A stretch of 61,932 bases of DNA, the filler included, from Choristocarpus tenellus KU-1152 (Eukaryota; Protista; Phaeophyceae): assembly GCA_964200185.2 (NCBI GenBank). It is 13 parts of 13 records of this genome, joined end to end, with 100 filler letters (N's around TTAATTAATTAA, not from the genome) between each part and the next. Parts side by side here need not be neighbours in the genome. Positions count along the whole stretch, not along the records: positions 47,855 to 55,028 come from CAXNAD020006580.1; 12 more parts are not named here. One strand, 5' to 3'. The position numbers and the translations under genes were made by a program. The notes under the pieces were generated by a model. It worked only from the letters and a program-made list of their open reading frames with translations. It was not told the origin of the DNA and searched no databases. Shown piece after piece: positions 1 to 61,932 of this stretch (positions are counted from its first letter, which is position 1; each line of letters opens with the position of its first letter).

Positions 1-125
1 GCGTATACATTTTACCTACTCCGGAACATTTAGGAGTAGGAAAATGTCAAAAAAAAAAACATGGGAAGCCAAGCCCCAAATGGACAAACAGGGCAAAATT
101 CGTACCCTCTATGATACTTTCACTC
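1..125 (-). mobile_element. MITE family A, partial copy
   Basis: Ends ...AAATTCGTACCCTCTATGATACTTTCACTC, the reverse complement of the family A left TIR (GAGTGAAAGTATCTTAGAGGGTACG). Confidence 0.8.
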
Positions 126-219
126 TAAATCAAGAAAAGAAGTGAATAGAGGGGCTTTTATTAAGAAGCGCTCTTTATTATTTTTATCATTATTTGCGTT
201 TTATTTTGTTTTTGGTAAA

Positions 220-388
220 ACAGAAGTTGGAATACATCTGAAAACCGTTGCAACATTCCCAAGTTACAGGTCTTACTCTGCAACCTTTAGCAGATCAGAG
301 TTTCTCTTTATGAGGTTTCCCAGGCGTGTATACTGCTCACGCCTGTTAGAACGCGAGAAGAAATACTCGCGCTATTTGGCTCTAACAG
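220..388 (+). repeat. Dispersed repeat family D (also ~25695-25860 minus, ~45690-45878 plus)
   Basis: Shared core ...TTGGAATACATCTG...GTTACAG...ACTGCTCACGCC.GTTA...CGCGAGAAGAAATACTCGCGCTA...TAACA in three different contigs. Confidence 0.75.
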
Positions 389-1939
389 TGCGTACCTGTT
401 CTGCACTGCTCACTGGCCACTCCACCCCTCTTTTTTCTCCTCCTCCTTCTTTCTTGCCCTCTCCTCCCCACAGCCAGGTGATACTCATCTCCCATCCTCC
501 TGCCTATTACCTGCCTCCCCTCCCACACCCCCAAGCCGTCCATCGCTCACTACCCCTAATACTCTAATACCCCTCCACCATTCTTCACCAACCCACTGAA
601 TGCCTCTACTCCCGCCAACATCTAACCCCACAACCCAACTGAACTTACCAACCCCCACAATAAATTCGCCTGATCCACTCCAGCACACACCGTCCATTCC
701 ACACTAATGTCCCTCCTATACCCACTGCCACCAAATTGGGAAAAAGTGTTCTTATCACCACACCCTGAATTGAACCCCCTTCCTACCCCTAGTGCCACAT
801 CCACCCACATCAATTCTCAATATTGTAACATCCTCCACAGGCCTCACCCCTCCCTACCTACAATACATGCAATACCAATCTTACTTACATTATCTTTCTA
901 GGATTTGCTACCGAAGCAGGCCCTTCCCTTGTTACCATTCCCTTGACCAGAGATGGGCGCCCAGCCACATCTCTCACACACACCACCACACCCCTCAAAT
1001 GGAGGAGGTATACCCCAGGAAGATGATGGGAGAGGCAGCAGGGTCGGCAAAGGCCTAGATCATTAGGGGAGATGCCATGGCCATGTGAGTCTATTTATTC
1101 TATAAAGGTTATTTTGACCATTTTGATTATAGAGCGAGATTCTATGTGCTGTGTCTGACACCCTATTTCCATGGTCCCTTCTATGTCCGCTCGGTCATCC
1201 ACAACAGACAACAGTAATGAATGTGTACCTGGGGTCTTCCCCAAGCTCTGGTAACTGATGTATGCATCCCCGGATTCCCTCCACCTTGAGCATTGAAGAC
1301 TCCGCATAGCTTCTCAACTCTCTGTGATAGGGGAAATAGTGTTGCACAGTAGTAGCATGTGGTTCTCTATTCAGCAGGGCATGTGGCTCAACATTCTGTG
1401 CTAACTAGCATCCATGATTTAGGAAGAAACTGTTATAGTACGCTCCAGAACTCACCTCCACAGGATGTGCAACTCTAATCCAACGACTCTAAAACGACGC
1501 TATGGGGGTGCAGCCTCGGGCAACAGCTACCTGGGGTGTCAGACACTCTCCTCTCGATGCTTCACTCAGTGCTTAGCTCAAAGCTTAACTTAGTGTTTCA
1601 CTCAAGATCGAACAACGAAAGAGATGCATTGGATGTGTTAAGAATATGCTTTTTACTTTAACAGGATGGTCTCCAAAAAGCACTCTTATATTATCATTAT
1701 CCACCCGATTTCTACCAACTATAAGTTAAAAGACATCTGCAAGCTGTTGTATACGTACTCGAATTACAAATCTTCTGCAACTCCAGGAATTGATATCTAT
1801 TTTGTGAGGTTATGTATGCATTTCGAATCTTACTTTGCATCTCCTATCAATTCAACGTTCCTCTTGTGTGAATTATTACATATGTATACTGTTCACACAT
1901 GTTGGCACGAGGAAAGAAATGCTTGCTCTGTTCGCCTGT

Positions 1940-4215
1940 AACACAACTGGGGAGCACAGACTAGTTTGTCGTTGGCATACCCAGTGGCATAGAGCGATTC
2001 CAACTAAGCATTCACCTAAGCCATGAATGTGGAAATTGGGTCTTGAGTCTTGATGGGAAGAATACAGCAACGATGTGCGTTAGGGTACCTTTATTGAGGC
2101 CCTACCAGAGGTCCTCCCAGGGCCCTTCCAACGCATGGTAAAGGTGTATGGAGCCTTGCCAGTCTACTCTTCTCCTTGGATGAAAGGGGGGGGAGGTAAT
2201 CCTAGATAATGTGGGTCAGCAGCACAACAAGGTGATCCTATAGGCCTCGTCCTATTCTGTCTTGAACACTTCTGCAGAACTGAAGAGCCTCCAGACAACT
2301 TTTGGTCCCCAACCTGGGGGTCTCGTCACATACTATTGGACGATTCATCGCTCTCCAACTGAGGTTTAAGGCCATAGTCATAGGAGGATTCCAACAAGGT
2401 AGAACTGCAGTTGGTGGGCGTTCACCTCGATATGGAAAATATGTGTGTGTCACCTCCTTATCATATTTACCCTCTGCAGTAAGAGCTGGAACTCCTGGTC
2501 ACGTTGGGAATCAACCTTGCCTCAGACACAGTGACTTTGCGGACTTAGGTGCACCTACAGACAAGGATGCCTTCATCCAAGCCCATATGACAGGAGCAAC
2601 GGAGCGAATAAGATCACAGAAGTTAGACATATATCTCAGTGATATGGATGGTAAAGGAAGTAGCATGGCTCTGCAATGCCTGGTTCCTCCTTTCGTCTCT
2701 TCAAGCTGTGGGTTATTCCACCACGATCATTAAATATGAAGGATGGAGAATTAAAAAAAAGTATGGCTAAAGGGTGTAACTTTCCAGGTCATGCTGATCA
2801 AAAAAGTTTTCACAAACGAAGATGGATCAACTGGTATTATATACCTTGCTTCTAATGACATAGAACATGAATCTGACTATTTGTATCAAATCTATCAAAA
2901 ACGGTGGAGCATTGAGGAGTATCATAAATCTATAAAGGAGAATGCAAGCTTGGCTAAATCTCCAACAAAAAGGGACGACTTTGCTGAAAAAAATCCATCA
3001 TGCAGCAGGCGGATAACACTTTATTGTGGACACTTAAGAGGACCATGGAGGGGGCAAACTTGACTGCGGCAAAAGGAATTGTTCAAAGGAGGGTGCGAAA
3101 ATATAGGTCTCTTCACTTGGAGACACACCAGCAGGTCCAAGCTCAGTTATCAACTAATACAGTAGGCCTAGGCCTACCCTCCATGACCCATCGCCAACAT
3201 GCAGCGTTTGTAGGATTGTTAGTAGTCATCCTCTCTACCCTCTTAGCAAGACAGTAAGGGATTTCTGGCAAGGAATTAGCTGTGGTCATCTGCTTCAGCC
3301 CTGTCATGTAGGCTCTGTGTGGATCAATGCACACAATACGATATGCTAGAGTCCTACAGATGAACTTGCTGCAATCATCGGTCAAGTCTGGATAAAGTAT
3401 GGGGTGGTATAGCACCTCCTGTGCAAGCCCCCAAAGTCACTTCTTGGCAGCGCATGATGCAGGAGGGACACATACCAATACGGACCCAGCATGAGATCAC
3501 CTTTCTTAAAAAACGTTTTCGCTTAGACTCCTTCCACATCCAGGTGGGAAAATTCCATGTGGATTCAATACCTGAAAGGAAATCTCCTGCTACAGCCTTA
3601 GCATATCAAAGGATTCGGTGTGAGCAAGGGGCTAATGTGTGGACAATTACCCAACCTTCAAACCACCAAGGTGGATCCCATCCCCAGCATCCAACCTCAC
3701 ATTCAACTGGCCCTTTCAGGGAAGAGGTTGCATTGTCCAACCACAGTCCTGTTGATGGATAATGCAGAAGACAGAGAGTGGATACTAGGCACAATACAGA
3801 TGCACTAGAGCTACTAGAGGACAAGTGTTTAGTAGGACATATCTATGGTCAGGCAACTGGACAGTGTCTGGAGTCGGATGGGCATCCCTTGCACCCTTGA
3901 GGGTAACATTCCCTTTACTGTAGACCGGGATTCCTTTATGGACGAAATATTACATATTGGTTGGCCACTTTCCAACGTACTCACTGCCCCCAACCAGGAA
4001 AAATATATCCTCATCGATGTGGCCTTCACAGAGGTCCAAGCGGTCAACTATTTACAACACTTGTCTACAAACAACAGCATCACCTACGCTTGCAGCTGGG
4101 CCCAGGAAGTGCAACCACTGCAAGGAATGTATGTACCTTTGTATTTTTAACCTCAACACCTCACAATGGAGAGCTTGAGGTGTATTGGTATGCAAGTAGA
4201 GCAATTGATGGATGA
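1940..4215 (+). mobile_element. Degenerate non-LTR retrotransposon (CRE-like, RT plus restriction-like endonuclease region)
   Basis: Broken frames encode FVVGIPSGIE, QQGDPIGLVLFCL (~2222-2265, RT motif), a frameshifted Y-LDD (~2332-2345), QAQLSTNTVGLGLPS...AAFVG and YILIDVAF. Many stops and frameshifts. Confidence 0.65.
2727..2972 (+). mobile_element. Bacterial IS701-like (IS4 superfamily) DDE transposase fragment inside the LINE remnant
   Basis: AT-rich patch encoding VWLKGVTFQVMLIKKVFTNEDGSTGIIYLASND...YQKRWSIEEYHKSIKENASLAKSPTK, which contains the Y-2-R-3-E-6-K motif. One poly-A frameshift near 2760. Confidence 0.75.
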
Positions 4216-4527
4216 GCTGGTGACTCGTGTAGTGGGTGATAGGGAGACCGGGAGTTTAGCAAGAAGGGAGCAGTAATGACTTGTAGTCTGTCTCAGGACT
4301 AGTGGCAGTGATTTCAATGCGCATCACGTGTTTCAAGATAAAGTCAAAGGACTGACGGGTGAGACAAGGCTTGATATACTTGTGGGACTCTTTCCTTGTT
4401 TCGAGATCACCTTCATTTTTCATCTCCATACAGTGACTGTGGTGGACGAATTGTTGGATTGAAAGGTCCTAACTGCTCTATTTTACACAAAGAATCTAGT
4501 GGTCACCATTCTATACGTCTTCCAACA

Positions 4528-5048
4528 GAGTGAAAGTATAGAGGGTACGAATTTTGCCCTGTTTGTTCATTTGGGGCTTGGCTTCTCACGTTTTTTTAAT
4601 GACATTTTCTTACTCAAAAATGTTTCGGAGTAGGTCAAATGTATACGTTATGAAAAGGTGTGTTCGGAACAAGGATATTGGAGTCGAAGTATCTTAGAAG
4701 GTAGAGCCGCGTCCATTCGGGGGCCAAAACCCAATGTTGCGATTTTGATGAAATTTTGACTATCGTGTTTGTTAGGAATTGTCAATATCCTTGTTCGGAC
4801 ACACCTTTATATTATGCATATATTTTACCTACTCCGAAATGTTTCACAGTAGATAAAATATCATAAAAAAAAACTGTGGGAAGCCAAGTCCCAAATGGAC
4901 AAACAGGGCAAAATTCGTACCCTCTAAGATACTTTCGCTCATTGACGCTTCCTAACAAACACGATAGCTAAAATTACATCAAAATCGCAACATTTTGGAT
5001 TGTGGCCCCCAAATGGACGCTACTTTACCATCTAAGATATTTTGATTC
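4528..5048 (+). mobile_element. MITE family A copy with a second family A copy nested in inverted orientation (4681-4940)
   Basis: Outer copy is split at AAGGATATTG|ACACTTCC (intact at ~30231-30250). Inner copy GAGTC...CGCTC is flanked by duplicated ATTG. Confidence 0.88.
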
Positions 5049-5443
5049 GCCAGAAGATCATTATGGAACTATGAAAGATTACTCCAGTTGTATAACCGAC
5101 CTGTATAGTCTGGGTTACCCTACCCACTGGTTTCAAGTAGTATTGTGTCCTACATAGTGTTAGTATGTAGGAAGTAGAAAGGTCAGCCACTGTGCTCCCT
5201 GGCAGCAAAAGGGTCTCCTCCTGGTCGTGAGCTTTGCTGAAGTCCAAGCGAACTTCGGTGTAGAAGAATCTTAACCAAACAATTGTATTGTTGCTGCTGC
5301 ACCTGAGCCATGAAAGCATATTTCTACAAAAGAGTCTTTTACCCTTGTAGCTTTTAACCTCGATACCTTCACGGTGGAGAGCCTTGGCAACTTAACTCAC
5401 AGGCAGAGCAATTCCTGGATGAGGTGGCGAATCGCATAAGTGT

Positions 5444-5685
5444 GAGTAACCAACCGAGAGGTAGGCAAGGTCGCATTTTAAGGATCGCGGGAAAGGGTAA
5501 AAATATCCCATTTTGCACAATTGCAGATACAGTCTTTGCTTAATTGTGGCATCACTTTGTGTGTGAAAAAGGGGAAAATCAATTTTGCTTACACTGTTGC
5601 ACACGAAAAGTCTGGCACAGGGTGAGAAAGATTGGTTAGAATGCAAAAGGGTGCAAATTTGCCTACCTCCCGATTGGTTTGACTC
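5444..5685 (+). mobile_element. MITE family C (other copies ~7221-7350 partial, ~59072-59329 reverse)
   Basis: TIRs GAGT-AACCAACCGAGAGGTAGGCA / TGCCTACCTCCCGATTGGTTTGACTC with a TGT target duplication on both sides. Confidence 0.8.
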
Positions 5686-8600
5686 TGTGTGGTAGGGGAG
5701 CTGGAGTTTCAGTAGGACGGGTGCACACACTGGACAGAGAATTATTTGATTTGTTTGTGCTTCACAAAACAGCAGGGAAAAAGTGTGCACACATATTTGT
5801 GTGTGGAATTTGAAGGAGTGGAGAAGTTGTACAAATCATTTCTATTGAGGATCTTGTACCACAAATGACGTACAAGAAAAACTGTATGTCGAGGAATGAT
5901 GTGTGCAAATCCCGATTTGTCGATAAAACCTTGTCGGCTATACATGGTTTGTAGATATCGTTCGTCACTTTATCGGTTGTGTTAATTATCTCTGTATACA
6001 TCAAAAGAAGATAGCTGTGTATCACTGATCTGTTCATACCTCATCTGGACATACAACTCGTACCTCGTACCTTTACTGGAAAGGACAATCCTGTACAAAT
6101 CTTACATTGTGATTTCAGAGGAACATTCGTGTACGAATCTCACACTGTGATTTAGAAGGGAAGAAAAATCGTGTACAAATCTGACGTTATATTATATTTT
6201 TTCGTATATCAGTGGTCAGTGTTCACATTTTCAGTACTTTAATTCTTTTTGATTTTTATACCCCTCTATCATTTTGCTTTTGTGTGAAGGAAAAACCAAA
6301 CCTAAATTTCGCATATCGGTACCACCACTCCTGTGTTCATAACATGCACAAATACTTGTCAGTACGACTCATCCTCCGCGAAGCGTGTGTATTTATCGTA
6401 CCACTCCCCCCCCTATCTATGAAATGTGGAGCTGTCAAATCCTGTTCACGACAGATAGTGTCGGTCACAACACAAGTGACTCTATTAAGACGTGTTATGC
6501 GTTTAAGCTGGAGACACCAGGGAGATAGGCAAGCAGGGGCCTGTCACATGTTTAGGATGCTTCCCTAGCTCCTCGTCCTGTGGTGCAGGGCTAAACTAGG
6601 TTGGAGGCATAGTAGGGGGGTGGTGTAGTATACCTGGTAGCCAGTAAAATGGATTTTGGAGAGATACCTTTCACATTCACGACAACTAATACTTTATAGG
6701 GGTCCTTATGATACTGGATTGTCTTTTTCCCTGACACATCTGCAAGATGTCAGAGGGCATAATAATATAAACGTGTACAACTATTTGTACGTATCACTCT
6801 CCTATCTACAAAAAATGTACAAACGATTCGCTGGTAAAAATGAACTGATTCAAATCCCTCCACTATGATTTGCCTTCGTAACCTCAAGTTGTACAGATCA
6901 CAATGTGTTGATTGTCAACATCTCATCATATTGTCCAATTATAGTTATCCCACACCACTCTCAGAAATACTAATTAGTAGAAATGATTGGGATACACATA
7001 TGGAAGAGACAAAAATCCTACATTTTTCTTGTGAGGATGTGGTGTTACAGGTAGCAGGTCTTAATGGCGGTTTCATAAACGCCATTATGACCCTGAAGTC
7101 CTAGATTTTATTTGTTGTACTTCTTGACTACTTCGTTTCTTATCGTTTAGTCATTATGAGACCATTTATTGCCCCTGTCATGTTTGTGTCTGTTCTCTCT
7201 ATATACCTCAATCAAATAATGAACCAAGCCAATTGAGAGGTAGGCAGGGCTGTATTTTAAGGATCTCGAGAAAGGGCAAAAATAAATTGTTTTGTTTAAT
7301 TACAGAGAGAGGCTTTGCTTGATTGTGGTGCCACTTCATGCGTGTAAATACGTTATTGCGTAGATAATAAAGTGAAATACAGAGTATTGCATGGGATAAG
7401 AATTATGGGTTAAAATGCAGAGGTTTCAGGGTCAACGTATCTGGGGGGGGGGTGGGCGTCCGTTTTTTAACCTTTTTTCCATTTCCACTTTTTGGTGTGA
7501 TTTGGTCGCACGTGTCGGCTTTGAAATTTCAGCAAAAAAAAGAAGACTGCTGGTTAGGTTCTTTCCTGTCCTTGCGTACGCAAGTGGAATGGGAACATAT
7601 GCCACCATTTATTTGGGTTTGGTTAGGAGCTTCGACGTTTGCATGTGTCGGATTTCGAGTCTGTTCAAACTGGATTATTGGTTTATGTATGTTGGTCGTG
7701 CAATTACGATGAAGAATAAGAGATATAGGTTAGGTTGTTCCAGGGCTGGATATTGGTTTGTTTGGTTGTATGAGTGGGATTTGGTTAGCACATAAAGAGG
7801 GCTGTCGGTTAGGGTGTGTTTTCCCACTGATAGGACGAGGAATTGAAAAAAAGACTATGGGCTGTTGCGAGGTTGCTTTTTTCGTTTATTTGCTTGCATG
7901 AGCCGTGTCTGGTACGTACACAAAGAGGAATGCCAGTTTGGGCCTGTTCTCCCGGTGTGTGCACGAGGAACCAAAATATATATCATGTACAATTTAAATG
8001 TAATACTTTGTTTATTTGCATGCATGTGTTGGATTTAGTATGTAAACAGACGTGGTTGTCACTGAGGGTGTTAGGGTTGAAGTTGTTGGTATAAAGGAAG
8101 GGAAAACGGTCAGGTTTTGTTTTCGGGTTAGTGTCTTATATCTCTCATGTAAGGTGTGGACGCAATCTGGAGGTGTATACGAGTGGTTATTGGTCAAGGT
8201 CTATTGTCGTACGTTTCTCTGAAAGTAGTTCAAGGTACACTTCCAGAGGTCCTGGGTTGGTGCTGTGCTTAGGAGCATTGTGCGTGGAGTTCGGTATATG
8301 ATCCTCCAAGATTCGAAGGAGGACGAGATCGGTTCTAGTTTGTCGACACTTGGAGAAAGCATAAGATGGTGCATAGAGTATTGAGAAGAAGGGGCGAGGT
8401 ACGTTATAGTGTTCAAGGAATAAATAGCGGCTTTGAGAAGGACAGGGTATCCATCGCAGGCCCTGGTCAATTGTTTGGAAAGGTTAGCTGAGAAGATGGA
8501 GAAGGGTTATTTGAACGATGTATTATATTTTAGTTGTCTAAACCTTGTAACAGACACGCTATTTTAAACAAATAATAACACAGGTCTAATCCTCAACGTG

Positions 8601-8752
8601 AGCATGGCATATGATACGCTGACGATTCTGACTGGTAGCAATGTATCCGATACCACTGTCTAAATGCGTAACTCATGGAATGGAAAGTGCATGAACATGG
8701 TAGTCGGACACCAAGGCAAGGTACACTGATGCATAAATCAGTGTACCTGTAA

Positions 8753-9012
8753 GAGTGAAAGTATCTTGGAGGGTACGAGTTTTTCCCTTTTTGTCCATTT
8801 GGGGATTGGCTTCCCATGGCTTCTTTTATGACAGTTTCCTGCTCCAAAATGTTTAGGAGTAGGTACAGTGTTTATGTTATGAAAAAGGTGTGTCCAGAAC
8901 ATAGATATTTGACACTTCCTAACATACACGATAGCAAACATTACATCAAAATCGTAACATGGATTGTGGCTCCCAAATGGACGCGGCTCTACCCTCTAAG
9001 ATAATTTGACTC
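8753..9012 (+). mobile_element. MITE family A, full copy (others 30084-30339 and 9708-9776 partial)
   Basis: TIRs GAGTGAAAGTATCTTGGAGGGTA / TACCCTCTAAGATAATTTGACTC with TAA TSD. Confidence 0.85.
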
Positions 9013-9107
9013 TAACTCTACACGTACTTCAACAAAAAACTGAAACGACTGAAGCCCTATTTCAATTGGTGGGCGGACTCGAAATTGCATTCGTCACCCT
9101 TCTCCCA

Positions 9108-9707
9108 CTACTCTTTGAGCTTAGGGTATGCCTCAACAAGAAGGTGCCATAGATTTAGGCGTGTGGAGTACCTGGTGTTCCAAGGTTCGGGCTTCACGAG
9201 ACTCGAGAAGATAGCCTTCCTCGCCTGGAGTGCTTCCATATGCTCGAGACGCAATGTGTTGCCTGGCTTCCCTCCACAATCACCGAGTTTAACCTGTGTG
9301 GGCTCGTGGACGTAGCATTCATCTCCGAAAACAAGAGAATCGGCCACTTGACCGGCCTTGATGATCCTGAACCCATGGTCGTATATGACTTGGGTGGGGA
9401 TTTGAGTCTGCACTTGATACTGCGAAGAAGCAGGTTTTATTGCTGATCGTAGGAGCTCGGTAACGCACGCCCCCATGAAGGCTTGGGTGATCCCCACATT
9501 GGATGCATCGCCGGAGTCGGCCGCGTCCTGTGTGACGCAATTGTCATCACCATGAGATGGCCTTTCATCGTCATCGTCGTACCTCGATATAGATGAACAC
9601 AGAGTTACCGCGTATCTGCCCATTATTGCAGAAGCGAAGACATCTGCGAAGAAGCCAGGTTCTAAAGCGCTGCCATCAGGACCACGAGCCTGTTTGAAGG
9701 GTCTCAT
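9108..9707 (-). CDS. Unidentified 199-codon open frame, probably a coding exon truncated by a MITE
   Basis: Long, GC-richer open frame whose apparent ATG abuts the MITE at 9708. No motif recognised. Confidence 0.35.
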   Translation of the reverse strand: MRPFKQARGPDGSALEPGFFADVFASAIMGRYAVTLCSSISRYDDDDERPSHGDDNCVTQDAADSGDASNVGITQAFMGACVTELLRSAIKPASSQYQVQTQIPTQVIYDHGFRIIKAGQVADSLVFGDECYVHEPTQVKLGDCGGKPGNTLRLEHMEALQARKAIFSSLVKPEPWNTRYSTRLNLWHLLVEAYPKLKE

Positions 9708-9776
9708 GAGTGAAAGTATCTTAGAGGGTATGAGTTTTGCCCTGTTTGTCCATTTGGGGCTTGGCTTCCCATGGGT

Positions 9777-9876
9777 NNNNNNNNNNNNNNNNNNNNNNNN
9801 NNNNNNNNNNNNNNNNNNNNTTAATTAATTAANNNNNNNNNNNNNNNNNNNNNNNNNNNNNNNNNNNNNNNNNNNN
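9777..9876. other. Artificial contig spacer (N44-TTAATTAATTAA-N44). Identical spacers at 14506-14605, 22264-22363, 26052-26151, 28792-28891, 32232-32331, 36410-36509, 40680-40779, 44907-45006, 47755-47854, 55029-55128, 58863-58962
   Basis: Twelve identical 100-bp N blocks, each with a six-frame-stop core. Genes such as CNOT1 and ROCO stop at these blocks without visible continuation. Confidence 0.97.
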
Positions 9877-10167
9877 GGGGGGCTGGGGCAGAGGTGCAGG
9901 GGAGGGAGGGAGCGGCAACACCTGGGGGTGGGAGGCAGAGTGCCTCACCTCAAACCCCCAAGGCCCAGGAGCAGGGAAGGGAAGGGGAGCTAGCCATAGT
10001 ACCTGCTATTTCCATGCCGGTGAGTTGGGAGTGACCTGTTTTAACTGTGGTTAGCAAAGAAATAGTGTGAGGGTGGGAAAGGGGGGAGGATGGATGTAGG
10101 GGCAAGGTTTTGGGTTAGTAGAGGTGTAAAGCTGATTGAAGGAGGATTGACTGGGTTGACTGAGCGT

Positions 10168-13100
10168 TGTTAAGCTGTCCTTGACGATCTGTTGTCCCAC
10201 ACAACTAATTATATCATCGTTTACTAGGTTGTATCACAGTTGAGAAGAGAGTGAGATACGATCACTGGGTGGGGCTTACCAATCCTTACATTGGATGACT
10301 CAGAATACCAAATGACGCAACAGTTCTCGAGTACACGTCAGAAACACTCCGACTCTAACAGTCTACTGATTACTTCTGGTCAAGTACCCTAACCCTAAAT
10401 ATCCCGAATGTATTGCATTATTTTATGTGCGTACATAAAATAATACTTCAAATCATATTCTCACAAATGGTCAAGCATAATCTTGACACACTCCCCTGCT
10501 CTGACTATGCAGTGAGAATCAAATCAGTCCAACAACCAATCCCAGCTTGAGATCAACAGAATCTGCACACTTAGAATCTTATTCCCACACATGGACAAGC
10601 AAACTTTTGACACACTCCCCTGCTCTGTCCATACATCATGAATCCAATGAACTCAATCTGCACACTACCCCTTACTCACAGTGCATGATAGTTCTAGTGT
10701 GGAATTCAAAGACATTGCCACTCAAAGCCTTTGTGAACAAATCTCCATGTTGTTCATCGGAGTTTACATACACAATCCGCGCCTTCCCCTCCCCTCCTTC
10801 TCCAAGTTTCTAACATAATGTCTAATATCTATATGTTTTGTCATACCCCCCGAAGCTGTCTTCTCAGCCAAGTTGATTGCCCCACTATTGTCTTCAAGCA
10901 ATCGTACACAATACTTGTGCATAGTTGGCTCCAAAAAAAAGTGGACTTACTGCAAGAAGATAACCTCCTCAGCCAAATCACACAACGACACATACTCGGC
11001 CTCAGTGATACATAAAGCAACAGTTTTCTGCAGTTTTGACAACCAGCTCACACATGCACCCCCAAACATTACCACGCCACCAGACACAGAAAGTCTTGAA
11101 ATCACACAATTGGCGTAGTCTGCATCAGCATAGCCAATGAGTTGGTCCCTAGGTGCATTCCCGTAAAAAAAAGAAGCTGAAGTAACCAAGAAGTCAAACC
11201 CTTCTTACTTGTCCTCAACAAATAAGCAATTACTCTTTCAGCCCCATTCCAATCCGTTGCTGTAGGCTCCATACTGCTGATGCTACATCAGACCTCATCA
11301 TGATTGATACCCATATTTCGATACCACCGATCATAGATATATAGTTGTCTCGAACAGGTCCCTCCTGCTCCGTTCCCTTTCTCCCTCCAATCATCCTACT
11401 CCCTCCTTGGACCTCTGTACTCTCCCTTTTTTTCATCTATCTCCCCCAGTCGAAATTGTAGTCCCAACTTAATGAGTAACTAAACTGAGTCTTTGAATGT
11501 CTGTTTTGTATGTCCATTTCCTTGTCCACAGCCTCATTCCTCAAAGGCCACTCTTCTCACTCCATTTGTTCCGCCATCTCCAACTGCAACTGTTCCATCA
11601 CAAGATTCCCAATTAAACATGTTTATATTGGTCGTCGTGAAGTCATCTGTGGCTCCACTGTCCCAAATCCAAACCTCAACCCATGACGGCCTCTTGAAGG
11701 GAGGTGATTTTACCTTACTTGCAAGATAACTCACATGATTGGTTACTGGAAAAACTGCCAATCTTGGTTGGCCTTCGCCAGATCCACCCGATTTTGATCC
11801 TTCTCCCTTGTTCTTAGAACCATTCCCCCCCCCCCCCCTCGGATTCTTCTTCTTCTGGATGTTCGAAGATTCCAGACCCTTATCCCGATTTTCTTTGTGG
11901 ACATGTGAAGCTTTGATGTCCTATTTCCTGGCATACAAACCAAGTAATGCCCCCTTCACTCGCCTTGTGTTTCTTCATTAGAGGACACTCAGATCGGAAG
12001 GAGAGGTCCACCACATTCCCAACAATTGGGTTGTCCACCAGTGTGTCTGGATTGCCGTCCTGCCACCAGTTCGCCAGCTCTCACCCCAGCCGATTCCGTC
12101 CCTCTTTGGATGGAGCGCAGTCAATATCTTTTAAGGACTAATTTTTCCTGTTTAATCCGCCCCTCTACCGACTCCTCATCATCTATCTGGGACAAGATGT
12201 CTAGATACTCCTCGCCGAGTGAATTTTGTAGCCAACCCACTCGATGTTCCTCTGTTACGGAACCTCCCAAGCTCTTCAGTTCCATTGTAAGAGCCTCCTG
12301 CCGGTTGATGATGTCAGCGGGATCTCCCCCAGGTTCCAGCGCCATGTCGATCATTTGCTGTTTCACGAGATTTCTCTCTGTCCAGAATGAGCATAGCTCT
12401 TGACCAGGGGGGGAACGCCTCACTTGGAGATTGGATTGTGAGCACAATATCCAAAGCAGGCCCTGTTGTCGCCTCCTGCATTCCATTAATTGCATACGTT
12501 GTTGCATGGTGCAGATATGGGTCCACAGGAGTGAAAGTATCTCAGAATGTACGAGTTTTGACCCAAAATACCTGGGGGGGGGGTCTGCACCAGAGTGTCC
12601 ATTTGGACAAAACCAGGAAAAGTGCACTTTCATTGTCCATCCAACGTATGGAACCAAATCACCCAAAAGTCGCAACATGGAATACTTCAACGACATTACC
12701 CTCAGATGTTCCTTACTTACTAATGGCTCCCTACATCCCGATGAGAGAGCGTGTGTAAGAAACGTTTTGAGGAATATTTCTTCAGTTTCGGGGCAAATAC
12801 GGGTCTAGCCCCCACGGCCACCGTATCTCTAGCCCCAGCCCTCACCTCGTCCCCTTGTGAAGGTGATGTTCCATCATACATCTTAACCCCCCCTCGGGTC
12901 ATTGTCACTTCTTCCATTCCATCATCAATGCAGTTTAGACTTGTATCGAATCTTGATCTGGGCATCATATCATAGTTCATCTTGACTCCTTCCTGGTGAT
13001 AGCTAAAATCCAAGTATAATAATTACGCAAGCACGCTTATAAGAGTGCTATAGCATGTTAAGCTGTCGTTGACAATCTGATGTCCCACACAACCAGTTAT

Positions 13101-13347
13101 ATTATTGTTTATTAGCTTGTATCACAGTTGAGAAGAGAGTGAGATACCATCACTAGGTGGGGCTAACCAATCCTTATAGTAAACTACTCAGAACACCAAA
13201 TGATCCAACGGTTCTCTAGTATACGTCAGAAACACTCCGGACTCTAACATTCCGCTGATTACTTCTGGTCAAATACCCTAACCCTAAATATCGTGAATGT
13301 CTTGCATCGTCGTCTGTACGTACATAAAATAGTACATAATCTTGACA
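10168..13347 (-). mobile_element. Internally deleted Ty1/Copia LTR retrotransposon (LTRs 10168-10488 and 13056-13347)
   Basis: Two similar TG...CA LTRs and a PPT (GAGCAGGGGAGTG on minus) next to the left LTR. Gag (ALEPGGDPADII...WLQNSLGEEY), protease (WIWDSGAT...VAVGDG) and RNase H (LIGYADADYA...SWLSKLQKTVALCITEAEY) remain. Integrase and most of RT are missing. No matching TSD. Confidence 0.9.
12529..12681 (+). mobile_element. MITE A end with a MITE B inserted at 12560, inside Copia gag
   Basis: GAGTGAAAGTATCTCAGAATGTACGAGTTTT followed directly by GACCCAAAATACCTGGGGGG and the family B body. Confidence 0.7.
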
Positions 13348-13385
13348 CCCTCCATGATCTTTCTTGCAATAACCTTGTTTGGTAG

Positions 13386-14365
13386 CCCAAGCAGCTTTCT
13401 GGTCTTGGTGCACCCAATATGGAGACCCTGATGCCAAAGGTGGATGAACCCATTGCGATGGTGGCCCCTCCGGAGGCGGTGATGGACCGCATCCACTTTG
13501 TCATCAACAACGTCACAGCTGCCAACCTCTCCTCAAAGGTAAAGGGTCTACACAAGTGAAAAGGCAGTCTTCTTTCCCCCTCGTACCCTGCTATTTTTTT
13601 CTACTTTTTTTCTGTGTCGTTAATGGAGAAGGAACACAGGGTGGTGATCGTTTGGTGATTGGTTGGTGGTTGGTTGTTGAAGGGCATGTGTGTATGCTTT
13701 TACCGTTTATATATTTTTTTGCTAGGAGTTGTTTTGGAGACTGGAAGATGGAACATCTGTGTATGTAATGATTCTTTGTTACATGTGCTTTTTTGTTGAT
13801 AGTATGATGTCAGGTTGTGGTTATGCTGTGCTTTGCACTATCGAATCATCTCCTTGATCATCCTTTTGTTGCAGAAATGTTAAAGGTAGCTGTATTTCTA
13901 ACTCTATAGTTGATTGCTGATTGCTTGGTCATGTCCCTGGTGTGTGGTGTGGTTGATGACACAGTTGCTGATGAAGAATGTTCCAATTTATCTTAATGGT
14001 GTTGCTTCAAAGCACCACCTACCCTGGTAAGGCCCAAGCTGAGTAACCTTGACAGGCCTAACTAGCCTTGCCTCCTTAAGAAATTTCCTGATGACAATGC
14101 TGTAGGTGCACCTTTTCCTATCAAATATACTTCTCTTGTTTGAGACTAAAGTTTCAAACCGATACTATCTAATCCAGCTTGGTGTAATTTGTGGGGGGGC
14201 TGTTACGGTTCATGATGGTTGTGCTTGCAGGTGGTTGAGGTCAAGTCCCATGTGCAGGAACACCCTGAGCACCATGCCTGGCTGGCCAACTATCTTGTGG
14301 TGAAACGCATATGCACGCAGCCCAACTTCCACGACCTGTACCTTGAGCTGGTCAAGGAGCTGGAG
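13386..14365 (+). CDS. CNOT1: CCR4-NOT subunit 1, two internal exons (13386-13538 and 14231-14365), CAF1-binding MIF4G region
   Basis: Spliced phase 0 across AAG|GTAAAG...TTGCAG|GTG: NMETLMPKVDEPIAMVAPPEAVMDRIHFVINNVTAANLSSK/VVEVKSHVQEHPEHHAWLANYLVVKRICTQPNFHDLYLELV, matching the NOT1 pattern PPE...I.F..NN.....W...YLV.KR...PNFH.LY. Confidence 0.9.
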
Positions 14366-16557
14366 GTGGGTTTTGTACCATCAACTGTGTGTGTTTGTTA
14401 CATGGCAGTTCCTAGTTTGGAGTGTTTTTTTTTCTTGTAGCTGAAGGGTGATTTTTTTTTTCCCCCTGGTCTATAGTTGACTTTATGACAAACCCCAATG
14501 TTAACNNNNNNNNNNNNNNNNNNNNNNNNNNNNNNNNNNNNNNNNNNNNTTAATTAATTAANNNNNNNNNNNNNNNNNNNNNNNNNNNNNNNNNNNNNNN
14601 NNNNNTTTAGACCTAGGCAGTATGCAATGACCCCCCCTCGTTTGATGAGGTTTGCAAAGCTCCACTCTCCCAGTCCCCCCAATCTTGTGCCGGCAGCCTT
14701 TGCCGCTCACCTGTCTTACCAGGGTGGCTTCCCTACAAAAGTCATCAAGGTCTGCCATCACGGTAAGCACCTTGGATACAGCAATATCTCCCCCTACTAG
14801 GTTTGATTGCTTGACTCCTTCTCCCTCGGGAGTCTGAGCTTAGCTTGAGGCTCTTCTTGGGCGAGCAGAGGGGTATCGAAGTTGACCATGATGATAAGCA
14901 CCTTGGGAATGCTAAGACGTCCTACGCTTGGCTCCTACTTCCTCGGGACTTGGAGGCTGACTCTAGCCCTTTTACAGGCAAGTGGGGGATCGTGAAGGTG
15001 TGCCATCGCGGTAAGCACCTTAGATTTAGCTGCTCCTTCCCTTCACGTGGAGGCTTGGTTACTGCTGCTCTTGCTGTTCTCCTCCCACCCCCATTGGTTG
15101 CAGGTACGACCGCTGCTTTTATCCCTCCATCAACAAACCACTTAGCAGCTCCAATTGATGGGCATCCCCCCTCATGGAAGTATGGTGACTGCTCCAGGCC
15201 GATTGTTACATACAGGGGCCTGGGCGGCTGGACTATGCCCACGGCCAACTCCTTTACTACCCGTCCATAGTATTGCTAACTTTACTGACCCGGACAAGGT
15301 CTCCACAAATCCCAAAAGACTCTGGAGCCCTGAGTAGTCATCCAGATTCTTCATGGATGTGTTTAGAGGATCTCTATCATCTGTATCTCTCGACATTGAA
15401 GCTATCAGATGTTAGAAACCAGCTTCGTCTCCATGATGAATAAGCTCTTCCATCTTCTTGGTCTCGGTGTCAAGAAAATCCTATACAATGGAGAGCCTCA
15501 CCCGTTTGAGGTATTTCCTAGCCTTTTTCAACACCTTTCCTGTTTGAGGTATTTCCTGGAAAGTGGCGTTTTGGGGGTCTGTGTGGAGTTGTTTCCATGC
15601 CCTTTCCCGTTCTACCCAGGTTTTTCAGGAAGTTTGGTTGAACTTGTTCACTTGCACACTACCCTCTCAATGATACCCTCCAAGGGGGTGGAAGGACTTC
15701 TGAGGCAGCGTCGAACAAATGGGCTGCGTACGACTATTCCAAATTCTCGACATTGATTGGTAGGTACATCAGCTGTATCTTTGGGTTAGCACTGCCTCTT
15801 CTCTGTTGAAGATTTTTTGCCAGGTATGGTACGTCGTTTACAACCCACTAACCATACTGAAGATGGTTTGAATTTCTAGGTCACCTTAGATTGGCGTTTC
15901 TTGTTTTTTCATTTTTTATTTTGATAATGATTCTTTCTTTTTAATAGTGAATTTGATTTTACTCAAACTGATTTTTCGTAATACATTTTCTTATCGCCAA
16001 TAGATCAAAAACCAAATTAATTTCATTTTGCGCAAACACTACTGATTTTGATTGTGGATTTTCTTATCGCTATTGTACAAAGCACCGTAATGAATTTCAT
16101 TATGCGCAAATAATCTAGTAATATGACCTAATAATTTGTGTTTGATCAATAATCATGTACCATGAAATACACCCTCTTCTAAAACTAACTTCTATTGAGT
16201 TCGAATAATCAAATAGTGTATAGATGTTGGAGAGATATCTTTCACATTTACAACAAATTTAATAGTGTAGGATTATATTGAATAATAAAATGATATTGAA
16301 TTCATTTTCTGGGAATCCTACCCTAACGTTTTCGTGTCGGGATTCTACCACTCTATCTTCTTCGAATATCCGTTTACTTATTACAACAACAATCACGTCC
16401 TCACCCTACACCCGATCGTTGTTGCTTCCACCCCACCACCTCCCCATGTCAATATTCCGTCTCATTCAATAAACTTCCTCAGCTAAGAACAAACTGTATT
16501 CTTTGCCATCACACATTGGTATCTCCCTGTTCAACCAGCCCCACAAGTTGGACAAAG

Positions 16558-17547
16558 ATGCTATCATCCAATGAACACAATAAATATGGGCGGGCACTGT
16601 TTGCGACATGGTGTGCGACAGGCTTCGTAGGTTCCCTTTTACTAATGGCTACTTCGTCCGATCTCCTGATCAGCTATTCTTTGCGAGGTGCGGGTCCTCG
16701 ACGTCTGGCAAACAAGGTTGCGAGTATGCGTCCTAATGTCCTTCCAGTGTGCTCCTCTGTGGTGGTTTCGGCAGCTGCTGGGGCCCTGTCTGGTACATAT
16801 GATCACGATGGAACGTACAATGACGGACGCCCCGTCTTTGTCAATGCTGGAGGGGGGAAGATTTTCGCTCTTGAGGGGGTGGGACCAGCCACGCATTGGT
16901 TTATGACTGGGAGTTCCCGGTTCTTCATGTCGACCACTGGGGATGTCTTCGAGCCGGTGGACCTCCGCTCATCCGTTCTGTGGACTATGGAAAACTTCGC
17001 TAACCAGTGCATGGAAGGAAGCGGACCTTGTAAAGTGCAGGTGCCAATCACCTGTGCCCCGAATCACGGAGACTTCAACGGATGCCGCATACTCCGTTTG
17101 GATGAAATGGGGGTTCCCAAGGTTTTCGAACACAGCATGGAAGTCGCAAACGCCCGACCAGTCTATAGGGCTGCAGCGGGCGCGATCGGGTCAATCTACT
17201 CAGCAAGAATCTCGGTCTGTCCAAAGGAGGGCATCGTGTCTCTCCTTGGCCCCACTTCCACCGTATCCGATGTGTTCATAGCGACACTTTCAAACCTAGA
17301 CCTTAAAGGAAGGTGTGAAATTGATGTCTGGTATATCACCGAAGCTGGCGGAGAGCTGAACAGATCCACGGAGTTCTTCGTTTCCTTGTCCAGCGCACAG
17401 GTCCCTACTGAAGTTGATGTGTGGTATAGGTATATCCCATCCAAACTAGAGGTCGCTGGAAGCTTTGCTATTCAATCAGAGGGATCCGTCCGGTGTGCAG
17501 GCACTATGGCGCAGTCTACGTTGGTGACCTCCCAAACACAACAATAA
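16558..17547 (+). CDS. Intronless membrane-anchored or secreted Cys-containing protein with two similar domains
   Basis: 329-aa ORF from ATG 16558. N-terminal hydrophobic segment, then LRG...RRL motif, then two domains sharing RPV(F/Y)...W (NDGRPVF, ANARPVY). Confidence 0.7.
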   Translation: MLSSNEHNKYGRALFATWCATGFVGSLLLMATSSDLLISYSLRGAGPRRLANKVASMRPNVLPVCSSVVVSAAAGALSGTYDHDGTYNDGRPVFVNAGGGKIFALEGVGPATHWFMTGSSRFFMSTTGDVFEPVDLRSSVLWTMENFANQCMEGSGPCKVQVPITCAPNHGDFNGCRILRLDEMGVPKVFEHSMEVANARPVYRAAAGAIGSIYSARISVCPKEGIVSLLGPTSTVSDVFIATLSNLDLKGRCEIDVWYITEAGGELNRSTEFFVSLSSAQVPTEVDVWYRYIPSKLEVAGSFAIQSEGSVRCAGTMAQSTLVTSQTQQ

Positions 17548-18629
17548 TATATAGTGCAATTCAGCTCGGCTTGCGTGGTACTGTGTTACTTGTCCGTGTT
17601 GTATCCAGTGAATTGTCCTGCTATATCAGAAGTCCATTGATTTGATTTGAAAGAGAGGCGGATTGAGTGTATTTGTGTTAGTTACTCTGCGTGTCTGTTC
17701 TTCTGCTTGACTTATGCAAGTAGATACATGGGTGTGGTTTGTTATGTATATATGAAAAGGTCGCATTTACTCACTTCCATTCCGAAATGAGATTCTTGAG
17801 CATCTACTATGTAGATTATCCCCTACCTGCACTCTGTGTAAAGCTTGAAGACAAGCCTTAAACCCCCAAATAATTTTAGATTCAAATAATCTTTTCTGGT
17901 TCACTTTTCTGCATTTGCCATTGCAGCATGCCATGCTCATCCCCTCGGATAAATGCACTGTTTACCACATACTTACCACCTTCTTTGCTTGTACATGCCT
18001 CAGGTATTCCTCTCAGTAGTCGTTTGCCCCCAATTGCTACATTTGTGGCATTTGTTCCCCTCTCTCTATAAATTTCCTACTGCAATTCTTGCATACCCAC
18101 CATGTAGGCATCACTTAGGTTGGAACGTTGTAAACTGTCTGTATATATGGGAAGCATTTTGTACTACTGTGCAATAATTGTTGCACCAATAAATGAACTA
18201 TAGCTCATCATCACCATTTCTCATGCAAACCTGATGCTCAAGGCCAGTGCCTTTTCAAGTGTGATGTCAGGAATGTGGAGCTAACATTGACTTTATGTGA
18301 GTTCCAAAAAAATCAACAAATGAGCAAGACCCACCCACACTATAGACCATGTGAATGACCTGTGCAGGTCACTCCTTAGGCTGAGATAAGATTCATTCCA
18401 ACATTGTGAGAATGTAAGACTACTCTATTGAACTAGTCGTTTTTTTTCCTTTATGTAACCTCACATATATGCTAGTATCAGTATAGTCGTAGAATATATA
18501 TTACCAAATGCACAACAAACCTCGACTAAGACAGGTGAGCTAACTCTCAGGAAGCAGGCCAGTCCTTCGATACCACTTATCCTCTGACAATACTTGAATA
18601 ACCCGTGACCATACTCGCTCCAATTTCCT

Positions 18630-21445
18630 CCTGGATTCATGCTAACGACATCAGTTCTTTTTGATATAGAGCCAGTCACTCGAGCTCCCATGTCTCTTGC
18701 TGCTGCTTGCACCTCAGCTTGCTTCATCGTTCGACACACAAATCAATTAACAGGAACAAACGGACAAAGAGTGGGATTTTAGAGTGGGGGTGACCAACTC
18801 TGCTTCATGCTGCACGATAAATTGTGAACTGTATGACCCCAACTCTTCTCAACACCCTATCGACTCTGTGTGCCTCACTGATTGGGCAGTATACTATGTG
18901 ACAAACCTGCATACAGTAAGGGAGCACAGTCAGACTCTCCTATCACAGAGGGTTGCATTCAGGTCTACCAGGGGAGCTGGGTGATAGACACCAAATCACC
19001 AGCTGGAAATAAATATAAAATGCACATTGAATCCCTCAACAGAAGAACCCGCCTTTTAGTTTTGGGAAGGATTTTCAAGGACGGCTGGTTGAACCACCCT
19101 GAGGCAAGACAATAGCTTGCAATACCAGTTCAAGGTTGGTACAAATTCATTGTAAAACTGAACCTTGAGGAGCTGTCCAAAAACAAACAGGTAGCGCCTT
19201 TGGGGTCAAAGTATCTGGGAGGGGGTGGTGGATGTCCATTTGGAGCCGATTCTTACATGTCGCGATTTTGGGGTTAGCTGGTTACATGCGCGAGATTTGT
19301 AACGCATTTTATAGATCCATGTGTATATACTTTCGTATACTTGTCCTGAAGAAGTGTGGGAAAATATGCTGTCATTGCTTGGTGGCATTGCTTAAGTGTG
19401 GTAAAGTAGCCATGTTCGTGTGCTTTTGCTCAATACGTATGGAAACAATCTTGTTCTTGGTTTGTGTAACTGATGGTTTAGGCTTCATGAAGTGAGTATG
19501 ATAATTTGTGTAACTGATTATTTGGACTTGATTGAAGCGAATAAACGGTTTCATTGATTTAAGCAGATGGTGAGGTATGGTATGTAAAAGTTCTTGTCGT
19601 AGACGTACATCGCTTTTTTATATACAGGGGGGCTTGGGGTAAATGAGAGGTATCCTCGAGCTGCAAAGGGATGGGGATAGGGTTGTTTAAACATTTCCAA
19701 TTTTTTGGGGAACTTATCCACATGAATTTTGAATTCGGGTATCTGGGTTGGGGTGATGGCTGTCCATGTGAGTCAGGGGTGGTGGGCATGTCGCGAATTT
19801 CGGTCGATTTGGTTTCATGAGTTGCATGGACAATGCATTTTGTGGACCTGGTTGTATATATGTTCGTGCCCTCGGGATTAAGAAGTATGAGAAAACATAC
19901 TGTCACCAATTAGTGTTCAAAAATATTTCGATTTTTGATGAATGGAATCAATGCTTTAATCGATAAAAGTGCGGTGAAGTCGATTATGGAAGCACCTAGG
20001 GGACTTCTGCACAGCATTGCAACAGAAAGCAAGGGTTGAAACGTTTTCACCACACTACCATTGCACGTTGTATGGTGCACCAATCCATGCCTTATCCTTA
20101 CCATGACTAAGACTGCGTATCACAACTCTCTGGAGGTCACACACAGCATATCAGTCCTCACCCCAGACCCAGCACACTCAGCATCACCTCACCTGGCCAG
20201 GCTCCCTGTGAATACAGCCATCTTTCCCAACACCCATGCCCATGCCCATGCAGCCTCCGTCTCTGATACCCCCCAAGTCATTGCGTGACCGTAGTAGCGA
20301 AAGCTTTCTCTGTATTCCTCCCCTCCCATCACTCTTCTCAATAAAGTGCACTTCCTTTGCTAACGCCAGTACCACCTCTTGGTTGCTCTTTGCCTCTGCA
20401 AACTGCACCAGAGAATTCAAGATGGCAGGGCCCATGCCTTGAATCCCCTCGAAAGGTTCAAGGCTGATTCTTGTCCACCCTCTTCACATGCCTCAGCCTC
20501 TCTAAAAGTTATCAAAGGACATTCCAGGGTGCTCTTCAGTAATGGGAAGAATTATGGCTTTTGAGACGGAAGATGGTAAGCGACTAATCCGTACAATACA
20601 GAGCTTTATTGACAAGGTATGATTTTGACATCACATTTTTGTCAGTCAGATCACTAACAGTACACACTGCAGTGGAGCAGGTTAAAATGAGAACACACCA
20701 ACACAATATTGCCCTTATGATCATGTTTGGGAAGAGAACACACAAGAAAAGTTTGGTTGGTAACAATATGTAATAACATGAACATGATACCCCTTGGCTT
20801 GTATAGTGTGCGACATCATGAATCCTCCCCTTCATCTGCCTTCTGATGAATTGCAATACTTGGGTATTGTGGATATTGCTATCAATATGACCACTACAGC
20901 ATGCCTCACAACAGCACTGCAAAGAATCTGGGATTTGGACTACACTTCACATAGAGTCCAACACCACACCTTAAAACCTAAAAAGACAAAACCATTTTTC
21001 CACCCCCCTGAAGAATGATAACTACCATCTACTAATATATCAATTGTCACCTGTAGTAGAGGTACTACAGTGATATCCTTCCAAATATTATGTCTGCAGG
21101 AAAGGAGAGTAAGCATGTCTAATGTCTAAAGCTAAGGTTATCCCCACTACACAATTAGCATTTGTGAGTGACAAAACAAGAAAAAAGTCAATGCTATCCC
21201 CTGACTTGAAATACATCACTAATATTTGGTATTTGATAAAACACATACCTACCAATACTATCAAAAGGAGGAGGAGAGGACAAAATAGCCAGAGCACTGC
21301 AATATGTTTAGCCGATCACTTGTCACTCTCTGCATCACACCTTGAGAGAGCACCCCGCTATTCCTCAAAATTAACCCCAAAACTGACTGCCATGATGTCT
21401 GCCATTCTGGCTCCCACATGCCTAATACCCAGTGCACAGATAAAC
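18630..21445 (-). pseudogene. NAD+-dependent DNA ligase (LigA-type) C-terminal HhH and BRCT exons, decayed
   Basis: Exon 21341-21445 RFICALGIRHVGARMADIMAVSFG has an in-frame TAG. Exon ~20193-20501 has GIQGMGPAILNSLVQF...NQEVVLAL and, in another frame, LGKMAVFTGSLAR. Exon ~18630-18731 has TMKQAEVQAAARDMGARVTGSISKRTDVV (BRCT). Confidence 0.85.
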
Positions 21446-24400
21446 CTGACATGTAACCAAAAGGATATTCTAGGTTGCTTTACTCAATGATCTTTAACTA
21501 CTTGTTCTGGGTGCACATTTTGTCGCTCCTGCTAACATTTTGGAGTTGTTATCAGGATACCACTATTATAAATTAAATATCATTACTCCTTGTCACTATT
21601 TCATAGTGTCTGTTATTGTCCTTGCTCTACTGTACTGTACAAGTGCTGCATTGTATCTAGTGTATCCCTATTACTACTAATAGCATTAATAATACTCTAC
21701 ATATGCCAATATAAACACTGTTTAAAAAAATGATGCTATTAAAAAAAACTATCAATGGGAACAGGGTGTGTTGCGGGGCAAAGTGTTAATTCCTCTTGAT
21801 GCAACACTAATGGCGCAAATTTTGCAATCAGTAATTGCATTCTGCCTGTGTCCTCTCAGTCTTGCTTTGACTACAGTAGTTAATATTATTATTTCGCCAC
21901 AAGCATGCTGGAAGGATGATGGAATGGTAATAATTTTCCCATACAAACCTTTTGCTATCAGCTCTTAATATTATTAACTATTATGTTGAACTAGTTTGTT
22001 ACGTCAACAAAAAACTGTGGAATGATGCAGACCATGGGATAAGGGAAACGTGTCCTTGTCCTTCCAAAAAAAACATCCAAAAACTCAAGAAAGGTGTCAA
22101 CACACAAACAGCAGTGAGTCAAAGAAAACAAGAGGTACCGTAGAAAGCATGTTTGCCTGTTATTATACCGTTATTGCCGTATGTCATATACCGTTAGACT
22201 CAAAGTATCTGGGAGGGGGTGGCGGCTGTCCATTTGGGGTCAATTTTTTCATGTCGCGATTTTNNNNNNNNNNNNNNNNNNNNNNNNNNNNNNNNNNNNN
22301 NNNNNNNTTAATTAATTAANNNNNNNNNNNNNNNNNNNNNNNNNNNNNNNNNNNNNNNNNNNNCCCCCCTCCCAGATACTTTGGGTCTCCACCATACCTG
22401 ACCCAATCAACAACCGAACACCGAATATTCTGACATATTTCGTGGGTACCCTAAAATCTGATTCTACATTGGGAAAGGGTTCGACTAAGCATGTCCACGC
22501 ACAACCAAATTCGAAGAGCTGAAAGCAAAAAATGTCACCGTTGATACACGCATCGAGTGCTACCAACATACTCGCCAATACCCAATAACCTTTGCAATGC
22601 ACCGCAACACAACACCGACTACCTTGTGCGTTGTGACCACAACGCACTCCTGCATCTCTTGTTAATAAATACGAATGGTATCCATCTAAGATTGATGCTT
22701 TGTGTCGTTGGACACTGGCTATTAAATTTGTGCCTTCCTGCGTTTGCTATATATATACACCCCTTCGCAATTCAAAGCCTCCGCAACAAAAAAATAGGTT
22801 CTAATTTGAACGACATAACTCTTGGTACTTCCACACACACAAACGAGCCTTGTACGCCCGTTTGGTATTCGAATCGTTTTATTGCCATTCATAACACACA
22901 TGAAGCACAACTCCTTGGACCTGAAACCCTAACCCAATACCTGAAAATTGGAAGGTGAAGAGGAACCTTGTATTGAAGAATGTGGGGAGGGGTGATCTGT
23001 CCGTGAAGATCGTCAATTTCTTGAAGGGTATTACCCTAAATAACGGTGATGAAGATGAAGGCAAGCAAGTGCTGTATTATTTGAGCGAAAACTATTATAG
23101 TTCATGATTTTTTATCTTCCACCATCATACAACCGTTACGCGCGCCGTAGAGTCAGAAGTTCTTTCATATTTCATACAGTTTCATTCCCTGTTCCACACA
23201 CCACCACACACATTATACCATACACTACCACACACACGAATTTCTCTAGGTCTACGTGCGTGCATCTCTTGGTGACGAAATACGGGTTATGATTTCATCC
23301 AATACAACTCCGTTTTTATTTTGTTGCATCTATCAGCAGGGCAGGGACTGTTGTTCCTGATCCTACCCTTTGTTTAGATATTCCGTTGAACACTGACACA
23401 ACTTCCTCCTTTAAAAGTTGAAATAAACTCTGACAGTCACAGGGGTGCCATAGAAAATTGTTGTTGATGTGTATAATACTTGATGTTATGGATATCTCAT
23501 TTGCCCACACACGGCTACCCTTACTGCAATAGTCTCTCCCTATTGGCACTGAATTACTCGGTCAACATTATAGGTGCGTTGCTAGGGTCCTTGCTATTAC
23601 CATTCCCACTGACAGTCGTCTAGAACCCTACGTCCAGTAGTACCAAACGTCTCGATCTTACCAGATACGTCCACAGGAAGGACAAGTCTAGAAAACTAGA
23701 CCTTTTCAAATTTTGTTCTCTAGAACACTAGAAATATCATTTCTGGAAAGTAACGATTTCATGTGAAAATCGCTCTTTATTCACCACTTATCTGGCGCTT
23801 CGATTATCTTCAATACAAATCTGTAGAGCATAAAATGCGAACACCCTTCACTATTTTTTATTGTGCGCCCGTATCTTTTATCTACTTCTGACACACACCA
23901 GCTAGCTTCAGGCTTCCCTATCGCTGATAGTTCTTGCCTTCGAAATTTTGAATTAGTGCGATTTCTATAAACCTACCACCCATAATCATTTGTGGTAAAC
24001 ATTTTTTTCTCTGCTGGGGACCTGGAAATATACCACCTTCAAGTACTACATCTTCTCCTCTAGATTATATCTGTATCTTTATGTTTCTTCATAAAAACAT
24101 AAAATACACAAACAAAAAACGCCAGGCCAATAAAATTATAAGTCGATGACATATCTTCACCAGTCCATTTATGTAGGGAAGCTCTCACCATCCAAATACA
24201 AAATACACGCACGAAATGATCATTATATATAGAAACGTTCGGAACGATCCTTGACTGCTGTCCAACTTGGAATTCCTTCGCCCTTTCCTTTTTCCCCACA
24301 TCCCGCTGTTCCAGACTCGAGCCGTACAACATGCATCATCGTAACGCCAGACGGAAAAGTAATGACAGCACATCGTCTGGAGGAAGTGCTCGAGAAAACA

Positions 24401-27050
24401 TGAACTATACACGGGAACACAATTACAAACATGAGCACCCAGCCATGTGGTGTGGTGATGACCTATACTGTTCTGGGCGGGAACCATGAATCCCAATGTG
24501 TGGAAGGTCATGTTAAGAAGCTTTCAAAGTTCAACATATTTACAACCTCCAAGACATCAGGAGAGTGTGGTACTGCGAGGTCGTGTAACGAAGGTCTGGA
24601 CCTTTTGAGAGTGAGAAAGGAGAGGAAATGAAGAACCCCCTACGACGTTGCTTCAAATTATTTTCTCTTCTGTGCAGAGGAACAGGGAGATGAAGAAAAG
24701 TTGCAGACGGCACAGATCTGGGGATGGAATCCATCACTAAAGGGGGAAGTGCTGGAGGAGAAGATGACAACGGTGACGATCCTAGATCCAGTAGTAACCC
24801 CTGCGCCGGACCGTAATCGTTCCACTCTGATGGTAAAGTCAACATCAGAATGACAGTAATATTCCTCGAGGCTTGCATGTCGGAACTCCTCCGTTTGGTC
24901 GAGAGATTGGCACCAACAAACAACCATGGTTGGAATCGACGAGGGCTGGTAAATCTGATATGCACATTGTCCTGGACGACTATTTCTACGTTCACGAAGG
25001 AAATCTTGGATGGGCTTTGTAACATGTAAAATTGGGAGCCTGAACCTTACGTTCAACACCTTTTATTTTCCAAGGATTTGTGTTTCTGAACTTGGCACCG
25101 TTACACGCTCATATTCTGTTATTAGATACGCCATGGCGACACTGCAATTCAGTTCATGGACTTTGTTCATACAGCTGACCATTGGCTCGTAACTGATCGA
25201 AACAGTGTGCCTCTTTTCAACTAGTGACTTGGTCTAGTCGTCAATGCTTCGAAAACAGCAGCTATGTTTCAACACTTGAGTTCACATTTGTATTTAGACA
25301 TGATCAGAGCACAATCGCAGCACGCAGATACACGCTAATATAAAATAATACACCAGGCGAGAACATTTGTTCACCACAACAACTACTTTTTCCTCTGCTG
25401 CAAAGGGAGCTCTTTCTCCCATTACACTGTGCAGTGTATCGCGCAGGGTTTCGTCCTCATTTCGTTAATTGTTGGGGTATATACACTTCTTTGGATCTAC
25501 TGGCTAAAAGCGCCAAGGTAATAACAAGGGAGAACCCGTTTTGGGCGGGTTTGCCTTAAAAATCGTTCTTTATATACTCTACATCAATCACACACACATG
25601 CCAGACTTTGCGCCAGTTTCGACGTAGGAGGGTAGATTTCCGCCTTTTTTTGAACTTTCGAAGACTATTTCTATATATATTATTTAGATATTATGTTAGA
25701 GGCGAGCAGCGCGAGTATTTCTTCCCACAATTTAACTGGCGCGAGGAGTGTACACGCGTGGGGAACTCCAAAAGGGAAACTCCGATTTGATAAAAAGTTG
25801 CAGAATAATATCTGTAACTTGGGTAGGTCGCAACGGTTCCCAGATGTATTCCAACGTCTGTAAACCAAGGAACCGGAAAGAATAAATGATGATAAGATAT
25901 CCAAAAAACGGCTCCAAATGGCTCACTTCCCAAAGGGTTCAGACACCCACATAGGACACTCTTAACTGATATCGATAAACGTTCTCATGCTATTGATTCA
26001 TTAAGAATACCCCTGTTCTGCTGAGCTGACGGGTCAAAGTATCTGGGGGGGNNNNNNNNNNNNNNNNNNNNNNNNNNNNNNNNNNNNNNNNNNNNTTAAT
26101 TAATTAANNNNNNNNNNNNNNNNNNNNNNNNNNNNNNNNNNNNNNNNNNNNCACGGTATAACGGTATATGGCATACGGCAATAACGGTATAATAACAGAC
26201 AAACATGCTTTCCACACTACTACTACTTTTAGTTTTGTCGACTCTAACCTGCACTCCAAGATCCTGTTTAAGGTCGTTCTCTGCCCACAAGGCATGATCC
26301 CAAAACTTAAGATTGACATTACATGGACCAAGATTCTGAACTTGGGGTTGGTCAGTTGATTGACTTCTTTGTAAGATGATGTTATTGCTTGTCAGGGAAC
26401 ACATGTGTTGTTGTTTTTTTAGTCAGAGGCAAAAGAAGGAGTAGAAGATGGACATGGCTAAGCATGCAAAGGTTGGAAGAAGCTCTTATGACCACGTATA
26501 GCGCCAAGGGAATAAAAAAATACTCAACATTCAACTTGTGTTGTCTTCGTCTCACAGCTCCAAGAAGGCCGTAATCAATACTTTGAAGTAGTATGTAGCA
26601 CCCTTGAATATAGTGAGGAACAGGAGGTATTTAACCAAAAAATAATGCTTAGACTGTTGTTCCAGTGTCCCAAACAATTTGAGCTATAACGGTCAAGTTC
26701 AACAAAGAAAGCAGGTGGAGCAAGGTGGGTTAAAAATTCTGTTCTTCCAAATATCAACACACAAACGAAACAATCTGCCCACCTCTTTAGGTTTCGAAAA
26801 CCTGAATCTGTACGACGACTACCACTTCTTTGGATGATATACAACCAAGGTGAGGTGGGGACATGTTACATCTATTATAATATGTACAGTTACACATCCC
26901 TTATGATATTTCCATCCTGGCGTTTTTTTGCTTACCTCTGTCTTTTTGTTGGGAAGAGTAATAACACAAGCCAGTGCTACGACAAAGTGTTTGATCCAAA
27001 ACAATAAGAAAACGTTGAGGGTCTCATTCCATTACTTAATGACATCTACA

Positions 27051-27233
27051 GACCCAAACTATCTGGGGGGGGGGGGGGGGGTCTACCCGAGGGTGTCCAT
27101 TTTTGACCAAAATCGGGAAAAGTGCATTTGCATTATCCATCCGACGTATGGCAGCCAAATCACCCAAAAATTGTGATATGAAAAAAATGATCCCAAATGG
27201 ACAGCCGTCACTCCCTCCCAGATGCTTTGAGCC
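27051..27233 (+). mobile_element. MITE family B, full copy (also 28906-29086; partial at ~19203, 22197-22263, 22364-22387, 26031-26051, 28731-28760, 58806-58862, 58963-59049)
   Basis: TIRs GACCCAAACTATCTGGGGGG / CTCCCAGATGCTTTGAGCC. TSD is ACA here and AAA for the 28906 copy. Confidence 0.87.
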
Positions 27234-27949
27234 ACAATTTCTAGAGACTCCAGAGTTATCGCTTGTAATCTGTTCATTGTTTAATTAATATGCAAGAAGA
27301 ATCTCAAATCATATCACCCCCTGGACTCCTCTTCATTTTCACTACAGGCCGGATACCCTGAAAGGAAAGTATATCCACCCCAGTGACCCCACAAACTGTG
27401 GGTGAATGTCGTATCACAAAGAAAACTGGCACCCTGCATGCAGTTTGAGGATGAAGAGCAATGGAACAAATATCTGCAGCACAGATTTCTCCACAAGATT
27501 TGAGCTGAGTTCTTGAGCATCCCCCCCTCCCCTCCTTGCATTTTATCCACATAACTCTGGCACATGTAAACACTCAACAACCTAACCTTCCATATTTCAC
27601 ACCCAAAGAGGCAATGAAGGTGCATCACAGGTTCCACGCCATCTGTGTCTGCCTGCCTTATTCCCCCCTTATAAATGCAATCCACACACGCGCTAAATCT
27701 CACATTGCTTTGGGCACCCAGCAAAGTATTCATCATATTTTAAAAAATGCACGTCTGGAGAGTGTTCTCTGAGCCGCCCCACTCTATCATTGCAAGGCTC
27801 TAAAAATGACAGGGATAGTTTCAATGCAGCTCCTCTTGACACAGTCCAACAACATTACAGAAATACAAGACGGCTGACTTGATACGAGGGGCTTGTCACA
27901 ATCCAATCCAGTCTTGACCACATCTCGCTCCATAAGTAATCCACCTAAG

Positions 27950-28730
27950 AAGTGATGACACTTGCTTCTATCCTCCAATCTGGTGCCACCCTAGTCATCA
28001 GTAAGGCAGTACAAAACAAAGCAGGGGGGAAATATGTACAGTAGTTCAAATCTCTACAGCTGGGAATACAAAATTGCAATGCATGAGGCAGAGGACTGGT
28101 CTGATAGAGACCATAACAAATTGTGAAGCCACCACAACTGCTATTTCTTTTCCCTTCTCCATGAAAAAGCAAGGTGAAGCAAACTCCCTGGAAGCCTCAG
28201 AGGAACAGGAAAGGGTACGAAACAACTCCGCTCAGACCCCCGAAATAATTCTTTCAAGGAGTCAAAGAAGGCTGAAAAACAGCTCCAACAAGTTACAGTG
28301 TCTACCTTGCAGTTCGTTCTTGACACCTATATCGGCAAGATAGAAGTCATTTTTCACCCTAAGGATCAACCCAGTTTCTACCAATCCCTGAAAAGCTTTA
28401 ATGTCGAGCGAACCAGAGAGAGTGCCTCTCAGTACATCTGTGATGAGTACGGATGGCTACTCAGGGAGAGGTAACCATCATGGAAAGGTTGAAGAGATTT
28501 TTTACAGCTCTTCTTAAAAGCAAGTTGGTTGATCTCAAACCTCATGATACCGAAGCCCTCGATCAACAACCCACTTCCATGACCCTCCTTACTCCATTAA
28601 CCATGATGGAAGTGTCCGAAGCACTCCGGGTGATGGGAAATGGGAAGTCTACGGGTTCGAAAAATGTTCCAGTTGAGCTCCTAAAGCTTGGCCTATATGT
28701 GAATATCGGTATCCTCCAGGGTTTCCATTT
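27950..28730 (+). mobile_element. LINE (RTE-like) ORF2 remnant truncated by MITE B
   Basis: ERLKRFFTALL...PLTMMEVSEALRVMGNGKSTGSKNVPVELLKLG resembles the pre-RT pattern EV..A...M.N.KA.GPD..P.ELLK. Confidence 0.75.
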
Positions 28731-31700
28731 GACCCAAAGTATCTGGGAGGGGGGGGGGGGGGGGGACACAGTTTGAAGGGGTCGTGGGGGGNNNNNNNNN
28801 NNNNNNNNNNNNNNNNNNNNNNNNNNNNNNNNNNNTTAATTAATTAANNNNNNNNNNNNNNNNNNNNNNNNNNNNNNNNNNNNNNNNNNNNGGACAGCTA
28901 ACAAAGGCTCAAAGCATCTGGGGGGAGGGGGGGGGAGCTACACCAGGGTGTCCATTCGGGCCCTGACCAGGAGAAGTCTACTTACATTATCCATACAACG
29001 CATGCAACCAAATTCACCAAAAAGATCGCAACATGGAAAAATCGGTCCTGAATGGACAGCCGCCACCCCCCCAAGTACTTTGAGCCAAACATCGGTTGCT
29101 CAGGTTACAAGTGCAAACCAAGTCAAATATCCCCGTGACATATTCATCAGCCCAGCGTGTGTCATGTGGTGCATGCAAAGGCAAATACCTTTCAACGAGA
29201 AGCTATTTTCTGGGCGAGAGAGAGAAAGTAGAATAGATTCCACTACCTGCCATTGATTGAAAAACGACAATAAAAAAATTAGCTCTATTCTGGTGTAAGG
29301 GGGTCTAGGGATGCTGCTCCAATCTTAATTGGGGGTTGTCCACAATCCGCAGTCTAAAAATCTCCTAAAAACCCACCTGTATGGGATTTCTTTTGTTTAG
29401 TTTTGTTTTGCAAAGACATAATTAAATTGTACTTGTATGATCAGTGGGTGTCTGTAAGAATCGTCAGATCTCCACCCCTTCCTTCTACCTGTACTCTAAC
29501 CATTTATTGTTTAACATTATTGAGGGAGTATTTGAAGCAGGATGTGGTTTGTTTGAAGCTGTCCAGCATGGTCCTGGTCTGTGATGCCTCTTTGATAATC
29601 AACTTTGCACAGGTACAGACCCCCACGTCGCATAACCCCCGCCCCTTCTACCCGAGCATAATGTGCCTACTAACTATTAGAGCTTCTCCTTCCTCTCTTT
29701 CCCCAGGAACAGAACATACACTCTCCTCCTGTGCCCGTCCTCCTGGTGTTGGTCCTGCACGTGGCTGCTTATTAGGAATAGATGTTGATCCTATTCTTTG
29801 CCCCTGGCACAATACCCACGGGTTTTTACCTAGACATAACCCATGGACCGCTCCTTTCCACTAGGAGCTCTCCGACTACTAACTGCTCGAGCTTCCCCTC
29901 CTTTTCCCCCCACAGTGCAGCTCCTATCTGTCTGTTACCCACTCATACTATTGCACCCTGTCCTGGCTATTAGAAAGGTCGGCATCAGCCTAATAATACC
30001 GATGCTGCAAGTAAAATACAGGGACATTTCACAGGATTGCCGTTCAACAGGATTGTTGCAACAAGTGTCATCGAAACTCGGCGGAGTGAAAGTACTTAGA
30101 GGGTAAGAGTTTTGCCCTGTTTGTCCATTTGGGGCTTGGGTTATCCCGGGTTTTTTATGACATTTTCCCACTACAAAATATTTTGGAGTAGGTATAACAT
30201 ATACGTTATGAAAGTCTATGTCCGGAACAAGGATATTGACACTTCCTAACAAACACGATAGCCAAAATTACATCAAAATCACAACATTGGATTTTGGCCC
30301 CAAATGGACGCGGCTGTACCCTCTAAGATACTTTGGCACAGCAGTAGCCTCTTGTGGTTGTTGCAAGTGTCATACAAGATTAATCGACAAGCCTCGACAG
30401 TATTGTCACAACATCACACCTGGAACCATGAGCGTGAATGAAAGGTCAAACAGTGCCAGACTGACAACGAATATTGGTCGCCAAGGGTATGAAGTTGAAA
30501 CTAAGTCAAACGCCTTGGAGACATACTTGTGAGCCCTGTGTGATATCTGGTACAAGCAAATGCAAATACCCTCCAACAATCCCTATGAGTAGCATTGTGG
30601 AAAGTGAATAGATTGTGTGACATACTTTGGTAGGGTTTAGCGTGTGATGATGACTAAACACTTCTAGGATGTGGGCCAATGGTCCTACCATAACTGTTTT
30701 TTTCCACTATAAAACAAAAATAATAAAAAATTATTCAACGAGTTACAGAGGGGCCACAAATATAAAAACGATGAAAATCACCACAACGCGTTTAGCATCT
30801 CTAAAACTCTGCACCTACAACAAATAAGTTTGGTTCACTCCACAAAGATGTGCATACTACAACTGTAACCTGCTATCGGTGCTATAGCAGTGCTGAAAGC
30901 GTATCGCCCAAGAAAGGGGACCAGAGATTTTGAGGGCGCGAAGTGAAAGCTCCTTCATAATAATATTACCAAAGCCACAGTGCCTCCTTTAGTGGTAGAT
31001 GTTCTCCTTCTTTTTATTTTCTCCCACCACAGTCCCGCATGGGTTTGTCCAGGAAAACCCTAGCTGTTCCTGTTTGTTCTCCATGGAAAATTGGAGCACC
31101 ATGGGTACTAACTGGCACGGTCTCTCCTTCTCACACTCCCTCCAGGCAGAGTCCCCAACTTTGACCCACTTCAAGAATTATTGCACCCTGCGGTATCCCA
31201 CCCAGACTGTACAAATTCGGCAGTAACCCAATATGTTATGTCGTGAGTGAGACACAGGAAAACTTCACAGAATTATCGCTCGAAAGCACAAGTTCGTCTG
31301 AGATTTTGATATTTTTCAACAGGTGTAATTCTGTTGACAAACTGTAAGATCTTATTGTAAAGGGAGGTACTGGGATCAAGCACACAACTGGATGCTGATG
31401 TGGGGGACAGAAGGAAAGAGAAATATCAACAGTATCTTCTGTACCAAACGTTAGTCTGAGGCACAAGATTTCGTGGGTTTGAAACCCTTTGATGTCAAAC
31501 TTCTTTTCACCGAAATAGACTTTCAGTTATCCAATTCTACCTGGCAAGCGCGAAGAATTATGCAACTGAATTATTCTGTCTGTTGCTATACAACAAATAT
31601 GCCAACCAAAGCTTGAAGTGGCAACCTGGACGTGGGTCCCGCACAAAATTCCAGGGAGGGGGTGGAGTGACAATGAGTGGTATTGCTGGACCCAACGCAC

Positions 31701-32331
31701 AAAGAGCAAGGCGTGGATGGAGGGATTGTAACTAGTAATAGTATACCAGTTTGTTACAGTATTTTCTAAAGTATGAGAGGCATAATAGTGCAGTGTGGAG
31801 TGTCTCTGACAACGACCTGGGATAGTCCGTTGACTAAAGTGATGTTGCTGCTCTACTATTCATTTTTGATTGTTTGAAGTAGTTTGTACAATACTTTTAT
31901 ACTATTATACTATGTAGCAACTAGTAAAACAAGTTAAGGGAACGTTCAAATGTAGAGGTATCATGTGTTAGCTACTTCGACTCTTGTCTGCCCCCTATTG
32001 AGCTTTTGCTTCGTCTGTCCTCTGCGTTAGCAACATCAATGTATCGGAATATTGATATCAGAATTACCGTAAATTGAATACATATGTTACAGGCGAATAG
32101 CGTGAGCGTTTCTTCTTGTATTTCAACGAAGTTTGAGCATTTGTTACACACGAATAGCACGAGCATTTTCTTGTTATGTTTCAGGAAATACGAACATTTG
32201 TAACAGACGTAGAGCGTGAGGATTGTTTCTTNNNNNNNNNNNNNNNNNNNNNNNNNNNNNNNNNNNNNNNNNNNNTTAATTAATTAANNNNNNNNNNNNN
32301 NNNNNNNNNNNNNNNNNNNNNNNNNNNNNNN

Positions 32332-35300
32332 GGATTGACGGCCTCATCAAAACATCGCTGCATCTCAATTGGGACGAGGGTCTGCCCCAAGGCTTCCGGC
32401 AGGCAGGAAGGGCCTATCACGCATTCTTGAACGAGAGACGTGGATACCTGCAACATCATGTGTGTACATGTGACAGCCCAACCATGTGGCATTCAAGGGT
32501 TTGCCATGCGATAAGGTTACATCACGTACGTAGGGGTTATTCCGGCGTTGGTTAAAGATCTTGAGGTGTACCGCAGCACGTTTGTTTTTTCGTGTGGGCA
32601 AGGAAGACATTACGACGTACTGACACTCACACACAAAGTCTTGGGGTCTCGCGATTTCTGTTTGTGGTGTGGGTCACCGCGTGCACCGTGTTTGCAATGT
32701 GTAAACATGGATAAGGAAACATCACTACCACAACTGCACACCCGACACCTATCCATAGCGAACCAAGACAGACAAGAAGTAGGAAAGAAATGGAAAAAAG
32801 TCGGCACATCTTATTGCCTTCCACTTGCGAAACATTGACGAAGAAACATCACTACCACAACTGCATGACCGACACCTATCCATAGGGAACCAAGACAAAC
32901 AAGTAGTTGGAAAAAATGGAAAAAAGTCAGGACACCCTTCTTACCTTCCACTTGCCGTCCTTGTAGGCTCGGCCGAAGGAGGTCTCCATCTTCTCTTTCA
33001 CCTCGTCCTTTGACGCCGCGTTGGACACGAACACCTCCACCCTCCTGCTCCGTTCAAGGGCCCCCTCCACCACGTTGTGCCTCTCTGCGCTGTAGGAGAC
33101 GACGGTGTCCCCAGGATTCGTGTACCTATCATAGGAGGGCAGTTCGTAAATTATCCCGAGGAGTACATTGTATTGCGCACGGATTCATCATATCACAATA
33201 TATGAGTAACGTAACGATACAGGGCAACACACTCTTGGTGCGGTTTGACGCTTAACGTACTGATTGAGGGAAACACACTCGTATTACGGTTTGACACCCC
33301 TGAACCGTCGCCCAGCTTGTTGTGTTACTGTTAAACGATTATCTACACCTATACAAAAAAAGTCGCTGCTCCCGTGAAGAAGGGTGTGTGTGACGTTATT
33401 AACGAACCTGTTAACGAGGAAGTGGAGGGACCTCATGGGGATGTCCGTTGCAGCACCTTCAAACTCGACGTAAAACATGGTTTGGAGTACTGGAGGAGAT
33501 GTATCACTCCCGTGGCTAAAGATGTCGTTGACGGTGACTCGCTTGTTGCATGTGAACTCTGTCCCATCGTTGTGGGCGAGAAGAATCATGTCCTGACAAC
33601 ATCTGAGATGGTTATCAGTGCCTGCGAGAGGGCGCCCCCCTCCCCTCGTCTTGTACATTATAAGCAGGGGATGATCCTCCACAACCAACCAAGCCCACCT
33701 TCGACGCCATAAGAGCCCCTGAATGAAGAGAAGGCAGGAGCGAGCGCGTGGGTCCGGCATTCGTCAACTTGACAGTGACATCACACAAGTACAGTATTCT
33801 TGGGCTTCATGAAATCACTTACCACTAACATGATAATAGTACAACAAGTGTGGAGCGCAAGCTAAATAACAAATGCAAAAATACAAACAATATGAAATTC
33901 TGTAATAGAAGGAAAGACGGCAAAAATAATGTAGTGAAGACAAGTAACACCAGCATGCGATTCACGGACAATGAAACAAAGAACTGCGAAGGACCCAGGG
34001 GAAAGAGCAAGAGACACAAACGGAAATAGAAGGTACGAAGAACATGAAACAACATGGGGAAAGCGAAAAAGAAAGACACACGACATAATCCGCATCTCCT
34101 GAACGGCCGCACAATATTCGATGGGCATACGGACGGACTGATAACGGCCATGGCGGATTGCAATAGTCTCCCGAAATACACCCCGTATTTCAGCGCTGGC
34201 GAACTCTGCAACTCACCGTTTAGGCGGTGTGCTTGCGCGGCCCACGGGTGGGGCACAAATAGCGCGATGGTGCCCTGAGGATGTATCTTCACTTGCAAGC
34301 ACTTAACCACCTGGTGCAAGTGTGTGTTGGTCCCCTCTTCGTCATTGACGAGTCTTGGCTCGGCGGCAATGGACACTATGGCAAGCTTTGGTGCGTTGCG
34401 GAAGGCGAAATCTTTCAGGCGGTCTAAGGGTATCGTAGGGTCGAGGGGGCGAAGGTTGTGTAGTGCAGTGTTCTCAGTCCTGGTTGGGCATCAATGACAC
34501 ACGACACAGTACACAGACAGCACGACAAGAAGGACAGCGTCGTAAACAATGATGCAGGCAATCGTATCATTAAGTGAGGTCCTGACAATATTTCCACGGC
34601 ATCCCCAAAATGTCAAGCCGTACCCTCCACAATGCCAGACCCATCAGATACATCTCGTGGAAGGAGAGGAGAAGTCAAAACATTAAGTTCCATGGCCCAA
34701 GGAAACCTCCAAAAAAATGTCACATCCAACACACAAAGGACGAGCAATCCACATGATGTGCAACCAGCCAAGACCTATGTGCAAACCAACACGAAACCGA
34801 ACACGCAGATACGACTTGTATGTCCGTATAATGTGCAACCACGCCGAGACCCACATGCACTTCTCCATGTCCGCCGTTTCGCTGCGTGAGGGGGGACGTA
34901 AAAGGCTTTGCCTAGAGGGTGACCCGCCCGCGCTCCTTGCGTGACCCTTACCCTTGCCCTTGCCCTTGCCCCGACCCGCCGCTTCGTTCCCCACCGATCC
35001 AGACCCTTCACTGCCCTCCTGTGCCATGGGGAAATTGATACATAATAGATCCTTGTGCCTCTCGTCGCCCACAATCTCCACGTAGGCATATTCGCCCATG
35101 TGCGTGATGGAGCACTTTGGGCATGAATACCTGTCACGCGTGGCATTGAACGAGAGCGTCAAACAGACAGGATAGTATTTTTCCAAATTATTAATTGGGC
35201 GCAACAACGCAACGCGGGGATCCACGGTTACGAAGGACCACGAAATTGGCGGCGCAAAACAGTACGAAGTAGTACAGGTGAGATACAACAGTCGGTGATG

Positions 35301-35881
35301 TACATGCATTAAAAACAATCAGGCTGTGGCAAATAAGGAGACGTGGGGGTAGTGACCGCAGCGCCACACACAGAGGGACCCCGCAAGTTCCACCGGTTCA
35401 ATGGTGTGTGCCGCTGAAAAGAGACAACCTAGTTAGCCGTTCGGGGGATTGGATGAAAACCAATCTTACCATTAATTACCCGCCATCCCCGCGTGCACCG
35501 TTACAACTACATTAATCACCGAGACGTAGGTGGAGGATTGCATTCAGTACAGCAAACGCCCGCATTCCACCCTCCATGGCCGTTTTGTTCTTCTTCCGCA
35601 CCAGGAACGCTGCCGACAGAACCCCCTTTGCCCGTATCCTCCCTGTCTGGCAGTCCGTCCCTTCCCTCGTCTCCGTCCCCTCCTTTGTGTTTGCACCCTC
35701 CCTCGTCTTCTTTCTCACGGCCATCTGATGCCGATCCGTTGTTGCTCTCGACGTCTGCGCCGCCGCCATCACAGCCTTGCCCACTGTGAACCTGGTGGAG
35801 GTTGACCTGGTTGAGGACATCCTGATATTTCCCATCCCAGGCGGTGAGGTAAGCAAGTAGAGTCGAGTCCTTCTCGAGAAT
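32332..35881 (-). CDS. Multi-exon gene with a divergent N6/N4 DNA amino-methyltransferase-like fold (probable exons 34217-34479, 33408-33718, 32945-33125, 32631-32657, 32332-32447, plus upstream exons)
   Basis: GT-AG junctions give ...KIHPQGTIALFV...VVEDHPLLIMYK...CQDMILLAH...DIPMRSLHFLVNR/YTNPGDTV...GALERSRRVEVF. One apparent 4-nt (GGTT) duplication near 33690 shifts the frame. Confidence 0.55.
32716..32956. repeat. Tandem duplication (~127-bp unit, 2 copies) at an intron 5' end
   Basis: GAAACATCACTACCACAACTGCA...CCTTCCACTTGC occurs twice. Only the second copy keeps the intact donor. Confidence 0.8.
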
Positions 35882-36785
35882 CTGGTGGTGGACACGGCGG
35901 AGGACGTTGTTGAGGAGAGGAGGGGACGATGGTGACGTCAAAAATAGGAGAGTGTAATGGAAGAACGATAGCATGTCAATCGAACAGAGCAAACGATACG
36001 GTTGATGTGGTGAACGTGTTTAATGGAGGCGGCTTGCGGGGCGAAATAGTTTGAAATAATTCAATGTCGAGGATGCCAGTCTGTCTTTAGGTTACGACAG
36101 TGACACGTGTTGGAGGCAGAAACGAGGTGGAGATTGACCAAGATCGTTGCCTAGAGTTGAAGGAAACGATTGTCTATTCCCGCTATTAGCAACGAAAGAC
36201 TAGATCTGACAAAACAGCATCGTTTGTTGTAGGGAAGGCAACTCTGTCGCTCATGATGATGACGAAGACCCACCACCAATCCTACCAAGCGTCAACTAAT
36301 TGTTTTTGTACAAGCCAGCACAAATGTAATTACGAACACAGGAGGCACACTCACAGCTCTGACCTGTTGCGGAGGTTTCATTCCGACTACCGTCGAGATG
36401 TTTGCCCTCNNNNNNNNNNNNNNNNNNNNNNNNNNNNNNNNNNNNNNNNNNNNTTAATTAATTAANNNNNNNNNNNNNNNNNNNNNNNNNNNNNNNNNNN
36501 NNNNNNNNNGCGCCCTCCCCTTCCTCGATTACCACCCCCCCCCCATCATTTCCCTTCCCCCCCCCCCCCCCCCCCCCCCCCCCTCCCCTTTTCCCGTGGT
36601 TCTCCTGTCTTCCCATATATACTCATAAACTCCGTTCATCCATTTGAACGTGACTTCCCTCTGACTTGTCTGTCCTTCCTATGCACCTCCTGAGTGTTTC
36701 TGACCCCCTCCTTCTTGGCGTGTATTTGTTTTGCAATGGCCTTACTTTTTTTCTTTTTTCTTTTTTTTTGGGGGGGGGGGTGCAG

Positions 36786-36905
36786 TTTGGGACGACCACA
36801 TTGAAAGAGCACTACGATCGGATCGCAGTAGAGGGGAATGAGTACGATCCCTACACAACAATGTTCTCCGCCAAGATTTCTCAAGCAAAGAAGATGGTGG
36901 ACTGA
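36786..36905 (+). CDS. Terminal exon of an unidentified gene
   Basis: After TGCAG: [39 protein letters not shown]-stop, followed by microsatellite-rich UTR-like sequence. Confidence 0.5.
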
Positions 36906-37876
36906 TGATCGATTGATCGATTGGTTGATTGATTGCGATCTGTGTGTGTTCGTGTATGTGTGTGTTCGTGTCCTCTGTATGGTTGCAGTCTCTGCCCTCT
37001 CTCTCTCTCTCTCTCTTGTGTGTGTGTGTGTGTGTGTTGCCTTTCATGTCTTGCTTTCGAGATTTTCAGGTTGGGGGGGGGCATGATTGGATTGCTTGAT
37101 GATGGGCCTCATTTGAAAGAAAGGGACCACTGGTCTCAGCTGGACAGCGGAAGAGATGGAAGAAAGAGGAAAAAGAAACAAATTATATTTTCTTTTTTTT
37201 CACTGCTTGGAAATTTCTTTGTGCTGTTTTTGTTGCTTGTGCGTGAGCTTTTTTTCTTTTTTTCTTAAAAAAAAAGAAAAAGGTTAGTTGTATCGTGTTG
37301 TGTTAGAAAGAAATGTGTATTGGTGAGCATTTTGAAATGTTTTGCCTAGCCGACGAGAAAAGCTCTTGTTCAGAGAAAAAGTTGCTAGAGAGTTGAGATG
37401 GGGGTAGGAGGTGGATGGATGGATGGATTACGGTGAGTTTTGGTCCATTTTGTGTACTGTCCTTCATAGACAGCTGATGAACCTTGTGCGCAACTTGGTG
37501 TGTTTTGATCCGTCAACGGTGTGCATTGTGTGTGTGTGTGTGTAATAGGAGGATGTTAGGCCTTACCTACAAAGAACTCTACGATACTTGCAACTGCTGC
37601 CCTAGGTCTGGGGAACTGGTGAGATAAGTGGACGATGCAGTCCTTAGTTGAGGGCAATGTTGATGTGAAGGAATGTGGGAAACCTCCCCCCTTTTTGTTT
37701 CTGGTGGAATAAAGATGTTTCAACAATGTTATTTACCCGAGAGACAAGGAGGTTTGGTGGAAGGGAAGACTGAGGTGCACGGGGGATGTTTTTCTGCCTC
37801 TTAGCAGTTGTGGACTGAAAAGGTCTCTGTGAGCCCCCCCATGGTGTATGGTGCACACACGAAGGCATTAAGGTGT

Positions 37877-38053
37877 TGGAGCTACTATCTACTATCACAA
37901 CACAAGTGAATCGACTTCCAACACTATGAAACCACTTGCAATCTTCCACTCCAACACTTGAAGGTACAAAGATGTGTGGAGCTACTATCTACCATCACAA
38001 CACAAGTGAATCGACTTCCAACACCATGAAACCACTTGCAACCTTCCACTCCA
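37877..38053. repeat. Tandem duplication, ~100-bp period
   Basis: TGGAGCTACTATCTAC.ATCACAACACAAGTGAATCGACTTCCAACAC.ATGAAACCACTTGCAA.CTTCCACTCCA occurs twice. Confidence 0.85.
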
Positions 38054-41000
38054 CATCTTCAAAATTCTATTGATGATGGATCCCAAGCAATCCACCTGTG
38101 TGTACCCTATCACCAAAAGCGTTTGCTGGCATACTATTTTTCGTGGAAGGTATGGGGGATTGTCAGGTAGGCTAGGTGGAGTAGTTTCAGTGAGTGAGCA
38201 ATGTGTAGGCTTATTTAATCCTCTGTGGCAGCACTGCTGACAGTGCTGTGGATGTAGAGGATTTTGTGTCGAAGACGATGCTATTTTCAACTGCATGACA
38301 CATGTGCCTCTGTACGGAAAAGCTTTTCCTTGCACTTGACAACTCAGTATGAAAGCCATCTGACACTATTACTGTACTAGGTCGCCCTACAACATGCTCA
38401 CATTCAGTGGGCACAATAATGGGCATGGTCAATCCTGGGCTAGGAGCACTGTGAGCATGTGTTGGAGCGGATCTGTCTTGATTGGAGCAACTCTCACTGC
38501 AACACGCAATGGTTCTGAAAGGGATTTAAGTGTGTTGGTGCGAATAATGTGATGTATAGTGCACACCTCTGGCCTTTGGTGAATGATGAGTTATTTTCCC
38601 CTGTTGATGCGTTATGTGGAATGTGCATCAAACCCTATACTTGCACTGAATATTTAATAGTAATAGTAGGACGTGGTTAGAAGTTATACTTCTAGTACCA
38701 AGTACAGCATAATATTGCTCCCTCGGAGGTAATCTCAGGCAGACACTGATCTTTACCATGAGTCTCCATGTAATCCCAATTTGTTGCTGCTATAAATGGG
38801 CTGGTATCGTTCCTTTTCTTACGACAATACTAACGTGTCGTCATCAAATGGGAAGCATCTCTTATTTGCTGAACGGATACTGAATGCTCTTTGGACTGGA
38901 GCATACTTTTGAGTCCTAGTATCCTAGAGGGGGTGCCATTGAGTGTGGAGTATAGGGGGTCTCTGTGACTACCTCCTGGCACATCATGTGTTTCTAGAAC
39001 TCTCTCCCATCGACAGCATCGCGTTTAAACTGTGTGAACAAGCATTTACTTGTCTCCTCTTCTACAGCCATAACCTCCTCATTATGCGTCTTGGCTGCAT
39101 TTTGGGCGTGACAATTGGGGTTGTCAGATGGAAAATATTAGAAGCCTCCTTGGTATTCGAAAAGGCCTACGTCGACTTTCTCTAAGATACCAATAGATAT
39201 CATTGTGGAGCAGGCTACCAAATACAGAGTTTTTGGTGCAGATGGAACAGTATGACTGTGAAAGAGAAATGACAGTGTGTAGGAAATAATGTACTGTCAT
39301 CGATATATATATATATATTGGCGGTATACCTTACAACATCGTACCAATCCCCCAAAATCAGCAGGATCTGGTTGGCTGGAATCTCCGGTTTGGTCTCAAA
39401 TTGTCGAACCTAAGGTACCTTGGTCCAGAGTGTGTATTATCGCGACGTTTTGAAGTATAGTAGTGCCACAGGTGGGTACAGTCCAGCAGGGTGGTGGTAT
39501 ACAGTACGATACAAGGGAGTACGATTACTATATTTCATGATCTCCAAAATGTCAGAGGGCATAAATAACAATAGTGTATTACTAATGAAAGGGTTGGTTA
39601 ATATTAATATATACTCAATGCTTCATGTGCGCACAAGAAAAAAACGCGCGGGAAAACGTGCAAGCAAGAGCGCATTGCTAACTCCACTTCAAATGCTCGA
39701 ACAGTACTTCGAAGTACAAAAATCGACGTGCATGCATGTGTATGTATGTACGTATGCAGCATAATTCAGGGGCAGCAAGCAACTAGAAGAATGGATTATT
39801 TTTCCTTATTGCCCTTGTTGTCCTGAAGCAGTCCGTGCAACAGAAAAGCACTCATTTCAGAGCAATATCAGTAAGTATTAATAGTGGCGCCAAACTGTAG
39901 TTAGTTGGATATACTTCTTACGATGATACTTCACTGTGTATATATAGTAGTTAGTAGGATATACTCCTTACAATGATACTTCACCGTATATATATATTTA
40001 TGTAGAAATATCTGGATCGTCACGGAGAAGTTTCTTTGCGGGCGGAGGGAGTACGCACCAGGTTTCGAGGGGAGGAGGTGGAACGATGAGCAGTGGGACG
40101 GCTGAGCCCAACAGCAGGAGAAAATCTCAAGGCACGCACAAGGCGTTGAAACCTGAGTTCGTATGTGTTGTGCATTGTTGTGGTGTGTCTAGTTTGTGGC
40201 GAAGGATGTCATGGTGCAACAAAGCACCGTTGGACTTGTTCCGGTAGGCCTGACGACATGTTTTACTCAATCAGGCAATGGTTGATATGAAATGTACGAT
40301 CGTTCATTGAGACACTCAAGTAAAGAAATGCATGCCCTGGGGAGAGAGAGGCTTGTCACCTTGACTGAGAAGGGTTTCGGAGGACGTTTTTTAACTCCGT
40401 TTATATTGCATCCCGGCGTGTGTGTCTGTTACACATATTGCAGAGTGAGCAGGATGAATTATGAGAAGGACAATGGCCAGTCAAGAAAAATATTAATCAA
40501 AACATAATGTGGTACTGACAACTTTTTGTGCGAAGAAGAAGAAAAAGAGAAAAAAACAAAGAAGAAACGGGGAGACAAACTTGAATCAATATCTGAGGGA
40601 ACTGATGTGGCACGGGTGTTTGCAACCGGGTATTTCAGTGGGGGGAGGGGGGGGGGGGGAATATATAAAAATAGATGTTNNNNNNNNNNNNNNNNNNNNN
40701 NNNNNNNNNNNNNNNNNNNNNNNTTAATTAATTAANNNNNNNNNNNNNNNNNNNNNNNNNNNNNNNNNNNNNNNNNNNNCCCCCCAACCCCCAGACATAC
40801 TCTTTGACAACACAAACACAAGGCACAGAAACACAAGCAGACGTATAACTTTTGTGAAGAGTCTTTAACCTTTTTTTTTTCTGTTCCACAGATGTTGAGC
40901 TTTGCACACTGTGCCTTGGTGTGTCCAGGGTGTGCTTTTATTGTGCGAGGACAAACCGAGCTGGAGGAAGAGGAGATGATGCAAAGGATGAGGGCTGGGA

Positions 41001-41429
41001 GGTGTGGAATATGCAGGTGAGTAGTGCAGGGGTGGGCCCCTTACTACGAAGTAGGTAATAGTGCTATGTGTATTGTTGTGTATTGTTAAAACACTCTTGT
41101 ACTCTTGCATGTATTATTTCGAAATACTTACACCCGCGTGTAAGATATATAATATATATGCATACATCTTCATTTTTATCTGATTTTTTATTTTATTTGT
41201 GGTATCCCTGCAGCGTTTGCTTTTGTAATGTACGTGCAAGAACGTGTATTAAAAAAAAGAAATTAAAGAATGGCATCGTTGTACTAATGTGTGAATTGAT
41301 TTGTGAATTGATTTGTTAATTGATTTGTTAATTGATTTGTTAATTGATTTGTTGCCTCAAGCAGTACAGTGTGGTGGAAAGGATGATGGCAACTTCAGTC
41401 TCTTTTAGAATTTTTTTCGTCTTGTGATG

Positions 41430-41631
41430 TTTAGGGTTAGGGTTAGGGTTAGGGTTAGGGTTAGGGTTTGGGTAGTGCTTCATGGAGAATGACCTTTTGT
41501 GCGGTTGCTTACTCCAGAATGATTTTTGTAGTGTGCTCTGAGAGATGATAGTCCATGGGGGGGTGCGATGATGGCGGTTGCCTAGTGTTTGGGGCTCCAC
41601 CCTGGCAGCTCTGAGCATTGTACAGCGGACC

Positions 41632-41666
<35 letters not shown>

Positions 41667-41673
41667 GGTTAGG
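41430..41673 (+). repeat. Interstitial telomere-like (TTAGGG)n tracts (41430-41467 and 41631-41673)
   Basis: About six TTAGGG units in each tract. A 12-bp AATTGATTTGTT repeat lies just upstream (~41295-41352). Confidence 0.9.
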
Positions 41674-42845
41674 TGTTTGTTAGCTTTGCTGTGTGTTTTG
41701 ATTGTTGATGTGTAGGTTTATTTCATTGTGGAGATGGTGTTTTAGTTGAGGTGATCGTGTTCATTGTTTGTATGCGTGTGGGGCTTTCTGTGGGCGATGG
41801 TATGGTTTGCACCCAGGAAAGGGTTTTTGCACACACATAGCTATAAAAAGTAGGATGGGAATAATGGGTTGGTCGTAGCCTGGTGCGACAGCAGGTGTGA
41901 AGGATATTGTTAACACTATGTATCAAGATTCTATTGGCAACAGTGTAGAGTTTCAGGGGGAGGGCAAGGAATGCAGAATCGGAAGAGGTGAGAGGTGCTC
42001 GTCGCTATGGTGTAGTCTGCCTCTTGAAGGACGAGGTGGTGATTTGAACTATGCTGAGATGTTCCACATGAATTAGTCCATGAACAGTACAGTATATGGA
42101 ATGGAAGCTTGTCGCCTTCCTCCGCTCTTGATTTTCTGTGAAAGGAAGTCACTCTCAGTCAATCTGTTTTTTTGGTGTCATGTAGTACTTTTTGAACAAT
42201 TTTTGGGACAACTACTGTCAAAATCGTTGAAATAAAGTTTTTTTTTTTTTTTGGGATCCCTAATTTACACTACGGTGTCTTCTGTCTGTGTCAAGAGGTA
42301 CCTGACATGACATGGTACAGTTTTTGTCTGATAAACTCTTTATCAATGTCTTTAAATCAAATTGGTTGACTTTGCACCCACCGGTGATCCTCCACAACAT
42401 TCATGACACCCCACCATCTCAAAATTTTCACGCCTCCCAATCTATACGAGAACTAAGCCTCGTCAAGAGGGTTTATCGTGTGGGTCGTTCCTGGCCGAGA
42501 ACAGAGCTTGAAAAAGTTATGCGACATTTAATTCCAAACAGAGGAAGTACCTTATTTTGTTCGACAATGTGTCGAAGAGTGTTAATGCCCTTTATTGTGA
42601 CCTGGACTCCAATACCAATACTCCAATACCAATAACTAATCTAGAGAGAACAGGGCAAAATCTAGAAGCACAAGTTTGGCATCCAAGGAGTCACCTCAGG
42701 AAGGAGGATCGTGGTGTGACTACTTTGGTGGTAAGATTTGTTCTTTGGCTGGACTTAGGGCGTGTGACAAAACCTCTCCTGGGAGGGCGGGTGGATGAGC
42801 AGATGCACAACTGTGTTGATTGCATGCAAAAGAGAGCTATTCCAA

Positions 42846-43372
42846 AGAGGATGTACAAGACATTCAATTATGATAGGCTTCAAGCCTGGGAGAGTCTGAG
42901 CTCAATGATGACATAACAGACGAACCAACTACAACGAAAGCGGCCTTAAGTGGGCCAGACGCAGAACAGTGGCAAGAAGCAATGGAAAAGGAAATGGCAG
43001 GGTTATAATGACCGGCAGAAACTTTAGTGAGAAGGCCCTGCCCCAAGAGAGGAAAGCAATTAAGACAAGATTTGTTTTCAAGATGTCCTCCTGCAGATCT
43101 TTTATCGTTCCACTGACCAGTCTGCTGAGCGCTTGATCTTGAAAGCAAGTCTTGTCTTAATTGCTTTCCTCTCTTGGGGCAGGGCCTTGTCACTAAAAGT
43201 CCCCTTCTGTAATAACCCTGTCGTTTCCTTTTCCATTGCTTCTTGCCACTGTTCTGCATCTGGCCCACTTAAGGCCGCTTTCGTTGTAGTTGGTTTGTCT
43301 GTTATGTCGTCATTGAGCGCAGACTCCCCCAGGCTTGAAGCCTATCATAATTAAATGTCTTGTACATCCTCT
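42846..43372. repeat. ~235-bp inverted repeat (Copia RT start) with a ~50-bp loop
   Basis: 42846-43084 is the near-exact reverse complement of 43137-43372. Confidence 0.9.
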
Positions 43373-44691
43373 GTTTTTCTTTTCTGGCTCCAACTCTGGT
43401 CCAGTTAATTCCTCCGCCTCTTTAGACAGTGTCGCTCTCCTCTGGCGACAAACAATCCAAAGGTCTCCTTTACCTCCACAGTTGTAGCATATTCCTTCGA
43501 AAGAAACAAGGACCAATATTCTTGATCTGTCCACAGTTTAAACCTCTTCTGTTAATGTCCTGCTCCCCTAGTGGCAGGTACAGTAATTGCTTTTCTCATT
43601 CCATAAGCAAGAATCTTGGGGTCTTCAGTCAATGGGCATGCCCCCCCTTCAGGGACAAGTTCTGTGACGAATGCTCCTCCTCCTAGACTTCCAGTTCTTG
43701 GTTGTTATTAGTTGTACCATATCCCATGTCGATGATGATTCTATTGCCCGTTTCAGCTTCCTGTAGCTTATATTGGGTCTTGTGATGAACTGCACAGGGA
43801 TCTCGTCCTCCACACAAGGACACATTTGCGCAAATATCTGCGGCATGCTGTCCCTGATGCCTATGATCAGAGCTCCTTTCTTGGCATGATCTTGGCTGCC
43901 TCCAGCTGCTTGTACTCTTGTCCAGATATGATCAAGACCAATGACGAAATCTGCAGTGTCCTCCACTGACGAGCAGTACATATTTCACAGTGTCATCTCT
44001 AGAGCTATGAGCTGCATGGGCCGCTGAACAGCAGCGCGTCCTCCATAGATCTGCTCTAATTCGAGCCAGGCAGCCCTCACATCGGGGCTGCTGTTATTCT
44101 CATGAGAGCTGACCACCATCGCTGCAGTCCCCTTTGTGGCCTGTCCCAGCAGGAACCACAAGGCCTCAAGATGCTTGACATAATCCTCGTACGCACTGCA
44201 TCCCTCGAATGATGTATCAGCTGTGGGAGGTGCAGGAATGCGGTATTCTGGTTGTAGGATGCAGTACAGACTCTTGCCGCCCGCATAGCTCACCAGCGCC
44301 ATCCGCCATTCTGCCCACTTCTCCCTTGTATGCCCCCCGTGCTCCACTCCATAGTGGCAGCATACAGGGGTCTGCTTACGCACCAATGAGCATAACTTGT
44401 ATGTTAGATTTCCCTGACGAAGGGGAATCGTGTGAGGCTCGTAACCTATGCAAAAGAGAGCTATTCCAATAGAGTCTTTTCACTATGCTGTATGGATATA
44501 TTTATTAGCGGAGTGAGCACTACCCTCAAGGTGGGGGGGGTGCTCTCCCTTGTTATCTAATGTATACGTCAGCAAACGTCAGAAATATGTTTGTGACAGT
44601 TACACTACGTCAGCTGGTTATATTAAACAGAAAAAAGAACTCAATCTTTGCAAAAGAGTAACTACTCATACTACTCTCCACCATTCTGTCA
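43085..44691 (-). mobile_element. Copia remnant: LTR (~44402-44691), gag, zinc knuckle, then a jump to the RT start
   Basis: Gag frames 43985-44386 and 43649-43981; knuckle CYNCGGKGDLWIVC; then PTTTKAALSGPDAEQWQEAMEKE...KAIKTR..FKIKRSAD. LTR reads TGACA...TAACA on minus. Confidence 0.8.
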
Positions 44692-45939
44692 TACACTTCT
44701 TCCCCTACAGACACATTCATGGTTAGGAATGCTTTTGATGATCCCTGCCGATTTGATTGCCTCCACTTCTGCCACCTTTGCTCCGTCTCTTGGTTGGTGG
44801 TGGTGGAAATTGTAGTTTCGTCGACCCCTGGGGGCGCTTAGCAGGAGGTTGGCCATCCAAATATGAGCTGTATTCTCGCCACTGGCGAGCACAATGTGTC
44901 TCGCAGNNNNNNNNNNNNNNNNNNNNNNNNNNNNNNNNNNNNNNNNNNNNTTAATTAATTAANNNNNNNNNNNNNNNNNNNNNNNNNNNNNNNNNNNNNN
45001 NNNNNNGTACTGTGGGAGATTTATATATATGTTTTTTTATCGTTTTTGATACAGGTGGCAACACGAATAATACATGATGCCTTCTATATAAAATTGCTCA
45101 CAATCAGGACTAGCTCTAGCCCCAGCCCTAGGCCTACCCTTAGCCCTAGCACCTGCAGCAAAAACAAGCAAAAAAAATATTGAAAAATCTCCCACAGTAC
45201 CTGCTCTACACGTACGTAACTAGGAATGTATGTACGTAACTGTGATGCACTATACTCCAGAGTAACGCAGTTACAGTAAACGCCACGAACACGTACGCTT
45301 GCGTACTTGAGTAGTGGTTGGTTGTCGTTGTTTTATTTTCTCCTTGACAACTACCACCCCCCTCCTTGGCCTGTTCTGTGGTCTGTGATGACCAGCAGGT
45401 CGAAAGAGAGATGCCAGGTAGGTTACACGCGCCCGTTGAAGCTTACCTCCAAAGGTTGTACAATTCAGTTCCAATTTACAGATCAACGGACGTCAGCTCA
45501 GCAGAACAGGAATACTCTCTGGTGAACCAAACAGGACTAGGAAATGTGTGTAAGGGTATCGTCCAAGAGATATATAAGGAACAAAAAGTGAATATGTTGT
45601 TCCTGAAGGTCAGAAGAACTGAGTCGTTTGGAGCTGTTTTTAGAGTCTCTTATCATCACTAACCGTTGGGGCTTCTTGTGGCTTACAGACATTGGAATAT
45701 TTCTGAGAACCTTAGAGACCTTTCCATCTGGGACCCTTTGCGACCTTTCCGAGTTACAGATTTTATTCTGCAATGTTTTGGCAAATCGGAGTTCCCCCTA
45801 ATGGGGTTCCCCACGCTCGTACACTGCTCGCGCCGGTTAAAGCGCGGGAAGAAATTCTCGCGCTACTCGCCTGTAACATGCCCCGCAGCGTGAACTAGGT
45901 ATACATGTTTCACGTTTAGCGCAGGCAATTGTCACCGGT

Positions 45940-47754
45940 TAAGATGATAGATATCACCCATCACCTCAGATCACGCTGTAGCGGCATGAGTTCGTTGCCA
46001 TCAAACAAAAGAGGGGCTCCAGTTCCAAAGTTGCCAGTTGTTTCCAACACAGGGACCTCGGTTCCAAATTTACCAGATTTTCCAACAAACGATCGACATG
46101 TCTCCCAGTTTCGTTTTTAAGAATAATTCCTCAAATGCCTTAAGACACAGTCAGAATCAATAAATGTCTGAGCTAATCAGATGATATATTTCATTAAAAA
46201 GATAAACTTCCACTAGGTCCAGAATCGATCAACACATATCCATGTTTTTCTTGGAATAATTTATCGCAAGAGCACAGAATACTATGCAAAACAGGTTTCG
46301 TCTGGGTTAATCTGAGTATATACTTGCTCCTGTAACATCTTCAAAAGTTGCAAAACATACACCTCTTACATGGCCTAGAATGAATGGGGCTCCAGTTCCG
46401 ATCACCCCAATCACAAATGTAGTTAATTCCTCTCCACAGTTTTTTTTTTTAAGGGTCCGTCTACAAGGTGACAAGATGTAATCTTATTCCAATTGCGTCT
46501 GCCTAATCTAAGTATACCTGTTCCTTCTGAACTGGAACTTTCATAAGAACAACATGAAAAAAAATAAGAAGAATGTATCCTATATAATAACGTTTACTAC
46601 AAGTGATTGTCACTGGTGAAGACAATAGACATCATCAATCGCCTCAGATCATCCTGTAGCAGGGAGAAGGAAGCGCAAAAAATATGCCTAATTCCTACAA
46701 GGCCTAAACACGTATCCCTATCTTATTTGGGGAAATCTGTCTGCGTCTAGCCTAACCTGAGGATATATTCATTCTCTCTAAAGTACAGCTTCCATAGAGT
46801 GCCAAGAATCATCTGATTATTGCCTGTCTCATGCCCCCCAGCACGAAGAATACTAACGGCTGCTAGTGTGTAAAACAGGCAATAACATCAACGTCGGCTT
46901 CTAGCAAAAACGAAGAGAAAAAGAAGAAAAATATGAACAGGGAAAAATAATAAAAAGGGAAAAGGAAAAAAAAAATTGGATAAAGGGGGTCATGTACCTG
47001 ATGTACACAGAATATATATATTCAAAGACACAAAATGACAAAAAAAAACAAAATATCCTACATAATTGCTATCTGTCCTGATGTGGGATACTTCATGGTT
47101 CCTACTTCTGCTATCCTATGTTCCCTGCAGGCACTACCTGTTCCATGCTTGCCACGGGCAATAATCGTTATCTGGATAATAAATATCCATCACCTTAGAT
47201 CATGCTGCGGTGGCATGTATAATTGCCATTTGGTAACATAGGGGCTTCAGTTCCGACTCTGCCAGTTTTCTCCAACATAGGGACTCCAGTTCCAAATTAA
47301 CCCACGGATTCCAACCATGATCAACAATCCCCTCGTTTCCTTTGAGAACGGATCCTCAAAAATAGTCAGGCACATTCAAGATCAATATATGTCTGACCAG
47401 ATAAGAGTATATACTTTTATTTTTTTAAAGTATGTAACTCCAACTAGCCCCAAAACAGGTCAACAAATATCCTTGTTTAACCTGGGAAAACATTCCCAAG
47501 GGTCAAAGAATACCATTAGAGTCAGATTGCCCCTGGTCTAGTCTGAGTATACATTTGTCCTTTCTGAAACACACCTTCAAAATTTACAAAGCATATATCT
47601 CTGACATGGCCTAAAATGAATGCGTCCCCAATTCCAATCACTCTAATCACAAATGTGATTAATTTATCCACGTTCCCTTCAAGGTGTCCATAAGGTCACA
47701 AAATGCAATCTCCATTAAATTGTCTGGCCTAATCCGAGTATACACTTGTTTCTT
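45940..47754. repeat. Degenerate higher-order repeat (~1.23-kb period) with internal sub-repeats
   Basis: 45945-46560 aligns with 47170-47754. The motif TCTG.C.TAATCTGAGTATA recurs about seven times. Confidence 0.7.
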
Positions 47755-49465
47755 NNNNNNNNNNNNNNNNNNNNNNNNNNNNNNNNNNNNNNNNNNNNTT
47801 AATTAATTAANNNNNNNNNNNNNNNNNNNNNNNNNNNNNNNNNNNNNNNNNNNNAAGATAGAGTATTCCACATGACAGCAGGAATGTACCCTCCGTCTGG
47901 TTAAGTTCAACCGCATCCTGCGAATCATCAAAAAGGTTATCAAATTGCATCACGGGCAAAGCAAAAAATTAGACAAAAAAATATGTAAGCACTTGGCATT
48001 GTCTGACCTTTCAGTATATGGTTTCAAAAGGTTATCCAAAACCTTTTTTGTATTTCAGGAGTTACACCATATAACCTTACGGTCTATGTGGTATCCCTAT
48101 TAGGTTATTCACTTGACTAGTAATGGTAACAATACACCAACCAGTCCCCAACAAGAAAAACTGAAAAAAAGTATAAAATAACCCACTTCATCCAAACACA
48201 AAGTGAAATCAAGTATAGAAAGCCTGAAATGCATGCATAGCAACAACTCCAGAAGGGACAAACCGAAAGTCAGAAACAGGTGAAATGAATCTCCAATATC
48301 CACTGCAGACGTGATACAGTCAACTCCTTTTAATTTTACTTTGCACCAAACAAATTCACCACTGCAACAATATCAAGCCTTCCTTAAAATCAAAATATGC
48401 CATCATTCTACAAAACCCTCTCGTTATTTAATAACTAAATGTACCCCTGGTCTGGATGAACTCAATGGAATCAAAAAATCAGGACACACTTCACACACTT
48501 GTCATGGACCTACAAAATAAAAATAAATTGGAGAACTTGCAACATGAAAGTCAGAAGTACTAAGTAAACCAACCCAAATTCCTTGAAAGGTTGCAAAATC
48601 AATCTTTGTGACATTGTTAAAACACAAATCCTACCCAATCTCAACATTAATGTTTCGTAAGCATGGAAATCCAGTAAACCAACTTTAACACCACTTTCCA
48701 CTATGACAACTCATTTGCACAAAAATTAAATATAGCAGTAGCAAGCCTTCCTTAATGACACAATATACCATCATTCTACTAAATTCCATCTTGGTACTTA
48801 TCTCTTACCTTTCTCAAGAAGATAACATCAGTAAGCTATTCATGAAAGGGAAAGTACGAGAAGTTCCACAAAAGTTTAGAAATAGATCTAGTGATGTCTC
48901 ACGAGGTATAATTTTTTCAATATCAACATTAAAGGTTGTAACCCCTATAGAGGGTTTATACTTATAGAACCTGTACAACAGATACATTCAAACATTACAG
49001 GAAAGTAGATGTCGCATTGCACTGCCAACACAACAGTTTCGCCTTGTTTGACATGCTAGTATTTCTTACAGAGAGTATCCTCATATCAACATGCAATTAC
49101 CTCAAGTAAAAATTTCGGGGATCAAAAGTTTGGAGGGTAGAAACAGAATTGACTAACTCTCCATTTAATCCATATAATTTCAACAGTGCATCGTGTCAAA
49201 TACCATTCAACAATTACCCTCACACTCTCCTCCATTTTCACAATATCTTAGCTCTCTGCCCGATTTGGAAATCAACATTCTGAGATATTCCAATTGGACA
49301 ACAAGATCAAAAATAAAATAATATCAATGTCATCTCATTATTTGTAGAATCCTTAATGGACACGTGGTTGGTAAGAAATATACCTAACAGTACAATAATC
49401 AATTAATATAAATACATAATATGTTGGATTGAAGGGTAGGTTCTCTTTCATAACAAATTAACTGT

Positions 49466-49640
49466 ACCGAAAAAAATATAGAATCTTCCAAGACATATAT
49501 TAACCCTAACCCTGACCCTTACCCTATACCGAAAAGATATATAGATTCTTCCAAGACATATATTAACCCTAACCCTATACCGAAAAGATACATAGAATCT
49601 TCCAAGACATATATTAACTCTAACCCTAACCCAAACCCTA
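49466..49640. repeat. Minisatellite (~50-60-bp unit x3) containing CCCTAA telomeric motifs
   Basis: TACCGAAAAGATATATAGAATCTTCCAAGACATATATTAACCCTAACCC repeated three times, just inside the intron after the Roc exon. Confidence 0.85.
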
Positions 49641-49746
49641 TATATATATATATATCTTACGCTAAGAGTAGTTTATCCTTAGGAAAAGTTAGAAATCAAA
49701 ACAAAATTCACCATACATAGTAACCATAACAGAAACGGTTGCATAC

Positions 49747-50822
49747 CTTAAAAATTGCAGTGACAGCAGCATCTTCTGCATCACCCTCCCAGTTTCCCTC
49801 CTTCCAGATACCTTTCCATTTCCCAACAGCATCCTCCAAATGCAAATACGGCAACATCGTTTGACCTTCACCCTTGGCATGTGACACCTCACCCGGCTTG
49901 AGTGCTGCCATCAAGGGGTTCAACCCATCACGTAGGGCAAACATCACAGCAGATACCCTTGCCCATCCCATTGGGATAACCTTACCAATAGTGGGAAACA
50001 AGCGAGTTCCATCTGGACCAGGTCTAACTCCATGCATCACAAGCTCCACAGTCTTCTTTCGAACAGCATCCATCCTTTCTCCTCCTGACCGACACGATAC
50101 AGCCATCACTCCTAAGATATAAAGATCCGCAGGTGGTTGAACCTCCTTCATGACTTCCACACCCAACTCCTTCTGCCGCTTAGAAAAGATCATGTCCATC
50201 TCATCACGCTTGACTTTCAAGTGTTTACCAATCAAAAGATCAAGCTTCTTCATCGCACAGTCAACCTCATCGTCACCCTTCATACAGTCAATATGCGTCC
50301 CAACAACCAAAACAGACGAACCAGGCACCTTGCACAGCAGCAGATCAAGCCAGCTGTAGACAAGCTTACCTCCTTCTGACTCTTCATGATAGAATTTGTT
50401 GAGGTCAACCACAAGAAGGTTCAAGGCGCCCATAGTAAGAAAAAATGGACACATGGAGTCGTACTCCTTGTGTGCGCCAAAGTCCCACATCATCAATTCT
50501 AGCAGCTCTTCACCATTCGGCTTCCAGGAGTGTACATCCACTCCACGAGTGTGATCTTCAAGAGTGGTCAAATAGGGCCGTCCATCCAACATACTCCGGG
50601 CAAGGCTGGTCTTGCCTGCACAAACCTCGCCAACAAGAACCACCTTCAGCCTGTGAGACTTAGTCAACCCAGAGAGTTCAACAGCCTCATAATATTGAAT
50701 AATTGCCTCCAAACCACCCTCCACAACCTCTGCTGGAGAACTAACCCATCGGTTACGAAAAAAACTATGGTCTTCCAAATGAATGCATGACCTAAGCCGT
50801 AGTGCTGCCTCCTTCGAGAAAA
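49747..50822 (-). CDS. ROCO LRR-GTPase, Roc and start-of-COR exon
   Basis: Bounded by ATCAG| and AAG|GTATGC. Encodes PAEVVEGGLEAI, LKVVLVGEVCAGKTSL (G1), TRGVDV (G2), WDFGAH (G3), LLVVDL and VVGTHID (G4). Confidence 0.93.
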
Positions 50823-51567
50823 CTGATATGAAAAAAGTAAAATAGAACCGACATGGAAGGAAGAGACATTAAGAGTTAGATTAAAGATTATAAAGTAATG
50901 ACCCAAACAAAGAGTTATAAAAGAACTACCACCAAATTCAACATCTTGCCAACTTCATATACTACATAATACTTTACTTGACTGCAGAAATATTATCAGT
51001 AGCCAGCATCACTGACAAAATATTGTCCAACTTCGAAATTACCACAAATACCAATCAGGAATGAATTGATAAAGCATGCAAAACGAAAAACAAATCTATT
51101 CTTACAATCACAAATTCTCAATCACCTTCTATCCTCAGATTAACCAAACATCTTCAACCAACCTATCCACAACAACGTCATACACAAACAAGAGCAAAAA
51201 GAGGGACCTACCACAAAACAAAATACCTCAACTACCCTGCCCTGACTAATACAACCACAACTAATATGCCTACACTCTTGTCCACGACAAACATCACCTC
51301 CAGGTACACAACAACCCTCATGCGCACTATATACATCACTCTCCTGTCAAAACATATAATTGTCACACTAATCAATATCAAACCAACCATGGTCTTGCTC
51401 TAGTACTGATACGAAATTGGATTCAATCATCTCCATATTGCACCAGTCCAATATTCTTAGGGCACATATCAAAAATATACATTTTTGACCACACTAGGGT
51501 ACTTCAACAGGAAACCAAAAAAAAGGAGATACCTTCAAATTCAACAAATACCCAACTTCACAATTAC

Positions 51568-51639
51568 CGCTTAATTTATTGTTTCCCAAATCTAGCCACG
51601 TGAGAGCAGAGAGATTCCCCAGTGACTCCGGGATGCTCC
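51568..51639 (-). CDS. ROCO 72-bp LRR exon R4: GSIPESLGNLSALTWLDLGNNKLS
   Basis: CAG|...|GTAA boundaries, phase 1-1, one 24-aa plant-type LRR. Confidence 0.93.
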
Positions 51640-52211
51640 CTGTGAGGAAAAGAGTTCATTTGTGAATGCCATTCAGTTTTCACAATACACAAACATTAGT
51701 CAAAAGTGGGGTGACAAAGCAGGCAAAACGAAAAACAAATCTATTCTTACAATCACAAATCTTAATCACCTTCTATCCTCAGACTAACTAAACATCTTCA
51801 ACCAACCTATCGACAACAACGCCATACACAAACAAGAGCAAAAAGAGGGACCTACCACGAAACAAAGTACCTCCTTAACTATCCTGTCCTGACTAATACA
51901 ACCACAACTAATATGCCTACACTCTTGTCCACTACAAACATCACCTCCAGGTACACAACAACCCTCATGCGCACTATATACATCACTCTCCTGTCAACAC
52001 ATCTATTGTCACACTAATCAATATCAAACCAATCATGGTCTTGCTCTAGTACTGATACGAAATTGGATTCAATCATCTCTATATTGCACCAGTCCAACAA
52101 TCTCAGTACACACAACAAAAATATACATTCTTGACCACACTAGGGTACTTCAACAGAAAACCAAAAAAAAAAATACCTTCAAATTCAACAAATGTCCAAC
52201 TTCACACTCAC

Positions 52212-52283
52212 CACTGACTTCATTGTTCTTCAAATATAGGTGCGTGAGAGAAGAGAGATTCCCCAGTGACTCCGGGATGCTCC
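52212..52283 (-). CDS. ROCO 72-bp LRR exon R3: GSIPESLGNLSSLTHLYLKNNEVS
   Basis: CAG|...|GTGAG boundaries, phase 1-1. Confidence 0.93.
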
Positions 52284-52850
52284 CTGTGAGGAAAAGAATT
52301 GATTTACGAAAGCCATTCAGGTTTCACAATACACACACAACATTTAGTCAAAAGTGGGGTGACAAAGCATGCAAAACGAAAAACAAATCTATTCTTACAA
52401 TCACAATTCTTAATCACCTTCTATCCTCAGACTAACCAAACATCTTCAACCAACCTAGACACAACAACGCCATACACAAACGAGAGCAAAAAGAGGCACC
52501 TACCACAAAACAAAATACCTCCTCAACTATACTGACCTGACTAATACAACCACAACCAATATGCCTACACTCTTCTCCCCCACAACATCACCTCCAGGTA
52601 CCCTCATGCGCACTACATGCATCACTCTCCTCTAAACACAGCTAATTCTAACACTAATCAATATCGATCTAACTATGGCCTTGATATATTACTGATACAA
52701 AATTGGATTATATCATTTATATACTGATCCAGTCCAACATTCCAAGGGCACACATCAAAAATATACATTCTTGACATCACTAGGGTCCCTCAACAGGAAA
52801 ACAAAGAGGAGATACCTTCAAATTCAACAAATATACAACTTCACACTTAC

Positions 52851-52922
52851 CGCTTAGCTGATTGGAAGATAAATTGAGCCGAGTGAGAGCAGAGAGATTC
52901 CCCAATGACTCCGGTATTGGTC
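52851..52922 (-). CDS. ROCO 72-bp LRR exon R2: GPIPESLGNLSALTRLNLSSNQLS
   Basis: CAG|...|GTAAG boundaries, phase 1-1. Confidence 0.93.
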
Positions 52923-53495
52923 CTGTGTGGAAAAGAGATGATTTACGAAAGTCATTCAGGTTTCACAATACACAAACAACCATTAGTCAAAAGTGGGGTG
53001 ACAAAGCATGCAAAACGAAAAACACATCTATTCTTACAATCACAATTCTTAATCACCTTCTATCCTCAGACTAACTAAACATCTTCAACCAACCTATCCA
53101 CAACAACATCATACACAAACAAGAGCAAAAAGAGGGACCTACCACAAAACAAATATCTCAACTACCCTGCCCTGAATAATACAACCACAACTAATATGCC
53201 TACATTCTTGTCCACGACAAACATCACCTCCAGGTACACAACCCTCATGCGCACTACATACATCACTCTTCTGTCAAAACATATAATTGTCACACTAATC
53301 AATATCAAACTAACCATCATCTTGCTCTAGTACCGATACGAAATTGGATTCAATCATCTCTATATTGCACCAGTCCAACATTCTCAGGGCACACATCAAA
53401 AATCTACATCTTTGACCACACCAGGGTCCTTCAAAAGGAAAACAAACAAAAAGGAGATACCTTCAAATTCAACAAATGTACAACTTCACACTTAC

Positions 53496-53567
53496 CGCTC
53501 AGCTTATTGAAAGACAAATCTAGTTCCGTAAGACCACAGAGACTCCCCAGTGACTCCGGGATTTGTC
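53496..53567 (-). CDS. ROCO 72-bp LRR exon R1: xQIPESLGSLCGLTELDLSFNKLS
   Basis: CAG|...|GTAAG boundaries, phase 1-1. Confidence 0.93.
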
Positions 53568-54942
53568 CTGTGAGGAAAAGAGTTGATTTCCAAATGCCAT
53601 TCAGGTTTCACAATACACACAAACAACCATTAGTCAAAAGTGGGGTGACAAAGCATGCAAAACGAAAAACACATCTATTCTTACAATCACAAATTCTCAA
53701 TCACCTTCTATCCTCAGACTAACTAATCATCTTCAACCAACCTATACACAACAACGCCATTGACAAGGTAACCTATCCACACTAATCAATATTAACCTAA
53801 CCACAATGATGGTGCTAATCACCAGTATAGATGCACTACGCGGTTATGGTGTGGTTAGCATTATACCATAGCAATAGAATATTATCTCCTGGCAAGATGT
53901 GTAGTTGTGCTGTTTATACATAAACCCTTTAATATGAAAGAAAGGCAAAAGATTGAGAAAATTGAAGCGCCATATTCTAGGTGTTCCCTTTGAATTTGTA
54001 GAACTTAGATAACGAAAACCTTTTTTGTTTATCTTCTATGCCTTATTTTTTGGAGCACACAAAGTAAAACTGGCATCGAACATGCACTCTTTGCAACATT
54101 CTGTTGAAAGTTTATGATATGTGTTTCTCTTACAGGAATTAAAAAACACTGAGAAATTCGAGGAACAGAAGATTTTATCAGGTGAGAAACAAAAAATTCA
54201 CATGATAACGATCATTAACAGCATTATCTTGTGCAAGGGAAAGGAGTCGCACCTACTAAAACATGTGTTCCACAATTGATAATATAGGAGCATTGTATAA
54301 AACTTTGAACAAAATTTCAATCTAATGTATAAATGAAAGCCTGAAAGTGGATTTCGTGAGGTAGATGTCAAAACTAAGACACACAACACATCACAACAAC
54401 AAAAAGTGCAGTTCTCACACAGCTTCACGGTGGTACAGGTTTGTGTACTCCGCTGCAACATGCCGTACAATATAGCTTATGTGCAGTCTTTCCTAACGAG
54501 AATCCGCAAATTAAACCTGGAATGGCGAGCTCTGGCGTCATCAGACAAATCAATTTTCTCTCACTTCGAAAAGTGGTCTAGCTGATGTGTTGCCTTACAA
54601 GTGTTAACACACGCTGCATCCATGACCTCCAAAATCGACAGAAGTTAAGTACCATCTCATGTAGACATATCTTCGTACCAACAATAACGTGCAAAAAAAC
54701 TTGACCAATACGATGTGATTCTCATGTCACAGTCAACGGTCCATGTGTCAATATACATGCACGAATGTTCAGTGTAAACTCGTTGATATTCACATCTGTA
54801 CAATACATCCACGAGCGAGTCAATAACATTGCGCCCATTGATACATACATCAAATATACGAAGCCAACCATACAAGAAGCCACCTATAAATGGACATTCG
54901 ACACACAAATTTGGAATGTAAAACACGGCTGTCAAATCTTAC

Positions 54943-55028
54943 TATTGAGGTTGTTCTCGGGGAGGTTGATCTTCACAACGTACCCTTCCTTCATCGTAGA
55001 CTTCAATCCCGTACCACGTTGACAGATC
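54943..55028 (-). CDS. ROCO N-terminal LRR-cap exon (partial, apparent frameshift)
   Basis: DLSTWYGIEVYDEGRV in one frame and VVKINLPENNLN-A|GTAAG in the next; phase-1 donor. Confidence 0.75.
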
Positions 55029-55199
55029 NNNNNNNNNNNNNNNNNNNNNNNNNNNNNNNNNNNNNNNNNNNNTTAATTAATTAANNNNNNNNNNNNNNNN
55101 NNNNNNNNNNNNNNNNNNNNNNNNNNNNGTTTGGGCACTTTTTAAGGGTCTGGATATATTTTTGTTCAAATATTACGGTACTTTTTGTAGAGGGCATCG

Positions 55200-56445
55200 T
55201 ATATACAACAAAGTGGACCTGTACCTTCGACAAAAATGGAAAGCTGGAGATCAAGGGGGATACCTTGGGTACCTTGTATGCCATGCCGAATATTGAGCAC
55301 TGGGACCCTGTGTGACAAGATTCTTGCTTACGGAATGAGAAAAGCAATTGCTGTACCTACTACTAGGGGAGCAGGACATTAGCAGGAGCAGTAACTAAGC
55401 CTCCACCAGAAGGGAAAGGAGGAGGAGCTAACCGCAGGGAGCCTGGGAGCACTCTAGCCGCTCTGGGACCATAAACTTATGGAAGAGAACACAGAAGGTC
55501 AGCGGAGGAGGCGGCCAAGGTACAACTGGTCAACATACGGACCATATTCCAACAGTATCCCATACCAGGGACGAGATCAGGACCAATAGAAGATGTTTAA
55601 ACTGTGGACTGATCAAGCATATTGGTCCTTGTTCTTTCGAAGGAATATGCTAAAACTGTGGAGGTAAGGACACCTTCAGATCGTTTGTCGCCAGAGGAGA
55701 GCGACACCGTCTAAACAGATGGAGGAATTAGCTGGACCAGGGTTGGAGCCAGAAAAGAAAACCAGAGGAAGGCTGTCAGCAAAGGGCTGCAACATGTTCT
55801 ATGGTACCTAGCGGGCACCATGAAAGTAGGGATACACTATCCTGCTGGTGGTGAAATGGACAATGGGGGCCTGGTCGTGTATGGAGACTTAGACTGAGAT
55901 GTCACTGCCTCGAGGCGAAGTATTACGGGGTATCTAATCCTAATGAATGGAGCACCAACTGCGTGGAAATCCAAGAAGCAAGGAGCTATAACCACATCTT
56001 CACCAGAAGCGGAATGATCAGCGATGGTACATGGAATGAGGCATGCAATATTCCTCAGAGGCATTCTGAGGGAGCTGGGCATACTCAAAGGGGTCACGAC
56101 TTGATATGGAGACAATCGAGGTGCAATTCAAGCAGCAATAACCGAAGGTTTCAATGGACGGACAAGGCATGTCGACATTAAACTAAAATGCACCAGGGAG
56201 TATGTTAGCAAAGGATTTTTTTACAGTAAAATATATTCCCACGACACTCCAACTTGCAGACATCTTGACCAAAAGATTACGAAAGAAGCAGGTAGAAGAA
56301 TTTGTAGACACTGTGATGACTAGATGAATGCCGTGTGTGTGTTAAAGTTGAAGTCTGCATTCTTTAACTGCATTGACAGAATAAAACATTTTAGGTTTGA
56401 GAGTTCCAGCAATCCTTCATTGCCTGCACTCTCATGGGGGAGAGT
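55200..56445 (+). mobile_element. Copia remnant of the same family as 43085-44691: gag end joined to late RT and RNase H, then PPT
   Basis: ~55600-55770 is the reverse complement of ~43368-43540. Then LWYLAGT...RRSITGY...AWKSKKQ...YGDNRGAI...RTRHVDIK...QLADILTK, and GGGGAGAGTG at ~56437. Confidence 0.88.
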
Positions 56446-56779
56446 GCAAAATAGGACAATGGTGAGGTGAACCTTGTTTTGTGTATGATGATTGTCATTT
56501 TGATTGAGTCCATGTGATGTAACTAATGAGAAAGTACATCAGGATTATGAATGGGAATATGTATGGGTTTTTATTTTGCATTCAACTACTTTGACATAAT
56601 CGTTGACTTATGTAGGAAGCACAAATAATAATAAACAAGCAATGAGATGACACCCCACAAAGGTCACTCTTCTAATTTCAATAATGCAATCACTTTCAGC
56701 AATGGAGAACTGTGTGAGGCTCCACACCTTCTTGTCTTCACTACTGATAAATAGCATTACCTCCCAAGGTAAATTGCAC

Positions 56780-57130
56780 AAAATTAAGATTGTGATGCAG
56801 CCAGGGCAGTCGCCAGATCTCAACATCAACCATTTTTTTTTTCGCATCCCTGAAGAGCAGGGTTTGGGCAGAGCGTTACGGCACCATTGATGACCTTGTA
56901 GAGGGAGTTAAGACCGTGTTCCACGCGTACAATGAAGACACGCTCAAGAGGTTGTGGCAGAGTCTGTTTCAGAGGTACAATCAGGTGCTAAGAGCGCTGC
57001 GGGGAAACGATTTCGAGGTCAAGCAGACGGGGACAAAAGAAAAGGCAGCGGGAGGAATCGACTTGAGTGGTTGAAGTAGAACGAGTCGCCTACAACACTG
57101 TGCTGGATTGGTGGGCTGAGGGTGTCGAGT
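56780..57130 (+). mobile_element. Tc1/mariner transposase C-terminal remnant (DD39D-like)
   Basis: VMQPGQSPDLNINHF / FASLKSRVW...IDDLVEGVKTVF...TLKRLWQSL...GNDF, with a frameshift in a poly-T run. Confidence 0.8.
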
Positions 57131-60100
57131 AAAGGCGAGACAAACTTATATAATGCTGATAGAATACTCTAAGGAATCCAACGCAAAGTCTGTTTTGTAA
57201 TGAGAGGTTATATCTAAGAGCAACAACTTAACGGCACAGATGTACAGGACAAAGGGAATTGGACACAGTTGCACTTTCAGGGATACTTGAAAAGGCAACG
57301 GTTGTCGCAAAAGGATATCTCTCTGAACTCTATTTACTAATTGGATACCAACTATACTACAAACACTCCACTTGGTAATTACAATGTTATGTGTACATTG
57401 CTGCTATGCCTCCAACCTAGCTTCTTATTCCTACACAACTGGGTGAGGAGTACAGTGAAAGAATATCCAAACATCCTATCATTTCACAGTTATATATACA
57501 GATATACTTATGGTCTGATAAAATTACACGGTCAGAAAACAACAGAAGCAATTAAAGTGCAAGTGTATCGCTCCCTGGAAAAACGCCACACTAGAGACTC
57601 CATCCCGAAAGGCTCATCTGTGCCAAGCCTCTTCATATCCCATCTTCTCTACCTATCTGTGACTGCGATCTCATCAGGCTCTGCTTCTTCGTTTTTCCAT
57701 GCTTGACCTGGTCTTCCTCATCATCATAAGACACAAGTGGGTTGGGCACGACTGGCAAATAGATCCTCAGATTCTTCAGACCCTAAATCCTCGCCAGTCA
57801 CAGGAAGAACCCAAAGCAAGAATGTCTAGAGTAAGTTCTGACCTGTGGGCATTGACTAATGACACCTTGTGACTAGGTTTGTGACCTGTTTGTATTGTGA
57901 TAAAGAAACAAAAGAGTGATAGTTTGATGTTTTCAGTTCAGATATTCCTCTAAATTCTGATTAATTTAATTGAGCCTGATTGCAATGTCACCATTCACAA
58001 CTAGAGCTACCTTAGACTTTGCATTTTGAGGTCGCGAAATGACATAAAACTTGAAGCGAAATCGTGATCTCGGAATTTCGGGCGAAGTTGACGCATCATA
58101 TTTCCCGTTTTTCTCGATTGTTCCACACAAAATATAGATGTAGTGTGTGGCATACCCAACAATCAGATGTTCAGCTCCAAAAGAGAGAAATAAACGTTTT
58201 TTGTGTAGATGCTATGAAACACTCTGCAAGCTTGCCGTGATGGGGTGTGTAGCTCCAACCCACAAGTCTGTTGACTGAGCTTGAGACTCGCAGAGACCGC
58301 TATGAAGGAAATGTCGTCAAATATGCTGGATATGTCGTTTTGATATGTAAAAAATGGACTGAACAAACAAACATGTACGTCCTCTATACGGCACAACAAT
58401 CACGAAATAATATTGATAATAAGTAGGCAAGTACTAGGAAGTACAATATACTTGAAATATAAAATCTAGGACTTGAAGGTTACAATGACATTTATAAAAC
58501 CGCCACCGAGGTACACCGCCTGTTAGACACAACCTTCTTCCTCTCTCTGCCCGGTTTTCCTCCTTCGCTGATCTTGCACCTCACGCACCACACTATCATT
58601 CTGCCAGTGCAAGACTGAGTTGCAAGCTGGACGTCTTTATATAGTGTCTGTGTGAACTTCTCTTGCCACTCAATACCCATGCAACACCAAATTCGCTTTC
58701 CGATATTCCACCATGCCTGATGCATCCATTTTTCCTCATGAATACAAACTTCACGAAAGTAAAAGTTGAAGTTATTGGCCTGGGGACTTACATCCTTGTG
58801 CCAGTGACCCAAAGTATCTGAGAGGGGGGGGGGGGTCTAAACCAGGGTGTTCAATTTGGATANNNNNNNNNNNNNNNNNNNNNNNNNNNNNNNNNNNNNN
58901 NNNNNNTTAATTAATTAANNNNNNNNNNNNNNNNNNNNNNNNNNNNNNNNNNNNNNNNNNNNGTATGCAACCAAATCACCCAAAAATTGCGACATTAAAA
59001 AATTGCCCCCAAATGGACAGCTGCCACCCCCTCCCAGATACTTTGAGCCAGTCCATTTTTATTAACAAAATTACCAAACCAACGGAGAGGTAGGCAGTAT
59101 TGGACCCTTTTGATTTCTAAGCCGTATTTCTTACCCTGTGCAATACACTCTTTTTCATTGCTCCATGTGCAGAATAATGTGTGCAAAATTGTTGTTCCCC
59201 CTTTCTACACACAAAGTGCCACCACAATTCAACGAAGGCTATTTCTGTCATTGTATAAAATGATCTATTTTTGCCCATTCACCCAATCCTTAAGATGCAA
59301 CCCTGCCTACCTTTCAATTGTTTTGACTCACTCCTAGAATGGCCTACATTCATATTATGAGCCAATGGGATGCACTTGTTCTGTGACCTCCCGTACCCCC
59401 TTATAACTCATTATTGATCAGTTTTGCACCTTTCTAGCTATCATGTTCTTCAATTAATGTGTAAGTTAACCTGAACATCTCTTGTTATGGTGACATCAGA
59501 ACCTACCTTAGATCCCCAATATCTCAGTATTGACGAAGATGAACCTCCGAAAGGTGTGTCAACATGCATGCTCCATTTCAAGGTGTTGTACCATTTGGGG
59601 GAGTTGAGGAGTGCATTATCAACACCTGCCTCATAAACTAAAATTAATCACTGGAATGAAACCCACACCGAGTGAAGTAAAAGATAGTATTATATTAATA
59701 CTATTAATAGGATAGGAGAGGTTGTAGCATGCATGTATCCCCTTGACTTAGTGTCACATGTAGGATATTTCTATTGTGCAAAATGTTTCTTTTTTCAACA
59801 TGTGTCCCCGTTTCACTCCTTAATCTTGCCATGCCTCGTAGCTTAGGTAGTCTCCACCCTCCAGCTTTGTACTAACTTGGAAAGAATATGAGTCAGGATA
59901 GCCAAGATATACTGAAACTAATCGATTGCTGGTATATTTTCAAGGAGAGAGAAGAGTAGGAGGAACTATTGGCATTGAATTCAGAAGTTGTGATGCATCT
60001 AAACCATAGCAACATTAAACAATTTAATTTGTCCAATTTAAGTATGGACGAAATGGCTAGATTTTTCAATGAAGATGACGGAGGACGATGAACAAGCATT

Positions 60101-60342
60101 GCCTTATGGCAAGATGCTCTGGGAGTATAGCAATAGTACACTACTTACCAACACACAACACTGCGAAGTTTGATGTCTCGCAGGCCGCGGTCATGCCATG
60201 AGTAGAAACAAACAGCGCATCTGTGTAATGTATGCAAATACAGACACACATGCGCACACACATGCATACATGAACCAAACATATCTACCTAATTGCTCAT
60301 AGTTTTACACTTCCTGTTGCTACAACACTGCTGAAAAAAACA

Positions 60343-61770
60343 TCATCCCTCATCCCAGGGCCTTGGCATGTTATTCGCCACATATGCAGACCCCCCATGC
60401 TCATCAACACCCATGTGTCGAAACGTAATGTCTGGAAGGTAGGCAAAGGACAGACCAGCATCGTGAAGTTTCATGGACAGCGACTGCTCAAACCTGGGAG
60501 GAGTGATTCCAAAACAAGATTTAGGGGGCAGGGGAGATTTCAGGACCGATGAATCCTATTGAACTCTCCGTGAAAATATTTCCAGCCTGTTAACAGAAGT
60601 GACTTTATTTGCACCAGCGTCCTTACCGTTATTCTCCCTTCGTTTTTTTCTATCATTACTGGTGTTGGCATGACTCTAAGACATAGATAAACATTGTTTG
60701 TAGCTGCACCGTCGCGGGTGAGTTGAGAGTGGCAATTCACTTCCCTTGCTGAGGGTATCCTTCAACCACCGTTTTGCCTGGCACATCCAACACTACTGAA
60801 TGTTCAGTTTGGACACCAAGCTGACTTTCAAAATGTGTTCGAATGTAGGATGAAGTAATTCAAAGCGCTAAGCGGCAGTGTGGCTTATCAATATTAATGC
60901 ATGCTGTGTCCAGGTGTGAAGTTGAGGGGAAATGATGGAAATATTTGCCGTATGTTTGGATTTTTGCATACTATGGAGTACGACTGACCATATGAGTAGA
61001 TCTTTACACCAAACTAGGAGGAAAAAAATATAACAATAAGGTGGTTTGGTGTACGATGTTTTCTCGTGCCCTTATCAACCCGTCTCACACCTGATGTCAT
61101 CAGTGTCAAACATAAGTATGCTCGAAAACGCTTCCATATACCCATTTCGCAGGCGATCCATGTCCCACAGGGCTGGGTTGAGGGAGAATCCAGGCCAATG
61201 AGTGAAGCTATGGCGAGGGTGAATGATCCCAAACTCGTGAAAGCGGTATTCAACCCCTCTTCCCCCGACTCCATTCACTCCCCCTTCTGCATTTTCTGCT
61301 GCACTTGGAAATATCCCTGGCCTGGTATCCCTCTGTGCATCCGCAGCTGTCCCTGTCTCCCCAGTAGCAGTTATGACATTGCCCATACATCCAACAGATG
61401 TGATCATTTTTTCAGTCTTAGCATAATAAGGAACTACACAGCAAATACACTGATTGTTAATGTAAGTTTGGCAACCCAACATAGAAGTGGGGTACCTTTC
61501 GGATTAAGTGATTAGTGGAGAGGGAGAGGGTAATAGAAACAGAATGCACAGAAGAGACACCCCCTATACCAAAATATATACCCAGCCATCAAGAATTACC
61601 CAGGCATGCAAAGATCCAAATATGCACGCATATAATATCTGCCTTCTTACCTGAATCAAAGGGTGGCATGTCCTCTCCTCTCCTTCCCCTGACATTTCTG
61701 GACGATGCCAGGGGTGTAGGGGAGTGGTAGGAAGTGTGCCGTGGCCAGCCAGCTGAGGTTCCCTCTGTGC
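60343..61770 (-). CDS. Glycosyltransferase-like (GT-A) gene, 3' exons (60343-60493, 61091-~61416, 61651-61770)
   Basis: Spliced ...HWPGFSLNPALWD...DTDDIR/FEQSLSMKLHDAGLSFAYLPDITFRHMG...SAYVANNMPRPWDEG-stop, with a consistent phase-2 junction. Family call is from motif memory only. Confidence 0.55.
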
Positions 61771-61932
61771 CTGTAGGACAAATGGCATCATCAGCATAGG
61801 CACACGCTCTAGAAGACTGGTCATTGATCAGAACCTAGTATGCCATCCACAGGGGGGGGGGGGGGGGGGGGGGGGGGAAAAAAACATTATCGATGGGGGG
61901 GGGGGCAACTAGGGGAAAGACCTTGGGGGGAA

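Follow-up and report, generated by a model that had tools for sequence, protein, structure and literature searches.

Concerted evolution and diversifying selection as probable shapers of a tandem LRR exon array in a ROCO gene of the brown alga Choristocarpus tenellus

The LRR exon arrays of an LRR-Roc gene subfamily in Choristocarpus tenellus have probably been shaped by concerted evolution, through unequal crossover and gene conversion, together with diversifying selection. The array on which this reading is based lies in a window of 61,932 nucleotides (the whole stretch of DNA analysed, filler included), assembled from 13 parts of the genome assembly GCA_964200185.2. Sequence identity establishes that positions 47855–55028 are the entire contig CAXNAD020006580.1. 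An LRR-Roc gene occupies the minus strand of this contig, with both gene ends lying beyond it, and reads from the end of an N-terminal exon through four 72-nt LRR exons and a Roc exon to the start of a further exon (Table 1).

Table 1. Coordinates of the LRR-Roc gene features, counted along the window.
Feature	Position	Strand	Basis or remark
N-terminal exon (LRRNT-like cap and first strand), 3' part, cut by contig edge	54943..55028	minus	Paralogue comparison
First intron	53568..54942	minus	Last ~200 nt (from 53766) already repeat unit
Tandem array, ~640-bp exon+intron units, about 4.2 units	51067..53766	minus	Unit alignment
Type I LRR exon 1, 72 nt, phase 1-1	53496..53567	minus	Variable codons 14–19 at 53509–53526 (face E, D, S, F)
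Unit intron, 573 nt	52923..53495	minus	Run X3 has a matching splice joint
Type I LRR exon 2, 72 nt, phase 1-1	52851..52922	minus	Variable codons at 52864–52881 (R, N, S, S)
Unit intron, 567 nt, most divergent of the four	52284..52850	minus	Unit alignment
Type I LRR exon 3, 72 nt, phase 1-1	52212..52283	minus	Variable codons at 52225–52242 (H, Y, K, N)
Unit intron, 572 nt	51640..52211	minus	Unit alignment
Type I LRR exon 4, 72 nt, phase 1-1	51568..51639	minus	Variable codons at 51581–51598 (W, D, G, N)
Last array intron, 745 nt	50823..51567	minus	Unit sequence to 51067, then unique; spliced joint 50822–51568, run X3
Large exon, 1076 nt: capping LRR, Roc GTPase and COR-position region	49747..50822	minus	Open frame
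Next exon start, cut by contig edge	47855..47917	minus	Homologous to C-terminal region of paralogues

Sequence comparisons assign the window gene to the brown-algal type I LRR-ROCO family, in agreement with the initial annotation. The Roc domain downstream of the array covers the full Pfam model (PF08477, E 1e-13), and a family profile run against the PDB gives LRRK2 and prokaryotic Roco proteins as its best matches. The closest named matches are from Choristocarpus (63–90%), followed by those from the brown algae Ectocarpus and Laminaria (36–37%). The region after Roc, inside which the contig stops, is homologous to an Ectocarpus ROCO (E 8e-44). The Pfam COR model has no match in the paralogous C-termini or in one Ectocarpus ROCO; among 111 brown-algal ROCOs, COR has been detected in only 18 (PMC11378527). 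Of the predicted G motifs, the P-loop and G4 are present, and the switch II DxxG glycine is an alanine in three aligned Choristocarpus proteins; relative to other brown algae, the G and A of the Choristocarpus Roc switch II are swapped. Choristocarpus is placed in the Discosporangiales, the earliest-diverging brown-algal order, by recent papers (PMC13280774, PMC12396294), unlike the NCBI taxonomy entry, which lists the species under Sphacelariales.

The initial annotation described four 72-bp, phase 1-1 LRR exons in ~640-bp units with highly similar introns, and a beta-strand segment that differs from unit to unit, all of which is borne out by the alignment. The four exons (AG-72 nt-GT, minus strand) recur at a unit spacing of 639–648 bp, the three internal introns (573, 567 and 572 nt) are 86–93% identical, and the translations agree with a distinct strand in each unit. 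Tandem Repeats Finder is blind to the array, whose period is above 500, and reported only a telomere-like repeat. Two other candidate features were rejected: the segment 54319–55028, considered as a dispersed repeat, comprises the N-terminal exon with its intron, and two inverted repeats extending from the acceptor to mid-intron, considered as docking or recombination signals, are only 70% complementary.

Divergence among the window units is concentrated within the exons, whose second halves differ pairwise by 29–47%, compared with 6–13% for the introns. The face positions 14, 16, 18 and 19 (of 23 whole codons) were fixed beforehand from PMC3341825 and PMC11378527, and the test of these codons is not post hoc because the positions were taken from earlier published work. 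Between window units the face codons differ at p = 0.60 versus 0.06–0.11 in the introns, consistent with the earlier by-eye impression that the coding segment is the more divergent. Columns with at least three states make up 7 of 12 at the face and 5 of 553 in the intron (Fisher p 2e-10), and the peak is unmatched elsewhere in the unit, since the best 18-nt intron window scores 9 and codons 14–19 score 18. The first ~12 codons had been called nearly invariant, a description that holds only in part: codon 1 varies as much as the face codons do, and codons 2–12 diverge at the DNA level by 0.11, about as much as the introns.

The same exon+intron unit is found at 83–94% identity in four paralogous contigs, L001, L002, L005 and L011, which carry 5, 3, at least 1 and 7 unit exons, respectively. 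Thus, the unit is not unique to the window locus, and its number varies among paralogues from 1 to 7, as expected from the cassette gain and loss that the initial annotation had proposed; none of the testable observations that it had listed as speaking against its reading was made. In L003, an older paralogue with 63% protein identity, there are six such exons whose introns are only 66–80% alike, indicating that unit-intron homology decays with age. RNA contigs contain further exon variants absent from the fetched paralogue contigs. In three runs, single intron contigs have ~30–40 times the depth of unique stretches, which hints at tens of units in the genome, depth not being copy number. The gene count is a minimum because the assembly is fragmented. 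Every exon is symmetric, the splice sites are nearly identical, and the arrays have a common 3' border and 5' borders that vary between genes. Some paralogues are damaged, with dead donors in L002 and L011 and frameshifts in L002 and L005.

The excess of amino-acid change was measured against the introns, a comparison of per-site divergence and dN/dS that the initial annotation had called for. The rate test used 20 units from five paralogous contigs, a fixed intron tree and rates scaled to the intron rate. At the face codons the non-synonymous rate is ~13 times and the synonymous rate ~1.4 times that of the introns, giving an approximate omega of ~10 (LRT p ~1e-4). Silent sites evolve at ~4.6 times the intron rate in the 3' half of the exon and ~1.5 times in the 5' half, and fourfold sites of the 3' half stand at 0.32, compared with 0.06–0.14 in Roc. 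Both omega and the silent-site excess are rough, because recombination violates the assumption of a single tree and inflates rates upon it; plain pairwise distances give the same contrast between face and intron. The sample is small (23 codons, 20 units) and its pairs are not independent. Eighteen distinct faces occur among the 20 units. The structural residues P3, L6, G7, L9, L12, L15 and N20 show little or no variation, and none of the 20 LRR exons contains a stop codon. At codons 16 and 19, variation lies in the first and second positions and hardly touches the third. Because codon 16 is always NNT and codon 19 mostly NNC, a DGR-like adenine mutagenesis was considered and set aside: the adjacent AAT codon does not vary, codons 14 and 18 change at every position, and selection would be expected to yield silent third positions.

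The initial annotation viewed the unit introns as conserved homology arms, and this idea is not supported. Between the same paralogues the unit introns differ by 8–11%, unique introns by 5–17% (23% for one 5' intron) and fourfold Roc sites by 6–14%. The unit introns are thus not conserved beyond their age, and the most conserved 25-nt intron windows are marginal (p ~0.04). The proposed recombination among units fared better, as the introns are mosaic. Among informative intron site pairs 38% are incompatible, the proportion going from 27% for close pairs to 42% for distant ones (p ~0.01 in a PHI-like permutation test), and identical runs of 70–105 nt connect units from different genes. The intron tree clusters units by gene (6 changes versus 11.4 for shuffled labels), with a small gap between intron differences within a gene (10.0%) and between genes (10.7%). 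Face codons and exon 3' codons fall randomly on this tree, and the same codon patches recur across different genes; convergent substitution could account for some of the shared codons.

These observations suggest a model for how the arrays evolve. Each LRR corresponds to one symmetric 72-nt exon in a ~640-bp unit of a young LRR-Roc subfamily. Because the exons are symmetric, crossover between misaligned units could add or remove whole repeats in frame and create chimeric units. Through unequal crossover and gene conversion, chiefly among units of one gene and occasionally between paralogues, the introns and framework codons would stay alike, while selection on the concave-face codons would fix new residues and shield a short patch from being overwritten. 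Together these processes would account for the sharp peak of divergence within each exon. The introns would serve as the substrate of recombination because the repeats are young, and not because they are dedicated arms. The time scale of this process is likely evolutionary rather than one of programmed somatic change.

Diversity might instead arise mainly at the RNA level, by combinatorial in-frame skipping of exons with identical splice sites, as viewed for Ectocarpus (PMC11378527); as the principal source in Choristocarpus, we regard this as quite unlikely. The read evidence consists of short contigs from four runs of one study, with likeness set to 88. Exons were searched one by one, and short junctions between them were joined only to check the reading frame and for comparison with the read tables. 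Run X3 behaves as RNA, with GT-AG joints at the exon 1–2, exon 3–4 and exon 4–Roc introns; given the likeness setting, these joints attest to splicing of the family and not of this locus, and the exon 3–4 joint is one base off the window sequence. The symmetric exons with near-identical splice sites would permit skipping, splice variants have been reported for Ectocarpus ROCO genes (PMC11378527), and one RNA junction fits in-frame skipping of the third exon of L011, whose donor is dead. However, the junctions that can be assigned exactly, exon 2–3 and exon 3–4 of L001, are consecutive, each with a depth of 153. In the window gene, an apparent exon 2–4 joint is indistinguishable from exon 2–3, the first 32 nt being the same in exons 3 and 4. 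Accordingly, of the in-frame skipping put forward in the initial annotation, the case of the donor-dead L011 exon is indicated and that of the window gene is ambiguous. The exon 2–4 joints and others that appear to go back were rejected as skipping or scrambling, exon 5' halves being common across paralogues at a likeness of 88. Skipping alone also leaves the face-codon selection and the turnover of units unexplained, but it can coexist with concerted evolution.

A second alternative is that cassettes are exchanged somatically in a programmed fashion, with introns kept as homology arms and thalli rearranging during life, a hypothesis advanced in PMC3341825. There are many closely similar donor units (20 were fetched, and the deep intron contigs roughly hint at more), the units are mosaic, mitotic rearrangement of repeats is documented for analogous fungal genes (PMC2873952), and what look like site-specific crossover sites are present in one kelp ROCO gene. 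Nonetheless, this hypothesis appears very doubtful for Choristocarpus, given introns that are no more constrained than neutral DNA, with best 25-nt windows that are only marginal. No inverted repeat of at least 9 bp and no 13-mer in both orientations was found in the arrays of L004, L001 and L011; the seven Choristocarpus contigs contain no antisense (inverted) LRR exon and no fixed or common crossover site, array borders being variable. Very frequent exchange of full units is further disfavoured by the distance of 6–12% between neighbouring units. No near-identical pair was found among the units fetched. A related and broader proposition, that Choristocarpus arrays rearrange mitotically, diversify receptors within a clonal thallus and represent an ancestral, homology-driven stage that preceded site-specific exon inversion in kelp, as hinted at by the Laminaria locus L007 described below, we consider unlikely.

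The state of the window copy bears on a third alternative. The initial annotation listed no N-terminal exon; one is present at the contig end and is frameshifted. A 4-nt duplication within 54985–54992 shifts the frame and leads to a stop at the first splice junction. It also occurs in L002, which makes an assembly error unlikely, whereas L001 and the inverted copy in L002 lack it, the N-terminal exon being whole in both L001 and L002. Read contigs lacking the duplication occur in two runs. The window copy is thus probably a frameshifted member of the subfamily, and we think it rather likely that it is a pseudogene; an ATG just upstream of the duplication, in frame with the LRRs, makes a cap-less product possible. 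High gene death is known in Ectocarpus ROCOs as well (PMC3341825). This frameshift, together with the dead donors and frameshifts of the paralogues, could be taken as signs that a decaying pseudogene family has been duplicating neutrally in tandem, with relaxed constraint or a mutation hotspot behind the variable patch. Such an account is highly improbable. Relaxation cannot give face codons that evolve far faster than introns, and omega above 1 at sites predicted beforehand largely refutes it; the near-invariant structural residues, the freedom from stop codons, the almost fixed third positions of codons 16 and 19, and the transcription and splicing of the family speak against it as well. Finally, an assembly artefact of collapsed or chimeric repeats is scarcely credible, although the assembly is fragmented and no single read contig covers the whole array, in view of units that are 6–12% apart with distinct exons, unique flanks matched exactly by contigs from several runs, and a layout and 3' border shared by the paralogues.

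L007, a ROCO contig of Laminaria digitata that served as a control, is organized differently. Across 4 kb it carries 7 LRR exons in sense and 10 in antisense orientation, with a ~48-bp quasi-palindromic site in almost every inter-exon gap and on both flanks; one gap has only a degenerate copy. Each site is composed of two arms flanking an 8-bp spacer that has a GC at its centre, and the halves occur in all combinations. The 8-nt word at the ends of the arms is present 27 times in the array and 0 times in the remaining 6.5 kb. Among related cassettes, similarity often begins or ends within a few bases of the central GC, in both orientations. The arrangement at this one locus suggests shufflon-like, site-specific inversion sites; a relic of a palindromic transposon is an alternative. 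The closest Ectocarpus gene has neither such sites nor antisense exons, a scan of metagenome contigs returned one unrelated chance match without LRR exons, and an incomplete literature search found no published description of such sites. The Laminaria sites do not apply to the window gene, and bear instead on the open mechanism of shuffling.

How, and how fast, brown algae shuffle ROCO LRR exons has been an open question since 2012. The Choristocarpus subfamily extends the design of one exon per LRR, together with the same four selected sites, to the earliest-branching brown-algal order, and plain homologous recombination suffices to explain its pattern. The unit introns provide a neutral clock and SNP barcodes with which crossover points, conversion tracts and mitotic rates could be measured in clonal culture. 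The Laminaria locus is potentially more important than the Choristocarpus array: should its sites prove to be true crossover points, a shufflon-like mechanism for immune-type receptors could be tested in a eukaryote. Judging from their family, the Choristocarpus proteins may function in pathogen or non-self recognition and are candidate receptors. We know of no ligand for any brown-algal ROCO. An immune role for brown-algal ROCOs has not been directly demonstrated, according to PMC3341825 and PMC11378527.

Several known systems invite comparison. Interchangeable LRR or exon cassettes generate binding diversity in lamprey VLR assembly, Dscam exon arrays and bacterial shufflons. The Choristocarpus loci differ from lamprey VLR in having no incomplete germline gene flanked by donor cassettes, from Dscam in giving no sign of mutually exclusive splicing, and from shufflons in having no recombinase sites. 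The WD40 repeats of the Podospora anserina HNWD/NWD genes (het-d, het-e, het-r) form, to our knowledge, uninterrupted coding DNA that lacks a conserved intron per unit. They undergo concerted evolution, and their mitotic instability has been shown (PMC1805685, PMC2873952). As in Choristocarpus, units are exchanged within and between paralogues, repeat number varies, and four surface codons are under diversifying selection. The two systems work alike and are unrelated, the one combining WD40 repeats with a STAND ATPase and the other LRRs with a Roc GTPase; moreover, it is in Podospora that mitotic instability and function are demonstrated. A divergence peak under gene conversion is also known from the primate red and green opsins (reviewed in PMC3924837), in which introns are likewise homogenised and divergence, silent sites included, is centred on selected codons. 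The silent-site peak in the 3' half of the Choristocarpus exons is thus expected where conversion homogenises the flanks and selection keeps a patch different (PMC3924837). The opsins are two genes with fixed differences, whereas Choristocarpus has many intragenic units with many alternative residues.

The nearest comparison is with the published brown-algal LRR-ROCOs, which share with Choristocarpus the N-terminal cap exon, one symmetric 72-nt exon per LRR, the GxIP..L consensus and Roc, as well as many pseudogenes and dead cassettes, inter-locus exchange and selection on sites 14, 16, 18 and 19, reported for Ectocarpus (PMC3341825) and for four species (PMC11378527). The exon design, the selected sites and the inter-locus exchange are therefore already published for Ectocarpus and kelp. 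Neither of those studies sampled the Discosporangiales, and in the Choristocarpus genome paper ROCO appears only as an expanded family. In contrast to the Ectocarpus and other loci fetched, the Choristocarpus units are regular and head-to-tail, with full-length intron homology of 86–94%; intron-to-intron homology is absent from L008 and L010 (Ectocarpus and a relative) and limited to patches in L007. Antisense LRR exons, which occur in 19 Ectocarpus ROCO loci and are not universal there, are absent from the seven Choristocarpus contigs. What Choristocarpus adds to the known systems is the earliest-branching order, a homogenised tandem form with intron homology along the full length of the unit, and a measurement of selection calibrated on introns.

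A 48-bp-scale repeat accompanies the LRR exons of the Laminaria digitata ROCO contig L007, which carries 72-nt exons on both strands. Each copy is a quasi-palindromic site of ~48 bp, composed of two arms, an 8-bp spacer and a central GC, and such sites occupy both flanks of the array and almost all of the gaps between exons. Their halves are hybrid, with every combination present, and the homology between related cassettes often breaks off within a few bases of the central GC. Judged from the sequence of this one locus, the array resembles a site-specific inversion system of the shufflon type. A literature search of incomplete coverage returned no description of sites of this type, and we regard the site array as a high-priority lead.

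Coordinates of exon, repeat and array features in Choristocarpus tenellus (the window; contigs L002 and L011) and Laminaria digitata (L007).
Feature	Location	Context	Details
ROCO LRR array	L007:3160-7390 (CAXNAO020007449.1)	Laminaria digitata	both strands; 72-nt exons, 7 sense and 10 antisense
LRR exon with dead donor	L011:6245-6316		TT for GT
Telomere-like (TAACCC) tandem repeat	window 49465-49642	post-Roc intron	51-63-bp repeat
Short telomere-like insertion	L002 ~8340	frameshifted start of L002 Roc exon	

A possible rearrangement is seen in the Choristocarpus paralogue L002, where a 2.5-kb inverted copy (3946-6427) of the 5′ end of an L001/L011-type gene, comprising the N-terminal exon and first intron at 93-94% identity, sits inside the array following a donor-dead exon; this could reflect nested rearrangement or, alternatively, a chimeric assembly. 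The telomere-like insertion in the same contig is possibly a break-repair scar. In the window gene, a 4-nt duplication in the N-terminal exon (54985-54992), shared with L002 (2344 region), shifts the frame to a stop at the first junction and places an upstream ATG at 54994 in frame with the LRRs.

Transcript evidence bears on two exons. An RNA junction is consistent with in-frame skipping of the donor-dead exon of paralogue L011, and a paralogue RNA contig indicates an apparent cryptic acceptor at window 50741-50742, 82 nt into the Roc exon, use of which would shift the frame and yield an LRR-only product. Paralogues differ in both the length and the sequence of the capping LRR with which this exon opens (window 50740-50822 and its L001 and L002 equivalents), even though this LRR is unrepeated; in L001 it carries an 18-nt insertion.

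Each LRR exon begins with a hypervariable 5-nt patch (for example, window 53563-53567) that spans the split glycine codon and the following codon and is flanked by an acceptor and a framework that are both invariant; the selected sites reported for Ectocarpus and kelp ROCO genes exclude this patch. Switch II of the Roc domain (near window 50480) departs from its relatives: the three aligned Choristocarpus proteins (window, L001 and the older paralogue L003) have G and A swapped and read DxGA where other brown-algal ROCOs and LRRK2 have DxAG; their GTPase behaviour may differ.
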